Made by a program: the position numbers and the translations under genes
Notes under the pieces: model-generated
What the model saw: only the letters and a program-made list of their open reading frames with translations
Told to the model about the DNA's origin: nothing
Databases searched by the model: none
From: an uncultured Phycisphaerales bacterium
Lineage (GTDB): Bacteria > Planctomycetota > Phycisphaerae > Tepidisphaerales > Tepidisphaeraceae
Reading direction: 5' to 3'
Assembly: GCA_963758525.1 (NCBI GenBank)
Contig: CAVWVQ010000003.1
Location: 1,312,001-1,376,000 of the forward strand
DNA length: 64,000 bases
Part shown: positions 1 through 64,000 of the stretch, piece by piece
Position numbering within the stretch: the stretch's first letter is position 1
How the letters are laid out: each line of letters begins with the position of its first letter

Positions 1-631
1 TTCACCCCCCTCCAAATCCAGTCATTCAACCCGCTCTTTTCCGGATTCCCGATCGCGTATTCCACCGCATGTATAAGGTCCTTCTCGTCGCGAACAAGAT
101 GGTCGTAGTACTCGGTCAGCCAGTATTCTCCACTTCGGTTGAGCAGCTTGTTTGCTGCTCGCGCCGTCCAGAGTTTCCAGGAATGAAGAACCGCGTGCAG
201 TTCGACGCCCCGCAGCGGCTGCAGCACCACATGGACGTGATTCGGCATGATGCACCATGCCAACAGCCTATACCGCTCGCCATCGAAGTGCTTCAGCGCA
301 TTCTCCACCATCTCCGCAATTTCAGGCTCGCCAAGTGTGCATGAGCCATGGCCGGCGTCGAGATACGACTCGACCCGATCGGAGTACAGGTATTCCAATC
401 GCTTTAGCTCGTCGGCAGATAGCGGCCGTCTTTGATCACGCGCCGTCTCGATAATGGCTTGGCGCTCAGTACGCCAGCTCTTGAGAACTTCGGCTGGCAG
501 GGAATCCGCAAGGCGAAAACATACTGCATAAATCGACCCGTTCTTTGTCCAGTGCGGGAGACGGGCGCCCTGGCGGACCTGAAGATTACTTTTACTCGGC
601 GCCGTTCGCACGGGTTGGAAACCCGTGGTAC
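1..631 (-). mobile_element. REP palindrome plus REP-associated tyrosine transposase (RAYT/TnpA-REP, HUH Y1) domain, in frame with dinG
   Basis: Translation RQGARLPHWTKNGSIYAVCFRLADSLP...AWCIMPNHVHVVL...HSWKLWTARAANKLLNRSGEYWLTEYYDHLVRDEKDLIHAVEYAIGNP contains the HUH motif (HVH), the DHxVR motif and the catalytic YxxxNP. It is preceded by palindrome CACGGGTTGGAAACCCGTG (609-627). Confidence 0.88.
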
Positions 632-1907
632 GCGAGGTGCAGAGGGTTGCGCTGGTGAGCACCACGCTCTTCACCTTCTCGAACAGATGCGTCTTGAGGC
701 CCGAGGCGATGCTCACGGGGGCGGCGTGAAGCGCGAGCTTGCGCGACGGACCTTTGGACAGGTCCATCCAATACACCGTGTCATCCACGGCCTGGCTCAT
801 GATGGCTTCAAGCATGGCGGCGGTATTGGCGATTTTGTCGGCCGTGCTGCTCAGCTCGGAAATCTCGGCGTCTTCCGTCAGCGATGGCAGCATCGCCTTG
901 AGATGGAGCGAAAGATTGCGCAGTTTCGGGGAGAGGTCGTTTTCGACCACGTGCGGCTGATCGATCCGGCCGTTGCCGCGGCCCTGCTCGCGCTGCCAAT
1001 CGGCGCAGCGGTCGAAAAAGGCGTCGGTCAGAATGTGCAGTTCTTCCACGTCGCGGATCGCGTCGTTGGCGGCCGAAGCGTGCGTGCTGAGCATCCCCTT
1101 GCCGCGTTTGGGATCGTGAAGCATGCGGAGCTGATATCGCATGCCGTTCTCGGTGATGTTCATTCCAAAGTGACTGGCGGCGACGTCTTCGATGGTGTGG
1201 CCTTCATCGAAAATCACGGCGTCGTACTTTGGCAGATAGTTGATGCCCGCCATGCGCAGCGCCAGATCGGAGAAGAACAGCGCGTGATTGACGATGAGAA
1301 TCGTTCCGTTTTGCATGCGGCGTTTGGCTGCCTGCCAGAAGCATTCGTTGTAGTAATTGCACTTCTTGCCGAGGCAGTTTCCATGTTCCGCGCAGACGCG
1401 GTCCCACACGCCCGGCTCGGGCTCGACGGGCAAATCAGATCGTGACCCGTCGCGGGTTTCGGTGGCCCATTTCTCGATATCCCACAGCGACTCGAGCTGC
1501 CGTTGCTGTTCGAACAGCGACCCCTGCCGCGCGCGTGTCTGTTCCAGTCGCCGCTGGCAGAGATAGTTGCCGCGCCCCTTCACCAGCACGGCGGTAAATT
1601 CGTCGGGATAGACCGCCTGCAGGAGCGGGATGTCTTTCTGGATTAACTGTTCCTGCAAAGCGATGGTGTGGGTCGAGATGACGATGCGCTTTTGTTTGCG
1701 CACGGCGAAGTCGATCGCCGGCAGGAGATATGCGAAGGACTTGCCGACGCCGGTGCCCGCCTCGACGAGCAGATGATGTTCGTCGGTCAGCGCGCGCTCG
1801 ACAGCCTCGGCCATCTCCAATTGCTGCGGGCGAAACTCGTAACGCTCGCCAAGCCGGCGCGCGACGGCGCCATCGGGGGCGAGAATTGATTCCAGCGCGG
1901 AGGACAT
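1..1907 (-). CDS. dinG: DinG-family ATP-dependent Fe-S helicase (N-terminal part, runs off the window edge) with an in-frame RAYT domain insertion
   Basis: Hand translation from ATG 1907 gives FRPQQ (Q motif), EAGTGVGKS (motif I), Cys cluster NYLC..VCAEHGNCLGKKCNYYNEC, IFDEGH (motif II) and VLTSATL (motif III). I read the frame codon by codon with no stop over 1-250 and 537-662. It is absent from the ORF track, as expected if it stays open to the window edge. Confidence 0.92.
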   Translation of the reverse strand, partial: MSSALESILAPDGAVARRLGERYEFRPQQLEMAEAVERALTDEHHLLVEAGTGVGKSFAYLLPAIDFAVRKQKRIVISTHTIALQEQLIQKDIPLLQAVYPDEFTAVLVKGRGNYLCQRRLEQTRARQGSLFEQQRQLESLWDIEKWATETRDGSRSDLPVEPEPGVWDRVCAEHGNCLGKKCNYYNECFWQAAKRRMQNGTILIVNHALFFSDLALRMAGINYLPKYDAVIFDEGHTIEDVAASHFGMNITENGMRYQLRMLHDPKRGKGMLSTHASAANDAIRDVEELHILTDAFFDRCADWQREQGRGNGRIDQPHVVENDLSPKLRNLSLHLKAMLPSLTEDAEISELSSTADKIANTAAMLEAIMSQAVDDTVYWMDLSKGPSRKLALHAAPVSIASGLKTHLFEKVKSVVLTSATLCTSRTTGFQPVRTAPSKSNLQVRQGARLPHWTKNGSIYAVCFRLADSLPAEVLKSWRTERQAIIETARDQRRPLSADELKRLEYLYSDRVESYLDAGHGSCTLGEPEIAEMVENALKHFDGERYRLLAWCIMPNHVHVVLQPLRGVELHAVLHSWKLWTARAANKLLNRSGEYWLTEYYDHLVRDEKDLIHAVEYAIGNPEKSGLNDWIWRGV

Positions 1908-1926
1908 TGAGGCATCTTAGCGAGCG

Positions 1927-2205
1927 AGGGTTCAGGGTGTCAGGGGTCAGGGTGTCAGGGTTCAGGGTTCAGGGTGTCAGGGGTCAGGGGGTCAGGGGGT
2001 CAGGGGGTCAGGGGGTCAGGGGGTCAGGGGGTCAGGGGGTCAGGGGGTCAGGGGGTCAGGGATTCGAGTTCCGAACAACTATTGCGACCCGCAATGCGGG
2101 GCTGTCGTTCGCGCAGCGTACTTCAACACCCGGTCCCGCGACTCTTCCTGAACCCTGAACCCTGAACCCTGAACCCTGAACCCTGAACCCCGAACCCTGA
2201 CCCCT
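1927..2205. repeat. Opposed short-tandem arrays: GGGTTCA/GGGGGTCA units (1927-2061) and CCTGAAC units (2147-2205)
   Basis: Directly visible 7- and 8-mer tandem units in inverted orientation around a spacer of about 85 bp. A related array (CCTGAAC/CCTGACAC) sits at about 28256-28288. Confidence 0.9.
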
Positions 2206-2867
2206 CTAACGTCCAATCTCTTCCTTCCACAAATGCGGATGGGCGGCAATGAAATCCTTCATGATGCGAATGCATTGCGAATCGTGGAGGTCGACGACTT
2301 GCACTCCGTGGGATTTGAGGAATTCGGGATCGCCGGCGAAATTTTCCGATTCTCCGACGACGATCCTGGGCACGCCAAACTGAACTGCGGCGCCGCTGCA
2401 AAGGTGACAGGGCATCAGCGTGGAGTAGAGCACGGTGTCCTTATAGGTCTTCTGCCGGCCGGCGCGCGTCAAACAGTCGATCTCGGCGTGAGCCATCGGA
2501 TCATTGTTCTGCACGCGACGATTATGGCCGCGGGCGATGACCTGCCCGTCCCGCACCAGCACCGATCCAATCGGCACGCCGCCCTCGGACAAACTGAGGT
2601 TGGCCTCTTCCAGGGCGGCGAGCATAAACGGGTCCGGCGCGGCGCCGGGTTTGAGGGCGGCGAGGTCGCCGACATCTTTGGGCGCCAATTCGGCCGCCGA
2701 TTTGGTCTCCTTTTGAATCTGCTGATAGACCTCCTTGCGATGGACGGGCACCTTGCGGGCGCGCTGATGCCGAGGCGCACTTTTTCGCCGCGCACATCGA
2801 CTACGGTGACTTCAATTTCGTCACCGATCATAATGGTCTGGTCGCGCGTGCGGGCGAGCACAAGCAT
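2206..2867 (-). CDS. csrA: CsrA (carbon storage regulator) domain fused to an FCY1-like Zn-dependent cytosine/nucleoside deaminase; 1-nt frameshift near 2757
   Basis: ATG 2867 gives MLVLARTRDQTIMIGDEIEVTVVDVRGEKVRLGISAP. One added base continues into KVPVHRKEVYQQIQKE (CsrA C-terminal helix), which reads without a stop into DPFMLAALEEA...GHNRRVQ...HAEIDCL...LMPCHLC...LWKEEIGR. Confidence 0.85.
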
Positions 2868-2923
2868 GGAGTTGCCTCGATTCAATGAAACTACTGAAAT
2901 GATAGGCGCTTGGATGGGTTCGG

Positions 2924-3627
2924 TCAGGCGAGGGGACGCCCTTTCTGCTGCGACGGCGGGCGGGGGTACTTGTCGGAAGTGTCCCGGCGTTTGGGGATCT
3001 CGACGATCACATGCTGCTCCGCGCCGCTCAGCATCACCGGATGAATCTTCACGTCGCCGCCGCCCAGCAGGCGGATGATGCGCTGTGCGCCGGGGAGTTC
3101 GTCGGCCACCTTTGGGCCTTTCATTGCCAGCATCTTGCCTCCGGTTTTGACCAGGGGCAGGCAATACTCCGCGAGAAAATCGAGTGTGGCGACGGCACGG
3201 GCGACAACCACGTCAAACGCGCCGCGGTGCTTCGTGCGGGCGACGTCTTCGGCGCGTTGATCGCTGATGCTGACGTTGGTCAATACCAGCTCCGCGACCG
3301 CGCGCTGCAGAAACGCGGCTTTTTTGCGGGTGGATTCGATCAGGAACACGTGCGCATCCGGCCGGGCGATCGCCAACGGAATGCCGGGAACGCCTCCGCC
3401 GGTCCCCACGTCCGCCAGGCGAAAATCGCCTTGCGGCAGCAGCGGAAGCAGCGTGAGCGAATCAGCAACATGCTGCAGTTCGGCAGCGGCGCGGTCGGTG
3501 ATCCGCGTGAGATTCATCGTCTCGTTGGCGGCAAGAAGGAGGTCGAGATAGCGCCCAGACGCTCGTGCTGCGAGGCATCCAAGGTGCGGCCGGCATTGGC
3601 GGCCAGGGCCGTCCATTGGTCGTTCAT
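2924..3627 (-). CDS. rsmG: 16S rRNA m7G527 methyltransferase RsmG (GidB); probable 1-nt frameshift near 3555
   Basis: Motifs [45 protein letters not shown]. The start MNDQWTAL overlaps the thiG stop (ATGA). Confidence 0.93.
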
Positions 3628-4442
3628 TCGCCGGGAATATAGCTGATGACGCCGGCGAAGGGCGAGCTTGCGGTCGCGTATCGCTTGCGGGGAATGCGAC
3701 CGGCTTCGTATGCCAGCCGGCCGGACTCGAGCGCATGGCGCATCGCATGGGCCATCTTGACGGGATCTTTCGCATGGGCGATGCCGGTGTTCAACAAGAC
3801 GCCATCAGCGCCCAATTCCATTGCGATGGTCACGTCGCTGGCGGTGCCAACGCCCGCATCAACGATCACCGGATACGTGGGATCGTTTTCCTTGAGCGTC
3901 TCCAGGCACAGCGAAATGTTGAGGGGATTGAGCACGCCCTGCCCCGAGCCGATGGGGCTTCCGGCCGGCATTACGCATGCCGCGCCGGCTTCCTTCAGCC
4001 GCCGGGCGGCAATCGGATCGTCGCTGGTGTAACAGAGAACGGTAAAGCCTTCCTTCACCAGCTCGCGCGTGGCTTCCAGCGTGCCGAGCGGATCGGGGAG
4101 AAGTGTTTTTTTGTCGCCGAGCACTTCCAGCTTCACCCATCCCGCGCCCGGATTCTTTTGCTTTTCCAGCAGGTCGCGGCCCAGGAGCGAGACGCGCACC
4201 GCATCCTCCGCGTTGAAGCAGCCGGCGGTGTTGGGGAGAATGACGTAGCGGTCGAGATCGAGAAACTCCAGCAGACTGCGCCCTTCCTTGTCCACCAGCC
4301 GCTCGCGGCGCACCGCCACCGTCACGACCTGCGCACCGCTGGCGTCCAGCGCCTGCCGCATGACTTCATAGTCGGCGTACTTCCCCGTTCCGACGACGAG
4401 CCGGCTTTTGACCTCGAATTTTCCAATCTTCAACACGTTCAT
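3624..4442 (-). CDS. thiG: Thiazole synthase
   Basis: Motifs [44 protein letters not shown] and the C-terminal ATASSP. Confidence 0.97.
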
Positions 4443-4451
4443 GACGATGGC

Positions 4452-4649
4452 TCATCCTCCGCCCACGAAGGTCACAATCTCCACCTGATCGCCATTGTGC
4501 AACGGCGTGTCATATTTCTCCGAGCGGAGCAGCCGACGATTCAGCTCGATGGCGACCTTGTCGACGGTGAGATTGTAGCGTGCCACCAGCGCGCGGACAG
4601 TCTCGCCGTCGGGGATGTCGCGGGTATCGCCATTGACGGTGATTTGCAT
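4452..4649 (-). CDS. thiS: Sulfur carrier protein ThiS
   Basis: 65 aa, MQITVNG...VAIELN...VEIVTFVGGG, directly upstream of thiG. Confidence 0.96.
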   Translation of the reverse strand: MQITVNGDTRDIPDGETVRALVARYNLTVDKVAIELNRRLLRSEKYDTPLHNGDQVEIVTFVGGG

Positions 4650-4741
4650 GGTCGCGGGTATTTTAGTCGCGCGAAGCGGATTCTTCACCCCGAAGAAGCG
4701 GGGAGCGTGGAGTGCTGCGAGGAACGTGCGCCCGATTCTTT

Positions 4742-4781
4742 CCCCCTCCCCTGGTATTCCGGGGGAGGATTGGGGTGGGGG
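4742..4781. repeat. REP-like element, family C (CCCCTCCCCTGGTAyTCCGGGGGAGG..GGGGTGGGGG)
   Basis: Related copies at 8699-8724, 14780-14893, 15161-15288, 23203-23242 and 60346-60385. Confidence 0.85.
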
Positions 4782-4815
4782 CTCGCTCGGGCACGCCCGC
4801 TGCGTGCGATCGGCG

Positions 4816-4950
4816 AATGCCCCGGCGACAAGTCGCTCGGCTCCGCGCTGGCGCGAATCGATGAGCCCGCGCGATGAAATGCGCCTATTTGTCCAAGGGG
4901 GTGTGGGATTTCGCGCCAGCGCGGAGCCGAGCGACTTGTCGCCGGGCATT
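4816..4950. repeat. Long inverted repeat (arms of about 40 bp), REPIN-like
   Basis: CCCGGCGACAAGTCGCTCGGCTCCGCGCTGGCGCGAA, with its reverse complement at 4910-4950. Confidence 0.85.
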
Positions 4951-4984
4951 TTGGATTGCGGAAGCGGACGGGATATATCCCGCT

Positions 4985-5704
4985 CTACTTTGCGGACGTC
5001 TTCTGCGGAAGCAGCTCGCTGTAGATTCCGCGAACCTTTTCTGAAGTGATATTCAGTCCGCCGCTGGTTTCGAGGGTGATGGTGTAGAGGTATCCGGGCT
5101 GGAAAGGCCGCCAGACTCCTTCCCCCTGGGCCACGCGAACGCCCATCGACCCGCGGTAGGCAGGGTCGTCGGCCAGCCGCCAGAAGTCGCTCCAGAGCTG
5201 GGTTTCAAAATTGCTCACGCGAGCCTCGGCGCCGCGATAAGCGGGGGGAATCTGGCCGGGCTGGTCGATTTGGTTGGCGCTGTCGGGTGTTTGATGGTCG
5301 CCGTAAATGCGGGTGAAGAGCGCGACGCTGCGGCCGCGAAGAGCATCGTTCTGCTGCACGAATTTACCGTCGAATTTGACGACCATCGCGTCGATGTGCA
5401 CGACCTGCCCTTCGATATCGAATCGCCGTGCGGGCAACGGGTCGCCGCGGCGGTCGTACTCCACGAACAAAAGGGCGGTGCGGAGGACGCCCTGGGCATC
5501 GGCGGCTTGATCCGTCACCAGGACGTCGGCAACGCGACGTTCGCTGGTGAGCCGCGCCACGATCGACTGCAACTCGGCGGTTTTGTCCTTCTCCGCCTGC
5601 AACTGCGCTTCGACGCTGTGATGGGCCCGGTACAGCTGAAATGCAAACAGCAGCCCGACGAGCACGACGGGAAGAAAGACCAGTTTGCCAACGAAACGCC
5701 TCAC
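4985..5704 (-). CDS. Hypothetical membrane-anchored protein with a short coiled coil
   Basis: Long ORF; N-terminal TM segment KLVFLPVVLVGLLFAF followed by a heptad-rich segment. The GTG start is uncertain. Confidence 0.75.
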   Translation of the reverse strand: MRRFVGKLVFLPVVLVGLLFAFQLYRAHHSVEAQLQAEKDKTAELQSIVARLTSERRVADVLVTDQAADAQGVLRTALLFVEYDRRGDPLPARRFDIEGQVVHIDAMVVKFDGKFVQQNDALRGRSVALFTRIYGDHQTPDSANQIDQPGQIPPAYRGAEARVSNFETQLWSDFWRLADDPAYRGSMGVRVAQGEGVWRPFQPGYLYTITLETSGGLNITSEKVRGIYSELLPQKTSAK

Positions 5705-5766
5705 AACATGATCATCGGCACACGCGTCGGCGGCAGTCCAGCAAAGTGGCTGGCCAACGGCTTCAA

Positions 5767-5916
5767 TCAACTGACTTTATGGTGATGTTTATGATGGTGC
5801 TTGTGTTTGTGGTGGTGCTTCCCGGAAGTGGTCCCGCTCTTGTGGGCCGAAGCGGTGACGGGAAGCGCGCTGACGCCGATGACTGCCAGCAGAAGGATGC
5901 AGAAGAACCGAGGCAT
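5767..5916 (-). CDS. Small secreted His/Lys-rich peptide (49 aa)
   Basis: GGAG RBS upstream; signal peptide MPRFFCILLLAVIGVSALPVTASA, then HKSGTTSGKHHHKHKHHHKHHHKVS. Confidence 0.75.
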   Translation of the reverse strand: MPRFFCILLLAVIGVSALPVTASAHKSGTTSGKHHHKHKHHHKHHHKVS

Positions 5917-6057
5917 GAAGTCTCCGTGAGAATTACGCTGCTTGCTAAATTTCGCCCAGAACAACTGAGCTGATGACGTGAACACCGGTAAATACGAGCG
6001 AGTTGCCGTTTTATTGCTCTGATTGCTGTCCGCGTTGAAAAAGGGGCATTTAACCTG

Positions 6058-6146
6058 GGTTAGCCGCGACGCGCAGCGGAGCGCGTATTCGAATGAGCAT
6101 CAGCGCCCGTGTCGAATACGCGCTCCGCTGCGCGTCGCGGCTAACC
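6058..6146. repeat. REPIN-like inverted doublet, family B (GGTTAGCCGCGACGCGCAGCGGAGCGCGTATT)
   Basis: Perfect inverted arms; the same arm sequence recurs at 10685-10792 with a different spacer. Confidence 0.9.
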
Positions 6147-6180
6147 TCCGCTAACTCCATTTACATTGGGTCCTGCGCGG

Positions 6181-7896
6181 TTAGTTTGGCCCCGGCGCGG
6201 GAGGCCCCTGTGCGGGCGGCTGCTCCGCTACGCGGTGGGCGTTGCCGGCGTGCGTCCAGATCTTCTGGATGGCGGGCAACTCGCTGGCCAGCACGAGCGT
6301 TTGCGTCTGCTTGTTTTCACTGCCCAGGTACTTGCGACGGCCGTCCGGACCGGGATCGGCGGCGAGGTAATGCAGAGTTGGCGGGCCGTCGAAACCGATG
6401 CGATCGGTGATAATTACCACCTTGTAAACGGTGCCGTCCAAATCCACTTCCTCTGGCGGCCCGACGTCAATGTAGCGCATCACCACTTCGCGCCGGTCAC
6501 CCACGAATGATGCGAAGGCATACTTCTTCCGCTCCCTGACATCGAACAATCGCGGCAAAAGATGGCCGATGGCGGCGGGAAGGTAGAACGGGGGAACTTC
6601 CTGGCTGATGGTCGGCAGATTGACCGAATCGGCATTTTGCGTGACGGTGAGCGTCGCACCGGCTTTGAGGCCGACGAGGTGTTGATCGCTGGTGCCAAGC
6701 TCTTCGCTGAAGGCATCTTTTTGTCGCGTGTCTTCGTGCTGCACGATCAGCCGCGACCAGTCTTCGTGTTTGCGGTCGGCGGTTACGAACATCCAGCTTT
6801 CGCTGTCAGTTTGAATCGGGCCGGTGGTTTTGTTCGACCGCAGTCCGCTCATCTGCAGCCGCGATTTGACGCCGACGAGAATGTCCTCCCCCGGCGTCAT
6901 CTTGGGCAACAGCAGCGGACGGCTCTTCTCATCGTCGCTGAGCCTCCCCTCGCGTGCTCGTTTGATCAGGTCTGCGTCCGGTTCGGGAAGCCCGCCGGCA
7001 AGCTGCTCCATGACATATGTGTAGCCGACGTCCTTCCCGTTCACCAAAATGCGAAACCATTGTTCGGGGATGATCGCCTTTCGAAGTTTTGAGGGGGTGA
7101 GGTTGGTCAGGAAGGCCCGCGTGGCATACAGCCGCTGCTCCTGCTCCTCTCGCACCTTGCTCGTGTCGATCAGATGCACGTTATCGAGCACCTTCTGGAA
7201 CATGTTGACGGCGCCGCGCTCCCGTGGATCCTCCGGGGCGTTGTCATCGGCGGATTTGCTGCCGGGTGTGGTGAATTCGATCAGGTAGTAGAGACGATCA
7301 TCTCCACGCACGATCGCCTGCTGGAGCAGTTGAGGAGTGCCGGCCACGGAGTATCGAGCGATGATCAAGCCGACGTTCGGCTTGGGCTTGCCGTCGTCCG
7401 GCGCGTCGGGGTCTGCCTGCCCGGGCAAATCAGCGCCGGCGATGTTGGTGACGTCATCGCGGAGAATCTTCGCCCCCGGAATGTTTTGCTGAAGGCTGTC
7501 GAGCGTCATCTCCAGCAAACCCTTGACCAGCCGGCCCAGATGCCGTTCGGTGGTGAGCGGGGTGGGATCCTGCAGGACGATCCGCCGCAGACTCAGCAGC
7601 CAGCTTCGCTGTTCGTCTCTCCATTGGGCGAGGTGCGCCTGATCCAGACGAACCAGAAGCTGCATTCCCGCCGGGGGACGGATGGAGATTCCGCCGACGG
7701 TACTCGTGAACGCCGGGGCGAGTTGCTCGCTGGGCGCGGTGGCGGGGCCATGGTCGGGTTGCACGCTGGAGAGCGGGTCGAGCAGCCCGGACGGCGGCGC
7801 AGCCTCATCGGCGCCGCGCGCGGAAACGATCATCGCAACGCTGAGGCCAATTTCAGCCAACAGGGCGCATTGCCCAAACCACGAAAACTTGCTCAT
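6181..7896 (-). CDS. Hypothetical exported protein (571 aa)
   Basis: Long ORF with a signal-peptide-like N-terminus; I recognise no family. Confidence 0.75.
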   Translation of the reverse strand: MSKFSWFGQCALLAEIGLSVAMIVSARGADEAAPPSGLLDPLSSVQPDHGPATAPSEQLAPAFTSTVGGISIRPPAGMQLLVRLDQAHLAQWRDEQRSWLLSLRRIVLQDPTPLTTERHLGRLVKGLLEMTLDSLQQNIPGAKILRDDVTNIAGADLPGQADPDAPDDGKPKPNVGLIIARYSVAGTPQLLQQAIVRGDDRLYYLIEFTTPGSKSADDNAPEDPRERGAVNMFQKVLDNVHLIDTSKVREEQEQRLYATRAFLTNLTPSKLRKAIIPEQWFRILVNGKDVGYTYVMEQLAGGLPEPDADLIKRAREGRLSDDEKSRPLLLPKMTPGEDILVGVKSRLQMSGLRSNKTTGPIQTDSESWMFVTADRKHEDWSRLIVQHEDTRQKDAFSEELGTSDQHLVGLKAGATLTVTQNADSVNLPTISQEVPPFYLPAAIGHLLPRLFDVRERKKYAFASFVGDRREVVMRYIDVGPPEEVDLDGTVYKVVIITDRIGFDGPPTLHYLAADPGPDGRRKYLGSENKQTQTLVLASELPAIQKIWTHAGNAHRVAEQPPAQGPPAPGPN

Positions 7897-7984
7897 TGAT
7901 GTTCCTCACTGCTTGCTCCGACCGCCCGCATCATATCGGATTGACCGAAAAATCGCGGGATTTTTGTCGGAAAAACGACGAATT

Positions 7985-8611
7985 TCAGGCAGAGGATGCG
8001 ATCCTGCGTCTACCTGCCCGCCAGGGTGATTGCCTGGGCAATCTGGCGAAGAATGTCGTGATCGAGGGCGCAGGCGGGCCAGGTTCTGTCGCCGATACCA
8101 CTACCGCAAGCCTTTCCCCGCCAGGCAGCGGGGTAATCACGGCGGCGTAAAGGCCCGGAGCCGTTGTCGGTTGTGACGGATCTTCCTGGTCCTGCGGCTG
8201 TATCTCCGCGCTGACGCCGTCGCTGTTCAAGCCTGCAAAGCGGAACGGAGCCGGATGCAGCTCGACGTCGAGCAGATTATTGGACAGATAGTCTGCCGCA
8301 TTTACCGCAGGATCAACCAGCCGCTGCTGCGTCACTTGAATCACCCGCGCCGCACGCTCGCTGATGCCGTTTGGCTCCTGCCCCCGCACCACCAGCACAT
8401 CGCCCGACCGGAATACGGTGTACTGCCATCCGCGTGGAAGCCGAACCATCAGATCGCCAACGGGAATCGGCTGGCTGAGAGGAATATTGGAGTTCAGGCG
8501 CTTTTGATGAGCGACGAATCCCGCCAGCGTGAGCATCAGGCAGAGAATCGCCCACATCGCGACCTGCATCGCAACGCGCCGCTGCGGTGAGTATTCCCAG
8601 GAACGAGCCAT
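7985..8611 (-). CDS. Hypothetical membrane-anchored protein
   Basis: MARSWEYSPQRRVAMQVAMWAILCLMLTLAGFV TM segment. The track's upstream extension is antisense to serA. The C-terminus may be frameshifted. Confidence 0.65.
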   Translation of the reverse strand: MARSWEYSPQRRVAMQVAMWAILCLMLTLAGFVAHQKRLNSNIPLSQPIPVGDLMVRLPRGWQYTVFRSGDVLVVRGQEPNGISERAARVIQVTQQRLVDPAVNAADYLSNNLLDVELHPAPFRFAGLNSDGVSAEIQPQDQEDPSQPTTAPGLYAAVITPLPGGERLAVVVSATEPGPPAPSITTFFARLPRQSPWRAGRRRIASSA

Positions 8612-9026
8612 ACGGATGCTGGGGAATCTTATGCTCGGGTGATGAAGAATGCCCGTCGGGTACGGGGTGTGGACGCACGATCGCCTCTGCGCGCTACTCC
8701 CTCTCCCGGTAGCGCGGGAGAGGGGGTGGCGCGCAAACGCGATCACGCAACCGCGCCGGCCTGGGTCATTAAAGGTATCCGAGCTGAAGGGATTCTTCTT
8801 TCTCCGCGAAGGGCAAGCCACGGCGGCGCCAACCGGCGGGTTGGCACTGCAAGACTCCCAGAGCGTTAAAAGACTCCCCTTCCTTCCCTTCGTGCCTTCC
8901 CCGGTGCCTCCGTGCCTTCCCTTCGTGCGTTCGTGCCTCCGTGCCTTCGTCTGTTTCGACCCCTCCTTGCCTCGCATTCGCCGGGCGCTTACGATTCCCC
9001 CCTTTTGGCGGAAAGGAAACGCAACC

Positions 9027-10649
9027 ATGGCGCAGCAAATTCTCGTCGGCGACACGCTGGCGGCCGAAGGTCTGGAATATCTCAAGAGCACGGGGTTTGC
9101 CTTCGACAATAAGGTCGGCCTCAAGGAAGCCGAACTGGCTGCGATCGTGGGATCGTACGATGCGCTGATCGTGCGCAGCGGCGCGAAGGTCACCGCGAAG
9201 GTTCTGGAAAACCCCGGCAAGCTCAAGGCGATCGCCCGCGCGGGCGTCGGGGTCGATAATATCGATCTGGAAGCCGCCACCGCCAAGGGGATCCTGGTTC
9301 TGAACACCGCCGAGGCGTCAACGCTTTCCACCGCGGAGCACGCATTGGCGTTGATGATGAGCCTTGCCCGCAAGATTCCCCAGGCTCACGCCCATGTGCG
9401 GTCCGGGCAGTGGAAGCGCAATCAATATCAAGGCACGCAGTTGGCCGGAAAAACGCTGGGCGTGGTGGGGCTCGGTCGCATCGGTCGAACCGTCGCGGTG
9501 CGCGCGTTGGCAATGGAGATGAACGTCGTCGGGTTCGATCCGTTCTTCAGCGGCGAGAGTGCTCTGGACGGCAAAGTGAAGCTCGTCCGCGATTTCGATC
9601 AGTTCCTGGCGATGATCGATGTGATTACGTTCCACGTCCCCGGCGGCGAGCAGACCAGGCATCTGCTCAACCGCGACCGCCTGATGGGCGGAAAGTGCCG
9701 GGCGAATCTGCTGGTGGTCAACGACGCGCGCGGCGAAGTGGTCGATGAATTCGCCCTGGCCGAGGCGCTGAAGGAAAAGAAAATCGCCGGCGCCGCGATC
9801 GACGTCTATCAGACCGAGCCGCCGCAGAAGGATCATCCGCTCTTCGCGCTGGAAAACGTGGTGCTTACGCCGCACCTGGGCGCCAGCACGGAGGAGGCGC
9901 AGACTGCCGTCAGTGTCGAGGCTTGTCGGTCCATTGTCGCATATCTCAAGAGCGGTGAGATTCGCGGCGCGGTGAACGCGGGCGGCGTCAAGCTCGATCT
10001 GCCGCCGGACGAAGCGCCGTTTGCGAAGCTGGCGAGCCGGATCGGATCGCTGCTCGCGGGGCTGTGCGACGGCGGTTACAAGACCATTACGATTCGCGCC
10101 AGCGGAACCCGCGCACCCAAGCTGATGAACACGCTGTTGCGGCTCGCGACGGTGGAACTGCTCAAGCCGCACCTGGCAACTCCCGTCAACGTCATCAACG
10201 TCGAGCACGTTGCCCGCAGCCGGGGCATCGAACTGGTGCAGATCAACGAGCCTGCGCCGCCCGCCGGACTGGTGGGAGACATCGTGGGCATTCGCGTCGA
10301 CGGAGGCAACGGCGAGAGCCACCGCGTGCTCGGCACGGTCTACGCTGACGGCTTGCCGCGCGTTCTGCGGGTCGACGGTTACGCGATGGACATGATCCCC
10401 GAAGGGCACATGGTGCTGCTCATCAATAAGGATGAGCCGGGCGTCATCGGCGTGGTCGGCAGCAGCTTCGGCGATGCAAAGGTCAACATTGCCGACATGG
10501 TCATCAGCCGGCACTTCGCGGGCGATACCGCCACGGCCCTGATGATGATCAAAGTCGACAGCCAGCCTCCCGAGGCGCTGCTGACGAAGCTTCGCGAACG
10601 TCCGAATATCGTGCGCGTAAAATCAGTCGTGCTGCCGGGCCGCGCATAA
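9027..10649 (+). CDS. serA: D-3-phosphoglycerate dehydrogenase (with ASB and ACT domains)
   Basis: Motifs RAGVGVDNID, GKTLGVVGLGRIG, TPHLGASTEEAQ and a C-terminal ACT domain (NKDEPGVIG); RBS AAGGA upstream. Confidence 0.96.
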   Translation: MAQQILVGDTLAAEGLEYLKSTGFAFDNKVGLKEAELAAIVGSYDALIVRSGAKVTAKVLENPGKLKAIARAGVGVDNIDLEAATAKGILVLNTAEASTLSTAEHALALMMSLARKIPQAHAHVRSGQWKRNQYQGTQLAGKTLGVVGLGRIGRTVAVRALAMEMNVVGFDPFFSGESALDGKVKLVRDFDQFLAMIDVITFHVPGGEQTRHLLNRDRLMGGKCRANLLVVNDARGEVVDEFALAEALKEKKIAGAAIDVYQTEPPQKDHPLFALENVVLTPHLGASTEEAQTAVSVEACRSIVAYLKSGEIRGAVNAGGVKLDLPPDEAPFAKLASRIGSLLAGLCDGGYKTITIRASGTRAPKLMNTLLRLATVELLKPHLATPVNVINVEHVARSRGIELVQINEPAPPAGLVGDIVGIRVDGGNGESHRVLGTVYADGLPRVLRVDGYAMDMIPEGHMVLLINKDEPGVIGVVGSSFGDAKVNIADMVISRHFAGDTATALMMIKVDSQPPEALLTKLRERPNIVRVKSVVLPGRA

Positions 10650-10684
10650 AGGCGCCCCGCCCGCATTTACTCCAGGCCTCCCCC

Positions 10685-10792
10685 GGTTAGCCGCGACGCG
10701 CAGCGGAGCGCGTATTCGTGCGGGATCGCGCGAGGGGTAAAATTGGGGCGTTTCTCGTTCAAATACGCGCTCCGCTGCGCGTCGCGGCTAAC
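10685..10792. repeat. REPIN-like inverted doublet, family B (second copy)
   Basis: Arms identical to 6058-6146; located just after the serA stop. Confidence 0.9.
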
Positions 10793-10808
10793 TACGGTTC
10801 TCGACCCC

Positions 10809-10866
10809 AATCCGAATCAGATCGCGTCTTGCTTCAAAAAAAAGCAGATCGGATCTGATTCGGATT
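10809..10866. repeat. 15-bp perfect inverted repeat between convergent genes (possible bidirectional terminator)
   Basis: AATCCGAATCAGATC ... GATCTGATTCGGATT. Confidence 0.6.
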
Positions 10867-10878
10867 TGCATTCGGGTC

Positions 10879-11079
10879 CTAATGTTTGTGATACTCGGTC
10901 AGCACCGGGACGGCATAGATCGCGACGGAGAAAAAGAACGCGAGCCAGCCGCTCCAGCGCGTGTGGCGATAGAGCATGAAGAGCACGAGCAGCAGAAAAA
11001 GGATCGCGCCAACGGTGGCTCCTCCGCCGGGTAGCGAGGGGTAGTGATACAGAAAATAACGGTGAAGAGATTCCGACAT
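10879..11079 (-). CDS. Small two-TM hypothetical protein
   Basis: AAGGAG RBS upstream; two hydrophobic segments in 66 aa. Confidence 0.6.
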   Translation of the reverse strand: MSESLHRYFLYHYPSLPGGGATVGAILFLLLVLFMLYRHTRWSGWLAFFFSVAIYAVPVLTEYHKH

Positions 11080-11318
11080 ATTCGACTCCTTGTTTGGTGC
11101 TGAAATCTATCACCACTCCGCGGCGCGGCCGGGAGCGGGCGGAATCCTGATCCATTTTCGGCGCTCGGCGGCGCGCTTCTATGACGCCTGTTCCAGCCGC
11201 GCGGCTGCACCGCTGCCGGCAATCTGCCTCCGCGTCCGGGTCATGACGTTGCGTTGATGATTGGGTAATCTGGGTAAATCGACTTGCCCGTTTCCACACG
11301 ATCTCAGGAGCCGAGCCA

Positions 11319-11561
11319 ATGCCCAGCACCGACGAAGAATTGAAAAAAGCGCTTCGTATGTTCAAGAAGCGGATGAAACTCACTCAACTCGATGACGACT
11401 CCAAGATCGGCCACGGGCCGATGAGTTCGGGTTCCCGGGAGAAGGTCGTTTCGATCCAGCCGCCCGCGGGATTCGGACGCGAAATCTGGGAAGAGCTTGC
11501 GGAAAAGGGATACCTCAAACGCGACGGCATCGGTTTCTACGAATTCGTCAAAGACTTTTGA
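11319..11561 (+). CDS. Small hypothetical protein (80 aa)
   Basis: AGGAG RBS and a protein-like sequence; it resembles a conserved planctomycete small-protein family (from recollection, unverified). Confidence 0.75.
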   Translation: MPSTDEELKKALRMFKKRMKLTQLDDDSKIGHGPMSSGSREKVVSIQPPAGFGREIWEELAEKGYLKRDGIGFYEFVKDF

Positions 11562-11598
11562 TGTTGTGATGTGCGAATTGCTCGTGCGGAGAAGATTC

Positions 11599-13578
11599 AT
11601 GCGTCATCGCGGCAGCGGCCTGGTCCGAATGTGTTGTCTGACATTATTGACCATTGCCTCATCGTCGCCGGCCGCTGACGAGGCGCCCAAGCCGCTGCTT
11701 CATCCGCTCTTCACCAGCGATATGGTTTTGCAGCGCGGCATCGAAGATCCCGTCTGGGGTTGGGCCGACGCCGGCGCCAGCGTGACCGTCTCCCTCAACG
11801 GCAAGACCGCCTCGGCCACCGCTGGCGCGGACGGAAAGTGGATCGCAAGGATCGGCCCATTCGACGCGGGCGGTCCGTACGAGATGACGGTTTCGGCAGG
11901 AGCGAGGGAGGAAAAGCTGTCCAACGTCCTCATCGGCGACGTCTGGCTCTGCTCCGGACAATCTAATATGGAGATGGGCATCGGCATCGCCAAAGAAGCG
12001 GAGCAGGAAATCGCCCGGGCGAATCATCCTCAATTGCGAATCTTCACTGTGCGGAAGACCATCGGGAGCAAACCGCTCGATTCGCTTCAGGGCGCCCTGC
12101 CGTGGCAGCCGTGTACGCCCAAGGCGATCGCGCAGGGCGGGTGGGGCGGCTTCTCCGCCGCCGCTTACTACTTCGGACGCGATCTGCAGAAGGAGCTGAA
12201 TGTGCCCATCGGGCTGATTCACAGCTCCTGGGGCGGGACCGTCTGTCAGGCCTGGACCAGCGCCGAAGCGCTCGACAAAAACATGCCCGATTTTCGCGGC
12301 GATGTTCTAGCCCAACGCGCACGCGCCTCGGTCGTTCTCAAGGGAACCCACGATGAACAGATGGCCGCGTGGTACGCGAAGTCCGATCCCGGCACCATCG
12401 CCGGCTGGGAGAAGCCCGACGCGAACGACTCGGACTGGAAGACGATGCAGCTGCCGACCTACTGGGAGCAGGCGAAGATCGGAATGGAGAACTTTGACGG
12501 CATCGTCTGGTTCCGCCGCGAGGTGACGATTCCGCAGGCCTGGGCCGGCAAGGAGCTGCGCCTGCATCTTGGACCGATCGACGACATCGACACCACGTGG
12601 GTCAACGGGACGCGCGTCGGCGGCATGAGCGAGTATACGCAAATGCGCGATTACGTCGTGCCCGCGCAGGCAACCCAAGGGGGGAAGCTTCTGATTGCCG
12701 TGCGCGTGCTCGACACCGGCGGCAACGGTGGACTCTGGGGAAAACCTCAGGACCTGCGCCTCGAAGGCGACGGCCAGCCGCCGATCGATCTGTCCGGCGA
12801 CTGGAAATACAACGCGAGCATGCCGCTCAACACCGCCGGCCCCGTTCCGGGGTTCCAGGAAAACAATCCGAATGTCGTCACCGTTCTGTTCAATGGGATG
12901 ATCAATCCACTGATTCCCTTTGGCATCAAGGGAGCGATCTGGTACCAGGGGGAATCAAACTCGGGCGCGGCGATGCAATACCGCCGGCTCCTGCCGACGA
13001 TGATCCGCGACTGGCGCTCTCGCTTCGGCGTCGGGGATTTCCCGTTCTTCATCGTGCAACTCGCCAACTTCAGGGACGCTGCCGACCAGCCCGCCGAATC
13101 CCAATGGGCCGAGCTGCGGGAAGCGCAGTCGCTGACAGCCGGGACCGTGGGCCACAGCGCCATCGCCAGCGCCATCGACATCGGTGACGCTCATGACATT
13201 CATCCCAAAAACAAGCAGGAAGTGGGCCGTCGCCTCGCCCTCGATGCGCTGGCAACGGTTTACGGCAGGGACATCGAATATTCCGGCCCGCAGTTCAAGA
13301 GCATGGAGAAAAAAGGCAACGCCATTGTCCTGCAATTCAGTCACGCCGCCGGCCTGGCCGCAAGAGACGGAGCGCTGAAGGGATTTGCGATCAGCGGCGA
13401 AGATCATCATTTCGTTTGGGCCGACGCGAAGATCGACGGGCAGAGCGTGATGGTGAGTTCCCCTCAGATCCAGGACCCGGCAGCGGTGCGATACGATTGG
13501 GCCGACAACCCCGACGGAAATTTGTATAACTCCGCCGGGCTTCCCGCGACGCCGTTCCGCACCGACTCTCCGCAATAG
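11599..13578 (+). CDS. Sialate O-acetylesterase family (SASA/SGNH) with an inserted sugar-binding domain, secreted
   Basis: Motifs GDVWLCSGQSNME, WGGT, GAIWYQGESN, DIHPKNK, AVRYDW and GLPATPFRTD. Confidence 0.92.
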   Translation: MRHRGSGLVRMCCLTLLTIASSSPAADEAPKPLLHPLFTSDMVLQRGIEDPVWGWADAGASVTVSLNGKTASATAGADGKWIARIGPFDAGGPYEMTVSAGAREEKLSNVLIGDVWLCSGQSNMEMGIGIAKEAEQEIARANHPQLRIFTVRKTIGSKPLDSLQGALPWQPCTPKAIAQGGWGGFSAAAYYFGRDLQKELNVPIGLIHSSWGGTVCQAWTSAEALDKNMPDFRGDVLAQRARASVVLKGTHDEQMAAWYAKSDPGTIAGWEKPDANDSDWKTMQLPTYWEQAKIGMENFDGIVWFRREVTIPQAWAGKELRLHLGPIDDIDTTWVNGTRVGGMSEYTQMRDYVVPAQATQGGKLLIAVRVLDTGGNGGLWGKPQDLRLEGDGQPPIDLSGDWKYNASMPLNTAGPVPGFQENNPNVVTVLFNGMINPLIPFGIKGAIWYQGESNSGAAMQYRRLLPTMIRDWRSRFGVGDFPFFIVQLANFRDAADQPAESQWAELREAQSLTAGTVGHSAIASAIDIGDAHDIHPKNKQEVGRRLALDALATVYGRDIEYSGPQFKSMEKKGNAIVLQFSHAAGLAARDGALKGFAISGEDHHFVWADAKIDGQSVMVSSPQIQDPAAVRYDWADNPDGNLYNSAGLPATPFRTDSPQ

Positions 13579-13579
13579 C

Positions 13580-14554
13580 ATGACTGCACCATCGCGCTAT
13601 CTCGTCACCGGCGGCGCGGGATTTATCGGCAGCCATCTTGTCGATCGGCTGCTCGCCGATGGGCACCAGGTGACGGTGTTCGACAATCTCTCGACCGGTC
13701 GGCGAAAGTTTCTTTCCAACGCAGCCGATCAATCGCGATTCAAGTTGATCGAGGGAGACCTGCTCGATGTCGGCGCGCTCACGACGGCCGTTGCCGGTCA
13801 GGATGCCGTCTTTCATCTCGCGGCCAACGCCGACGTGCGCTTCGGCGCTGATCATCCCCGCCGCGATCTGGAGCAGAACACCATCGCCACGCACAACGTC
13901 CTCGAAGCGATGCGCCAGACCGGAGTCAGGCAGATCGCCTTCGCTTCAACCGGCTCGGTCTACGGCGAGCACGATGTTTTCCCAACGCCGGAAAATGCCC
14001 CCTTCCCCGTACAAACTTCTCTTTATGCCGCGTCAAAACTGGCCGGCGAAGCGCTGATCGAAGCGTACTGCGCCGCCTTCGCAATGCGCGGGTTCATCTT
14101 CCGCTTCGTCTCCATTCTCGGCGAGCGGTATTCCCACGGCCACGTGTTCGACTTCATTCAACAGCTTTCAGCCGACCCGACGCGCATCACCATCCTGGGC
14201 GACGGCCGGCAGCGCAAAAGCTATCTCTACGTGCAGGATTGCATCAGCGCAATGCTCACGGCAGTGCAACGCGCGCCGGGGACGATCAATATTTTCAATC
14301 TCGGCACCGAGCAATACTGCACCGTCAACGACTCCCTCGGCTGGATCTGCCACCACCTCGGCGTGAACCCCGCCGTCACCTACACCGGCGGCACCCGCGG
14401 ATGGATCGGGGACAGTCCGTTCATCTTTCTCGACACGGCCCGGATCCGCGCACTTCAGTGGAAACCGACCCTGACGATTGAGCAGGCGATCCTCAAGACC
14501 GTCGACTATCTCCGCGACAACCAGTGGCTGTTCGCATCGCGCGGCAACGGATAA
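13580..14554 (+). CDS. NAD-dependent epimerase/dehydratase (GalE-like)
   Basis: [10 protein letters not shown], the YAASK catalytic motif, and [12 protein letters not shown]. Confidence 0.92.
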
Positions 14555-14586
14555 AGCAAGGCCTGGCGCAGAGCAAGAAAACCCAG

Positions 14587-14893
14587 CTTCGCGTGCCCTC
14601 TCGCAGTACTCTGCACCGAGTTTCCCGCCCTGCCCCCAGTACTCTCGGAAAGAAGCCGCCTTCGCGCCCTCTCGCGCAGTGCTCTGCACCGAGTCTCCCG
14701 CCCTGCCCCCAGTACTCTCGGAAAGAAGCCGCCTTCGCGCCCTCTCGCGCAGTGCTCTGCACCGAGTCTCCCGCCCTGCCCCCTCTCCCAGTACTCTGGG
14801 AGAGGGTTGGGGTGAGGGTGATTTCGAGCACCAACGGCGTTCCACATTCCAAATTACCCTCACCCCGGCCCTCTCCCGGCGTACCGGGAGAGG
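14587..14893. repeat. About 2.6 copies of a 71-73-bp tandem repeat merging into a family C REP doublet
   Basis: Unit starts GCCCTCTCGC at 14595, 14666 and 14739, followed by CCCCTCTCCCAGTACTCTGGGAGAGGG...CCCTCTCCCGGCGTACCGGGAGAGG. Confidence 0.85.
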
Positions 14894-14992
14894 CAAGGCG
14901 GTTTGTCGTCGCAGCTAAGCGTTACATCCTCAGAGCGAGCGTGAACGCCAGTAAGCTGGAAGCCTGCACCGCAATTTGATAAGCAGAGCCGC

Positions 14993-16056
14993 ATGTCCGA
15001 TCCGCTGCAGAACAAAACCGCGCTGGTGACGGGAGCCTCCCGCGGCCTGGGGTTGGAAATCGCCCGCTCCCTGATAGCAGCCGGCGCAAACGTCGCGCTG
15101 TGCGCCGCGCATGCGTTCGCCGCGCCTCAACGGCAGCGCTCCGCAAGCGCCAACCTTCTTTCCCCTCCCCTGGTACTCCGGGGGAGGGTCAGGGTGGGGG
15201 CTCAGCTGGAAAGATGCATACGGGCACGAACCTCCGCGACAGCCCCCCCCCACCCCAACCCTCCCCCGGAGTACCAGGGGAGGGGGAAAGCGCCGGCCCG
15301 CAATCCTCGCCCAACGTCTCGGGCGGACCGCCGCCCGGTGCGACCCCGATCACCCCTCGTGTCGCCGACGCCTCTGATCCTGGCGCCACAAAAATCACCA
15401 CGCACGTCGCCGATCTTTCTGATCCGCGCACTCCGCGGCGATTGATCGATGAGGTGATCGCTGCTCACGGCCGCCTCGACATCCTGATCAACAATGCGGC
15501 GGTGCAGGGTCCGATCGGTCCGTTCGAATCGATCGATCTCGAGCAATGGAGCGATGTCTTTGCGGTGAATTTCTTCGCCGCCGCGCGTCTCATTCAAATG
15601 GCGGTTCCCTTCATGCGAGCGGGCGGCGGAAAGATCATCAACCTCTCCGGCGGCGGCGCCGCCTCGCCGCGCCCGCACGTCTTGGCATACGGAGCCTCCA
15701 AATGCGCGCTGGTGCGGCTCACGGAAACGCTCGCGATTGAGCTGAAGCACTGTCGCATTGACGTCAACGCCGTCGCCCCCGGCCCGATGAACACGCGCAT
15801 GCTCGACGAAGTGCTCGCCGCCGGCCCCGGCGGCGCGCCGCTGGAGTTTGAATCCGCGCGCCAACGCAAACAGACCGGCGGCGCGTCTCCCGAGAAAGCC
15901 GCCGATCTGGTGCTGTTTCTCTCCTCGCCCGCCAGCGACGGCATCACCGGCCGCCTGATCAGCGCCGTCTGGGACGACTGGAAATCGCTGCGAGCCCAGG
16001 ATCTGGAAGGAACCGACCTCCTGACTCTCCGCCGCGTGACCGGCATCACCAAATGA
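14993..16056 (+). CDS. SDR-family oxidoreductase with an internal REP doublet insertion and a frameshift near 15105-15160
   Basis: The N-terminal TGASRGLG is in one frame; LINNAA and the YGASK catalytic motif are in another. Family C REP arms lie at 15161-15288, inside the gene. Confidence 0.8.
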
Positions 16057-16110
16057 CCTTGCGCAAACGCGCGTCGTTCATCTCCAACGTCCGCGCGAAT
16101 CCGTGAAGAG

Positions 16111-16214
16111 GAATACGAATCTGCACGAATGGGCACGAATCCTCACGAATCGGCCCGAAGTAATTTCGAATTTACTTCGTGAAGATTCGTGCAAAATTCG
16201 TGTCCATTCGTGTT
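16111..16214. repeat. Opposed arrays of about 10-mer units (CACGAAT ... ATTCGTG)
   Basis: Four ACGAAT-ending 10-mer units, then four TTCGTG-containing units in inverse orientation. Confidence 0.8.
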
Positions 16215-16499
16215 CTGCATCTCTCGGTCACTCCGGACCGGGAGATCGCACAAGAGCCGTTCGCAGTTCAAGTTTTTGTGTCTTTCCCCGCGGTGTAGCC
16301 GCCGAGCTTGCTCGCGCGCATTTGTTCGCCCCTCGGGAAAACCGCGAGCGAGCTCGGGGCTTCACGGGATCAGCACGGGAAGAACCCAACCCCATCGTGC
16401 CAAAAGCCCGGGCACACCGCACGGTGGCGCCCGCCCTGCACCGCCACTTTCTCATTTCGCCCCCTTCCCGTATCCTGAAGTTTTAACACCGGAGCCATT

Positions 16500-17478
16500 A
16501 TGTGGGGCAACCAACGCGGCTGGATTTTCGCGGCCATCATCGCGGTCGGCATGGGCGCTTTGCTCACTTTTGCGGTCATTCCGCCGGGGATGACCGCGCC
16601 CACCAGAACCCTCACGCTCGCGATGAAGCCGGCCGATTTCTCCATCGATCCAAATGCCATTGTTCCGCCGCCGACCGGCGACAGCGATGCCGGTCCGATC
16701 TATCGTCAGGCCGGCGACGAGTGGAGCAACCACAGCGACATCTACGAGGAGATGCAGAAAAACATCACCACGGCGAGCAACAATCTTCCCGCGCCGGTGA
16801 CCGACATTCTTTCCGCCAGCGACTATGGAAAGATGGATCTCTTCGCCACTCATCTTGATGACGTGATCGGCTACCGCGATCGGCCCACTTTGCTGGGGCT
16901 GTATACCGCCGGGCAATTGCTCAATTCGCTGGCGCTGCTCCATACCAAGGGCAAATACACCAACCTCAAGAAGGCGTCACAATACGCCACCGCCGAGTTC
17001 AACCTGGGCCGGCACCTGTATCAGGAACGGATCGTCTTCGATGAATGGATCGACGGATTGAGCCTGATGTCGAATGCCGCCATGGTGCTCGCGCTTGCGG
17101 AGAAGAATCCGTCCAGGGTTCAAACTGACAAGGAGTTCGGTTTTGCCGTCGATGATTTCGTGAAGAACCAGGCGACCAAGCTCTGGAGCGTGATCGGCGG
17201 GATGTCTGAAGAGGACAAAGTCAAATACGCCGGCGATATGTTCCTGATCGCGCGGGAAAGCCCCGAGAGGATGTGGCGTGTGGAAGCGACGTTGAAGCTC
17301 GGCAAATTCAAGTTCAACGCACCGACCAAGGGCGATCAGATCGGCGCCGAGCGCAGTGCTGCGCCAGATGGCGTCGGCAACGTCGCTTTCGCCCGACCCG
17401 CTGACCCAATCGACGGTTCACGCGGCGGCGCTCTCGGCGGCAAATCTGACGATCGAGGACTATCGGCTCATCAAGTAA
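16500..17478 (+). CDS. Hypothetical membrane-anchored helical protein; frameshift near 17352
   Basis: N-terminal TM segment; after a frame change it ends ...ANLTIEDYRLIK* at 17478, just before the next start. Confidence 0.7.
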
Positions 17479-17483
17479 AACGC

Positions 17484-19450
17484 GTGTCGTCTCCAACCGA
17501 AGCTGTTATCGACCAAAAGGGGGCTGCGCCGGGCGTGTTGCCCGACGTGGCCTCCATCTCCAATGCCTCGCTGCTCGCGTGGATGTTCCGCTTCCTGCGG
17601 CCGGTGCGCACGCAGGTGTTCTTCGCCTGCGCGTATCTCACGTTCGCCGTCGGCGCCGAAGTGCTGGCCGTGAAGCAGACCGGCCGCGCCGCCGACGCGA
17701 TCCAGCGTCTCTCTCCGGTGCCGGGCGGAGTGGGAAGCTTCCTCCACTGGTTTCTCGGCCCCAGCGGCCGCCTCCCTTCGCTGGTGGACGTGCTGCATAA
17801 CTTCGCCGCCGACACCCGCGATCTGCCGGCGCTGCTCCTGGGCCTGGTGCTGGTCACAGCGGCGTTTCTCTTCCTGCGCTATCGCCGGTTCGTCGCTGAA
17901 GCCCGGCTGAGCATGATGGTCGTCTTCTACATCCGCGAAGCCGTCTACGACAAGCTCCAGCGCGTCGGCTTCGGGTTCCACGACGCCCTCTCGTCCGGCC
18001 AGCTCATCAACCGCGCGCTCACCGATCTGCAGAACGTGCGCGCGTTCATTCAAACTGCCGTCCTGACTACTCTCGAAATCACGCTCATCGTCGGCGGGTA
18101 CATGATCCTGGTCCTGACGCTGTCGCCCTGGGTGGCGGCGCTCTCGCTGCTGCCGCTCCCGGTCTGGACGTGGTACATCCTCCGCTTCAGCCGGCGCGTG
18201 CAGCCCGCCGCCAAGGCGGTCATGGAAGCCGACGACCGCAACGTCTCGATCATCGCGGAAAATATTGCCGGCGTTCACGTCGTCAAAGCCTTCGCGATCG
18301 AGGACCAGGAAATCAAACGCTATGACGCCCACTGCAAAACATTCTTCCAGCGCATGCGCGACCGCATCAGCATCCTGGCGGATTTCACGCCCGTCATCCG
18401 CGGAATCGCTTCGGCGTCGTATCTGATCCTTTTTCTCGCCGCCGGTCTGCTGATGATTCACGGCAAGCTGCGCGCCGGCGATTTTCTGATTCTCGGCTCC
18501 GCGATGGGCCAGATTCTCAGCCGTCTGCAAGCGGTCAGCGTCATCAACGAGCAATATCAAAATGCCATCGTCTCTGCGCGACGCCTGTACGAGGTGCTCC
18601 ACGCTCCCGCGACCGTTCCGCAATGGCCCGGCGCGATCGCTCTCCCGCCGGGACCCGGCGCGGTGCGATTCGAGGCTGTGCAGTTTGGCTACGACCCCAG
18701 CAAACCGGTGTTGCGCGACATCAGTTTTGACGTGAAGGGCGGCAGCCGCGTTGCGATCGTCGGACCAACCGGCTCGGGCAAAACGACGCTCGTCAATCTG
18801 CTGGCCCGTTTCTACGATCCCGGCGAGGGACGAATCCTCATCGACGGAAAAGACATTCGCGACCTCACGCTCGCGAGCCTGCGCACGCAGGTCGCGTTTG
18901 TCTTTCAGGAAACGTATCTCTTCAGCGACACCGTGGCCGCGAATATCGCCTACGGCCGGCCCAACATCAGCTTCGGTGATATCGAAGCCGCCTCGCGGCT
19001 CGCGCAGCGCACGAGTTCATCGAGCATCTTTCCAGCGGATACGAAACGATGCTCGGCGAGCGCGGTTCATCCCTCTCCGGCGGCCAGAAACAGCGCCTCG
19101 CGATCGCCCGCGCTATTCTTACCAATCCGCGCATCCTCGTCCTCGACGACGCCACCGCCAGCGTCGATCCGGAGACCGAGGATCTGATCCGTCGCGGCAT
19201 GCGCTTCGTCATGGAGGGCCGCACCACTTTCGTCATCGCCCACCGCATCAGCACCGTCAAGCAGGCGGATCTGGTCATCGTGCTCGAGCAGGGGCGGGTG
19301 ACACAGCTCGGCACCCACGAGCAGCTCATGCGCGAGGACGGACACTACCGCGAGATCGCCCGCGTTCAGCTCTTCGGCGACAGCGACGAAGCGATCGTGC
19401 TTCCCGCCGGCGCGGACATGGCCGCGCAGCAGAGGGGAGATCGCCGATGA
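17484..19450 (+). CDS. ABC exporter, fused permease/ATPase subunit A; frameshift near 19008
   Basis: TM domain and Walker A GPTGSGKT; after the shift, LSGGQKQR, ILVLDDATAS and IAHR. Confidence 0.9.
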
Positions 19451-21327
19451 CCGCGCTGGCCCGATTCTCCCGCAAAAAGGCGGCGCGTCCCGCCATCGCG
19501 CCGCCTCGCTATGACGAGGACGAAGACGAAATCCGTCTCCGCGCCATCGATCGCAAGCTGCTGGGCCGAATGATTTCCCTGCTCGCGCCCTACAAAAAGC
19601 TGTACGCGCTGGGACTTTCGCTCGGCACCGCGCAGACAGTGCTGGACATGTTCAGCCCCAAGTTCACGCAATGGATCATCGACTTCGGCGATCATTACCT
19701 GCGCTCGGTTCACGCCAGCGCGGCAACGATCTCGCGGTCCGCCGCGTCGTGGCACATCGTCCTGCTCGTCGGCCTGTGGGGGCTGGTGCTCGCGGGCGCG
19801 ATCATTCTCCAGCGATTCACGATCGTGATCATGATCGGTGCCGGCGAGAGCGTCCAGTTCGACATCCGCCGTCGGCTCTTCGACCACCTGCAGCGCCTCT
19901 CGATGAGCTATTACGACAAGACCAAGCTCGGCAGAATCATCAGCCGGTGCACCAGCGACGTGAACGCGATGCGCGAAACCAACGTGTGGGGAATGCACAC
20001 CATCGCGGTGAATCTCATCTCCATGCTGATTGCCGCCATCATGCTCGTCAGCACCGACTGGCGGCTGTTCCTTTCCGTCGCCTGGCTCGGGCCGGTTCTC
20101 TTTTACGCCAACCGCATCTATCTGCGTCATGCCGCAACCCAATGGCAGACCGTCCGCGACGGCTGGACGCGCGTCAGCACCAACATGGCGGAAAACATCA
20201 CCGGCATGCGCGTGGTCATGGCGTTCAACCGCCAGGAACCGAACCTGGGCGTCTTCAACACCCTGCAGGAAGCGAACACCAACAACAACGTCGACATGGC
20301 CCGCCTCAACGGCGTTTACCTCCCGCTGCTGCAGCTCATCGCCTTCATCGGCAAAGTGATCATCCTCGGCTTCGGCGGATATCTCATCGTCACCAGCCGA
20401 ATGACCAAAGGCGTCGGCGCGGTCGTCGCCGCGTTTCTCTATTGGGATTCATTCATGAACCCCATCCAGAACTTCGGCAACTTCTACAACATGCTCATGC
20501 AGGCAATGGCCAGCGCCGAGCGAGTCTTCTCGCTGCTCGATCTCAAGCCAGAAGTGCACGACGCGCCCGACGCCAAACCCCTGCCACGCATCGTCGGCCA
20601 TGTTCGCTTCGACCATGTGACGTTCGGCTACGACCCCGCCCGCCCGGTTTTGCACGACGTTTCATTCGAGGCCCAGCCCGGCCAAACCATCGCCCTGGTC
20701 GGCGCCACCGGCAGCGGCAAGAGCAGCACGATCTCCCTGATCGCCCGCTTCTATCAGCCGCAGCAGGGCCGCGTGCTGGTCGACGATCACGACATCCGCT
20801 TCGCCACCGGCGACTCCCTGCACAAACAAATGGGCCTCGTGCTCCAGGTGAACTATCTCTTCACCGGCACCGTGATGGAAAACATCCGCTACGCCAAACC
20901 CGGCTCCACTGACGAGCAGGTGATGGACGCCGCCCGTGCCATCGGCGCCCACGACGCGATCCTGATGCTGCGAGACGGCTACGCCACAGAGGTCGGCGAG
21001 CGCGGCGCCAACATGTCCCTCGGCCAGCGCCAACTCATCTGCTTCGCCCGCGCCTTCCTGGCGGATCCCCGCATCTTCATGCTTGACGAAGCCACGAGTG
21101 CCGTCGACACCGCCACGGAATTGCTTGTGCAGCAATCGCTAGAAAAACTCCGCGCAGGCAGGACGACGTTCGTGGTCGCCCACCGTTTGAGCACGATCCT
21201 GCGCGCGGATTGCATCCTGGTAATCGATCAGGGTCGGATCATCGAACGGGGAACGCATCGCGAGTTGCTTGCGGTTGGGGGGAAGTATGCGCATCTCTAT
21301 CATGAGTTTGTGCGAAGCGCGGAGTGA
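19447..21327 (+). CDS. ABC exporter, fused permease/ATPase subunit B (heterodimer partner)
   Basis: GATGSGKS, MSLGQRQL, MLDEATS and VAHR; ATGA overlap with subunit A. Confidence 0.93.
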   Translation: MTALARFSRKKAARPAIAPPRYDEDEDEIRLRAIDRKLLGRMISLLAPYKKLYALGLSLGTAQTVLDMFSPKFTQWIIDFGDHYLRSVHASAATISRSAASWHIVLLVGLWGLVLAGAIILQRFTIVIMIGAGESVQFDIRRRLFDHLQRLSMSYYDKTKLGRIISRCTSDVNAMRETNVWGMHTIAVNLISMLIAAIMLVSTDWRLFLSVAWLGPVLFYANRIYLRHAATQWQTVRDGWTRVSTNMAENITGMRVVMAFNRQEPNLGVFNTLQEANTNNNVDMARLNGVYLPLLQLIAFIGKVIILGFGGYLIVTSRMTKGVGAVVAAFLYWDSFMNPIQNFGNFYNMLMQAMASAERVFSLLDLKPEVHDAPDAKPLPRIVGHVRFDHVTFGYDPARPVLHDVSFEAQPGQTIALVGATGSGKSSTISLIARFYQPQQGRVLVDDHDIRFATGDSLHKQMGLVLQVNYLFTGTVMENIRYAKPGSTDEQVMDAARAIGAHDAILMLRDGYATEVGERGANMSLGQRQLICFARAFLADPRIFMLDEATSAVDTATELLVQQSLEKLRAGRTTFVVAHRLSTILRADCILVIDQGRIIERGTHRELLAVGGKYAHLYHEFVRSAE

Positions 21328-21457
21328 ATATACGTTTCGCTTTGTCAAACCGCCTTCCTCGCTGGCGCAAAGACTAACTTTCTTGCCACCTTCGAACCTC
21401 CGCGATTAATCTGATCAAAGATCGTACGCTCCGACCCAATACTTTGAGGGGTGGTTC

Positions 21458-23164
21458 ATGCCAGATCCAACTTCCATAGCACAAATAGATCTTTCACCGA
21501 TTCCTGGCAAGACGTATTTCACTTTGGTCCGCGAGTGGCGGGAAGAGTTCATCTACTTCCTGCTGGTGGATCGATTTCAGGATGATACTCCGCGCGCGCC
21601 TGTACTTTCGCCGAACCGCACGCTTGGCATCGCCACCCCGGACAACTTCTACGGCGGCAAAATCAGGGGTATTCTCAACAATCTGGACTATATCGCGGGT
21701 CTGGGCTGCACTTGCGTGTGGCTCTCGCCCGTATTCGAAAATAACGCCGGCGCATATCACGGCTACAACATCAATAACTATTTGAGCATCGACCCCAACT
21801 TCGGAACCAAGCAGGATTTGGTGGATCTGGTCGCCGCCGCGCACAGCTACCAGAAAAATGGACAGCCCTATCCCATTCGAGTCGTGCTCGACGTGGTGAC
21901 CAATCATTCGGGAGACAACTGGCAATATCCGTTCAACGCGACTTACAACTATTTTCAGGATCAGCAGTTCCCATTCGATGCGTGGAGGCGCGCCGATCGC
22001 CCGATCCCCTCCGATTTGATGAACCCAGACTACTATCATCGCCGCGGGAATATCTCCAGCGCCAACGGCTACGATACCTATCCCGAAATGCAGCATGGCG
22101 ATCTGTCCGGGCTGAAGGACTTCGCCAACGACGACGATCAAATCGGATCGCAAGTCATTAACATCCTTATTGCGGCACATTGCTATTGGATTCGAGAAAC
22201 CGACGTCGATGGCTTTCGGATGGATGCGATCAAACACATGGGCGAGCTTGCCTGCTCGCGATTCTGCTCGAATATTCGCGAGTATGCCTATTCGCTCGGT
22301 AAGCGAGGCTTTTTTCTGTTTGGCGAACTCGCGTCGGCGGACGACGAGATCATCGACCGCTACATCGGACAGAATACCTCAGTGGTGAGCGGCGACCAGA
22401 CCGTTTTCTTCGGGATCGACTCGGTTTTGGATTTTCGGCTGGCCGAGGGAAACCCCGCCAACCCTCCGCTCCGTGACGTCATCAAACAATTCGCCGATCC
22501 CGGCACGCTCTTTCGGCGCCTGGAGGCACAGCAGAACCGCGCGCTGAATCGTGGTGAAATCGGCCGATATCTGGTGACGTTCGTTGACAACCACGACTCG
22601 TTCTGGCAACCCGGGCGCTTCGGAGCCGGAGCGCCCAACGAGCAGATCATTGCTGCAATCGGATACCTCATTTGCTCGTTAGGCACCGCGTGCATCTACT
22701 ACGGCACAGAACAGGGTTTCCAGGGCAGCGGCGGCGACAACCAGATGCGGGAGGCCATGTTCGATCTTGCCACGCCTGGCCGCAATCTGCTCAACACCGA
22801 CTGCGCGATTTATCAGGAAATTGCCAAAATTGCCCAGGCCGCGCAGGAGTTGGAGCCGCTCAAGTACGGAAGAATGTATTTCCGCCAGATTGGCGACGGC
22901 GTCAGCTTTGGATTGCCTTTCGGGACAGACTACACCCTCGCGTTTTCGCGTATTCTCTATCCCCGGGAAGTACTGGTGGCGTACAACGTTTCAGCTTTGC
23001 CGCGAAACGATTGCGTCATCATTGACGCGGCGATCCATCATCCGGGCGATAATCTCACATTTGTATACGGCGGCGTCGGTGCCGTCGCGGTGCAGCAAGC
23101 CCCCGATGGGTCGCTGTTCGTCCGACTGCCGCTGAGCGGTCGGCAATTCGTCATCCTTGAGTAG
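21458..23164 (+). CDS. Alpha-amylase family glycoside hydrolase (GH13)
   Basis: Motifs YFLLVDRF, YHGY, DVVTNH, DGFRMDAIKH, FGE, FVDNHD and YYGTEQ; no obvious signal peptide. Confidence 0.92.
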   Translation: MPDPTSIAQIDLSPIPGKTYFTLVREWREEFIYFLLVDRFQDDTPRAPVLSPNRTLGIATPDNFYGGKIRGILNNLDYIAGLGCTCVWLSPVFENNAGAYHGYNINNYLSIDPNFGTKQDLVDLVAAAHSYQKNGQPYPIRVVLDVVTNHSGDNWQYPFNATYNYFQDQQFPFDAWRRADRPIPSDLMNPDYYHRRGNISSANGYDTYPEMQHGDLSGLKDFANDDDQIGSQVINILIAAHCYWIRETDVDGFRMDAIKHMGELACSRFCSNIREYAYSLGKRGFFLFGELASADDEIIDRYIGQNTSVVSGDQTVFFGIDSVLDFRLAEGNPANPPLRDVIKQFADPGTLFRRLEAQQNRALNRGEIGRYLVTFVDNHDSFWQPGRFGAGAPNEQIIAAIGYLICSLGTACIYYGTEQGFQGSGGDNQMREAMFDLATPGRNLLNTDCAIYQEIAKIAQAAQELEPLKYGRMYFRQIGDGVSFGLPFGTDYTLAFSRILYPREVLVAYNVSALPRNDCVIIDAAIHHPGDNLTFVYGGVGAVAVQQAPDGSLFVRLPLSGRQFVILE

Positions 23165-23526
23165 CCGGCGGGGTGCGTGACACTTTCCGCGGAACGCGCT
23201 ATCCCCCTCACCTGGTACTCCGGGGGAGGGTTGGGGTGGGGGCAGTGTTGTGTGCGAGTGTGCCTGTCGCGTCTCGACGCATTTTCACGATTTGGATCCC
23301 AGCCTCCCGGCCCCCAATGGGATCGGTAAGTTTGAACTCGAACGGATAGTCGCGCATCGGCGTTGAAGATTTGATTGACCTCCGCGAAGGGCAAGCCACG
23401 GCGGTGCGGCTGCGCAATCCTCCCTGATCGACTCCCGGCGTTTCTCTTCACCCACGACTCCCTCCCCCTTTCTCCCCACCACCACCCTTGCTACTACCGC
23501 AGTTTACCCGCCGCAGCAGGTCCTTC

Positions 23527-23745
23527 GTCCTCCATCCCTCCGTCCCTCCGTCCCTCCGTCCCTCCGTCCCTCCGTCCCTCCGTCCCTCCGTCCCTCTGTC
23601 CCTCCGTCCCTCCGTCCCTCCGTCCCTCTGTCCCTCCGTCCCTCCGTCCCTCCGTCCCTTTGTCCCTCTGTCCCTCCGTCCCTCCGTCCCTCCGTCCCTT
23701 TGTCCCTTAGTCCCTTAGTCCCTCCGTATCCCTCCCTCCCTCCCT
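23527..23745. repeat. Octamer tandem array (CCCTCCGT)n, about 25 units
   Basis: Directly visible; a related degenerate (CCTTCGTG) array lies at 8881-8951. Confidence 0.92.
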
Positions 23746-23821
23746 CGTTCCAATCACCAATCACCCGGTGATATGATACGATCAACGGTTGCCCGAGGGG
23801 CGACGGCTATATCGATCCTCC

Positions 23822-26662
23822 ATGCAGCTCAAAGCACCCTGTCCCAAATGCGGCAAGCGCGCCCGGTATGCCGAAGCCGAGGCGGGGCTTCCCGCCGTCT
23901 GTCACGCCTGCGGGACGCGCTTCACGCTCCCAACGATCGTGGCTCCTTCCTCCGCCGAGGATATTCCTTTTGCCGAACCGATTCGGGATCCGCGCGCGAC
24001 CATGCAGACCTGGGTCTGGGCGGCGCTGGCCGGGGGAGTCGCGATCGGCGCAATGGTCGGGGTCATTGCCGCGGTCATCGTTACGCGGGCGCACGAAACG
24101 CCGCCAGTGGCCACGACTGCGAATTCGACTGAAAACAGACCGGCCATTCCCGCGCCGCCCAACCAAACGAATATCACGCCTCCTCCCGCCGCTCCGGCAT
24201 CTGAGGATGACCACGCCGAGCCAAGTCCCGCGCAACCGCCATCGAGTCCAAATCCAGCGCCGCGGACTTCATTCGCATCGGCACGGGATGCTTCAGTCGC
24301 GCCGCCAGCGCCTCCGGCATTGTCTGCCCCGCGCGGGCCCGCAAAGCCGCACGGTGTCCTTGCTCCGTCGGCGGATGGAACCTCCGCCGGCTCGTCGCCC
24401 CGGCCTCCGATTCGGCCGATCGTCGAACCGACCGACACGCTCACCGACGCACGCATCGGCAAGGCGATCACCGATGGCGTCAACTATCTCGTGACACAGC
24501 TCGACGACAAGACGCACGAGCTGCGGCAGAACCGCGCGGACTTTCAAAATTTCGGCGGCGGACGCCCCGATGCCGGCGCCTACTTCGGCGGGCTGGACGC
24601 GCTGTGTGTCTACGCCCTGCTGCAAAGCGGCCAGGCGATTCCCGACAACCGGCTGAGCATCAAAAGCCCATACATGATCGGTCTGCTGGAGCAGATGAAG
24701 AAACTGCCGAATCAGTCCGGCAAAGTCGTCTACGCCAGAGCGATCCGCGCCACGGCGCTCACGCTGTATAACCGACCGGAAGACCGCACCGCCATCAAGG
24801 GCGACCTGGAATGGCTCCTCAAGGCGAGTCAGAACGGCGCGTACACTTACGACAAAGTCGATCCATCCACGGCAGCACGCTTACGCTATTTGCCGGCGGG
24901 GATGAATCCCTGGGACAACTCCTGTTCGCAATACGGACTGCTCGGCGTCTGGTCGGCCGCGGAAGCGGGGTTTGAAGTACCAACCTTGTACTGGAAGCAA
25001 GTGGAAGATCATTGGACGAAGAACCAGATGCCGAATGGCGAATGGGGATATCAGACGCCCCAGACCGGCGCCGGCCGGCTCTCGATGACCGCGGCGGGGG
25101 TCGCGTCGCTCTTCGTCACACACGACTGGCTCGCGGCGCCGAAGTTTGGCAATGAAGTCGGACGCGATCCGTTCTCTCCCGCCTTGCTCAAAGGCCTCGA
25201 CTGGTTCGAAAACGGCAGCCATTCCGTCGACACCTCCACTTCCGATTGGTTGGGCTACACGCTGTATGGCATCGAGCGCGTCGGGCTTGCGTCCGGCTTT
25301 AAATATTTTGGCTCGCACGACTGGTATCGCGAAATCGCCCGCCAGGTGATCGATGCGCAAAATCCCAATGGCTCGTGGAACCCCCAGGAAGCCAGCGACA
25401 CGCCGTATGTCCTGCTGTTTCTGGCCCGCGGACGCCATCCGATTCTCATGAACAAGCTCCGCTTCGACGGCTTCTGGTCCAATCGCCCGCGCGATTTGTC
25501 CAATCTCTCGCGCTACGCCTCAGGGGAAATGGAGCAGCCGGTCAACTGGCAGGTGGTTCCCATCACCCACGACTGGACGGATTGGACCGACTGCCCAATC
25601 CTCTACATGGCCAGCCACAAGGCGCCGACGCTGACCGATGAAGAGTACGACAAGATCCGCAATTTCATTCAGTCCGGCGGTCTTCTCTTCACTCAGGCCG
25701 ATGGCGACAATCCGGAGTTCAACAGTTTTGTGGAGGAGATGTCAAAGAAGCTCTTCCCCGACTACCCGCTCAAGGACCTTTCGCCCGACAGCCCGCTGTT
25801 CTCAGTGCTGTTTCACATGCAGCTCAAGCCGAAGCTCAAGGCGGTCAGCAACGGCGCGCGACTCCTGATCGTGCATTCCCCGACCGACCTTTCCCGCGCC
25901 TGGCAGCTGCGCCAGCAGAAGGTCGCGAAGATGCCATTCGAATTTGCGCTCAATCTCTTCCAATACGCGTCGGGCCGCCATGAGCTGCGCAACCGGCTCG
26001 AAACCAATGTCATCGCCGCTCCCAAAGCGGTCCCTTCCTATACCATTGCCGTCGCCCGGCTGCGATACGGGGGGAACTGGGATCCCGAACCCTATGCGTG
26101 GACGCGCTTCTCCCGCTGGTTCCAATTGCAGACCGGATATGGCATCGACGTGAGACCCGTCGACATGAGCGAGCTGACGCCGCAGGCCGCCCCAATAGCG
26201 ATTCTCACCGGCACCGACGCCTACGGTCCCAAGCCTGCCGAGGTCGACGCCGTGCGGAAGTATGTGCAAGCCGGCGGCGTCCTCTTCGTCGACTTGGCCG
26301 GTGGCGGCGGCGCGTTTGAGGAGAGCGCGCGCACCAAGCTCTTTGCCCGCGCTTTTCCCAACGGCTTTTTGCGCGTGCTGCCTCCCGATCATCCCCTCCT
26401 CAACACCGGCGCGCCCGGCATGGCGGACCTCAGCCACCCGCGGTTGCGGCCCTTCGCGCTGGAAAAGCTGGGAAGTCCCACCAATGAATTCCCCAGCTCT
26501 TTTGCCGCCGGCCGCGGCCATGTCGTCTTCACGCCTCTGGACATGACCTGCGGCCTGCTCGGCACCAACACCTGGGGAATTCTCGGATACGCCCCGGACT
26601 ACAGCCAGGAGTTTATCAAAAACCTGCTGCTTTGGATGGTGGACGGGCAGAATGATCAGTAA
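23822..26662 (+). CDS. DUF4159-domain protein: Zn-ribbon, TM, Pro-rich linker, prenyltransferase-like alpha/alpha barrel and two DUF4159-like domains
   Basis: CPKC..CHAC; WDNSCSQYGLLG, QMPNGEWGY, QNPNGSW; two PIxxxxG...GGxLF modules. Confidence 0.8.
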   Translation: MQLKAPCPKCGKRARYAEAEAGLPAVCHACGTRFTLPTIVAPSSAEDIPFAEPIRDPRATMQTWVWAALAGGVAIGAMVGVIAAVIVTRAHETPPVATTANSTENRPAIPAPPNQTNITPPPAAPASEDDHAEPSPAQPPSSPNPAPRTSFASARDASVAPPAPPALSAPRGPAKPHGVLAPSADGTSAGSSPRPPIRPIVEPTDTLTDARIGKAITDGVNYLVTQLDDKTHELRQNRADFQNFGGGRPDAGAYFGGLDALCVYALLQSGQAIPDNRLSIKSPYMIGLLEQMKKLPNQSGKVVYARAIRATALTLYNRPEDRTAIKGDLEWLLKASQNGAYTYDKVDPSTAARLRYLPAGMNPWDNSCSQYGLLGVWSAAEAGFEVPTLYWKQVEDHWTKNQMPNGEWGYQTPQTGAGRLSMTAAGVASLFVTHDWLAAPKFGNEVGRDPFSPALLKGLDWFENGSHSVDTSTSDWLGYTLYGIERVGLASGFKYFGSHDWYREIARQVIDAQNPNGSWNPQEASDTPYVLLFLARGRHPILMNKLRFDGFWSNRPRDLSNLSRYASGEMEQPVNWQVVPITHDWTDWTDCPILYMASHKAPTLTDEEYDKIRNFIQSGGLLFTQADGDNPEFNSFVEEMSKKLFPDYPLKDLSPDSPLFSVLFHMQLKPKLKAVSNGARLLIVHSPTDLSRAWQLRQQKVAKMPFEFALNLFQYASGRHELRNRLETNVIAAPKAVPSYTIAVARLRYGGNWDPEPYAWTRFSRWFQLQTGYGIDVRPVDMSELTPQAAPIAILTGTDAYGPKPAEVDAVRKYVQAGGVLFVDLAGGGGAFEESARTKLFARAFPNGFLRVLPPDHPLLNTGAPGMADLSHPRLRPFALEKLGSPTNEFPSSFAAGRGHVVFTPLDMTCGLLGTNTWGILGYAPDYSQEFIKNLLLWMVDGQNDQ

Positions 26663-26773
26663 CACGGGTTTCCAACCCGTGCGAATTGCTCTCGATTGGA
26701 GAAGGTCGCTGTTTGCTAATCCTACAGCGCTACTGAATTAGCGCCGCTCGCACGGGTTGGAAACCCGTGGTAC
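26659..26773. repeat. REPIN doublet, family A (CACGGGTTGGAAACCCGTG), the same REP as in dinG
   Basis: 26748-26773 is identical over 26 bp to 606-631; the inverted arm is at 26659-26684. Confidence 0.92.
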
Positions 26774-27477
26774 TTCAGCCGCCGGATTCGCAGCAACTCC
26801 CGCGCGTTGCGGATGGTCCCGGCTACCGGGTCGTACCGCGTGTCCCCATCGTCGCGCCAGCACACGGGAACTTCGATGATCTTGCAGCCGAGCATCTGTG
26901 CGATACGAAGGATTTCCACGTCGAACATGTAACCGTCCACCTGCTGCATCGCGAAGATGCGGTGGGCGATGTCGCCGCGGAAGAATTTAAACCCGCACTG
27001 GGTATCGCGGATGCCGCGCAGGCCGACGAGATTGCGCATCACCGCGTGAAACGCGCCGGAGCCGAGGCGGCGGTACAGAGGCTGCGGCACGTCGATGCGC
27101 GAGTTGACTAGCTTTCGCGAGCCAATGACAACGTCCGCGCCAGCCGTGAACGACGGCAGCATCGCGTCCAGCTCCTCGATCGGAGTTTTGTAGTCCGCGT
27201 CGACGAAGCCGATGATTCGGCCGGTGGAGCGGAGCACCCCCTCGCGCACGCCATGCCCTTTGCCCAGCCGCGCTGAACTCCCGAGCACCACGATCCGCGG
27301 ATCGCGCTGTGCCAGTTCGCTGGCCCGCTCGCGCGTGCCATCGTCTCCGTCGGCGCACAAAATGATTTCGCCGGTGAGGCGGCGCTTCTGCAGATATCCG
27401 CCGATCGCTTCGAGCGTCGAGACGATTCGTTCCGCTTCGTTGTAAGCGGGAACGACAATGCTCAACTCCAGCGGCAT
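26722..27477 (-). CDS. GT2 glycosyltransferase (dolichyl-phosphate glucosyltransferase-like)
   Basis: Motifs SIVVPAYNE, GKGHGVREG, FVDAD, DTQCGFK and FDVE. Confidence 0.92.
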   Translation of the reverse strand: MPLELSIVVPAYNEAERIVSTLEAIGGYLQKRRLTGEIILCADGDDGTRERASELAQRDPRIVVLGSSARLGKGHGVREGVLRSTGRIIGFVDADYKTPIEELDAMLPSFTAGADVVIGSRKLVNSRIDVPQPLYRRLGSGAFHAVMRNLVGLRGIRDTQCGFKFFRGDIAHRIFAMQQVDGYMFDVEILRIAQMLGCKIIEVPVCWRDDGDTRYDPVAGTIRNARELLRIRRLKYHGFPTRASGANSVAL

Positions 27478-27746
27478 TGCGTACCTATCGGCAGATTCGG
27501 CGCAGGCGGCGCAGTTTCCCCAGAGGGATCAAACGTCCCGCCGCGGGATTTTTTTTGCCCGGATTCCCAAAAAGCGGTTCAGGCTCACGAAAAAGCGGCC
27601 GACGAAAAATACGCGTGGGGAGCGATGCTCCCGGGCCCGCACATTCGTCTGCTGCGTGGTCCGAACCGGCGAGGTCGTAGTTCGGCCGCCGTTCCTCCGA
27701 CGATGGCACTTCCAGGCCATCGGATTCTCAACGCCAAACGAGGTGA

Positions 27747-28054
27747 ATGATGTTGATTTCCGCTCAAACTCTCACTCAAGCCCGCGAAGCCCTGATCCAG
27801 ACCGGCCAGGAGCGCCTCTCCCTGATGGGTCAGGTGAAGGAGCAGGGCGCAAGATTTATGATCTGGAGCGTGAGGTGCAGAAGCAGGCGAACGCTCGTTC
27901 GGCTGCCGAGCAACTGCTTTCTGAAGCGCGCCGGGAAATCGAAGCACTCCGTTCGCAGTTGCCCACTGATGAAACCGTTCGCGCTCACGACGAGTTGAGG
28001 AACTATCTCGCCGCGCCCAGCGAGATCCATCCGGCGCTGCGGTCCGCGGCGTAA
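27747..28054 (+). CDS. Small coiled-coil hypothetical protein; frameshift near 27848
   Basis: GAGGTG RBS; two frames join into a continuous helical sequence, followed by a terminator. Confidence 0.55.
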
Positions 28055-28083
28055 CGCGAATCGTTCGACGATTTTTCCACCCA

Positions 28084-28113
28084 GGGGCGCTCTGAAAGGA
28101 GCGCCCCCTTTTT
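28084..28113 (+). terminator. Rho-independent terminator
   Basis: GGGGCGCTC-TGAAAG-GAGCGCCCC followed by CTTTTT. Confidence 0.8.
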
Positions 28114-28350
28114 GCGCGGAACATGACAAACCTGAACGCCAGTGATTTCCCGCATTTCTAGCTTGATCTGTCGGAAGGGCCGTTTTGTGAGGGCAAAATG
28201 ATGTGACCGCGACGGAGACTTCAGCAACGGAAAAAAGGCGGTGCTGTCGGTATTTCCTGAACCCTGACACCCTGAACCCTGACACCCTCGGTCGCGGTTC
28301 GGGTGGAAGCCGGTTGCAACAACGACTCGCCTCGCCGATATTCTCCGGTT

Positions 28351-30267
28351 ATGGCCACCGAAACTTTTCCCATCGATCTGACGAAGCTCAAACCCCTGGC
28401 GCTGGACGTGAAGCAATCCAGTCTCACCGACGAACAGAAGCAGACGCTGAAGTTCAACATCCAGCTTTGCCGGGATGCGATTATCTTCTTCACGGCATAC
28501 GCCGGGGCAAAGGGATTGAGCGGCCATTCCGGCGGCGCGTACGACACCGTTCCGGAGGTGATGATCATCCGGGGATTCATTGCCGGCGGCGCGCCGATCG
28601 TTCCGATCTTCTTCGATGAAGCGGGCCATCGCGTGGCGACGCAATATCTTCTGAGCGTGCTCAACGGCGCGATGCCCGCCGAGAAGCTGTTGCACTATCG
28701 CGAATTCAATCAGGGCCTGCCGGGCCATCCGGAAAAATTCCTCACTCCCGGCGTTGACTTCAGCTCCGGCCGATTGGGCCACATGTGGGCGTTCGCCAAT
28801 GGCGTGGCGATGGCGAATCCCGGTAAGGCGGTGGTGCTGCTGGGCTCCGACGGCAGCCAGATGGAAGGCGACAATGCCGAGGCCGCCCGGCTGGCGGTTG
28901 GCAAGAACATCAACATCAAGGTGCTGGTGGATGACAACAACGTCACCATCGCCGGGCATCCGCAGGAATACATGCCGGACTATGATCTGACACGCACGCT
29001 CAGCGGCCACGGCCTGAACACCGAAACGACCATGGGCGAGGATCTTGATGCCCTCTACACCGACCTGACCCGCGCCTTCGCCGCCAACGGTCCGCGAGCG
29101 ATTGTCATCAAGCGCCCGATGGCGCCGGGCATCGAAGGAGCCGAAGGGTCGCCGCACGCGCACGAGGTGCTCAAGCCCGAAACCGCCATCAAATACCTGG
29201 AAAAGCGCGGCGGATATGAAAAAGCCATCGAACTGCTCAAATCCGCAAAGGGAGACAAGAGCCCGATCGTTTACAAAGGCTCAAGCGGAGTCGGCAAGAA
29301 TCGCGACGACTTCGGGAAGATCATCAACAAGATTCTCGACAAGATCCCCGAAGAGAAACGCATCGCCACGGTGCGCGTCTTCGACAACGATCTGGAAGGC
29401 TCGTGCGGGCTGCAACACATTCGCAAAGCGCATCCCGAGGTGTTCGTTCGCGGCGGGATTATGGAGCGCGGAAATTTCTCCGCCGCGTCCGGCTTCGGCT
29501 CGGAAAAGGGCAAGCAGGGGATCTTCGCCACGTTCAGCGCGTTTCTGGAAATGTGCATCAGTGAAATAACGATGGCCCGGCTGAACTTCTCCAACGTGCT
29601 GGCCCACTTCAGCCATAGCGGCGTCGACGACATGGCCGACAACACCTGCCACTTCGGAATCAACAGCATGTACGCCGACGGCGGCGTAAAACCGGGCCAT
29701 GGCGACGATACGACCCGGCTCTATTTCCCCGCCGACCAGCATCAATTCGCCGCCTGCATCGAGACGATTTTTGATCAGCCTGGCCTGCGGTTCCTCTTCA
29801 GCAACCGCGCGGCGGTGCCCGATCTGCTCGACGATTCCGGCAAGCCGATCTACCAGGGCAAGCCGTTCGAGCCCGGCAAGGACTACATCGTCCGCGAAGC
29901 CGGCGCCGGGCAGGGATATATCGTCGCGTTTGGCGAAACGGTCTATCGCGCTCTCGACGCAGTGCTCACCCTCAAGGCCCAGGGCAAACAGATCGGCCTC
30001 GTGAACAAACCGACGTTGAATGTTGTGGACACTGAAATGATGAAGAAGCTCGCCGCCGCCCCCTGGGTGCTGGTGGCCGAAGGGTTCAACGTCAAAACGG
30101 GCTTGGGCAGTCGCTTCGGAAGCTATCTGCTCCAGGCCGGCTTCAAAGGAAAATACAACCATATCGGCACCCACAAAGAAGGTTGCGGCGGGCTCTGGCA
30201 ACAGATGGGTTATCAGGGCCTCGACCCCGAAGGAATCTTGAAAGCTGTCAAGCCGCTGATGGGATGA
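28351..30267 (+). CDS. Transketolase-family TPP enzyme
   Basis: GHSGG, LPGHPE, the GSDGSQMEG...DDNN TPP motif, ATFSAF and SHSG. Confidence 0.88.
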   Translation: MATETFPIDLTKLKPLALDVKQSSLTDEQKQTLKFNIQLCRDAIIFFTAYAGAKGLSGHSGGAYDTVPEVMIIRGFIAGGAPIVPIFFDEAGHRVATQYLLSVLNGAMPAEKLLHYREFNQGLPGHPEKFLTPGVDFSSGRLGHMWAFANGVAMANPGKAVVLLGSDGSQMEGDNAEAARLAVGKNINIKVLVDDNNVTIAGHPQEYMPDYDLTRTLSGHGLNTETTMGEDLDALYTDLTRAFAANGPRAIVIKRPMAPGIEGAEGSPHAHEVLKPETAIKYLEKRGGYEKAIELLKSAKGDKSPIVYKGSSGVGKNRDDFGKIINKILDKIPEEKRIATVRVFDNDLEGSCGLQHIRKAHPEVFVRGGIMERGNFSAASGFGSEKGKQGIFATFSAFLEMCISEITMARLNFSNVLAHFSHSGVDDMADNTCHFGINSMYADGGVKPGHGDDTTRLYFPADQHQFAACIETIFDQPGLRFLFSNRAAVPDLLDDSGKPIYQGKPFEPGKDYIVREAGAGQGYIVAFGETVYRALDAVLTLKAQGKQIGLVNKPTLNVVDTEMMKKLAAAPWVLVAEGFNVKTGLGSRFGSYLLQAGFKGKYNHIGTHKEGCGGLWQQMGYQGLDPEGILKAVKPLMG

Positions 30268-30361
30268 TGCAGCGCCGAAAATGCTGGCGCGGCACTTCTG
30301 GACGTTGTGTTGCTTCGTTGTGCGCCGCCCGTGCTGCGAGGGTTTCTTCACGAACCGGAAA

Positions 30362-31142
30362 CGCGGCCCTCCGGGCTGCCGCTAAACCGGGAGGGACGTG
30401 AGCGCCTCAGCGAGTGTTCTCGGATTGTTTAGCGACCGCCCGGAGGGACGTGCTCTCTTTTCCGCGATCTCGACAGTCGCGACCTCATCCGATCTTGTAC
30501 TGTCGAACAAACTCCCAATTCTGCTCTGGCAACCCCGCGCGGGTCAGATTATCGCGAGCATATTGGATGCGCCCGATCACATCCGAAGGCGTATTGAGGA
30601 AGATCTTCCGCAGCCCTACTGCCCAAGGCGAAGGAGTTCCCCCGCGAGCATTCTGCGCGCCCGCCATCGGATGAATTCCCCGCTCGCCCAGAACCCGGCT
30701 TGCCGAGCCCTTCAGTCGATTCACGACTTGCTCGATCGGGTAAGAGTGTCGCGCGACCACGAGATGCGTGTGATCCGGCAGAATCGCGCACGCGTAAACG
30801 ACGAAGCCCGAACGGCGCACGCCATCCGCAAACCCATCTGCAATTGCCTGAATCTGCTCCGTGGTAAACCGCACCGGCGGATACGTGAGCGCGTTCTTCG
30901 CCGCGGCTCGCGTCGCACGTTGTTCGCGCGTGAGCGGCGCGCCAGCCACCGAATGCCGCACCTGTACCTGTGTCGCTCGTCCAAATTGCAACAACTCCGG
31001 GCGGCGGACGTAGTCCGAGCCCGAACCACGTGGATCATTGGACAACCAGAATCCGTACGCGGTAATGATCGCATGGTACGCAATAACCATGGGTTCTCTG
31101 AATAGCGTCAACCCGTTCAGCGGCGCGCCCGGAGGGCCGTGC
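30362..31142 (-). mobile_element. REPtron: RAYT gene flanked by family D REPs (GTTTAGCGGCxGCCCGGAGGGCCG)
   Basis: Related copies at 30362-30387, 30427-30453 and 31115-31142, on both sides of the RAYT. Confidence 0.8.
30485..31090 (-). CDS. REP-associated tyrosine transposase (RAYT, Y1 HUH)
   Basis: YHAIITAYGFWLSNDPRGS, the ACAILPDHTHLVV HUH motif, LKG and IQYARDN. Confidence 0.88.
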   Translation of the reverse strand: MVIAYHAIITAYGFWLSNDPRGSGSDYVRRPELLQFGRATQVQVRHSVAGAPLTREQRATRAAAKNALTYPPVRFTTEQIQAIADGFADGVRRSGFVVYACAILPDHTHLVVARHSYPIEQVVNRLKGSASRVLGERGIHPMAGAQNARGGTPSPWAVGLRKIFLNTPSDVIGRIQYARDNLTRAGLPEQNWEFVRQYKIG

Positions 31143-31400
31143 GCTCAGCACGCAATATGCGGAAGTCTCGCAAAGATTTCAAAACAATCCGCGAATCGCG
31201 ACAGAGCTACCGCGAAAATGAACCCGCACCTTTCAATTCCACCTCCAGAACTCCGCCTGATCCCATAGCGGGTGTTCGTCGAGCGACTCGGCGAGCTCCG
31301 CGTCCAAAGTCCGCGCCTGTGAAACGGATCTTGCCTTACATCGAATCACAACGGCCAGCACGACCACGGCGATTGCCGATTCCTTCGTTGAACGGACTGG

Positions 31401-31970
31401 TCACAGGATCGCCGCAAATTCCTTGAGCCGGATGACGGTCTGCGCAAGCTGCTGTTGGGCAAGGCTCTCCAGGAATTCACCCACTGTCTTCTGGGGATTT
31501 TTCAAGCTTTGACGATGACGGCGCGCGGCTGCGCACACGGCGAGACTGTCTAGTTCGACCAGACGGCTGACGAAAAGGTCGGGGTGCAGTGCCTCGATTC
31601 CGAGCGGATCGAGCACATGCTTCGGAAAATCGTCGAGGTTGAATGTCACAATAACGTCGGCACCGCAGTGGACGGCAGCAGCCAATACGTGCCGGTCGTT
31701 CGCATCGGGTAACGTCAAATCGCTTATGAGATTTTCGTATCCGGTGACGAGACTGTCCAGAACGTGAGCATTCATCAGCTTTCGCGTACGGGCAAGTTGC
31801 TCGGCCCTCAGGTCGGGCCGGTTTGCCAAGACGCTGCGAATCCATTCATCATGAATCTGATCCGTCCAACGCGCGCGAAAAAGGTCAGTCATCGCCAGGT
31901 GCATCAGCAAGTCGCGCAGCGGAGCGGGATAGAGTACGCAAGCATCATAAAGGGCCGTAAAAGCGGCCAT
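31401..31970 (-). CDS. PIN domain protein (putative toxin/RNase)
   Basis: Motifs ALYDACVLY, IHDEW, DANDRHVLAAA and IVTFNLDDF. Confidence 0.9.
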   Translation of the reverse strand: MAAFTALYDACVLYPAPLRDLLMHLAMTDLFRARWTDQIHDEWIRSVLANRPDLRAEQLARTRKLMNAHVLDSLVTGYENLISDLTLPDANDRHVLAAAVHCGADVIVTFNLDDFPKHVLDPLGIEALHPDLFVSRLVELDSLAVCAAARRHRQSLKNPQKTVGEFLESLAQQQLAQTVIRLKEFAAIL

Positions 31971-31985
31971 TGAAGCGGTCCCCCT

Positions 31986-32435
31986 CTAATAGCCCATCTT
32001 GAGTTCCTGGGCCTGAGCCGCCAGGTCATCGAGCGCCTCGAGGCGCAGCCGGTCCGTTTTTTGCCTGTAGTCCATCAAATCGCTCAAGAGCACGCGGCGA
32101 TGTGTACCCACCTTGCGTGATGGGAGGGCGCCTTCATCCAACAGTTTGACCAGAAACGGGCGGGAGACGCCCAGCGCCTCGGCGGCCTGCTGCGTCGTCA
32201 GTTCCGCGTGTACCGGGAGAAGCGTCACCGCGTTGCCGGCAGCCATTTCCGAAAGCACCCGCACCAGCAAGCGCACAGCGGGCGCGGGAAGCGTGATTGC
32301 CTCCCCGTGCTTTCCGGCAATTTGCAATTTCAAATTCCGCTGTGTGTACCGCGCAAGCCGCCGACCGGACTCGCTCGCCAGTTGGGACTCTGCTGCCGTT
32401 GGCGCCATCCGGTCGCGGACTTTTGTTGCGGACAT
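31986..32435 (-). CDS. Excisionase-like HTH DNA-binding protein (partner of the PIN protein)
   Basis: ELTTQQAAEALGVSRPFLVKLLDEG...KVGTHRRV; C-terminal QELKMGY. Confidence 0.9.
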   Translation of the reverse strand: MSATKVRDRMAPTAAESQLASESGRRLARYTQRNLKLQIAGKHGEAITLPAPAVRLLVRVLSEMAAGNAVTLLPVHAELTTQQAAEALGVSRPFLVKLLDEGALPSRKVGTHRRVLLSDLMDYRQKTDRLRLEALDDLAAQAQELKMGY

Positions 32436-32627
32436 CTCTCTGACTCCTGACAGTCCTATTTTAGGCGTACCGGGCAAACAAAACAAAAGAAACAAACGAA
32501 ATATTCGAATCCCATCTTTTTTTGACCGCGGCTGCATTCGTCGCGAAATTTTCGAGTGCGCCGGCGGCATGCTTGAGTGCTATCATCTCAAGCGCAACAT
32601 CCATGGAGCAGACCAAAGGAACAACCT

Positions 32628-33008
32628 ATGCCCACCGCATTCGATATCGGAAAGAAACTCGTCGAACTCTGCAAAGCCGGCAAGACCAAGGAAGCGATCG
32701 ACACGCTCTACAGTCCCGACATCGTGAGCACCGAGGCGCAAGGCCCCCCGGGCAAGCCGTTGAAGATGGAAGGGATTGCCGCCGTGAAGGGAAAGAACGA
32801 GTGGTGGTACGCGAACCACGAAATCCACGGCGGCGAGGTCGTCGGGCCTTGGCCGCATGGGGATCAATTCATCGTATGCTTCAAATACGACATCACCCCG
32901 AAGACCGGCCCAATGGCGGGCAAGCGGATGACGATCGACGAAGCCGCTCTGTACACCGTCAAGAATGACAAGGTCGTCGAGGAGAAGTTTTTCTATCACA
33001 TGGGATAG
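32628..33008 (+). CDS. SnoaL-like/NTF2-fold protein
   Basis: LYSPDIVSTE, GKNEWW and EAALYTVKNDKVVEEKFFY; AAGGA RBS. Confidence 0.85.
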   Translation: MPTAFDIGKKLVELCKAGKTKEAIDTLYSPDIVSTEAQGPPGKPLKMEGIAAVKGKNEWWYANHEIHGGEVVGPWPHGDQFIVCFKYDITPKTGPMAGKRMTIDEAALYTVKNDKVVEEKFFYHMG

Positions 33009-33065
33009 GAAACGAAATCCGAATTCCGAAATCCGAATGTCGAATCGAAAAGCACAAAACGAATA

Positions 33066-33217
33066 AAGAGCCGCGAAGGCGCGAAGCAGCGAAGACAAAC
33101 GCGAAGGAAGACAATTCAATTGCGCATAAAACCGAAGGCAAAATTCTTTGGGCTTTCCGCCCTGCATTTTTCTTACCTTCGCTTCTGTCTTCGCGCCTTC
33201 GCGTCTTCGCGGCTCTT
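33066..33217. repeat. Palindromic element of about 150 bp, family E (AAGAGCCGCGAAG...CTTCGCGGCTCTT)
   Basis: Closely related copy at 51006-51163, including the internal GGAAGACAATTCAATTGC. Confidence 0.9.
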
Positions 33218-33221
33218 CGAT

Positions 33222-35773
33222 TTATTTGCCTGCGGTCGGGTTGGCGCCGCTGCCGATAAGATTGTTCACCAGAAACTCCATCCGGCGTTTTGAACCGTAG
33301 GGCGTCTCCGCCGATCCGTGATGCGCGCCGGTGACGACGACCAATTCAAAATCCTTGTTCGCCTTTTCCAGCGCGTTGACGACCTGCATGGTCGATGACG
33401 GGTCCACGTTGTCGTCCATTTCTCCGACCATCAGCAGCAGCTTGCCTTGCAGCAGATGGGCGTTGACGACGTTGGAATTCTCCGCGTACTGCGGCCCCAC
33501 GGGCCAGCCCATCCATTGCTCGTTCCACCAGATTTTGTCCATGCGGTTGTCGTGGCAGCCGCAGTCGGCGACGGCGACTTTGTAGAAGTCATTGTGCCAG
33601 AGCAGCGCGGCCATCGCGTTTTGCCCGCCGGCGGAACCGCCGTAAATTCCGACGCGCGTGAGGTCCATCTGCGGATACTTCTTCGCGGCGGCGGTGATCC
33701 ACGCGATGCGATCCGGGAACCCGGCGTCGCGCAGATTTTTCCAGCAGACATCATGAAATTGCTTCGAGCGGCCTGAGGTTCCCATGCCGTCGATTTGCAC
33801 GACGATCCCCCCGCGATCGGCGATCGCCTGTCGCGCACCATACCCAGGCTGGAACGATTTGGGGACGTAGAAGGACTGGGGACCGGCGTAGATGTCTTCC
33901 ACCACGGGATATTGTTTCGCAGGGTCGAAGTTGCGGGGGAAGATGATGATTCCATAGATGTCGGTCGTGCCGTCGCGTCCCTTGGCGACGAAGCGTTTGG
34001 GAAACCGATCGGCGTTGATCACGTTCGCCGTCTCGAGCTTGCAGACCAATCGGCCAGCTTCGGCGCGGCGAAGCTCGGTCACCGGCGGTTGATCGACACG
34101 CGACCATTTGTCGAACAGATATTTCCTGTCGGGCGACCAGGCGATCTCGTGGGTGCCATCACCATCTGTCAGAACGGTCAGATTGCTGCCATCGAAGTTC
34201 ACCCGGCAGACGTCGGTGTAATACGGGTCTTCGCCGGGTCGAATTCCCCCGGCCTTGAATAGAACTTGACGTTGATTCGGGTCCACGCTGATGACGTCCT
34301 GCACGACCCAGGGCCCCTTCGTGATCTGATTTGTGACGCGGCCGGTCTGAGCGTCATACAGCCAGAGATGATTCCATCCGTCGCGCTCCGACATCCAGAT
34401 CAATTCATTGTCCCCGATCCACTGGCAGAAATATTTGCCGGAGTAATCGATGAACGTGTCGCTGCGTTCGTCGACGATGGCCCGCGCATTCCCGGTTGCC
34501 GCGTCGATCGCAACGACTCTCAGTGCCTGATGCCCTCGCTGGTTGTAAACGAACGTGAAACGTGACGAATCTTGCGACCAGCGTACGTCTTCGATGCTCC
34601 AGGGATTGTTAAACAGATCATTCTTGAGCGCAACCTGCTCGCCAGTTTCGATGTGAAACAATTGCGGGCGCGGATGATCGATCCGATCGCCGGGCTTGAG
34701 ATAATTCAGCGTCCGCAGCCTCGGCTGGATCTGATCGGATGGCGACGATTCCACCATATAGATCGGATGATCCTCGCCCTGCTGCACGCGCATCGCCGCG
34801 ACGTTTTTCGAGTCGGGCGACCACCAGACGCGCCCGGCCTCATAACCGTCCGACGGCGTCCCGTCCTGGCTCAACCGCGTCTGCTTGCCGTCCCCGTTGC
34901 TCTGCAAGAAGAGATTGCCCTCCCGCGCGATGATGAGCCAATTTCCGTCTGGCGAAGCGGGGCCGGCGCTGGAGCGCGCGCGGCTTTGCGGAATGGCGCG
35001 GTCGCGCCTCAGGGCGCTCTGCGTCGACGCTGGCCGGGGCGATTGGCGCCGATGATCGCACTCGCGCGCTGCTTCACCGCCTGATATACGCCCAGCGTCT
35101 TCCCGGCCTGATCCGTAACGAGCCAGACATGGCCGACGTACGTCGGCTGCTCGAACCGATCGCCCGGCTTGAGCGTTTGATATGGATGGCGCTGTCCATC
35201 GGTATCGATCCAGAAGATCTCGACGACGCCGTTGGTTTGATTTTCGAAATTGATCTGGGTCGCCGTGCCGCTGTCCACGCTGGGCCGCGGATCGCCCGAC
35301 GACGGCAACGAGGGCTCCTGAACAGCCGCATCCGCGCGGCGCGGAGCGTATCGGTCGTCAGATTCAGTTCCCACCCCTGCTCGCGTCCTTGCAGAATGAT
35401 CGACCCAGGATCTGATTCGAAATCGAGCGCCTCGACCGGAAGCCGGTCGGCGGCAATTGCTCTGTTCATCAGCCCGGACAGTTTGGCCGCGACGCGCGAA
35501 TGATCGAAGGCGGGCTGCCGGGTTGCTGCGTCGGGATCGACCAGAATGAACTCCCGCCGGCCGTCGAAGAGATCGACGCGGTACCAGAAGCGGGTGTTGT
35601 GCGCGAACCAGTGCGGATCGACCTGGTCGCGTTCGAGATGCCCGGCTCCGCGCGGGAGCGGCGCCGAAGATGCAGCTCAACGTCAGCGCCATTGCGAGCA
35701 GCGGCTTGCTTCGCAAGCGAGCGCGCAGCACACTCAGCCTGGTGAACCGGCCATAAGGCGCCTCTGGAATCAT
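33222..35773 (-). CDS. S9B dipeptidyl peptidase IV family protein with a VHL-beta-like insert; several frameshifts in the 5' third
   Basis: GGSAGG nucleophile, GEMDDNV, GAHH and a DPP IV propeller; upstream frames give INFENQT..VEIFWIDTDG..YVGHVWLV. The start is uncertain. Confidence 0.85.
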
Positions 35774-36107
35774 GAAGTTCCTCCGCGAACCGTTACTCTA
35801 TCAGAACGCTTACGTCTGGTTCGTCCTTGTTTCTTCGCTGGACGTCATGCTCACGTGGGTCGTGCTTGCGTATGGCGGGCGCGAAGCAAATGGATTGGCC
35901 AGGTTCGCTTTGCGGCGCTTTGGCTTGGTCGGCCTCGTCGGCTTTAAGTTCGTGCTGGTGGTGTTCATTATCTGCTTATGCGAAGTCATCGGCCGTCGCT
36001 CGCCGGTGGGAGGAAAGCGGCTGGCCGAGTGGTCGGTCGCCCTAACCTGCGTGCCCCTCGTCATCGCGCTTCTGGAAATTCGGGTGCAATTGGCGTCAGT
36101 CTTTTGA
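35772..36107 (+). CDS. DUF5658-like small membrane protein
   Basis: LDVMLT...GGREAN...FK pattern and three TM segments. Confidence 0.75.
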   Translation: MKFLREPLLYQNAYVWFVLVSSLDVMLTWVVLAYGGREANGLARFALRRFGLVGLVGFKFVLVVFIICLCEVIGRRSPVGGKRLAEWSVALTCVPLVIALLEIRVQLASVF

Positions 36108-36235
36108 AAATCGCCTCGATTTGACGCCGTGAATACCGCCAGCGAAAATGATGCCTCGTGATGTTCACGAAACTCACGGTCACGGGTATGAGATCCAGTA
36201 ACGATCGTATTTTTTTGCAGAGAGGACGGAAGAGT

Positions 36236-36736
36236 ATGCCGGACGAGATCAATCGCCGAAATTTCCTGGCCGCTGCCGCGGCGGCGACGTGCGCCTGTGC
36301 TTTGTGCCCGATGGTGCGTGCGGACGATGACGACGACGATGATGATGCTCCGCCGCCCAAGCCGCTTCCGAAAGGCCCGGTCGCCGCGGGGAATCTCACC
36401 GACTACCCCAAGGACGGCCCGTACGACGCGCTGAGCAAGAGCAAGCAGATCATCCTGGTGCGTCAGGACGGCAAGCTGTACGCAATGACCGCGCTCTGCA
36501 CGCACAAGCTGTTTGTCATCAAGACCAAGGACAACCAGCTTTTCTGTCCGAAACACAGCAGCCGATTCGACCTCGACGGCAAGCCAGCGAAAAAGCCGAA
36601 CGGCAAAATGGGTCCGGCGAAGAAGCCTCTGGTTCACTATGCCATCAGTGCCGATGCGAATGGCGCGATCACGGTAGACACTTCCAAAACTGTCGAAGAA
36701 ACCGACCCGGCGGCGTCCGTCAAAGTCGGAAGCTGA
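36236..36736 (+). CDS. Tat-exported Rieske [2Fe-2S] protein
   Basis: NRRNFL Tat motif; CTH...CPKHSSRF ligands. Confidence 0.88.
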   Translation: MPDEINRRNFLAAAAAATCACALCPMVRADDDDDDDDAPPPKPLPKGPVAAGNLTDYPKDGPYDALSKSKQIILVRQDGKLYAMTALCTHKLFVIKTKDNQLFCPKHSSRFDLDGKPAKKPNGKMGPAKKPLVHYAISADANGAITVDTSKTVEETDPAASVKVGS

Positions 36737-36793
36737 GAAAGCAGTTTTCGATAAAACTGAAAACCTACCTCCGATCGTGCATAATTCACGGCG

Positions 36794-38221
36794 GTGGAGA
36801 CGATCTGGAAAATCCTCGCGACGCTGGGGCTGGTCGCGATCAACGGCTTTTTCGTCGCGGCAGAGTTTGCCGCGGTCGGGGCGCGGGCTTCTCATATTGA
36901 AACCAATGCCGATCAAAGCGTGCTGGCCCAGCTCTCGCGGCACGTGAAGGAACGGCTCGATCTGTATCTCTCGAGCTGTCAGTTGGGGGTCACGCTGGCG
37001 AGCCTGGGGCTGGGGGCGGTCACCGAGCCGCTGATTGCCGGATTGCTCGATCCGCTGCTGAACCGCGTGCACGTGCCGGCGCACGATCTGTTTGCCATTT
37101 CGCTGACGGCGGCAATGGGAATCAGCACCGCGATGCATATCGTGATCGGCGAGCAGGCGCCGAAGAACTGGGCCATTCAATTTAGCGATCGCGTGCTGCC
37201 GCTCGTCGCGGCGCCGCTGATCATTTTCACCTACCTGTTTTTTCCGGTCATCTGGCTGCTCAACGCGGTCACCAACGCCGTGCTTCGCCTGACGGGCGTT
37301 CCAACGCGCATCGGGGCGCACGGAACGCTTCCCCACACCGAGGAAGAGCTCAAGGCGCTGCTCTTTCAGGCGGTGGCCAAGGGCGTGATTCCAAAATTGC
37401 GCGGGTCGCTTCTTGCCAGTGCATTTGCGTTTGAGGACCTCAAAGTGCGCCAGATCATGGTGCCGCGCACGCACGTCGATTTCCTGAAGATCGATCAGCC
37501 CATCGGCGAGCTGCTCCGCACCGTGCAGAAATCCGCGTTCACGCGCCTTCCGGTGTGCAACGGGGATCTCGACCATGTCATCGGGCTGATTCACATCAAG
37601 GATCTGTTCGCGCATCTCAAGCTTGTCGCGGGAAAGCTGCGATTCACCGATGAGAAGACGCCTGAGGGCGAAGCGATCGCGATTGCCGACGGGAAACCGG
37701 GCTCGCAGGTGCACGTGATCGGCTCGGGGGAGATCAACCTCCGCGAGATCCTTCGCGAAGTCCTGTTCGTGCCCGAGCTGACGCCGGTGCCGAAGGTGCT
37801 CCGGCAGTTTCAGACCAGCCGCGTGCACCTGGCGGTGGTGGTCGACGAATATGGATCGACGGTCGGCGTCGTCACGCTCGAAGACGTTCTGGAGGAAATC
37901 GTCGGGGAGATTGAAGATGAATTCGATCCGGAAAAACGAACCGACTTCATTGCCGAAGCCGGCGGTTTCAAGGTGAGCGGAATTTATCCGCTGCACGATC
38001 TGCGCGACCGTCTCAATCTGCCGGATCTCGAGGCGGACGATATCGACACCGTGGGAGGCTACGTCGTCCAGCAACTGAATCGCTGGCCGCGCGCCGGCGA
38101 TGTCGTCCCGATCGGCAACTACACGGCCAAGGTGCTTTCGGTTCAGCAAAAGCGCGTGGGGCAATTGTTTCTGACGCCGGTGGTCCAGGCTGGGAACGGG
38201 AATGCGGGAAAATCTGCATGA
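36794..38221 (+). CDS. CNNM/CBS/CorC-HlyC family (hemolysin-like) metal transporter
   Basis: INGFFVAAEFA, CQLGVTLASLGLG, IGEQAPK, VVDEYG and LEDVLEEIVGEIEDE. Confidence 0.93.
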   Translation: METIWKILATLGLVAINGFFVAAEFAAVGARASHIETNADQSVLAQLSRHVKERLDLYLSSCQLGVTLASLGLGAVTEPLIAGLLDPLLNRVHVPAHDLFAISLTAAMGISTAMHIVIGEQAPKNWAIQFSDRVLPLVAAPLIIFTYLFFPVIWLLNAVTNAVLRLTGVPTRIGAHGTLPHTEEELKALLFQAVAKGVIPKLRGSLLASAFAFEDLKVRQIMVPRTHVDFLKIDQPIGELLRTVQKSAFTRLPVCNGDLDHVIGLIHIKDLFAHLKLVAGKLRFTDEKTPEGEAIAIADGKPGSQVHVIGSGEINLREILREVLFVPELTPVPKVLRQFQTSRVHLAVVVDEYGSTVGVVTLEDVLEEIVGEIEDEFDPEKRTDFIAEAGGFKVSGIYPLHDLRDRLNLPDLEADDIDTVGGYVVQQLNRWPRAGDVVPIGNYTAKVLSVQQKRVGQLFLTPVVQAGNGNAGKSA

Positions 38222-38237
38222 GCGGTCGACTGATCGA

Positions 38238-41200
38238 TCACGATTCGTCGCTGCCGTGCGTTGCCGCGGCGCCGCGCGGTTCGAGGGTATCGGCATGGTC
38301 GGAGAGTGCGAAGCCTTCGTCCGCGTTTGATGGTTCGCCCGGCTGGGTGAGCAGAAGGTGATGGCGGCGATGCGAAACGCCCCACGCGGCAAGCATCCCC
38401 GCCGTGAGCATCGCGTAGCCGAGCATCGACAGGAGAATCCACTGCAGCCGCGGATCGTCGACGAGCGTGGCCGACGCGCTGTCTGGACCGGGGGCTTCAG
38501 GAACCGGAATGCGTTGCCAGGCGGCAAGAAGGGCCTCGCTCTTCGATTTCTGGTCGGGAAGCTGGGCCTGCAACTCGGAGAGACGGGCGGTGTCGGCGGT
38601 GAGGTTCGCCGCCTTGGCGCGGAGCCCCTCGACGGCCGAGTAGGCGGCGTCGGTCTGCTCCGTGTTGGTCCGCACCGATGCCAGGGCATCGGCCTCCTCC
38701 ATCTGGGCGGCGGTGAGGGCGGCCTTGGCCTTTTCCAGAGCGGCGGCGCGGTCCTGTGCCTGTTGCGCGGTCAGTTGCTTATGACTGTCTTCGGCGAGCT
38801 GCTTGCGCCGGGCGTCGATCTTCGCCTGCAATTCGGTGATCGATCCCTCCAGCTTCCTGGCTGCCGCGTCCGCCTGGGGATCGGCGGCGGCAACTGCCTG
38901 GGCCTGCGCCTGGCGCGCGCTGTTGATTTCATCGAGCTGTTTCTTCAATGATTCCTCAAGCGCCTGCTGATCGGCGGGCAGCTTCTCCACCTGCGGGGCG
39001 GCGGCCGACAGCGCCTTGAGCATCTCGCCCATCCGTGAGTCGGTCTGGACGCGCTCCTTTTCCATTTCCTTCAGATTGTCATCGATGAACTGCTGCATCG
39101 ACTTCACTTCGTCGGCGTAGATGTCGCCGGTCCCGATCAGATCGCGCCGGGCGTCCATCTTGTTTTTAATCGACTCCGCTTCGCTCTTCAGCGCCGCCGC
39201 GTCGGCATCCAATCCGCTTCCGACCGCCGCGTTGTAGCGATGCTCGGCAACGGAAAGATCCTGCTCCATCTCCTGCAACTGGGTGTCGGCGGCCCAGACT
39301 GCCTTGAGACGCGTTTCCTGCTTCTCGGCCAGCACGCGGCGCAAATCCGCGAGGCGCTGCTGCTCCGCTTTTTGCCGTTCGACCAGATCCGCATTGAGCT
39401 GGCGGATGGTGTCCTGAGCCTGCTGGGCGGCGATGAGATACGCACTGAGCTGCGAACCATCCTTGAGCGACCCCTGCGCCTGGTCGATGCGCGACCGGAA
39501 ATCCGCCAGCGCCTGATCCAGCGCCTTGTTTGCCTTGTCGGCGGCGGTGGAATGCGTCACGCGCGTCTCGGTGAGGCTTTGCGTTGCCGCGGCCAGTTGC
39601 GTTGACAGCTCCTTCACCTGCGGATCGGCGTCCGCATTGACCGCGTGCGCAGGCGCGCCGGCATCGGCGCTCCCCGGAGCTGGAACCGCCACATCCAGGC
39701 GATCCACTTCGGCTTGTGCCAGGTGCAGCTTCTGCGCCGCATCGTTCCAGGCCTGCCGCAGCGCGGCGCTTTTCGCCTTGTTCTGGGCGAGCGTCTGCTG
39801 AGCGGAATCAAGCTCCGCGCCGGCGAATTGCTCTTCCTGCAGCGCCGGGGCGAGCCGATTGATCTCCGCGGTGATCGCCTCGACCGCGTCGCGCGATTTG
39901 AGATAAGCGAGGCGGGCGCTGGCCGAGTCGTCGGCAAGCCGCTGATTCTCCCGATAGAGAGCACCGATGAGCGCCGCAAGCCTGCGTGCGTCGGTCTGAG
40001 GATCCCTGCCGTTCACGGTCAGAACAAATTGGTTGGTATTGGGAGCAAATGCGGCCCCCGACACCAGATTGTCATACGTGCGGTTGTCGGCGACCTGCGC
40101 CGGCGCCGATGACCCGGTCGAGAGAAAACCTTCTTCCTTCCCCGGGTTCTGGGAAGTAAACAACTGGCGCGCAAACTGGCGAAGGTCTGCATTTCGCAGC
40201 AACTGCTGCTCGGCCAGCTCGAAGCCGCGCTTGTCCGAAGGGAGCAGATTTTCCAGATTGTTGAATCGAAGCCGTCCTTCGGCCGTCCCGCTGACGTGAT
40301 AGAAGAACCAGATGCCCGCCGCGGTTGCCAGCGCCAGGGCCAGGATGATCGGCAGCACGATTCGCAGATGCAGATTCGTGGGGGCCGGCGGAGGGACCGG
40401 AGGCAGGCCGTCAAATTGCGGAGAGGGCCCCGAACGGCGCGGCGCAGCCGCAGCCGCGGCCGGGGCTGGCGGCGTGCTGTCCGGCGGAAGCGGCCCGCGT
40501 CGATCCAGCGGCGGGACGCCCACGCCGCGGGGACGCCGCGGAATCTCAGCATCCGATCGCACCCGCGCGGCCGGCGCATCGGGCGGCGACGCGGCCAGGG
40601 TGGTCAGCATGCTCGCGCCGCGGCGGCCGGGATCGGAAGGCGGGACAAACGTTTCCCCCTTCGCTTTGGCTTGGCCGAACACTTCCACTTCGCGCGGCCG
40701 GGGTATCGTCAGGCCGTCAAATTGCGTCGTGATCTGTCCCGAGGCAAGCGAGCCGCCCCCAAACGGCGGAATTGCCACGTCCGCGCCGGGCTGCGACCCG
40801 AAGGCAAACGGACTGGCCGACAGCGAGCGATTCCCCATCCGGGGGCGCGGCGGCATGTGAGTTGCCGGCTTCCGCGGCGCGGTCTCGGATGGAGGTGTCG
40901 CGCCAGAATCGGAAATCGAGAAGAGCTGTTGCGGCGATTGCTCCGGAGGCACCGGATCGGCCGCGGGCGGCTCGTGCGCGGGCCGATGCGGATGCTCGCC
41001 CAGCACTTCCACCACATCGCTGATATGCCCCATCGAATCGGGCAGCGCGTCCAGGAAATCGGGAGTTGCTTCAAATAGTTCCTGCGGCGGTTCGTCCGCA
41101 TTCATCTTGGAGAGGTGGTACCCCAGCGATTCCTCCGACTCATCATTGACGTTCGCAACGTCGCCATCCCCCGGCAGAGCGACCACGATGTCAGCGGCGA

Positions 41201-44200
41201 CCTCGGGAGCAGCAACCAGGGGATTCACGGCGAGTTGGGGAGGCGCAAACAAGCTGGTCATCGGCGGCGCTGGACGAGACAAATCCAGCGGCATCCCGCC
41301 AAGGAAGGTGCCCAGGTCGCGCCCCATTCCGAAGAACGGATCGACCACGGCGCCTGGCGCGGACGGCGGCAGCGGCGCCGCGGCGGCAATATCAACCACC
41401 GGCGGCTCAAAGAGGACCGATTCCTCCGCCGACGGCTTTGCCGCGGCTTGCGGCGCGTCTGGCGGCGAATCTCCGCCTGCCGACGGCTCAAAGAGCATCG
41501 CTGCGTCGCCCGAGGGCTCGGGCGGCGGCTCTAACGCTTCGGGCAGCGCATCTGTCACGCAGGTCGGTTCCAGGTGAACCGGCGCTGGAGGGGGCGTCTG
41601 TGCGAGGTCGAAATTCTCGGGCGGCAAATCAGCGGCAATTGGCACGTGCGCGACGACAGGTTCTGCAGGCCCTGACGCCGGATCGGGCGCGTGGAGCGAA
41701 AAGTCGGCATCGTCTCGCGGCTGGTCGAAGATCGATTCTTCTTGCGACGGACGCGGCAGGAGCGTGAGCGAATCATCCGGCGCCTCCCTTGCAAACGCGT
41801 CCCCGAGGGAAAGCGAATCCTCGGACAACCCCGCCGGGGCTGTTCCCCAGGTATCGGCCGGCAGGTCGCCCAGAGCGAGGTCGGATGACGGCAACTCTTC
41901 GGTCGATGCCAGCAGCAGCGAGTCGTCGGAAAGTGCGGTAAATTCAGGTTCGGCTGGCGCCGCCGTCGGCGCAGACAACGCGATCTGCGCGGCGAATTCT
42001 TCGTCCACCGGCGGAGGCGGCAATTCGAAATCGTCAACGATCGGCGTCGGCAACACTGGCTTGGGCGGGCGCGGAGCCGGCGGCGGAGTTGCATCGGCGA
42101 GAATTTCGCGCGTCGCGGCCGCGACGGAGGCGAGGTCGGCCTCATTCACGGCCAGCGCCGGAGCGTCGGTTGCAACCAGATCCAGAAACGGGAGATCGTC
42201 GGAGGAGAGCGTATCGATCACCGTTTTCGCGCCGAGCGATGGCGCGCCGCCCGAATCGGTTTCGTCATTCAACGCGAACGGCTCGACGACCGAATGCTCG
42301 GCGACGATTTCCGCGGAAGTGACCGACTCCGACGCGAACTCGATCTTCTCCGCCGGGAGCGCCGCGAAGATCATCTCATCAACCGGAGGCAGGGCAACGG
42401 AGACCTGCCCGGCTGGCGCAAAGCCCTCCTCCGTGCCGGTGACGGGCGGAACGGACAATGGAATCTCTTCGTGGGCGTGAAAGGCGCTGGCGTCCGGTTC
42501 GATCGCCGCCGGAACCGCCTGGTGCTCCAGCGGCGTCGGCTGAGCAACTTCCGCGAGCCTCGCCTGCAGCAACGAATCGGCCTCGCTCGGCCCGGAACCA
42601 TCCGCTGGCGTTGAAAGCGGAATCTCCTCCGTGGAATGAAATGCGCCTGGAGCGGCTTCGATCACAACCGGCGGCGTCCCTGAAACGGAAAGTGCCGGTT
42701 CCTCGGCGGAGTGAAACGTGCTGGCCGACGACTCAACCACCACCGGCGCCGGCTCGCTCAACGCCAACTCTTCCATTGGCGCCGCAGCGAGATGGGTGGT
42801 CAGCTCCGCATCGAGATCAACCGCGGGGTAGAGCGTCTCAGACGACTCATATTCGTACGCGGTCTGTGGCGGAAACTCCAACGCAGGCGCGGCGACGTGC
42901 AACACCGGTTCGTCGCTCTGTGCCAAAGGTGCGGAGGCCGAAAGCTCCAAGTCGGGCGCGTCGGCGGGATAATCCGAAATCACTTCGTCGACGGGCAATT
43001 CCTGTTGGACCAGATCGTCCAGTTCCATTTCAACCGGCGAAGACTCCGAAATAGCGACCGCGGCCGCGTTGTCCGCATGCGGTTCCAACTCGAGTCCGTC
43101 GATCCCCTGCGGCCGGTTCCATGATGCGTCCTCTGAAAGCTCGATGTTGATCGGCTCAAGCTCCTCCGATTCGCTGTCATTAGGCTCGGCATGGGAGGCG
43201 CTCGAATCGAGCATATCCGCAGGAGCGATCACTTCGAGAAAATCGCCGACGTCGGAGTTTGCGGAGATCGACTCGGAATGTGTCGTGCTTGCGTCGGCTG
43301 GAGTTAAATCGTCGTTTGACCGCGTCACTGAGATGAACGGGGCCGATGGCGTCATGTCGACACCGGACTCCAGTTCGTTGGCATCCGACGCCAAAGCGGA
43401 GGGCATTGCCGGGGCGGCATCACCGGCACGTTTGCGTCCGAACGGCCAGAAACCGAATCGGCCGCCGGTGCGCTTGGGGCCAATGGTTTTCACGAACGCG
43501 GCCGCGTCCGCGGATTTGGTGACGACAGTCGGCTTCACGACCGCGGCTGCATCGCCAACAGGTGGCAGGGACGATGAGCCATTGTCGTGCGGCAAGGAAT
43601 CCGCTTGGGCCCCCGCCGCCGGAGCATCGGGAGTCATTACTGTTGGCACCCCGGCTGCATCGGGATGACCCGAAAGAATTTCCTCCGCTTCTGCGTCTGA
43701 AATCGGTTGAGCGGTCTCGACGATCGGCGCCGGTCCCTGATCGGCGAACTCATCAACGGCGCGGGCGAAAACCGAATCCGTCATCGCGGCGGATTCGATC
43801 ACTTCGGATGGACCGGCGGAATCGGCGGCGAGCGGCAACTCCGCCGCGAGCGTTTGGGCCGACTCGGGCGTCGGATCGGTCGGTTCGATTACCTCGCCCG
43901 ATTGGGGCCCGGCGCCTGCCGTCTCAGAGGCTGCCAGGAGATGTGGCGCGGATATCGAAGCGGGCGTCGCGTCCCGGTCAGGAAGCGCGACGTCGATCGC
44001 CGCCTCGCGGCTGTCTGTCTGCGACGCCAGCGTCGGCGACGACGGATCGGCGGAATTGTCTGTCGGGGTCGTGGCATCTGCCGGCTTTTTTTGCCCGAGG
44101 AGCGCCCGGAAGCGATCGCGAAAACTTGGCTTGGGCGACGCGATCGGAGGCGGCGCAGCCGGCGCGTCGGAATTGTTCGGCGCGACAAGCGTCTGATCCG

Positions 44201-47200
44201 CGGGCGGATGCGCCGTTGGTGACTCGCCATTCGAAGATGAATGTGCGTCCGTTGCTGCCGATAGCGAATGCTCATTTAATGGAGCGACCGCCGCGGCGTC
44301 AGCGGGTTCCGTTTCGAGCAACTCCGCTTCTTCGAGCTTGTTTTCAGAATCGGGGACAGTTTCCTCATCGCCCAGCGCGGTGTCAGACCAGGTTGATGCC
44401 CCCGACGTTCCGCGACTGGCCGGCGGGGCCGTCTCCGGGCCGGAACGTTCGTCAAAAATCGAGAATTCGCCGCTCGGTCCAAAGGCTTCGGCGCGGGCGG
44501 CCGGTATCGAATCCTCGTGCTCCTGCGGCGGCCCAACAACATCCGCGGCGGGAGCCTCGGTCGGCACGGCGTGATCTTCTTCAGCGGCAAACAGATCGCG
44601 CTCCGGCTCCAGGAGCGCGGGCTCTTCTTTATCAAGCGCTTCAACGGGGGCCGTCTGGTCAATGACTGCAGGCGGAGGTTCGATCGCGGTCGGTGCGGCA
44701 AGGGTCCGCTCCTCAGCCGACGTTTCAGAATGCAATTCTTCGGCAATCAGGGCGTCAAAGTCAGTATCGATCGGCTGCGCGTCAACTTCAGCGAGATGGC
44801 CCAAGTCGAGTTCTTCTTCGGCTGCAACTGCATCCCCAACCACCTGCTCGCTGACACCCTCATCGCTCGCGCCAGCCTCCACGTTTGCCGCTTCGATCGG
44901 TGATTCAGTTGCTTCCGATGGCGCACCCGGGTGCAGTTCGGCGGCAATCAAATCGTCAAACGCGGCGTCTGCGGGCTGCGACTGGAAAGCAGTTTCAAGA
45001 TTTTCCTCAGCGGATCCCTCGCCGGCCGCGTCAGCCGGCAATGCGACATCGGCCGATGTCCCCGCGGGTCCCTCCATCGCCGGTCCAGGAATCTCCTGCG
45101 CAGCAGGCTCCTGAACTGCAAGCTCAGGAGCTTGGTGCGAGGCTTCGAGTTCAACGGAAGCATCGGTCGATGCTGAATCCGGTTGAGGATGCGCTGCGGC
45201 GACCAGATCGTCAGAATAGGCTTCGGCGGACGATGCCGCAGGTTCGACCGCGTCCGATTCGGTTTCCGCTTCCGGCGCAAGGTCAACACGCGTGGAAGAT
45301 TCGGCCGGCTCCTGGTCCGCAGGCTCAGGAGCCTGGTGCGAACTTTCAAGTTCAACCGAAGAAACGGCGAATTCTAATTCGGCTGCCGGATGTACTTCGC
45401 CGGCGACCAGATCGTCGGAATAAGCTTCCGCGGTCAGCGATGCGGGTTGGACTGCTTCGTCCGATTCGGCTTCCGTTTCTGCCGCAGGATCAACGCCCGC
45501 AATGCCAGCGTGTGCGGAAGACTCCACCGGCTCTTGCGGCAGCGGTTCGGCAGTGTCGTGAGATGCGTCAAGTTCAATCGGCGCAGCGGCCGATTCTGAC
45601 ACCGCTTCCGGATGCAAGTCGGCGGCGATCGAATCGTCGAAATGAACTTCATTCGGCGGCGGAGCGAGTTCGAGCGTATCGCGAGACTCGGCTTCGCTTG
45701 CAGCCGGAATTTCGGCATGCGTGGCGCGTTCGGCCTGTTCTTCGGCGAGCGATTCATGGACGTCGGAAGACGCTGCGACGTTGACATCGGAATCAACCGA
45801 TTCCGATGCCGCTTCGGGATGCAAATCCGCGGCGATCAGATCGTCAAAATCAACTTCCGCGGACGACGCCGCGACTTCCAATGGAGCGTGCGAGTCGGAT
45901 TCCGTTTCAAGCGGAACTCCAACGTGCGCGGAAGACTCGGACGGTGCTTCGACTACCAGTTCTGCAGCTTCGCCCGGCGCTCCGAGCCCAAGCGGAGAAG
46001 CGGCTGATTCTGACGCCGCGTCGGAATGCACTTCGTCGGCAATCAGACTCTCGGCATCGACTTCGGCGGACGATGCCGCAACTTCCAACGGAGCGTGCGA
46101 GTCGGCTTCCGTTTCAAGCGGAACCTCAACGTGCTCGGAGGACTCGAACGGAGCTTCGGCCACCAGTTCTGGAGCGTCGCCGGGCGCTTCGAGCCCAAGC
46201 GGAGAAGCGGCTGATTCTGACTCCGGCTCGGGATGCGATTCGTCGGCAATCAGACCGTCAGAATTGACTTCCGCTGACGGCACCGCAATTTCCAACGGAG
46301 CGTGCGAGTCGGCTTCCGCTTCAAGCGGAACCTCAGCTTGCGCGGAGGAGTCGGCCGGCGCTTCGACTGCCAGTTCGGCAACTTCGTCGGGCGCTTCAAG
46401 CTCAATCGGAGAAGCGGCTGATTCCGACGCCGCTTCGGAATGCAAGCCGACGACCAAATCTTCAGAACCGACTTCCGCTGACGGCACTGCGATTTCAAAC
46501 GGAGTGTGCGAGTCGGCTTCCGTTTCAAGCGGAGCCTCAACATGCGCGGAGGACTCGGCCGGCGCTTCCGCTTGCGGCTCGGCAGCTTCGCCGGGCGATT
46601 CGAGCTCAATCGGAGAAGCGGCTGATTCCCGGGCCGTTTCGAGATGAATTTCGTCGGCGATCTGACCTTCAGCATTGGCTTCCGCTGACGGCGCCGCAAC
46701 TTCCAACGGAGCGTGCGCGTCGGCTTCCGCTTCAAGCGGAACCTCAGCGTGCGCGGAGGACTCGGCCGGCCCTTCCGCTACCAGCTCGGCAGCTTCGCCC
46801 GGAGATTCGAGCTCTAGCGGAGAAGCGACCGATTCAAACGCCGTTTCGAGATGAAGGTCGTCGGCAATCAGATTGTCAAAATCGACTTCCGCGGACGATG
46901 CCGCAACTTCCAACGAAGCGTGCGCGCCGGCTTCCGTTTCAAGCGGAACCTCAACGTGCGCGGAGAACTCGGCCGGCGCTTCCGCTACCAGCTCGGCAGC
47001 TTCGCCCGGAGATTCGAGCTCTAGCGGAGAAGCGACCGATTCAGACGCCGTTTCGAGATGAAGGTCGTCGGCGATCAGATGGTCGAAATCGACTTCCGCG
47101 GACGATGCCGCGACTTCCAGTGGAGCGTGCGAGTCGGATTCCACTTCAAGCGGAGCATCAGCGTGCGCGGAAGACTCGGCCGGCGCGTCCGTTACCGGTT

Positions 47201-48830
47201 CGGCAACGTCGCCGGGCGATTCGATTTCAATCGGAAAGGCGGCGAATTCCGACGCCGCTTCGGGGTGCAGATCGGCGGCGATGAGATCGTCAAAATGCAC
47301 TTCCTCTGACGGCGGAGCGAATTCGAGCGCTTCGTGCGGCGCAGCTTCAGTTTCAGCCGGAGTTTCGACGTGCGCCAGGTGTTCGGCCGGTGGTTCAGCG
47401 AGCGGCGAATGGACCTCGGAAGCGGCCGCAGCGATTGCGTCAGGATCAAACGAATCGGATGCAGCTTCGGGATGCAATTCATCGGCAATCAGATCGTCGA
47501 AATCGACTTCCGCCGACTGCGGCTCCAGCTCGATTGGAAGCAATGACTCCCCTTCGACCGGGGCGGCGAAGTCGCCCGTCGAACTGATCGTCGGCGAAAA
47601 GCTTTCGTCGCTAACATGAGATGCGTCGAAGGCGACCGTGCCCGAAACATCGGCTCCTTCGGGAACTGCGATGTCCGACGGCTCGGGGACCAGTTCGTCA
47701 GTCGCGCAGGCAAGATGCGAAACTTCCAGCGGCGGCTCAGCATCCCCCACGGGAATCGCCAGGGGAATGTCGTCGTCGGAAACATCGGCCGGCTCCAGCT
47801 CGGCTTCCGCGGGGAGCGGCTCGAGTGAGCCGCCGTCAAGCTCCGCCTCGCTGGCAAAGTGCTGCGGCAACTCCGGCTCCGACGGCTCCAGGGGGATCGG
47901 CACTGCCGCGGCTGGCTGAATTCTGGTCGTCCTCGGCGGCATCGAAACCGGCGCGGACGGCGCAAGATCGTATTCCTCGGGCTCCGCGGGGCGCTCGATC
48001 CGGGCCGGCGGGGCCGCCGCCGGGCTGTTCGCGGCAGCGGCGACGAGCCTGGAGGGGTTTGCTTTGACCGGCTCGGGCTCGAAGTCCTCGGTTTCCAGCG
48101 GCTCCAATTGCCGATGAACCGAATCGTCGCTCGCGAGTTTCGCGGTGCCGACCAGGTCTTCCAATTCGTCGATATGCGCGCTGGCCGAAACCGCCGCCAC
48201 GTAGCGCATTTGGGTGTCGCCGATGCGAATGTCATCGTCGAACTCGATCTGCACCTGGTGGATCTGGCGATCGTTGACGAACGTTCCGGTGCGCGAGTGA
48301 AGGTCGCGGATCCAGTGAGCGCCATTCTGTTCGAAGATCAGGGCATGGCAATTGGAGACAGCGGCTTCAACCAGATGAATATCGCAGCCTGCGCGTCTGC
48401 CGATGAGAATGCTCCGCCCCTCGATGGGGATGGGAATTCGCTCGCCGTCAACCGAAACGCTGGCGTCGGGGGCTGCCTTTGGGACCGAAAGCGATTTTCC
48501 TCCGCGATTGCGAAACAGGAAGGTGAAGGCGCCGATTGCCACATAATCGCCGTCGGTCAGCAGCGTTTCGGCCGTCTGCTTTCCATTGACCAATACGTGA
48601 GTTCGGCTGGCCAGGTCGCGGATGTAGACCCCGCCATCGGTCTGCACGATTGCGGCGTGAACCTTGCTGACGGTGGGAGAAACCAGGTTGAAGTGCGACT
48701 TGCTGGCCGCCCCGATGATCATGCAAGGGCGCGTGAGAGGGAGATTGGGCTTTCCCGCGTGCTTCCCCTGAGGGACCAGCGCTGGCACCCCCGCTGACGG
48801 GGAAGAAGCTGAGCTAGGGCGTGGAGCCAT
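38238..48830 (-). CDS. Giant (3530 aa) protein: two N-terminal FHA domains, acidic repeat/low-complexity region, TM, coiled coil, TM
   Basis: FHA motifs SKVH..DLASRTH and IGRR..SNCH..DLHSRTGTFVN; TM segments IVLPIILALALATAAGIWFFY and WILLSMLGYAMLTAGMLAAW; uninterrupted ORF. Confidence 0.88.
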   Translation of the reverse strand: MAPRPSSASSPSAGVPALVPQGKHAGKPNLPLTRPCMIIGAASKSHFNLVSPTVSKVHAAIVQTDGGVYIRDLASRTHVLVNGKQTAETLLTDGDYVAIGAFTFLFRNRGGKSLSVPKAAPDASVSVDGERIPIPIEGRSILIGRRAGCDIHLVEAAVSNCHALIFEQNGAHWIRDLHSRTGTFVNDRQIHQVQIEFDDDIRIGDTQMRYVAAVSASAHIDELEDLVGTAKLASDDSVHRQLEPLETEDFEPEPVKANPSRLVAAAANSPAAAPPARIERPAEPEEYDLAPSAPVSMPPRTTRIQPAAAVPIPLEPSEPELPQHFASEAELDGGSLEPLPAEAELEPADVSDDDIPLAIPVGDAEPPLEVSHLACATDELVPEPSDIAVPEGADVSGTVAFDASHVSDESFSPTISSTGDFAAPVEGESLLPIELEPQSAEVDFDDLIADELHPEAASDSFDPDAIAAAASEVHSPLAEPPAEHLAHVETPAETEAAPHEALEFAPPSEEVHFDDLIAADLHPEAASEFAAFPIEIESPGDVAEPVTDAPAESSAHADAPLEVESDSHAPLEVAASSAEVDFDHLIADDLHLETASESVASPLELESPGEAAELVAEAPAEFSAHVEVPLETEAGAHASLEVAASSAEVDFDNLIADDLHLETAFESVASPLELESPGEAAELVAEGPAESSAHAEVPLEAEADAHAPLEVAAPSAEANAEGQIADEIHLETARESAASPIELESPGEAAEPQAEAPAESSAHVEAPLETEADSHTPFEIAVPSAEVGSEDLVVGLHSEAASESAASPIELEAPDEVAELAVEAPADSSAQAEVPLEAEADSHAPLEIAVPSAEVNSDGLIADESHPEPESESAASPLGLEAPGDAPELVAEAPFESSEHVEVPLETEADSHAPLEVAASSAEVDAESLIADEVHSDAASESAASPLGLGAPGEAAELVVEAPSESSAHVGVPLETESDSHAPLEVAASSAEVDFDDLIAADLHPEAASESVDSDVNVAASSDVHESLAEEQAERATHAEIPAASEAESRDTLELAPPPNEVHFDDSIAADLHPEAVSESAAAPIELDASHDTAEPLPQEPVESSAHAGIAGVDPAAETEAESDEAVQPASLTAEAYSDDLVAGEVHPAAELEFAVSSVELESSHQAPEPADQEPAESSTRVDLAPEAETESDAVEPAASSAEAYSDDLVAAAHPQPDSASTDASVELEASHQAPELAVQEPAAQEIPGPAMEGPAGTSADVALPADAAGEGSAEENLETAFQSQPADAAFDDLIAAELHPGAPSEATESPIEAANVEAGASDEGVSEQVVGDAVAAEEELDLGHLAEVDAQPIDTDFDALIAEELHSETSAEERTLAAPTAIEPPPAVIDQTAPVEALDKEEPALLEPERDLFAAEEDHAVPTEAPAADVVGPPQEHEDSIPAARAEAFGPSGEFSIFDERSGPETAPPASRGTSGASTWSDTALGDEETVPDSENKLEEAELLETEPADAAAVAPLNEHSLSAATDAHSSSNGESPTAHPPADQTLVAPNNSDAPAAPPPIASPKPSFRDRFRALLGQKKPADATTPTDNSADPSSPTLASQTDSREAAIDVALPDRDATPASISAPHLLAASETAGAGPQSGEVIEPTDPTPESAQTLAAELPLAADSAGPSEVIESAAMTDSVFARAVDEFADQGPAPIVETAQPISDAEAEEILSGHPDAAGVPTVMTPDAPAAGAQADSLPHDNGSSSLPPVGDAAAVVKPTVVTKSADAAAFVKTIGPKRTGGRFGFWPFGRKRAGDAAPAMPSALASDANELESGVDMTPSAPFISVTRSNDDLTPADASTTHSESISANSDVGDFLEVIAPADMLDSSASHAEPNDSESEELEPINIELSEDASWNRPQGIDGLELEPHADNAAAVAISESSPVEMELDDLVQQELPVDEVISDYPADAPDLELSASAPLAQSDEPVLHVAAPALEFPPQTAYEYESSETLYPAVDLDAELTTHLAAAPMEELALSEPAPVVVESSASTFHSAEEPALSVSGTPPVVIEAAPGAFHSTEEIPLSTPADGSGPSEADSLLQARLAEVAQPTPLEHQAVPAAIEPDASAFHAHEEIPLSVPPVTGTEEGFAPAGQVSVALPPVDEMIFAALPAEKIEFASESVTSAEIVAEHSVVEPFALNDETDSGGAPSLGAKTVIDTLSSDDLPFLDLVATDAPALAVNEADLASVAAATREILADATPPPAPRPPKPVLPTPIVDDFELPPPPVDEEFAAQIALSAPTAAPAEPEFTALSDDSLLLASTEELPSSDLALGDLPADTWGTAPAGLSEDSLSLGDAFAREAPDDSLTLLPRPSQEESIFDQPRDDADFSLHAPDPASGPAEPVVAHVPIAADLPPENFDLAQTPPPAPVHLEPTCVTDALPEALEPPPEPSGDAAMLFEPSAGGDSPPDAPQAAAKPSAEESVLFEPPVVDIAAAAPLPPSAPGAVVDPFFGMGRDLGTFLGGMPLDLSRPAPPMTSLFAPPQLAVNPLVAAPEVAADIVVALPGDGDVANVNDESEESLGYHLSKMNADEPPQELFEATPDFLDALPDSMGHISDVVEVLGEHPHRPAHEPPAADPVPPEQSPQQLFSISDSGATPPSETAPRKPATHMPPRPRMGNRSLSASPFAFGSQPGADVAIPPFGGGSLASGQITTQFDGLTIPRPREVEVFGQAKAKGETFVPPSDPGRRGASMLTTLAASPPDAPAARVRSDAEIPRRPRGVGVPPLDRRGPLPPDSTPPAPAAAAAAPRRSGPSPQFDGLPPVPPPAPTNLHLRIVLPIILALALATAAGIWFFYHVSGTAEGRLRFNNLENLLPSDKRGFELAEQQLLRNADLRQFARQLFTSQNPGKEEGFLSTGSSAPAQVADNRTYDNLVSGAAFAPNTNQFVLTVNGRDPQTDARRLAALIGALYRENQRLADDSASARLAYLKSRDAVEAITAEINRLAPALQEEQFAGAELDSAQQTLAQNKAKSAALRQAWNDAAQKLHLAQAEVDRLDVAVPAPGSADAGAPAHAVNADADPQVKELSTQLAAATQSLTETRVTHSTAADKANKALDQALADFRSRIDQAQGSLKDGSQLSAYLIAAQQAQDTIRQLNADLVERQKAEQQRLADLRRVLAEKQETRLKAVWAADTQLQEMEQDLSVAEHRYNAAVGSGLDADAAALKSEAESIKNKMDARRDLIGTGDIYADEVKSMQQFIDDNLKEMEKERVQTDSRMGEMLKALSAAAPQVEKLPADQQALEESLKKQLDEINSARQAQAQAVAAADPQADAAARKLEGSITELQAKIDARRKQLAEDSHKQLTAQQAQDRAAALEKAKAALTAAQMEEADALASVRTNTEQTDAAYSAVEGLRAKAANLTADTARLSELQAQLPDQKSKSEALLAAWQRIPVPEAPGPDSASATLVDDPRLQWILLSMLGYAMLTAGMLAAWGVSHRRHHLLLTQPGEPSNADEGFALSDHADTLEPRGAAATHGSDES
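44720..47530 (-). repeat. Intragenic tandem repeats of about 207 bp (69 aa), about 12-14 degenerate copies
   Basis: GACTTCCGCGGACGATGCC at 46884 and 47091 (207 bp apart); recurring DxLIAxxLHxExxSES motif. Confidence 0.85.
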
Positions 48831-49226
48831 TAAGAAAACCTGCCGGCAATTCGCATCTGGGCAAAGAATTAAACGTGTTCAAGCCAAAAGAGTTCGCTGC
48901 AATTGCAGCGAACTTTCACCTTCAAGACCGTGAACAGTCAGCACACGGCTCGGGCGGCATGCCGCCTCCCTTATATCAGCATATGCAGTTTATCAGAATG
49001 AACGACCCGAGCGAAACAAAAATGATCGTCGTTTGGCACGGAGTTTATGGGACGAGTCCGGTCCCGGGGCGGAAACTGCGCTTTTTGAAGAACTTGCGTG
49101 GTCTCCGTTGGGGTCCGACAAAGTGGCGGGAACGACTCGGGTCGGGGTTCCTTCATTTCCGCTGCGGCACCGGCCGCGCCTCGCAAGCAAGGCGGCTAAA
49201 GAATAAGGAAGGGTAAACGTCCCGGA

Positions 49227-50791
49227 TCAGTGCTTGAAATGGCGTTGTCCGGTCAGCACCAGAGCCGCCCCATTGCGATTCAGCAAGTCGATCGTCTCCT
49301 GATCTTTCAGGGAACCGCCGGGATGGATGACGGCCGTCACTCCAGCGTCCAGCAGAATCTGCGGGCCATCGGGAAAGGGAAAGAACGCATCAGACGCGGC
49401 GACCGCGCCCTGGCGCGAGGCCCCGCTTTTACCACGGCAAGGCGGGCGGCCGACGGTCGATCCATCTGGCCCGCGCCGGCGCCGAGCAGCATCTTGTCCC
49501 CCGCGACCACGATGGCGTTGCTCTTGACGTGTTTGCAAACCAGCCAGGCGAAACGCAGGTCGCTCATCTCTTTCTCCGTCGGCTTACGTTCTGACGCGAC
49601 CATCCACGAGGATTCGTCGAGTCCGAGCGTGTCGCGCTGCTGCATGAGATATCCGCCGACGATCTTGTGCATGTGCAGTTCCTCGGGGTCGCAGGTTCCC
49701 AGCGGGCCGACCTCGAGCAGCCGAACGTTTTTCCATCGTGCCCGGAGCTGATCGAGCGCTTCCTGCTCGAACGACGGGGCGACGATGACTTCGAGCAACT
49801 TGTTGATGGCCGTGATCGCGTCGGCAGCGGCCAGATCGACCGGTCGGTTGAGCGCGACGATTCCGCCAAAGGCGGCCAGCGGGTCGCCCTCATATGCGCG
49901 GCGGAAGGCGTCGGCCAGCGTATCCGCACTCGCGCAGCCGCAGGGCGTCGCGTGTTTGACGATGCACGCGGCGGGCGCGGAAAACTCCTTCACGACGTTC
50001 AGCGCGCCGTCGGCGTCCAGCAGGTTGATATACGAGAGATCCTTGCCATGAAGCTGCCGGGCGAACGCGACGGACGCCTCGGTCGGTTTCTTGCCGACAA
50101 GGAGGGTTGCCTTCTGGTGCGGATTTTCGCCGTAACGGAGATCGAGGGTCTTGTGCAGATTCAACACGATTCCGCTGCTGTCCATCCCAGCGGAGCTGGC
50201 CAGGAAATTCGCGATCAGCGAGTCATATTCGGCCGTGTGCGCGAATGCGTCGCGCGCCTGGCGGAGGCGCTGCCGGCCGGACGACGCGCCGCGGTGAGCG
50301 CGCAGATCTTCCAGAATCCGTTCGTATCGAACCGGATCAGTGACCACCGTGACAAAGCGATGATTTTTCGCGGCAGAGCGGATCATGCTCGGGCCGCCGA
50401 TGTCAATGTTCTCGATCGCTTCGTCGAAGGTGACGTCAGCTTTGCGGACGGTCTGCTCAAACGGATAGAGGTTGATGCAAACCAGATCGATGGGGCGGAT
50501 GCCATGCCGCTCCATCGCGGCAACGTGATCCGGGTGATCGCGCAGCGCCAAAAGTCCGCCGTGGATGGCTGGATGAAGCGTTTTCACGCGGCCGTCCATC
50601 ATTTCGGGAAAACCGGTGACCTCCGCGACATCAGTCACCGGCAATTCGTGCTCGCGAAGAAATCTGGCAGTGCCGCCGGTGCTGATGAGTTCAACGGCAA
50701 ACTCGCGATGCAGCGCCGTCGCGAATCCGGCAAGGCCGGTTTTGTCGGAAACAGAGAGCAGCGCCCGCCTGACGGGAACGAGTTCGGTCAT
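49227..50791 (-). CDS. purH: Bifunctional AICAR transformylase/IMP cyclohydrolase; frameshift near 49410
   Basis: [27 protein letters not shown] and KHVKSNA; after the shift, ASDAFFPF and RHFKH. Confidence 0.96.
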
Positions 50792-51005
50792 GGGGGCAGA
50801 TTAGAGCGGGTTTGCGAATGAATTTCACGCGCCGGGGGGTGTGGTGTTTTCCAGCGGCATCAGCCGCGTGGCACCGTTCGCATTCCTCGACCCCGACCGC
50901 CATTGTCTTCGATTGCATGATCTATTTCCCTCTTTTGTGCCACAACCCATTGAGATCTTCGCGCGCTGCGCAAATTTTCCCGGGCAGGGGATCAGCCAAA
51001 AGATC

Positions 51006-51163
51006 AAGAGCCGCGAAGACGCGAAGACGCGAAGACAAACGCGAAGGAAGACAATTCAATTGCACCTGAAACCCCAAGGCACAATTCCCTGGGCTTCGAT
51101 CCCGCATTTTTGATTTTCTTACCTTCGCGTCTCTCTTCGCGTCTTCGCGTCTTCGCGGCTCTT
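51006..51163. repeat. Palindromic element, family E (second copy)
   Basis: Matches 33066-33217. Confidence 0.9.
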
Positions 51164-51299
51164 CGTTTTGGTTGCGGCCGAGCGAAGCGAGGCAGCGCTG
51201 GGTTTTGGTGTTGTTTGCGGCCATTCACTCATTGAATTCAGGAGCGAGGCCAGCGTCGGACCGAATCCCAAATACTTGCGGCGATACAACGACAACGCC

Positions 51300-51827
51300 C
51301 GGTCGGGCGGCGTTGGCGTCGCAAGCGTGCAACTCGGCGCCGCTTGCGGACACACCATCGTCGCGCTCTCGCGCAGCGCCGAAAAGCAGGAACAGCTCAA
51401 GCGGATTGGCGGCATGGCGGTGTTCAATCCGACCGACCCGCAATGGGGAAAGGAACTCCCGGGCTTTCTGAAGGATCGCCGGGTCGATCTGGCGATCGAC
51501 AACATCGGCGGCGCATTGCTCCCGCAAATGATCGATACGCTCGGCCATCATGGCCGGGTGAGCATCGTCGGCCGGCTCGCCGGGCCCGTGCCGCAGTTCA
51601 ACAGCGCCGCGCTGATTTTCCGCCGACTTCGCTTGGGCGGCGTCGCGGTCGGCGCATATGGCCCAGTCGATGGGCAGGCCGCCTGGAAGCAGATTGTCGA
51701 AACCCTCGCCAAGCGCGATGATCGCCCGCTGATCGATCATGTTTTCCCATTCGATCAGCTTCCCGCCGCGTTTGAGCGATTGGCCAAGGGACCGATGGGG
51801 AAAGTTCTGCTGGCCGGGCCGCAATGA
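51300..51827 (+). pseudogene. 5'-truncated MDR/quinone oxidoreductase (only the Rossmann/C-terminal half)
   Basis: SGGVGVASVQLG...IDNIGG...LIDHVFPFDQLPAAFERL..GKVLL; I see no GroES-like N-terminal half upstream. Confidence 0.7.
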
Positions 51828-52513
51828 AGAGCAAGAAACCTCCGCTGCGGCTCCAACCCACGACGCTGTGGGAGTATCCCTCGCAGCACTATGGCCAGGG
51901 CACGCAGGGCGATCCCAATTATCGCGGTGCCACACCAAGCTATATTGTCTGGAACCTGCTGGAGCACTACACCAAGCCCAAAGACCTAGTGATCGACCCC
52001 TGCGCCGGCAGCGGCACCACGCTCGACGTCGCCCGCGAGCTGGGTCGGCGCGCGCTTGGCTACGACATTGCGCCCTCCAGAAAAGACATCTTCCGCGTCG
52101 ATGCCCGCAATCTCCCGCTGGAAAACGAAAAGGCTGACTTTGTCTTCATCGATCCTCCGTACTCGACGCACATTGAATACAGCGACGATCCACGGTGCAT
52201 CGGAAAGTTGGATGCTGCTGGCGGGGAGTATTACCGCGCAATGGAACAGGTGCTCTCGGAAATCCATCGCGTGCTTCGCAAGGATCGGCACATGGCGCTG
52301 TATGTCAGCGACTCTTTTGTGAAAGGGAAAGGTTTCTATGCCATCGGCTTTGAGCTTTTTGCGCGGATGCAAAAGCTCTTCGAGCCCGTCGACATCATCG
52401 CGGTCACGCGCCATAACAAAACGCTGGAAATGGGGAACTACCGCAAAGCCGCGGAGGAGGGGAACTTTTTTCTTCGCGGGTTTAATTATTTGTTCATCAT
52501 GTGCAAGACGTGA
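51824..52513 (+). CDS. Amino-methyltransferase (N6-A/N4-C DNA methylase or Trm11-like)
   Basis: DPCAGSGTT motif I followed by the DPPY motif IV; no adjacent restriction gene. Confidence 0.85.
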   Translation: MKSKKPPLRLQPTTLWEYPSQHYGQGTQGDPNYRGATPSYIVWNLLEHYTKPKDLVIDPCAGSGTTLDVARELGRRALGYDIAPSRKDIFRVDARNLPLENEKADFVFIDPPYSTHIEYSDDPRCIGKLDAAGGEYYRAMEQVLSEIHRVLRKDRHMALYVSDSFVKGKGFYAIGFELFARMQKLFEPVDIIAVTRHNKTLEMGNYRKAAEEGNFFLRGFNYLFIMCKT

Positions 52514-52524
52514 TCCGGAAAGAG

Positions 52525-52612
52525 AATTTAACCACGGATTACACTGATGGCACGGATAAGAAGGAATTTATTGCATTTCATCCGTGTAATCCGTGTAATC
52601 CGTGGTTAAATT
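52525..52612. repeat. Palindromic element (AACCACGGATTA ... TAATCCGTGGTT) with internal 9-mer repeats
   Basis: 17-bp perfect terminal inverted repeat and ATCCGTGTA units. Confidence 0.85.
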
Positions 52613-52642
52613 TTTTTCAAGTGATCGCATTGGAGGTATCGG

Positions 52643-54438
52643 ATGCCCATGATTTCCCCAGATCAGGCTAAGGACGAATATGACGTGGTGATCGTCGGCT
52701 CCGGCGCGGGCGGAGGACAAGCGGCATACACGCTCACGCTTGCCGGCTTCAAGTGCGTGATGCTGGAAGCGGGACGCAGCTATGACCCCGTTAAAGAGAC
52801 GCCGATGTTTCAGGCGAACTGGCAGGCGCCGATGCGCGGCGCGTCCATTCCGGGGAAGCCGTTTGGCTTTTACGACGCGACGGTGGACGGCGGGTGGGAA
52901 GTGCCCGGCGAGCCGTACACCAGCGCACACCCGGCCGGAAGAAGAATTCAAATGGTGGCGGGCGCATGATGGGAGGACGGACCAATCACTGGGGACGTAT
53001 CTCATTGCGCAATGGGCCGTACGACTTCAAACCCAAGTCGCGCGATGGACTCGGATTTGACTGGCCGATGAGCTACGAAGATGTCGAGCCGTACTACACG
53101 AAGGTCGAACGGCTCATCGGCGTCTACGGGACCAACGAAGGGATGGAAAACACGCCGAATTCTCCCGACGGCGTGTTGCTGCCGGCGCCAAAGGGACGCG
53201 CGGTGGAGCTTCTCACGCAGAAGCACGGCAAGGCGATGGGAGTTCCGTTTATCTCCGCGCACCGCGCGGTGCTTACCCGGCACCTCGATTGGAAAAACCT
53301 GCCCGCGAAGCTCCACCCGGGCAACAAATGGGCGCAAAAGATCGTCCGCGAGGCAATGGCCAATCGCTCGGCCTGCTTTTGGGCAACCAGTTGCGGCAGG
53401 GGTTGCTCGGTTGCGGCAAATTATCAGTCGACCACAGTGCATCTTCCGCCGGCGCTGGCGACGGGAAATCTTGATCTGATCTCCAACGCCCACGTCCGCG
53501 AGGTACTGGTCAACAAGGACGGCAAAGCGACCGGTGTGCTGTTTATTGACAGAACGACCGGAAACGAACGCCGTGTGAAGGGGAAGGCGGTCATTCTCGC
53601 CGCCGGCTCATGCGAGACGCTGCGCATCCTGTTGAACTCGAAGAGCAGCGGCAATCCGGCGGGTGTTGCGAATTCAAGCGGCCTGGTCGGCAAATATATC
53701 ATGGATACGACCGGCGCTGGTATGTCCGGTCAGATCCCGACGTTGGAAAATCTGCCGCCGTTCAACGAAGACGGAGCTGGCGGGCTGCACTTCTACGCGC
53801 CGTGGTGGCTCTATCAGGAGCAGAAGGCCGGCAAGTTGAACTTCGCGCGCGGGTACCACATTGAATTTGGCGGGTCGCGCCAGATGCCGGGCGCGGATAG
53901 TCCAGTGCCTGCGGAGTTGGCACGCGGAAGTTATGGCACGAAGTTCAAGGAAGACGCACGCCGGTATTTCGGTTCGTTTGTCTTCTTCGACTGCCGGGGG
54001 GAAATGATCCCCAACGAGCATTCGTATGCCGAGCCCGATCCGAACGTGAAGGACCGCTGGGACATCCCCGTGCTGCGGTTCCATTGGAAGTGGAGTGAGC
54101 ATGAGCTGAACCAGGTCGTGCACTCGCAGAAAATCTTCGCGGCGTTGATCGAATCGATGGGCGGCCGCGTCGACGGAAAGCCGGCCGGCGAAGGGTATGA
54201 ATGCATCAAGCGGCCCGGTTTCATCATTCATGAAGTCGGCGGGACGATTACTGGCGACGATCCGAAAAAGTCCGTCTGCAATCAATGGAGCCAAACCTGG
54301 GACGTGAAGAACCTGTTCCTCTGTGACGGCGCGCCATTCGCGTCCAACGCGGATAAGAATCCGACGCTCACGATCCTCGCGCTGAGCTGGCGGGCATGCG
54401 ATCACCTGATCGATGAGGCGAAGAAAGGAAACCTGTGA
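52643..54438 (+). CDS. GMC-family FAD oxidoreductase (sugar/glycoside dehydrogenase large subunit); two frameshifts near 52927 and 52964
   Basis: [26 protein letters not shown] and NPTLTILAL. Confidence 0.92.
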
Positions 54439-55133
54439 AAAACGAGCAGACGCTGATCGACCTGACTATCCACGGAACCGCGCCTCGCACGATTTCCCGA
54501 CGTCGGGCGATGCAATGGGTTCTGGCGGCCGTTGCTGCGTCGAGCCTGCGCCCCCCTTCGGGAGCGCGTGGCGGCGAACATCCAACAACTCTACCGGCGG
54601 GCATCGGATACGGGACCGATCCGAATCTGCTCAAGACCTACAAGCCCGGTGATCTGTGGCCGCTGACGTTGACTGCGCCGCAGCGCGCGACGGCAATCGC
54701 GCTTGCCGACGTCATATTGCCGAAGGACGACCTCGGCCCCGCCGCCAGCGAGCTCGGTGTCGTCGATATGCTCGACGAGTGGATTTCCGCTCCCTACGAA
54801 CATCAGCAGAACGATCGCGGGCCCGTCGTGACCGGCCTCGACTGGCTCGAAGCAGAGTCGAACAAACGGTTTCAAACCAGCTTTGCAAAACTTGACGCGA
54901 CGCAGCAGCATGCGATCTGCGACGATATCTGCTTTGTTGAAACCGCCAAGCCCGAATTTCGCGACGCCGCGCAGTTCTTCGCGAAATTCCGCTCGATCTC
55001 CGCCGCGGCGTACTACTCGACGCCGGAGGGTTGGAAAGCAATCGGATATGTCGGCAACGTCGCATTGGAAAAGTTCGACGGGCCGCCGGAAGAAGTGCTC
55101 AAGAAACTTGGCGTGACGCAGACGGTGGTGTGA
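54435..55133 (+). CDS. Gluconate 2-dehydrogenase subunit 3 family protein (Tat-exported partner)
   Basis: SRRRAM Tat motif, LADVILP, AYYSTPEGWKAIGYVGN; overlaps the GMC stop. Confidence 0.9.
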   Translation: MKNEQTLIDLTIHGTAPRTISRRRAMQWVLAAVAASSLRPPSGARGGEHPTTLPAGIGYGTDPNLLKTYKPGDLWPLTLTAPQRATAIALADVILPKDDLGPAASELGVVDMLDEWISAPYEHQQNDRGPVVTGLDWLEAESNKRFQTSFAKLDATQQHAICDDICFVETAKPEFRDAAQFFAKFRSISAAAYYSTPEGWKAIGYVGNVALEKFDGPPEEVLKKLGVTQTVV

Positions 55134-55316
55134 TTGTCAAGGTCAGAGAACGCCGAGAAGCACAAGAACAGCGGGAACGCTCAGGATCACGATGATCTGC
55201 GACACCACGATCGTCGCCAGGACGTGATCGAAGCGAAGGTATTTCCTGTACGCCACGCAGAGGCGATAGCTGAGGAAGTGGAACGGGGACGCAGCTAGTT
55301 ATTCCGCGCTTACCGC

Positions 55317-55526
55317 TCACATTTTCCCACCTTTCTGAATCTTCTTCGGGCGGCCCTCGCGGCGGACGGTATGGCCAAGACCCAGCTCATGGGCCATCTT
55401 GGCCGTCCACCCGGCGTTGCCCAGCGGCCGGCCACGTCGTTCGCTGGTTTCGATCGCCTCCCGCTCGGCGTCAGTCGGGGGCTGGTTTACCAGTTCAATC
55501 CGCTCCCGTCCACGCTCGACCGGCCA
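55317..55526 (-). pseudogene. C-terminal remnant of a RAYT transposase
   Basis: WPVERGRERIELVNQP..EREAIETSERRGRPLGNAGW..LGLGHTVRREGRPKK*; no HUH part upstream. Confidence 0.7.
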
Positions 55527-55744
55527 GGAGAAACTAAAGAACGTCTATCGTCACCAAGGCGCAAAGCCTGACGCTCTCTCGGGTCACCAACGCCTGATAC
55601 GGCAGCGTGGGGTCACTCCCCTGATGTGCCAGTATGGCGAGACGTGACCGTTGCAAGGAGAGAGTGGCCGCTGAAACCTCAATGCCCCACCCTGATTGCA
55701 AAGTCTGTTTTTGCCGCCGACCGCGGCAGCCGAAGGTCTATGCA

Positions 55745-55918
55745 CTAAACATTGTCGCCCAATTCATCCATGGCAGTCTTTAGTTCTCCCCTGCCGGATT
55801 CAAAGCCCGGGTTCGCCAGCAATTGGGTGCTGGACATGAGGACGCGACCTGGAAGCGCCTCGATGACGCATCCCATGTTCGTTCGTTTGCGACGCTGCTT
55901 GTTCTTTTCTGCGGCCAT
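55745..55918 (-). pseudogene. Stub of a planctomycete extracellular protein (leader only)
   Basis: MAAEKNKQRRKRTNMGCVIEALPGRVLMSSTQLLANPGFE resembles the ExLExRxLLS leader, then stops. Confidence 0.45.
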
Positions 55919-56064
55919 GGTGGCGTCCTTTGTGCTTGGTGGTCGATATGAAATCGAGCCGGTAGACGCACCCGCGGGTCTTGGCCGGCCGAGCTGATTC
56001 GCGATACGCCATATCAAGATAGCGAGAGTCGCAGTTCCGGCGTGTCAGAATTCAGGATATCGAC

Positions 56065-58440
56065 TTATCCGCTGTGACTGAGAGACGAAACCAGGAAATA
56101 CCTTGCGGTTGAGACGTTCGGGTACTTCAACTTAACGATTAGTTTCTTTTTAGCGCCGGGTTTGAGATGCAGGTGCTTCGCGGGCACGGTCGCAACGATA
56201 GTATCGCTCGCGTCGAGCGTCTGGTCTGTCGAGAGAAATAGCTCGATGCCAGTCGCTCCCGTGTCGAGGGCCGTTCCGGTATTTTGCACGATGACGCTGG
56301 CGGAGCCGGGCTGACCAAAATTCGGAACGACCGTCTGCGGAGTGATCGCCACGATTACGTCGTTTACGTAAGGTTTGGTGATCGCAAACGGACTTGACGC
56401 AACGACGCTCTCACCCTTCGAGGAATTGACGCGCGTGAGGACGTAGTAGGTGCCGGTTGGAAGTACAGGATACTTGAAGGCGAAGAGCAGTGTCGTCCCT
56501 TGTCCGGATTTCAGCTTGGAAAACTTCCGGGCGGGGCCGAGTTGCGCGTCGCTTCCGTCGAGTGTCTGATCGGCGGAGAGAAAGAGGCTCACGGTCGCCG
56601 GGCCGGAGAGATTAGCACCGCTTTGGTTGCTGATTCGCACCTTCAGATTGCCCTTGTTGCCAGCAGTGACATTGGCGGGCAGCGGAGCGATCACCGTGCC
56701 GGTGACCGGTGCGGGCGCTGGCGGAGGGATCGCAGCGGAAAGATCAATACCAAAGCCGCCAGCTGCTCCGGCTGCCGCAAACACGCCTGCTGTATTTTTG
56801 ATGGTATTCGGCTCGATGATCACCGTGTACTGTCCGTTGTCGGCGGCATCAAGTGTGCCGCCGGGAGGCGTAATTGCAAAATCGATGCGATTCGAGAGTT
56901 GGGACGTCACGCGAGTTGCGAATTGACTGAATCCGTTCGGGCCAGTGACCAGAACGCACGAGTTGCCGATCGACGAATTGTCGAGCGGCGCCTGGGATAG
57001 GAGCAACATCGTGAAGCGAACGGATGTTGCCCCTGCAACTGGTTCGCCATCGAGGTTGTCGAAGTCCACAAATAGACTGCTGTCACCTCCACCACCGTTG
57101 TCAGCATTTTCCCAAAGCTCGGTCCCGTGGACGCCATCGTCGGCACTGAAGAACAAAGTCCTATCGACGTAGGTCAGGTTTGATTGATTGGACGAGGCAT
57201 CGTTGCCAATAAGCGTCGTACCGTATGTGGTGCCGTCGCTTGTCCAGAGCCCGTCCCCATTGCCAGGGTCGTTTGCGGTGAAGACTAAGCTTTCACCGCC
57301 AGAGGTAAGGCTTCCGATGCTTGAAAACGAATGCACCTCTGATGTCCCGACCAGCGTCCCGTCACTTTTCCAGAGGTCGCTGAAGGTGTTATCGAAGTAG
57401 ATGTTGCCGAAGGTGAAATACAGTTCGCCGTTCACGTTCGTCAGTTCTGCCGGATTAGAACCATCTGGCCCCCCGACGATGTCCTTTACCAACTGGGTCC
57501 CCGCCGCAGTGCCGTCGGTCTTCCAGAGTTCGCGGCCATCAACTCCGTCGTCTGCCTCGAAAAACGCATTGGTGCCGGCCACCGTGAAGGGGCCGGGATG
57601 CGCACTCCCGGATGGGGGAGTATACCCGAACGACTTGATGGGAATTGCGCTGCCGATTGTTCCGTCGCTTTCGAACAATTGACTGCTGTTGAGGAAGCCG
57701 TTCGTGAATATCAGCTTTCCGTTGATCGTACCCAGATGATTAAAGCTATAGTCCTCGTAGACGTCGGTCAGCGAATTCCCGTCGGTGGACCACAGTGCCA
57801 TCGGACGAGTGTATTCGTCGCCGTTCATGCTGTCGGCGAGAAAGTACAGATCATTGCCAAATGCCGTAAAATCGAATGGCACCCCATCGTTGCCCACGCT
57901 TCCAACCTGGCCGACCGGATAGGTTCCAGCCGAGGTTCCGTCACTCCTCCAGATGTTGTAAATTCCGCCGTACTGCTCGACCCCATGCACGAAAACAAGC
58001 ACGCCGTTGTCATTCGCGAGCGAGCTGTTCACACCCGAAGTATCGGGAACCGCAACTGTGCCATTCGCTGTCCCATCGCTCTTCCAGACGGCCGATTCGA
58101 TGCCGTCATTTGCAATGAAATAGAGGGTTCCATTCACGTTCGTGAGCGAGGTCGGACCCGAACTTGCGACGCCAGGATTGATGTCCTTCACCATGACGGT
58201 GCCCGCTGCGGTACCGTCTGACTTCCAGAGCTCAACACCGTGGGAATCATCCTCGGCGGTGAAAAATAGGCCGCCGTTGACGTTTGTCAGGTTCGCGGGA
58301 GACGATGAGGTTCCGCCTGGGAAAATGTCACTTACAAGTTGAACTGAGAACAATCGTCTGGGCTCAAGAAATTCGCAGGACGCGCGGCACAAAGCTCCTC
58401 CCCCAAATTCGTCGGAGACCAGACGCTCTCGCCTTCGCAT
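56065..58440 (-). CDS. ELWxxDGT-repeat extracellular protein with a LEPR-xLL leader and C-terminal CARDB/Ig-like domains
   Basis: EFLEPRRLFS; several ELWKSDGT/LWxxDG repeats; two LFLSxDQTLDxSD modules. Confidence 0.88.
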   Translation of the reverse strand: MRRRERLVSDEFGGGALCRASCEFLEPRRLFSVQLVSDIFPGGTSSSPANLTNVNGGLFFTAEDDSHGVELWKSDGTAAGTVMVKDINPGVASSGPTSLTNVNGTLYFIANDGIESAVWKSDGTANGTVAVPDTSGVNSSLANDNGVLVFVHGVEQYGGIYNIWRSDGTSAGTYPVGQVGSVGNDGVPFDFTAFGNDLYFLADSMNGDEYTRPMALWSTDGNSLTDVYEDYSFNHLGTINGKLIFTNGFLNSSQLFESDGTIGSAIPIKSFGYTPPSGSAHPGPFTVAGTNAFFEADDGVDGRELWKTDGTAAGTQLVKDIVGGPDGSNPAELTNVNGELYFTFGNIYFDNTFSDLWKSDGTLVGTSEVHSFSSIGSLTSGGESLVFTANDPGNGDGLWTSDGTTYGTTLIGNDASSNQSNLTYVDRTLFFSADDGVHGTELWENADNGGGGDSSLFVDFDNLDGEPVAGATSVRFTMLLLSQAPLDNSSIGNSCVLVTGPNGFSQFATRVTSQLSNRIDFAITPPGGTLDAADNGQYTVIIEPNTIKNTAGVFAAAGAAGGFGIDLSAAIPPPAPAPVTGTVIAPLPANVTAGNKGNLKVRISNQSGANLSGPATVSLFLSADQTLDGSDAQLGPARKFSKLKSGQGTTLLFAFKYPVLPTGTYYVLTRVNSSKGESVVASSPFAITKPYVNDVIVAITPQTVVPNFGQPGSASVIVQNTGTALDTGATGIELFLSTDQTLDASDTIVATVPAKHLHLKPGAKKKLIVKLKYPNVSTARYFLVSSLSHSG

Positions 58441-58485
58441 AATTTTCCTCCGTATCAAACGGCACCAGCAGCGCAGTTCCCGGAT

Positions 58486-58884
58486 TCAGTCGACCCGCAT
58501 CGCTTGCGCTCTTTCATCGTCGTTCAGAAATGGCGATGAGTGCACCGCCCCATCCAACGATGCCCGGAGCATTTGCCCTTGGGCGCGAATGATGACGGAG
58601 AAAACGTAGAACACCAGCCACACAAAGGACGCCGCGAAGAAAGAGGCAATTTGAACAGCAACGTCCCCGCCACCGTTCGAACGATGCGCCGGATGCGATC
58701 CCACAGTGTGGCCTTGGGTGGTATAAAGGAAGGCGCCCCCAAAAAGCAGCAGCGCGACCAGTGCGCCTAAGACGTTTAGCGTCGTGCCAAGAGCTATCAC
58801 CGCCTTGGCAACGCGGTACGCATCGTTGTATCGCTTCATCACCTTTGCCGTAGAAACCGGGCGGGGCGCGACTTGAACTGTCAT
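58486..58884 (-). CDS. Two-TM hypothetical protein
   Basis: GGGAGG RBS; two hydrophobic segments; C-terminal AQGQMLRASLD. Confidence 0.75.
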   Translation of the reverse strand: MTVQVAPRPVSTAKVMKRYNDAYRVAKAVIALGTTLNVLGALVALLLFGGAFLYTTQGHTVGSHPAHRSNGGGDVAVQIASFFAASFVWLVFYVFSVIIRAQGQMLRASLDGAVHSSPFLNDDERAQAMRVD

Positions 58885-59463
58885 TGGATTCCTCCCATTT
58901 GACTTGTGCCACACCATCGTCGCGAATGCAGTAATAACCGGATTCCACTCGGAGTCAAGAAGAATCGTCGTTGCAATTTCGTAATGCGTCCTCTGAAGGC
59001 TTCGATTTCGCGTTGCACAAGGGTTTGGAAATCAAGGCGCGGCGGGCTGCTGCGGATTTGCCATTGTGGTTTCTTCTTCATGCGCACCAAAAACGACAGA
59101 GTTGGTGCCATGACTGTGACACTCATGGCCGCCTCCGAAGGTTGTTGTCTTGGAGCAGTTCGGAACCTCCCGCCCTCGCGAGATTCCGTTTGTCCAATCG
59201 CTCCCCATCCCATCGCCCTGACCCAGGATGAGCCGGGTGGAATGACTGATACCTATGAAGCGTGCGCGGCTTTGAGCGAATGTCACCTTGCGGGAATTTA
59301 TTTTGACCCCGCCCCGTCGCTGGAATGTACCCGGCCTGCACGATACCTTGATTTCCGGAAAATGAGCGAACTCTCGGGCGAATTGCGCGAACTCCAATTG
59401 CTTCTGGACCGGCACCTTGCGGGTGAAGCGGGCGGAAAGCTGTAAAGGTGACATCCACCGTTT

Positions 59464-59750
59464 TCATTTGTCATGTTCCGGCACCTTCGGCCGCGTCTCG
59501 GATTCAGAGTGTACTGCAGCCACATCCGGCCGGCCATTTTCGGGGTCGAGGGATCGACACCGAGGCGGCCGGCCACGCTCGAAGCTGAGTGCGACCGTGC
59601 GACCCGTTTTACCGCGGCCGGATCGATCGGCTCGTTCACCAGCGCCGTCCAGTTCCGCGGGCGGTCGATTGGCCAATCGTCGAGGAGCTTTCTGGCCAGC
59701 TCCTTTTGGCAGCCCAGGCTGGACCAGTGCCAGTCCTGCGCCCGCTCCAT
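59464..59750 (-). pseudogene. C-terminal remnant of a RAYT transposase (degenerate)
   Basis: ERAQDWHWSSL...WPIDRPRNWTALVNEP...RGRP...LQYTLNPR.RPK, with frame disruptions. Confidence 0.7.
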
Positions 59751-60678
59751 GGCGGCGGTTTTTCGAGCGGAAGCCAAGTGGAGTGCGGCCACGGGTTATA
59801 CTGCCGGCATCCTGCAATCTTGCTTCTCATCCGGGCTATCCGAGCCATCCGCGGTTAGATCTCTTCGGCCTCGAATGACGCGCCTCCCGGAGATACCCGG
59901 AGATGGGGCGAGGCGAGCGGCTGCTGGGGAGAGTGTCTTTCTCCCTCCCACGGGTGAAACACGCCAGCATAGTACCGCCATCAGCCACAGTGCAAGCAAT
60001 CTTTTGTTAGTTACTCCGGGGTCAAAAATGTAAAGTTTTGTAAAGTTATGTAAAGCGAAGCCGCGTTTTTTGCATGGGAAGCGGGTTTGATGATGTGCAG
60101 CCGCTTGCATTGTTCCGGAGATGTAAAGCGATCGGTGGGCTCGCGCGGGAACGGCGCAGGGCGTCCGGCTTCGGCGTGCGATCTTGCACGACAGCGGACC
60201 TCTTCAGTTTCTTCCGCTCAGCCGCGCTCCGCGCATCGATCCGCCGGGAGCCCGTCGCGGACTTCGGGTGGCAGTCGCCGCGACGACCGGGGTGCGGGAC
60301 GACGGAGGGGTTCGGCTTGTCGGTCGCCGTTCGACGACCAAATCACCCTCACCCCAGCCCTCTCCCGGAGTACCGGGAGAGGGGGAGAGAGGGCCGATGG
60401 GCGAGGAACGGGTTGCTGGCGGCGCGGCACACTCTTGGAGGGTGCGCCGCGTGAATCCCAGGAGTGTGCCCGCAGCATCAGGCGGCGATGAGGTTACAGC
60501 GGGAAATGTAACGTCATAAAGTGGCGAGGCTCCCGCGGAACATGGCGCAGAACCTCTCAAAACCTGTCAAAACCTCTCAACTTGACTCGCGCGACTCCGG
60601 CGGCGCGGCATGCAGTGGCGGAGGATTCGCAAGCGGAATTGACGCCGCAAGGGCGGGGAGAGGCGAACTGCGGAGCGG

Positions 60679-61011
60679 TTACCGCGGCGAGACGAACACT
60701 GGCTCGCCCTTCGGACTCGACTGGGCGGGGTGATTGCGGGTGAGGTAGTCGTTCATCGTGAGGACAAGCATGATGCAGAGCCAGAGGATGCCGGCGCCGG
60801 CGACAAACCAGGTGGTCCAGCTTTCATTCTTCATGTGCATGAAGAAGAGGACGATCAGCAGGCCCTTTGCGCAGGCGATGGCGACGGCTATGCCGTTGTT
60901 GGGGTAGCGGCCGATGTCGATGTAGGAGACGCCGACGGTGATGGCGAGCAGGACGAGCAGGATCACGTAGATCGTGACGTAAAGTTTTACCGAATGAGCT
61001 GGTGTGGCCAT
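60679..61011 (-). CDS. Cytochrome c oxidase subunit IV family (caa3-type)
   Basis: YVILLVLLAITV, AKGLLIVLFFMHMK; last gene of the cox operon. Confidence 0.9.
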   Translation of the reverse strand: MATPAHSVKLYVTIYVILLVLLAITVGVSYIDIGRYPNNGIAVAIACAKGLLIVLFFMHMKNESWTTWFVAGAGILWLCIMLVLTMNDYLTRNHPAQSSPKGEPVFVSPR

Positions 61012-61020
61012 GGTGTCCCC

Positions 61021-61697
61021 TTATCCTTGTCGCAGGAGGTACAGAGCCGGGTAGAGAAAGACCCAGACGATATCTACGAAGTGCCAGTAGAGGCCGAAGA
61101 TTTCCACCGGATTGTGGTATTCCGCGGAGAAGTGGCCGTGTCTGGCGAGGACGATGAGCACGATCATGATGCTGATCCCGACCAGCATGTGGGTGGCGTG
61201 GAACGCGGTCATGATGAAATAGAAGAGCATGAAGAGCCGCTCCTGAGGGGGCGCGGGTGCTGCTGGCTGGCGGGTTTGGAAGCCTCGTCGGGAGGGATGG
61301 TGGTGAAGTTGATGCCGGGGACCAGGCACTCGTGTGTCTCCAGGGAATATTCGAACCCCTTGAAGCCCAGGAAAATCAGGGCGAAGACGATGGTCAGGCC
61401 GATGTGGAGGACGATGCCGCGATCGTTTCCCTGTTTGGCGCTGCGGACGGCCAACGCCATGAACAGACTGCTGGTGAGCAGGACGGCGGTATTGATGCCG
61501 CCGATCCAGAGTTTGAGATCTTCGCTGCCATGGCGAAACGCGTCGGGCCAGCGGGTGCGATAGACGGTGTAGGACGTGAAGAGCACGCCGAAGAAGAGGA
61601 CTTCGGTGGCGAGGAAGAGCCACATGCCCAGCGTCGCGGAATGCGTCTGCTGCTCGATGTCTTCGTACTGCTGCTCGACATAGGCGGGCTTAGACAC
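61021..61697 (-). CDS. ctaE: Cytochrome c oxidase subunit III; frameshift near 61250
   Basis: [13 protein letters not shown] and NTAVLLTSS; after the shift, MTAFHATH and [11 protein letters not shown]. Confidence 0.92.
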
Positions 61698-63342
61698 TGG
61701 GCTCCTCCTGGCGGCTTTCCTGAAGCTCGAGGTAATAGGCGTATGGCTCGTGCGTGACGACGGGGATGGTGTGGAAATTATGCTCCGGAGGCGGCGAGGT
61801 GGTGGTCCATTCCAGGCCGGTGGCGCGATAGGGGTTGTTGCCCGCGGTCTTGCCGTAGCGGAGCGACAGCGTCAGATAGATGAGGGGAAGCACGTAGCCA
61901 ACCGCGAGGATGGAAGCGCCTGCGCTGCTGAGATCGTTCCAGAACTGGAACTCCGGCGGGTAGACGGGGTACCGCCGGGGCATGCCGATGTACCCGAGGA
62001 TGAATTGCGGGAAGAAGGTGAGATTGAATCCGATGAAGATGATGATGGCGGAGACTTTTCCCCACCATTCGTCATACATTTTGCCGGTGATCTTGGGCCA
62101 CCAGAAATGGACGCCGCCCAGGTATGTCATGACCATGCCGCCGACCATGATGTAGTGGAAATGGGCGATGACGAAGTAAGTGTCGTGGACGTGAACGTCG
62201 AGGCCGAGGGTTGCGAGCATGACACCGGTGAGTCCGCCCATGGTGAAGAGGCCGATGAAACCGAGTGCGTAGAGCATCGGAGTTTGCAGGGAGATCGAGC
62301 CTCGGTAGAGCGTGGCGGTCCAGTTGAACACTTTGATGGCCGAGGGGACGGCGACCACCATGCTGAGGAAGGAGAAGACCATGCCGCTATAGACGGAGAT
62401 GCCGGCGACGAACATGTGATGGGCCCAGACGAGAAATCCCAGGATTGCGATGGCGACGCTGGAGAAGGCGATGAAGATGTATCCGAACGGCGCCTTGCGC
62501 GAGAAGCAGGTGATCAGTTCGCTCTCCACGGCCATGCCTGGCAGGATCATGATGTAGACGGCCGGATGGGAGTAGAACCAGAAGAGATGCTGGAAGAGCA
62601 GGGGATCGCCGCCGATGGCGGGGTCGAAGATTCCGATGCGCCAGATGCGTTCGATCCCCACCAGCGCCAGCGTCATCGCCAGAACGGGAGTCGCCAGGAC
62701 CTGGATGATGCTGGTCGCATAGATTCCCCAGACAAACAGCGGCATGCGAAACCAGGTCATTCCCGGGCATCGCATGGTGTGGGTGGTGACGATGAAATTC
62801 AGGCCGGTGAGGATGGTGCTGAACCCGACGATGAAGATTCCGATCACGACCAGCACCACGTGCGTGTTGGAAAAGCTGCTGGAGAGGGGCGTGTAGAACG
62901 TCCATCCGGTATCGACGCCGCCCCAGATCAGGGCGAAGAGCGTAAATGCGCCGCCGATGATGAAGAGGTACCAACTGGTGAGGTTCAGTTTTGGAAACGC
63001 GACGTCGCGCGCGCCGAGCATGAGCGGCATGAGGAAGTTGCCGAGCACGGCGGGGATCGACGGGATCAGGAAGAACCAGACCATGATCACGCCGTGCATG
63101 GTGAAGAGTTTGTTGTAGGTCTCGGATTTGACGATCCAGTTGGTCGGGTAGACCAGCTCCAGGCGGATGAGCGTGGCGGCGACTCCGCCGATGGCGAAGA
63201 AGAGCGTGATGGAGACCATGTAGAGCAGCGCAATGCGCTTGTGGTCCTTGGTCAGCAGCCACGAGCGGACGCGGTAGTCGTGGTTGAGAAAGTTCAACTG
63301 CTTTCTGCGCACCGGAGCGGGAATGTAGGCGGCGGTAGTCAT
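61690..63342 (-). CDS. ctaD: Cytochrome c oxidase subunit I (A2-type, YSHPAVY)
   Basis: [36 protein letters not shown] and GMPRR. Confidence 0.97.
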
Positions 63343-63343
63343 G

Positions 63344-64000
63344 TCATCTGCTTTCCGTGGGCGGCGGCGGTGGCGGCGGATAGGGAGTCTCGGCCGGCGG
63401 GAAATTGGGCACAGCGCCGGGCTGATCTCCCGGCGCCGGCCGTGTGGCAGGCGCTGCCAGCGCCGGCGCGGGCCGCTGGCTCACCTGGTCAGCCGGGAGG
63501 TTGCGCACCGGCTTGAGACTCTTGATGTACTGGATCAGCTCGTACAGTTGCTCTTCACTGATCTGCCCCAGGTAGCTGGGCATCACCGCGGGGTAACCGG
63601 CGACGATCTGGCTGCTGGGATTGAGGATCGAATCGCGCAGATATTCCTCATCGGCAGTAATGGTCGATCCGTCCTGCAGGCTGACCTTGCTGCCATAAAG
63701 GCCTGCGAGGCTGGGAGCGCGCTGACCATGACACTGGACGCAACCCAGGCTGGTGAACAATTGCTTGCCGGCGGCGGCAGGAGTCTCGGCCGGCACAGCG
63801 CCGGCGAGCCACGCCTGGTAATCCGGCTGAGTCATGACATAAATCGTTCCCACCATATTGGAGTGGCCGGCCCCGCAATATTGGGAACAGAAGAGGTGAT
63901 AGGTGCCGGTCCGCGTTGGCTGACACCATTCGGTGACATAGCTTCCGGGGACCACATCCTGCTTCATGCGGAACGCGGGGATGAAAAAGTCGTGAATGAC
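63344..64000 (-). CDS. ctaC: Cytochrome c oxidase subunit II with a fused cytochrome c (3' part; start outside the window)
   Basis: VIHDFF, CuA motif [12 protein letters not shown] and heme motif CVQCH. Confidence 0.95.

What the first reader, a model, noticed from the sequence alone, without database searches (positions are those of the whole stretch)
1..660. Intact-looking RAYT transposase and its REP inserted in frame inside DinG helicase
Seen: directly after motif III (VLTSATLC) the frame runs through a REP palindrome (translated RTTGFQPVR) into a domain of about 190 aa. That domain keeps the HUH motif (HVH) and the catalytic YxxxNP, and it is still open at the window edge. The helicase C-terminal motifs IV-VI are not in the window. 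Established: RAYTs are normally free-standing genes flanked by REPs and they cut ssDNA; DinG is a 5'-3' helicase that unwinds D-loops, R-loops and G4. Inference: either a REPtron persisting as an in-frame passenger domain in a host gene, or a functional helicase-HUH fusion similar in logic to relaxase-helicase or Rep-helicase proteins.
Basis: partly seen in the sequence, partly recalled or inferred. Interest (0 to 1): 0.82.

Follow-up and report, generated by a model that had tools for sequence, protein, structure and literature searches.

The report
Transposase living inside a DNA helicase
This bacterium's only dinG/yoaA repair-helicase gene carries, in its own reading frame, an intact hairpin-cutting transposase between two inverted DNA hairpins; the transposase is likely made as an unspliced extra domain of the helicase and likely spreads those hairpins, and related cassettes sit in frame inside many other housekeeping genes although such transposases are described as not moving.

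Summary
Confirmed. The frame runs past the window edge into helicase motifs IV-VI: one 902-aa DinG/YoaA with a 252-aa insert after motif III. The insert is REP-RAYT-two inverted REPs, built like this genome's 44 REPINs but with the transposase as spacer. It is the genome's only dinG, and the only one of 29 Y1 loci flanked by this REP family. In 35 family genomes the site is filled in 14 (28-417 REPs genome-wide) and RAYT-less in 21 (median 3). Catalytic residues are kept (HxH 87/87, Tyr 84/87 rows; dN/dS about 0.3). The same clade sits inside ValRS, LeuRS, AlaRS, CarB, UvrA, MetH, IspG and methylases, so this is likely a passenger REPtron, not a helicase-relaxase machine. RAYTs cluster by host gene; one of three suspected same-site swaps passed an AU test. 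Translation and activity are untested. Ten paper searches found no description. The scan noted the same habit earlier on other DNA (another dinG; recG, priA, alaS).

The parts
639..1907 (-). DinG/YoaA N-terminal part, aa 1-423: Q motif, Walker A (GTGVGKS), Fe-S cysteines, motif II (DEGH), motif III (TSATL at 656-642)
   Evidence: motifs invariant or nearly so in alignment A1
609..631 (-). Left REP: GTAC guide tetranucleotide + hairpin (8-bp stem), translated TTGFQPV
   Evidence: hairpin -8.3 kcal/mol, DNA parameters
1..584 (-). RAYT / TnpA-REP (Y1 HUH) domain, aa 442-644 (ends about 25 nt beyond the window edge); no start or stop codon of its own; carries a clade-specific helical insert of about 55 aa. 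The same frame continues outside the window: two tandem inverted REPs (G000:C3:1311884-1311948, read HGLETRGT twice), then helicase domain 2, aa 676-902, motifs IV-VI and the stop (G000:C3:1311882-1311199); window position 1 = C3:1312001
   Evidence: (4ER8, E 0.0027)
231..239 (-). HUH motif H557-V-H559
42..59 (-). Catalytic Tyr617 motif YAIGNP

Best explanation
A REP-RAYT-REP cassette sits in frame in a length-tolerant loop after motif III of the single DinG/YoaA helicase, is likely translated as an unspliced internal domain, and likely remains an active transposase that maintains the genome's REP hairpins. SHOWN: one open frame; intact motifs of both enzymes; cassette ends built like a REPIN; filled, REP-only and empty alleles in relatives; the same clade inside many unrelated hosts. 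INFERRED: (1) the monomeric HUH domain folds on its own between two disordered REP-coded linkers and borrows the host's promoter, start and stop; (2) it binds single-stranded REPs, cuts near them and rejoins strands, as shown in vitro for E. coli TnpA-REP; (3) because the cassette is a REPIN whose spacer is the gene, it is occasionally excised and re-integrated as a unit, probably into a resident REP/REPIN; (4) only in-frame landings in tolerant loops survive selection; (5) at dinG it is old and mostly inherited, often lost (leaving REP scars, after which REPs decay) and sometimes replaced by another RAYT.
For: Frame and domains. AlphaFold model pLDDT 78.9 with linkers 426-455 and 646-674 under 50; best fold match E. 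coli DinG 6FWR, E 7e-33. Selection: HxH 87 of 87 and Tyr 84 of 87 DinG-embedded rows, Tyr 64 of 64 in other hosts (rows include duplicates); pN<pS in 524 of 524 pairs, median dN/dS 0.30 vs 0.22 for the host. Enzyme-REP link: only 1 of 29 Y1 loci in G000 has this REP within 900 nt; REP counts 28-417 in 14 filled vs median 3 (0-56) in 21 RAYT-less genomes; the embedded copy is the only clade member in 8 of 13 filled relatives; cassette-specific REP variants form genome-wide families, 18 copies in G022 and 37 in G017, 0 in the other 4 genomes each; left and right REPs differ at 2.2 of 23 bases vs 5.6 shuffled (62 cassettes); the residue at the Q95 position goes with the fourth guide base (Q in 52 of 56 with G, 6 of 16 without). 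Movement: host range; clustering by host gene; G000 carries REP-only inserts in the same carB and uvrA loops where other genomes carry the RAYT; GC3 of the RAYT below both host halves in 32 of 33 loci; one swap supported at p-AU 0.0023.
Against: No RNA or protein data: translation without splicing and catalytic activity are untested. The REP association gives only 3-5 of 6 independent pairs in the same direction, none opposite, p 0.06-0.25, not significant. Four RAYT-less genomes keep 28-56 REPs. Two of three suspected swaps were not supported (p-AU 0.13 and 0.66), and 83 of 87 DinG rows form one clade with host-RAYT distance correlation r 0.58, so movement is rare. No second or recent copy of the cassette in G000. 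The Q95 and dN/dS counts are not corrected for relatedness. In G015 a REP variant other than the one at the cassette has 101 copies.
Confidence: 0.72

Rival explanations
1. Domesticated functional fusion: the helicase and the HUH domain work together (DinG unwinds R-loops, D-loops or hairpins and feeds ssDNA to the nuclease), as in relaxase-helicases.
For: Long residence and purifying selection at dinG. RAYTs need ssDNA, and R-loops are proposed as a source (PMC3333891 section 25). Many hosts are DNA-acting enzymes.
Against: Absent at this site in 21 of 35 family genomes, scattered over the tree (at least 6 changes forced by starred branches). The same cassette sits in ValRS, LeuRS, AlaRS, CarB, MetH, IspG, TsaC, MurC-Ddl, with catalytic residues kept in the 64 non-DinG rows checked. 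Linkers vary freely in length and are predicted disordered.
Confidence: 0.12
2. Vertical relic: one ancient insertion per host gene, now immobile; the RAYT is a domesticated REP-maintenance gene that happens to be expressed from a host gene, and the patchy distribution is loss only.
For: Clustering by host, Mantel r 0.58, single copy; two of three swap tests not significant; matches the published view of RAYTs.
Against: More than 15 host families and several sites per host (two cassettes each in AlaRS, IspG, MetH, DUF1156 proteins) need many insertions. 12 of 25 supported RAYT splits conflict with supported host splits. Hosts 98% identical carry RAYTs 52% identical with different REPs. One AU rejection.
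Confidence: 0.12
3. The insert is removed before or after translation (intron- or intein-like), or the allele is a tolerated or decaying disruption or an assembly artefact.
For: The inverted REPs could pair in the mRNA; this assembly has at least one apparent frameshift nearby (csrA-like gene).
Against: No intein (Hint) match in Pfam. The RAYT has no start or stop of its own yet is under selection, so it must be read in the host frame. Sole dinG copy with all motifs. All 19 filled metagenome loci that could be read are open (one flagged row was a pattern miss). An independent contig bridges the junction.
Confidence: 0.04

Closest known systems
REPtron: RAYT / TnpA-REP with REPs, REPINs or BIMEs (E. 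coli TnpA-REP, PDB 4ER8; NCBIfam NF047646; PMC3333891, PMC3479197, PMC8266576, PMC6006769)
   Same: HUH + single Tyr in YxxxNP; W/Q..E..D/H..R guide-binding strand; tetranucleotide-footed hairpins on both sides; single copy; cognate REP family dispersed as inverted pairs; REP decline where the gene is missing.
   Different: [quoted passage not shown]
Intragenic REPs and Rickettsia palindromic elements (PMC3733652 section 15; RPEs as cited there)
   Same: In-frame palindromes in loops of repair genes and tRNA synthetases.
   Different: Those add 20-82 aa and encode no enzyme; here the whole 200-aa transposase is inside.
Inteins and self-splicing introns with homing endonucleases (recalled, no call)
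   Same: Works like them in hiding a mobility enzyme in conserved genes at recurring sites, with gain, loss and replacement.
   Different: No splicing domain found; sits in variable loops rather than conserved cores; the enzyme is a ssDNA HUH transposase, not a double-strand homing endonuclease.
Relaxase-helicase fusions (TraI/TrwC; Rep-helicase; recalled)
   Same: An HUH domain and a helicase in one chain.
   Different: Internal insertion in an SF2 Fe-S repair helicase, dispensable, between chromosomal genes rather than in a transfer region, same domain in non-DNA enzymes.
DinG/YoaA helicases (NF053712 YoaA 606 bits, cut-off 680; PDB 6FWR)
   Same: All motifs, Fe-S cysteines and overall fold.
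   Different: 252-aa insert after motif III.

Membership tests
RAYT / TnpA-REP | HUH motif and single catalytic Tyr (YxxxNP) | tested here: met
RAYT / TnpA-REP | Score over the curated family cut-off | tested here: inconclusive
   NF047646 60.9-64.5 bits vs 80; PF01797 22.6 vs 23 in the full protein, 26 in the genome scan; best match in PDB is 4ER8
REPtron | Flanked by cognate REPs that are dispersed genome-wide as inverted pairs | tested here: met
REPtron | GT[AG]G guide tetranucleotide | tested here: inconclusive
   GTAC in this cassette; fourth base G on all flanks found in 56 of 80 clade loci with a REP
REPtron | Free-standing, intergenic gene with its own start and stop | tested here: not met
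   free-standing relatives with a nearby ATG exist, e.g. L082, L120, L125
REPtron | Single copy per genome | tested here: met
REPtron | Cleaves and rejoins ssREP DNA | not testable with these tools
   needs biochemistry
Quentin 2018 TnpA-Y1 subclass | Subclass profile | not tested
   motifs NHVH / WQ / YxxxNP resemble subclass 2.7 in Table 1; further profiles are in supplements that I did not open
IS200/IS605 TnpA | YxxxQ motif, multicopy | tested here: not met
   YAIGNP; single copy
Intein | Hint splicing domain and C-terminal His-Asn | tested here: not met
   no Pfam match at E 0.1; insert ends ..RGT-DPAF
DinG/YoaA | Q, I, II, III, IV-VI motifs and Fe-S cysteines; DinG fold | tested here: met
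   (motif names recalled)

The most novel reading that the evidence does not exclude
A distinct class of mobile element: an autonomous 'giant REPIN' that moves its own HUH transposase gene into REP landing pads inside coding sequence, lives permanently as an unspliced protein domain of housekeeping and essential enzymes across Planctomycetota, Verrucomicrobiota and other phyla, and replaces resident cassettes at the same loop: an intein-like way of life without splicing, and a natural domain-insertion engine.
Probability: 0.5. Interest if true: 0.9.

Novelty: new variant of a known kind. Interest (0 to 1): 0.78.

Why it matters
RAYTs are the standard case of a domesticated, non-jumping bacterial transposase, and whether and how they or their REPs move is open. 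A clade found at many unrelated host loci implies that the gene has moved repeatedly, and the three allele states at one loop (empty, REP-only, filled) with genome-wide REP counts make REP birth and decay testable. It suggests that a mobile element can persist in housekeeping genes without splicing. Unexpectedly long proteins were discarded as fusions or annotation errors in the main survey (PMC6006769). The sites also mark loops that appear to tolerate a 200-aa domain.

Tried and rejected
Single-sequence AlphaFold run failed (pLDDT 37.7); the alignment-based run was used. No RNA holder listed, so expression was not examined. The X2 contig that seemed to skip the RAYT is a 114-nt REPIN with unrelated flanks, not an empty dinG allele. 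The first REP pattern had a loop one base short and was uninformative. REPIN lengths in G000 show no clear frame preference (mod 3: 11/19/14), so frame keeping looks like selection, not mechanism. No other Y1 domain nested in a housekeeping gene of G000 was found; the 471-aa frame at C3:3451526 looks like a short Y1-like gene at the end of a long open stretch. AU tests did not reject sisterhood for P0047+P0112 or G007+L131; at the DNA level G007 and L131 keep patchy similarity into the linkers, which fits REP conversion plus fast change as well as a swap. The tree is the quick one; the careful search did not finish. The site was not read in G026 and G031 (no dinG match) and G041 (motif pattern missed), nor in the class members not fetched; G005 has an assembly gap just after the RAYT and G021 ends at a contig end. 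L109 (ValRS host) is frameshifted in the RAYT and also in the host part, probably read errors. No complex prediction was run. Look-ups of earlier findings by sequence and by place gave nothing.

Full report
Observation. The minus-strand frame from window 1907 is open at the edge. In the laid genome it continues to a stop about 800 nt past the edge, giving 902 aa. Residues 1-423 and 676-902 are the two halves of a DinG/YoaA helicase (NF053712, two stretches, E 7e-182; Helicase_C_2 E 3e-52), and tblastn finds no second dinG. The 252-aa insert holds a RAYT-like domain (NF047646 E 1e-16, below cut-off; best PDB match E. coli TnpA-REP 4ER8) with MPNHVH and YAIGNP. It is bounded by one REP on the coding strand and two tandem REPs on the other strand. 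Source names of relatives (Humisphaera, Tepidisphaeraceae) suggest Tepidisphaerales; G000 itself is unnamed.

The REP. GTAC plus an 8-bp hairpin; the 19-base core is exact 71 times, 90 times with up to 2 mismatches. With related variants there are 185-190 sites and 44 inverted pairs of 61-186 nt with the tetranucleotides outermost. The cassette has the same orientation, so it is a REPIN whose spacer is the transposase. The GTAC version has no stop in any of six frames. Of 29 Y1-type loci checked in G000, only the embedded one has this REP within 900 nt; several others have their own repeats. A clade profile (built with this copy among its 14 rows) scores it 333 bits and the next locus 38.

Alleles in relatives. 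Of 61 genomes searched I read the site in 35 of the family, G000 included: 14 filled, 21 without RAYT, 4 of these with REP remnants (G001, G014, G018, G035); 0 of 13 read outside the family were filled. G004, one of the 21, is unpublished; no conclusion depends on it. RAYT-less loops in the family run from 29 to 167 aa between SATL and SPF, so the loop is tolerant. States are scattered on the DinG tree (10 changes, at least 6 forced). Among 80 metagenome loci the site was readable in 43: 19 filled, all open, and 24 without RAYT, several of them distant homologues.

Selection and fold. HxH is kept in 87 of 87 DinG-embedded rows and Tyr in 84; in other hosts Tyr 64 of 64 (some rows are duplicates). 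pN<pS in 524 of 524 pairs; median dN/dS 0.30 over 79 unsaturated pairs, host 0.22 (pairs are not independent). AlphaFold with 56 sequences folds both enzymes (pLDDT 78.9, pTM 0.65) with low-confidence REP-coded linkers; Foldseek ranks E. coli DinG first. E. coli TnpA-REP is a monomer (PMC3479197, passages), which fits life inside another chain (inference).

Is it the working enzyme for the REPs? One degenerate pattern gives 28-417 sites (median 151) in the 14 filled genomes and 0-56 (median 3) in the 21 others. Corrected for kinship, 4-5 of 6 independent pairs agree at a threshold of 20 REPs and 3-4 at 50, none disagree, p 0.06-0.25: suggestive only. In 8 of 13 filled relatives the embedded copy is the only clade member at E 1e-15; six RAYT-less genomes with 12-56 REPs have none. 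Unusual cassette variants are genome-wide families only in their own genome among five tested. Left and right REPs change together (2.2 vs 5.6 mismatches, lowest shuffle 4.8), and Gln at the position of E. coli Q95, a residue near the guide, goes with G at guide base 4 (52 of 56 vs 6 of 16; 8 mixed loci left out; uncorrected p 1e-5). G000 has Leu there and GTAC.

Other hosts. Of 795 longer proteins the best 120 are 74 DinG (P0001 included), 14 ValRS, 6 N6/N4 methylases, 4 each DUF1156, MmeI/Eco57I, type ISP and TatD, 2 IspG, 2 HsdR, AlaRS, MetH, a glutamine amidotransferase and 3 unassigned (biased towards the query). Of the best 80 GTDB loci (at least 533 relatives) 35 are internal, 6 one-sided and 39 in short frames, many apparently free-standing; hosts include LeuRS, CarB, MetH, TsaC, SpeD and TetR (22 of the 80 loci scanned). 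Of the best 150 cluster representatives 36 have 100 aa or more on both sides; 53 were scanned and add UvrA, MurC-Ddl, XseA and a chorismate-binding enzyme. IleRS and ThiE (named from recalled motifs) carry more distant copies. G000 has REP-only in-frame inserts in carB, uvrA and purL; the carB and uvrA ones lie in the loops where P0181/P0173 and P0160 carry whole cassettes (compared by eye). This argues against helicase-specific coupling and for exchange between REP-only and filled states; direction is not shown.

Inheritance and movement. RAYTs group by host (21 changes for 16 labels vs 68 shuffled); 83 of 87 DinG rows share a clade (SH-aLRT 96) that also holds three type ISP copies (quick tree). 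Host and RAYT distances correlate (r 0.58, p 0.0005), but 12 of 25 supported RAYT splits conflict with the host tree (FastTree). P0047/P0112 are 98% identical over the host halves and 52% in the RAYT with different REPs, against 80-90% for three other 97% pairs. AU tests rejected one of three host-defined groups (p 0.0023, 0.13, 0.66; groups chosen after seeing the distances). RAYT GC3 is lower than both host halves in 32 of 33 loci (medians 0.66 vs 0.83 and 0.80; some loci are duplicates). Reading: old residence, frequent loss, occasional replacement and rare jumps to new genes.

Mechanism. Shown: anatomy, alleles, selection, distribution. From print: TnpA-REP cuts ssDNA near REPs and does strand transfer; excision of a circle and integration at a target carrying a REP is the authors' model (PMC3333891, passages and section 25); the guide sets the cut site in one system, GTAC giving GA/GT (PMC8266576, passages). 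Inferred: the same reactions on the whole cassette; survival of in-frame landings only; loss by recombination between repeated REPs. Untested: translation, activity, any benefit to the host.

Literature. I saw passages of PMC6006769 (plus part 4 with Table 1), PMC5581495, PMC3733652 (plus section 15), PMC8266576, PMC3333891 (plus section 25), PMC3479197 and bioRxiv 10.1101/2021.07.10.451892; no supplements, which may list fusions (PMC6006769 Additional file 1; PMC3733652 files 3 and 4). They describe intragenic REPs and REPs inside RAYT genes, call RAYTs non-jumping, and discard long fusion proteins. Ten searches (listings only, apart from the papers named) found no report of whole RAYT cassettes inside host proteins; the library lacks most subscription journals. 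Automatic JGI names already join the two labels. Earlier notes of this scan describe the same habit in other genomes, once in dinG; they are unchecked and not counted as evidence.

Verdict. Real and general; known parts in an apparently undescribed arrangement that conflicts with the published immobility of RAYT genes. New variant of a known kind, interest 0.78.

Noticed in passing
G000:C3:2156568-2160239, 1277559-1281164, 1271551-1272957 (L232-L234): REP-only in-frame inserts of the same family in carB, uvrA and purL; the carB insert is a full inverted pair.
   Followed up: yes
G000:C3:4444754-4445526: Tandem array of 21 REP copies at 38-39 nt spacing.
   Followed up: no
window 1928-2061 and 2147-2205: Inverted arrays of 7- and 8-mers (CCTGAAC / GGGGTCAG) just upstream of dinG; the same 16-mers are counted about 190 times in the genome and occur near another Y1 gene at C3:4371390.
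   Followed up: no
window 2206-2867, minus strand: A csrA-like gene appears frameshifted near 2755; its C-terminal part continues in frame into a deaminase-like ORF. Possibly a sequencing indel in a CsrA-deaminase fusion (family names recalled, not scanned).
   Followed up: partly
G000, many loci: At least 29 Y1-type loci of several kinds, some multicopy, several with their own abundant repeat (up to about 295 counts of one 16-mer near C5:12200).
   Followed up: partly
P0002, P0003, P0004, P0005, P0006, P0011, P0014, P0022, P0065: Proteins with two separate RAYT cassettes in one chain (AlaRS, IspG, MetH, DUF1156, Eco57I-type).
   Followed up: partly
P0147: A DinG-family protein with the cassette at a different site (aa 167-357) and no RAYT in the motif III loop.
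   Followed up: partly
L066, L067, L070; L107, L119, L139; L074, L075, L088: C-terminal RAYT fusions to ThiE (shorter RAYT type), SpeD and TatD.
   Followed up: partly
G000:C3, about 1311040-1311195 (just past the dinG stop, outside the window): Further REP-like hairpins of the GTGG variant lie directly downstream of the dinG stop codon.
   Followed up: no

Follow-up and report, generated by a model that had tools for sequence, protein, structure and literature searches.

CsrA has been studied as a small stand-alone dimer under the control of sRNAs or FliW. Within the window (the whole 64,000-nt stretch of planctomycete DNA analysed here), a CsrA domain appears instead to lead into a zinc cytosine deaminase (Table 1), which raises the question of whether the two form one protein and, if so, what such a protein would do. 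The CsrA part scores 61.7 bits against PF02599 over residues 1-40 of the protein (cut-off 27), and the NCBIfam whole-protein CsrA cut-offs are not attained by the window's 46-aa CsrA fragment. Codons 1-37 are identical (37/37) to those of the intact 220-aa relatives P0002, P0004 and P0005. The second frame, stop-free from K39-VPVHRKEVY across the linker into a complete deaminase, matches the same three at 148-151 of 182 residues in a gap-free alignment. The pieces sum to 220 aa and align with intact relatives on either side of a one-base frame shift at about 2760-2755, just as the sequence-only reading had proposed in describing a protein of about 220 aa with a single base missing inside CsrA. 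CsrA here is hence not a small stand-alone protein, being in one frame with the deaminase. No Met stands ahead of the DPF start of the deaminase, as had also been noticed, and a Met three residues or fewer before DPF occurs in 4 of 104 full-length relatives.

Table 1. Features of the fused gene and its surroundings, in window positions.
Feature	Position	Strand	Basis
Fused gene, CsrA + zinc deaminase	ATG 2867 to TAG 2206	-	sequence
CsrA codons 1-37 (M1, L2, L4, R6, I14, R26, R31)	2757..2867	-	PF02599, E 6.5e-17
One-base frameshift within CsrA, at or directly after GCGCGC (2764-2759)	2755..2764	-	frames, relatives
CsrA residues 39-60 (beta5 with V42-H43-R44, helix; Thr at FliW-contact position 55)	2689..2754	-	sequence, alignment
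Linker, residues 61-78, low-confidence, length varying among relatives	2635..2688	-	model of relative P0003, loci
FCY1-type zinc cytosine deaminase, residues 79-220 + stop	2206..2634	-	PF00383, E 2.3e-22
Deaminase motif HAE	2490-2482	-	sequence
Deaminase motif PCHLC	2412-2398	-	sequence
Deaminase lid WKEEIG	2229-2212	-	sequence
Promoter-like element: -35 CTGACC, 17 nt, -10 TATCAT, ~30 nt upstream of ATG	2899..2927	-	consensus match only
rsmG (gidB), usual upstream neighbour	2924..3775	-	PF02527
thiG, next after rsmG	3624-4442		PF05690
DinG-like helicase, downstream	3..1907	-	profile match

Relatives settle the question of the fusion itself. A search with the downstream (deaminase) frame gave 120 top hits, of which 118 hold PF02599 and PF00383 in one chain, as the proposed fusion predicts; the two exceptions are fragments, one of 179 aa and one from the window itself. 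Two separate genes divided by a stop codon in the linker, the arrangement that would have spoken against a fusion, are ruled out by the fused frames in relatives: 180 loci with a deaminase match included 56 fused ones and 122 without a csrA nearby (some of these contigs end early), and only one (L169) was a genuine adjacent-but-separate case, with csrA, a stop codon and then the deaminase ~300 nt apart. A linker does exist, at ~18 aa here rather than the 25 or so first estimated; it ranges from 13 to 56 aa (median 29) across 54 fused loci, and its pLDDT falls below 50 at residues 61-63 and 66-76 in the model of relative P0003.

The break in the window's copy was judged against the quality of the assembly, using 317 ORFs of a congeneric genome, 130 of which matched at ≥50% identity over ≥100 aa. 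Frameshifts interrupted 24 of these 130 conserved genes (~18%, or ~1 per 2,200 aligned residues). GCGC lay inside 16 of the 23 breaks that could be located to ≤25 nt, against 1.8 expected (0 of 20,000 simulations), and homopolymers were not supported as a cause, the longest runs at the breaks being 2-4, the same as background. A bias towards GCGC of this kind would be expected if the assembly was built from long reads, which can err systematically at methylated motifs. Since frameshifts are this common in conserved genes and, like the present one, mostly fall at GCGC, and since relatives are intact, the one-base break is very likely an assembly error; claims of broken genes or programmed frameshifts elsewhere in this assembly are best treated as likely artefacts as well.

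The fusion is widespread in one family and, in a sample of the class, was detected only there. It forms one uninterrupted match from residue 1 in 39 of 121 family genomes (≥80% complete) and, with a divergent query, in 42 of 140; the union of both queries comes to at least 47 of 140 (including the unpublished G004). Frameshifted copies occur too, with a late shift in G118 and a shift as in the window's genome in the few-contig genomes G135 and G101. The match is of deaminase length only in ~45 family genomes (an approximate figure, as G070 proved fused), and a stand-alone deaminase was confirmed directly in 8 of them, so that the fusion is evidently dispensable in the family. In a sample of 400 genomes from the class, a search at E 1e-60 found it in 17 of 63 family members and in 0 of 337 genomes from 23 other families. 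Fused loci are labelled Tepidisphaeraceae, Tepidisphaerales or Phycisphaerales, and an automatically named, 80-member ESM Atlas cluster carries both domains, mostly from Planctomycetota where the source is known. Databases name the fused proteins after a single domain: cytosine or creatinine deaminase, codA, or CsrA. No description of a CsrA-deaminase fusion was found in a search of mostly open-access literature: "CsrA" is absent from the main text of Iyer et al., 2011 (PMC3239186), whose supplements may list such architectures, and "deaminase" and "fused" are both absent from PMC7366521. Each domain is well known; their fusion, apparently undescribed, would amount to a new class only if editing or ligand-switching were shown.

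The rsmG cluster accompanies 29 of 52 fused loci and the DinG-like helicase lies downstream in 8 of 52, the window included in both counts and many contigs being short. No salvage or pyrimidine gene was seen among recurring neighbours (BLAST clusters, read by eye), and no flagellar gene near any of 54 fused loci. A thiG-rsmG-deaminase-dinG locus without csrA exists (L048, L049), and fused and stand-alone deaminases intermix on a quick, weakly supported tree that kept 25 of 67 outside rows, some of the "stand-alone" rows being contigs that end early. The csrA and deaminase of L169 (positions 88-1070), each stand-alone and the latter of the same clade, may represent a pre-fusion or post-fission state. 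Two tandem repeats in opposite orientation lie beyond the window's deaminase, one of 7 nt (8 copies, 2147-2205) directly after its stop and one of 8 nt (17 copies, 1928-2061) just downstream. The DinG-like helicase contains an in-frame match of marginal score to an IS200-like Y1 transposase (PF01797, residues 543-601).

By sequence, the fused CsrA derives from a duplicate of the flagellar-type csrA. A canonical fliW-csrA-flagellin cluster stands elsewhere in the window's genome, and in the fusion-bearing genomes fetched the flagellar csrA has flagellin beside it in 21 of 21 cases and fliW in 20 of 21. The fused copy shares on average 76% identity with the flagellar CsrA of the same genome. Across 20 genomes mean identity is 96% for flagellar and 69% for fused CsrA, so the fused copy evolves faster. 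Constraint on it is looser yet not gone, since its dN/dS is 0.12, against 0.10 for the deaminase (7 closest pairs, non-independent, 6 coming from four related sequences); these low ratios show purifying selection on both halves.

Among 73 distinct fused ORFs, drawn from loci with a CsrA match at E 1e-4, L4, R6, R26, R31, R44 and E46 are kept in all 73, I14 in 72 and H43 in 64, and the window has L4, R6 and R44. Of these, L4 and R44 are described as critical CsrA RNA contacts (PMC7652899). N55, a FliW contact required for FliW binding in Bacillus (bioRxiv 2020.07.02.184341), occurs in 60 of the 73; the window and the relatives closest to it have Thr there. The best PDB match of the fused CsrA is Geobacillus CsrA (5DMB chain D, E 1e-14). 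With FliW-controlled CsrA, as in the FliW-CsrA-flagellin switch of B. subtilis, it shares L4, R44, I14 and usually N55, and it closely resembles the family's own fliW-csrA-hag copy; it differs in its enzyme partner, its location away from the flagellar cluster, its faster evolution alongside an intact flagellar copy, and the loss of N55 from the window's sub-group. The fused CsrA would most likely be a working translational repressor that binds GGA sites. Other CsrA forms also turned up: a third CsrA-like gene of the window's genome, with a ~35-residue insertion after the first strands (G000, L003:1366-1872, minus strand, C3 near 2,033,200), and tandem double CsrA proteins, possibly single-chain dimers (P0330, P0339, P0341, P0343 and several hits of 130-240 aa).

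Upstream sequences suggest that the fused gene has its own promoter: three promoter-like sites lie in the region (0.3 expected), and many fused relatives have a CCTATAAT/CCTATCAT motif like it ahead of the gene. Of the fused leaders, 30 of 53 contain two or more GGA within 50 nt, against 2 of 27 for stand-alone deaminases; GGAAGGA is found in 21 of 21 flagellar csrA leaders and in 11 of 53 fused ones. Such a pattern would be expected if csrA was duplicated together with its leader, and self-repression is possible, but the excess of GGA may also come from the csrA leader by descent or be Shine-Dalgarno sequence. GGA is absent from the window's own leader, and six leaders (the window's and five from relatives or flagellar csrA) gave no significant fold for GGA hairpins. 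GGA was not enriched in upp leaders, which average 0.67 in the 15 genomes with the fusion and 0.79 in 14 others; hag leaders in the fusion-family genomes carry a conserved GGAGGA. Candidate CsrA sites are shared by the family's flagellin leaders (CAATCAYGGAGGATT) and by its flagellar csrA leaders (GGAAGGAGC; both in L001, L211 and L219-L238).

The deaminase half resembles yeast cytosine deaminase far more than TadA-type nucleic-acid deaminases. In a PDB sequence search, relative P0003 matched the yeast enzyme at E 1.2e-36 and TadA at 1e-17. Its AlphaFold model (pLDDT mostly >90 across the deaminase domain) retrieved yeast cytosine deaminase at Foldseek ranks 1-25 throughout, with an rmsd of 1.0-1.3 Å for most chains. 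The TadA model gave the window protein 77.9 bits and so missed its cut-off of 150, and the window's genome holds a separate gene that we take, from its motifs, to be TadA-like (L004). A full-length upp is present in that genome, and a full-length match to it in 28 of 30 relatives. The zinc ligands and catalytic Glu (H62, E64, C91, C94) are kept in 71-72 of the 73 fused loci and the free-base pocket and lid in most (N51 and F114 in 70 each, W152 in 68, D155 in 64); residues of this type hold the base or gate release in yeast cytosine deaminase, where Asp155 hydrogen-bonds the ligand (PMC11000218). FCY1 orthologues are on record in bacteria and archaea (bioRxiv 2021.11.29.469899). Compared with yeast Fcy1 (PDB 1UAQ, 1P6O; 42-47% identity), most fused relatives have the same zinc ligands, pocket and C-terminal lid; the fusion adds an N-terminal CsrA and has derived forms without the lid or the zinc ligands. 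With TadA, ADAT and APOBEC it has the superfamily fold and the HxE...PCxxC motif in common, but matches them far more weakly and has a closed pocket with a lid.

Given the yeast match, the conserved pocket, the missed TadA cut-off, the separate TadA-like gene, upp and the known bacterial FCY1 enzymes, we predict from these comparisons that the substrate is, with high likelihood, free cytosine. The sequence-only reading had cautioned that the lid pointed to a free-base enzyme, a caution that the family bears out, and had raised RNA-targeted editing, for which the window protein proved a poor candidate. The window retains N51, F114 and W152 and, unlike yeast Fcy1, has Glu at position 155, as in 1 of 120 hits. 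Its copy could be decaying, because besides this Glu it departs from five near-invariant columns (five or more departures in 6 of 120 hits, window included). This deaminase family has taken other N-terminal partners, such as the cupin domain of P0121. In the window's genome (G000, C3 near 4,915,000), L006:610-1980 (plus strand) encodes what is presumably a HAD-family phosphatase, by its motifs, fused to a zinc deaminase (HAE, PCxxC), and frames of 400-480 aa with a deaminase match, akin to it, recur in relatives.

The fused protein is predicted to be a homodimer through both halves. A two-copy model of P0003 built with its alignment scored 0.73, against 0.00 for the best of three controls, with runs agreeing in ≥98% of contacts and pLDDT ≥85; among solved structures, 20 of 30 homodimers and 1 of 23 monomers attain the mark used for this score. 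The model formed a CsrA interface as well as a deaminase interface, and the predicted interfaces probably arise by likeness to solved dimers.

Not every member of the group keeps an intact enzyme. A profile search of 1.84 billion representatives recovered full-length fusions without zinc ligands, and a zinc-less query added more. Of 190 fused proteins, 176 keep HxE/CxxC, one is truncated and 13 lack these motifs, a set enriched by searching with the zinc-less query; none occurs among the 119 hits nearest the window. All 13 keep L4, R6, R26, R31, R44 and N55, and the most diverged have lost pocket residues too. On the tree the zinc-less state needs three to five changes, with long-branch warnings. 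The CsrA half can thus outlast catalysis, as the repeated loss of zinc ligands with CsrA kept shows at the level of sequence. Another 16 proteins keep the zinc site without the Asp155-Ile156 lid. Fifteen of them group together (SH-aLRT 88) next to nine zinc-less ones, ending at or near the W152 position, with invariant HxE/CxxC, an invariant Asp at the Asn51 position and a CsrA that is strictly conserved. A closer kinship of this lid-less clade to TadA is refuted by both sequence (yeast cytosine deaminase E 7e-31 vs. TadA 4e-25) and fold (ranks 1-25 yeast cytosine deaminase). The clade may be a step towards a pseudo-enzyme. More broadly, the relatives that lost the zinc site yet kept CsrA suggest a regulatory protein emerging from an enzyme. 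It seems a long shot that such an enzyme-to-regulator series is in progress with the lid-less branch serving as a natural, GGA-guided deaminase of RNA or nucleosides; a weaker form would have base binding by the deaminase domain switch repression by CsrA.

How, then, might the two halves work together? We put it at slightly better than even that the locus encodes one 220-residue protein in which a dimeric salvage deaminase carries a loosely tethered, working CsrA repressor. The deaminase half would convert free cytosine to uracil for salvage, and Upp would turn the uracil into UMP. The CsrA half would repress translation of mRNAs with GGA-containing leaders, its own leader probably among them, and such self-repression would make enzyme levels depend on the CsrA-FliW-flagellin circuit, with FliW control where N55 is kept. 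The halves would be loosely tethered rather than allosterically coupled. Allostery is central to another, unlikely reading, in which cytosine, uracil or a related base, once bound by the deaminase domain, switches RNA binding by CsrA, catalysis being secondary; a coupling of CsrA to pyrimidine salvage or sensing had also been raised by the sequence-only reading. PyrR offers a precedent for such pyrimidine-sensing logic in an RNA regulator, as an RNA-binding metabolic or trigger enzyme. Like it, the fusion joins pyrimidine-salvage ancestry and RNA-binding regulation in one polypeptide with a drift from enzyme to regulator, but takes its RNA binding from a separate, borrowed CsrA domain and showed no link to the pyrimidine leaders compared, those of upp. 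A base-sensing regulator would account for the 13 of 190 proteins that lack HxE/CxxC while retaining L4, R6, R26, R31, R44 and N55, for the three to five changes on the tree, for the genomes holding zinc-less forms (G150, G142) and for G117, which pairs a lid-less fusion with a separate stand-alone deaminase match. It fits poorly with a low-confidence linker of 13-56 aa, with neighbours that include no recurring pyrimidine gene, with upp leaders free of any GGA excess and with the pocket residues gone from the most diverged zinc-less variants; the zinc-less set itself is query-enriched and absent from the 119 hits nearest the window.

Distinctly less probable is a flagellar decoy or modulator, in which the main role of the fused CsrA is to soak up FliW or to pair with flagellar CsrA in mixed dimers, the deaminase serving as a bulky scaffold for dimerisation. 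N55 in 60 of 73 loci and in all 13 zinc-less variants, I14 in 72 of 73, the 76% mean identity to the flagellar copy, fliW beside csrA in 20 of 21 genomes and the GGAGGA of hag leaders would suit this role. However, the RNA-contact residues are kept more strictly than N55, which the window's sub-group has lost, none of 54 fused loci is near a flagellar gene, and strong constraint acts on the deaminase site of most members. We give still less credence to a mere passenger, a duplicated csrA ahead of the deaminase acting as an expression leader or dimer-stabilising tag with no RNA regulation: the patchy distribution, with fused and stand-alone forms intermixed on a weakly supported tree, the csrA-free version of the locus (L048, L049), the csrA/stop/deaminase arrangement of L169 and the faster evolution of the fused CsrA are what one would expect of it, but all 73 loci have the basic RNA-contact residues R6 and R44 although adjacent positions vary, dN/dS is about 0.12, and the CsrA half persists in 13 proteins that have lost the catalytic site. 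An RNA-targeted C-to-U editor, with CsrA docking at GGA and the deaminase acting on nearby bases, is the obvious thought for an RNA binder joined to a zinc deaminase, and in the lid-less clade, with Asp for Asn51 and HxE/CxxC invariant in its 15 members, absence of the lid could open the pocket. We nevertheless regard it as highly improbable, and somewhat less so for the lid-less branch only, because the FCY1-type half has a free-base pocket and lid, and this pocket is closed in most relatives as well as in the window protein. In RNA the sugar sits on the ring position that Asp155 contacts, even the lid-less clade matches yeast cytosine deaminase before TadA and groups with zinc-less variants, and the genome has, we assume, its own TadA-like gene in L004.

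A CsrA joined throughout a family, and under selection, to a nucleobase enzyme is a third arrangement for this regulator and allows a direct test of whether CsrA control in planctomycetes responds to pyrimidine status. For the passage from enzyme to regulatory scaffold, the intact, lid-less and zinc-less forms provide a ready comparison series. Should the lid-less branch act on RNA, it would offer a compact deaminase with natural RNA targeting, and a bacterial RNA editor made from a salvage enzyme.

CsrA has also been joined to an acetyltransferase. Four proteins of 246-251 aa (P0354, P0355, P0361, P0382) are CsrA-GNAT fusions with a similar proline-rich linker. In 141 family genomes none of the 78 matches listed covers the CsrA part, so that this fusion appears to be rare; it is a second case of CsrA placed ahead of a small enzyme.
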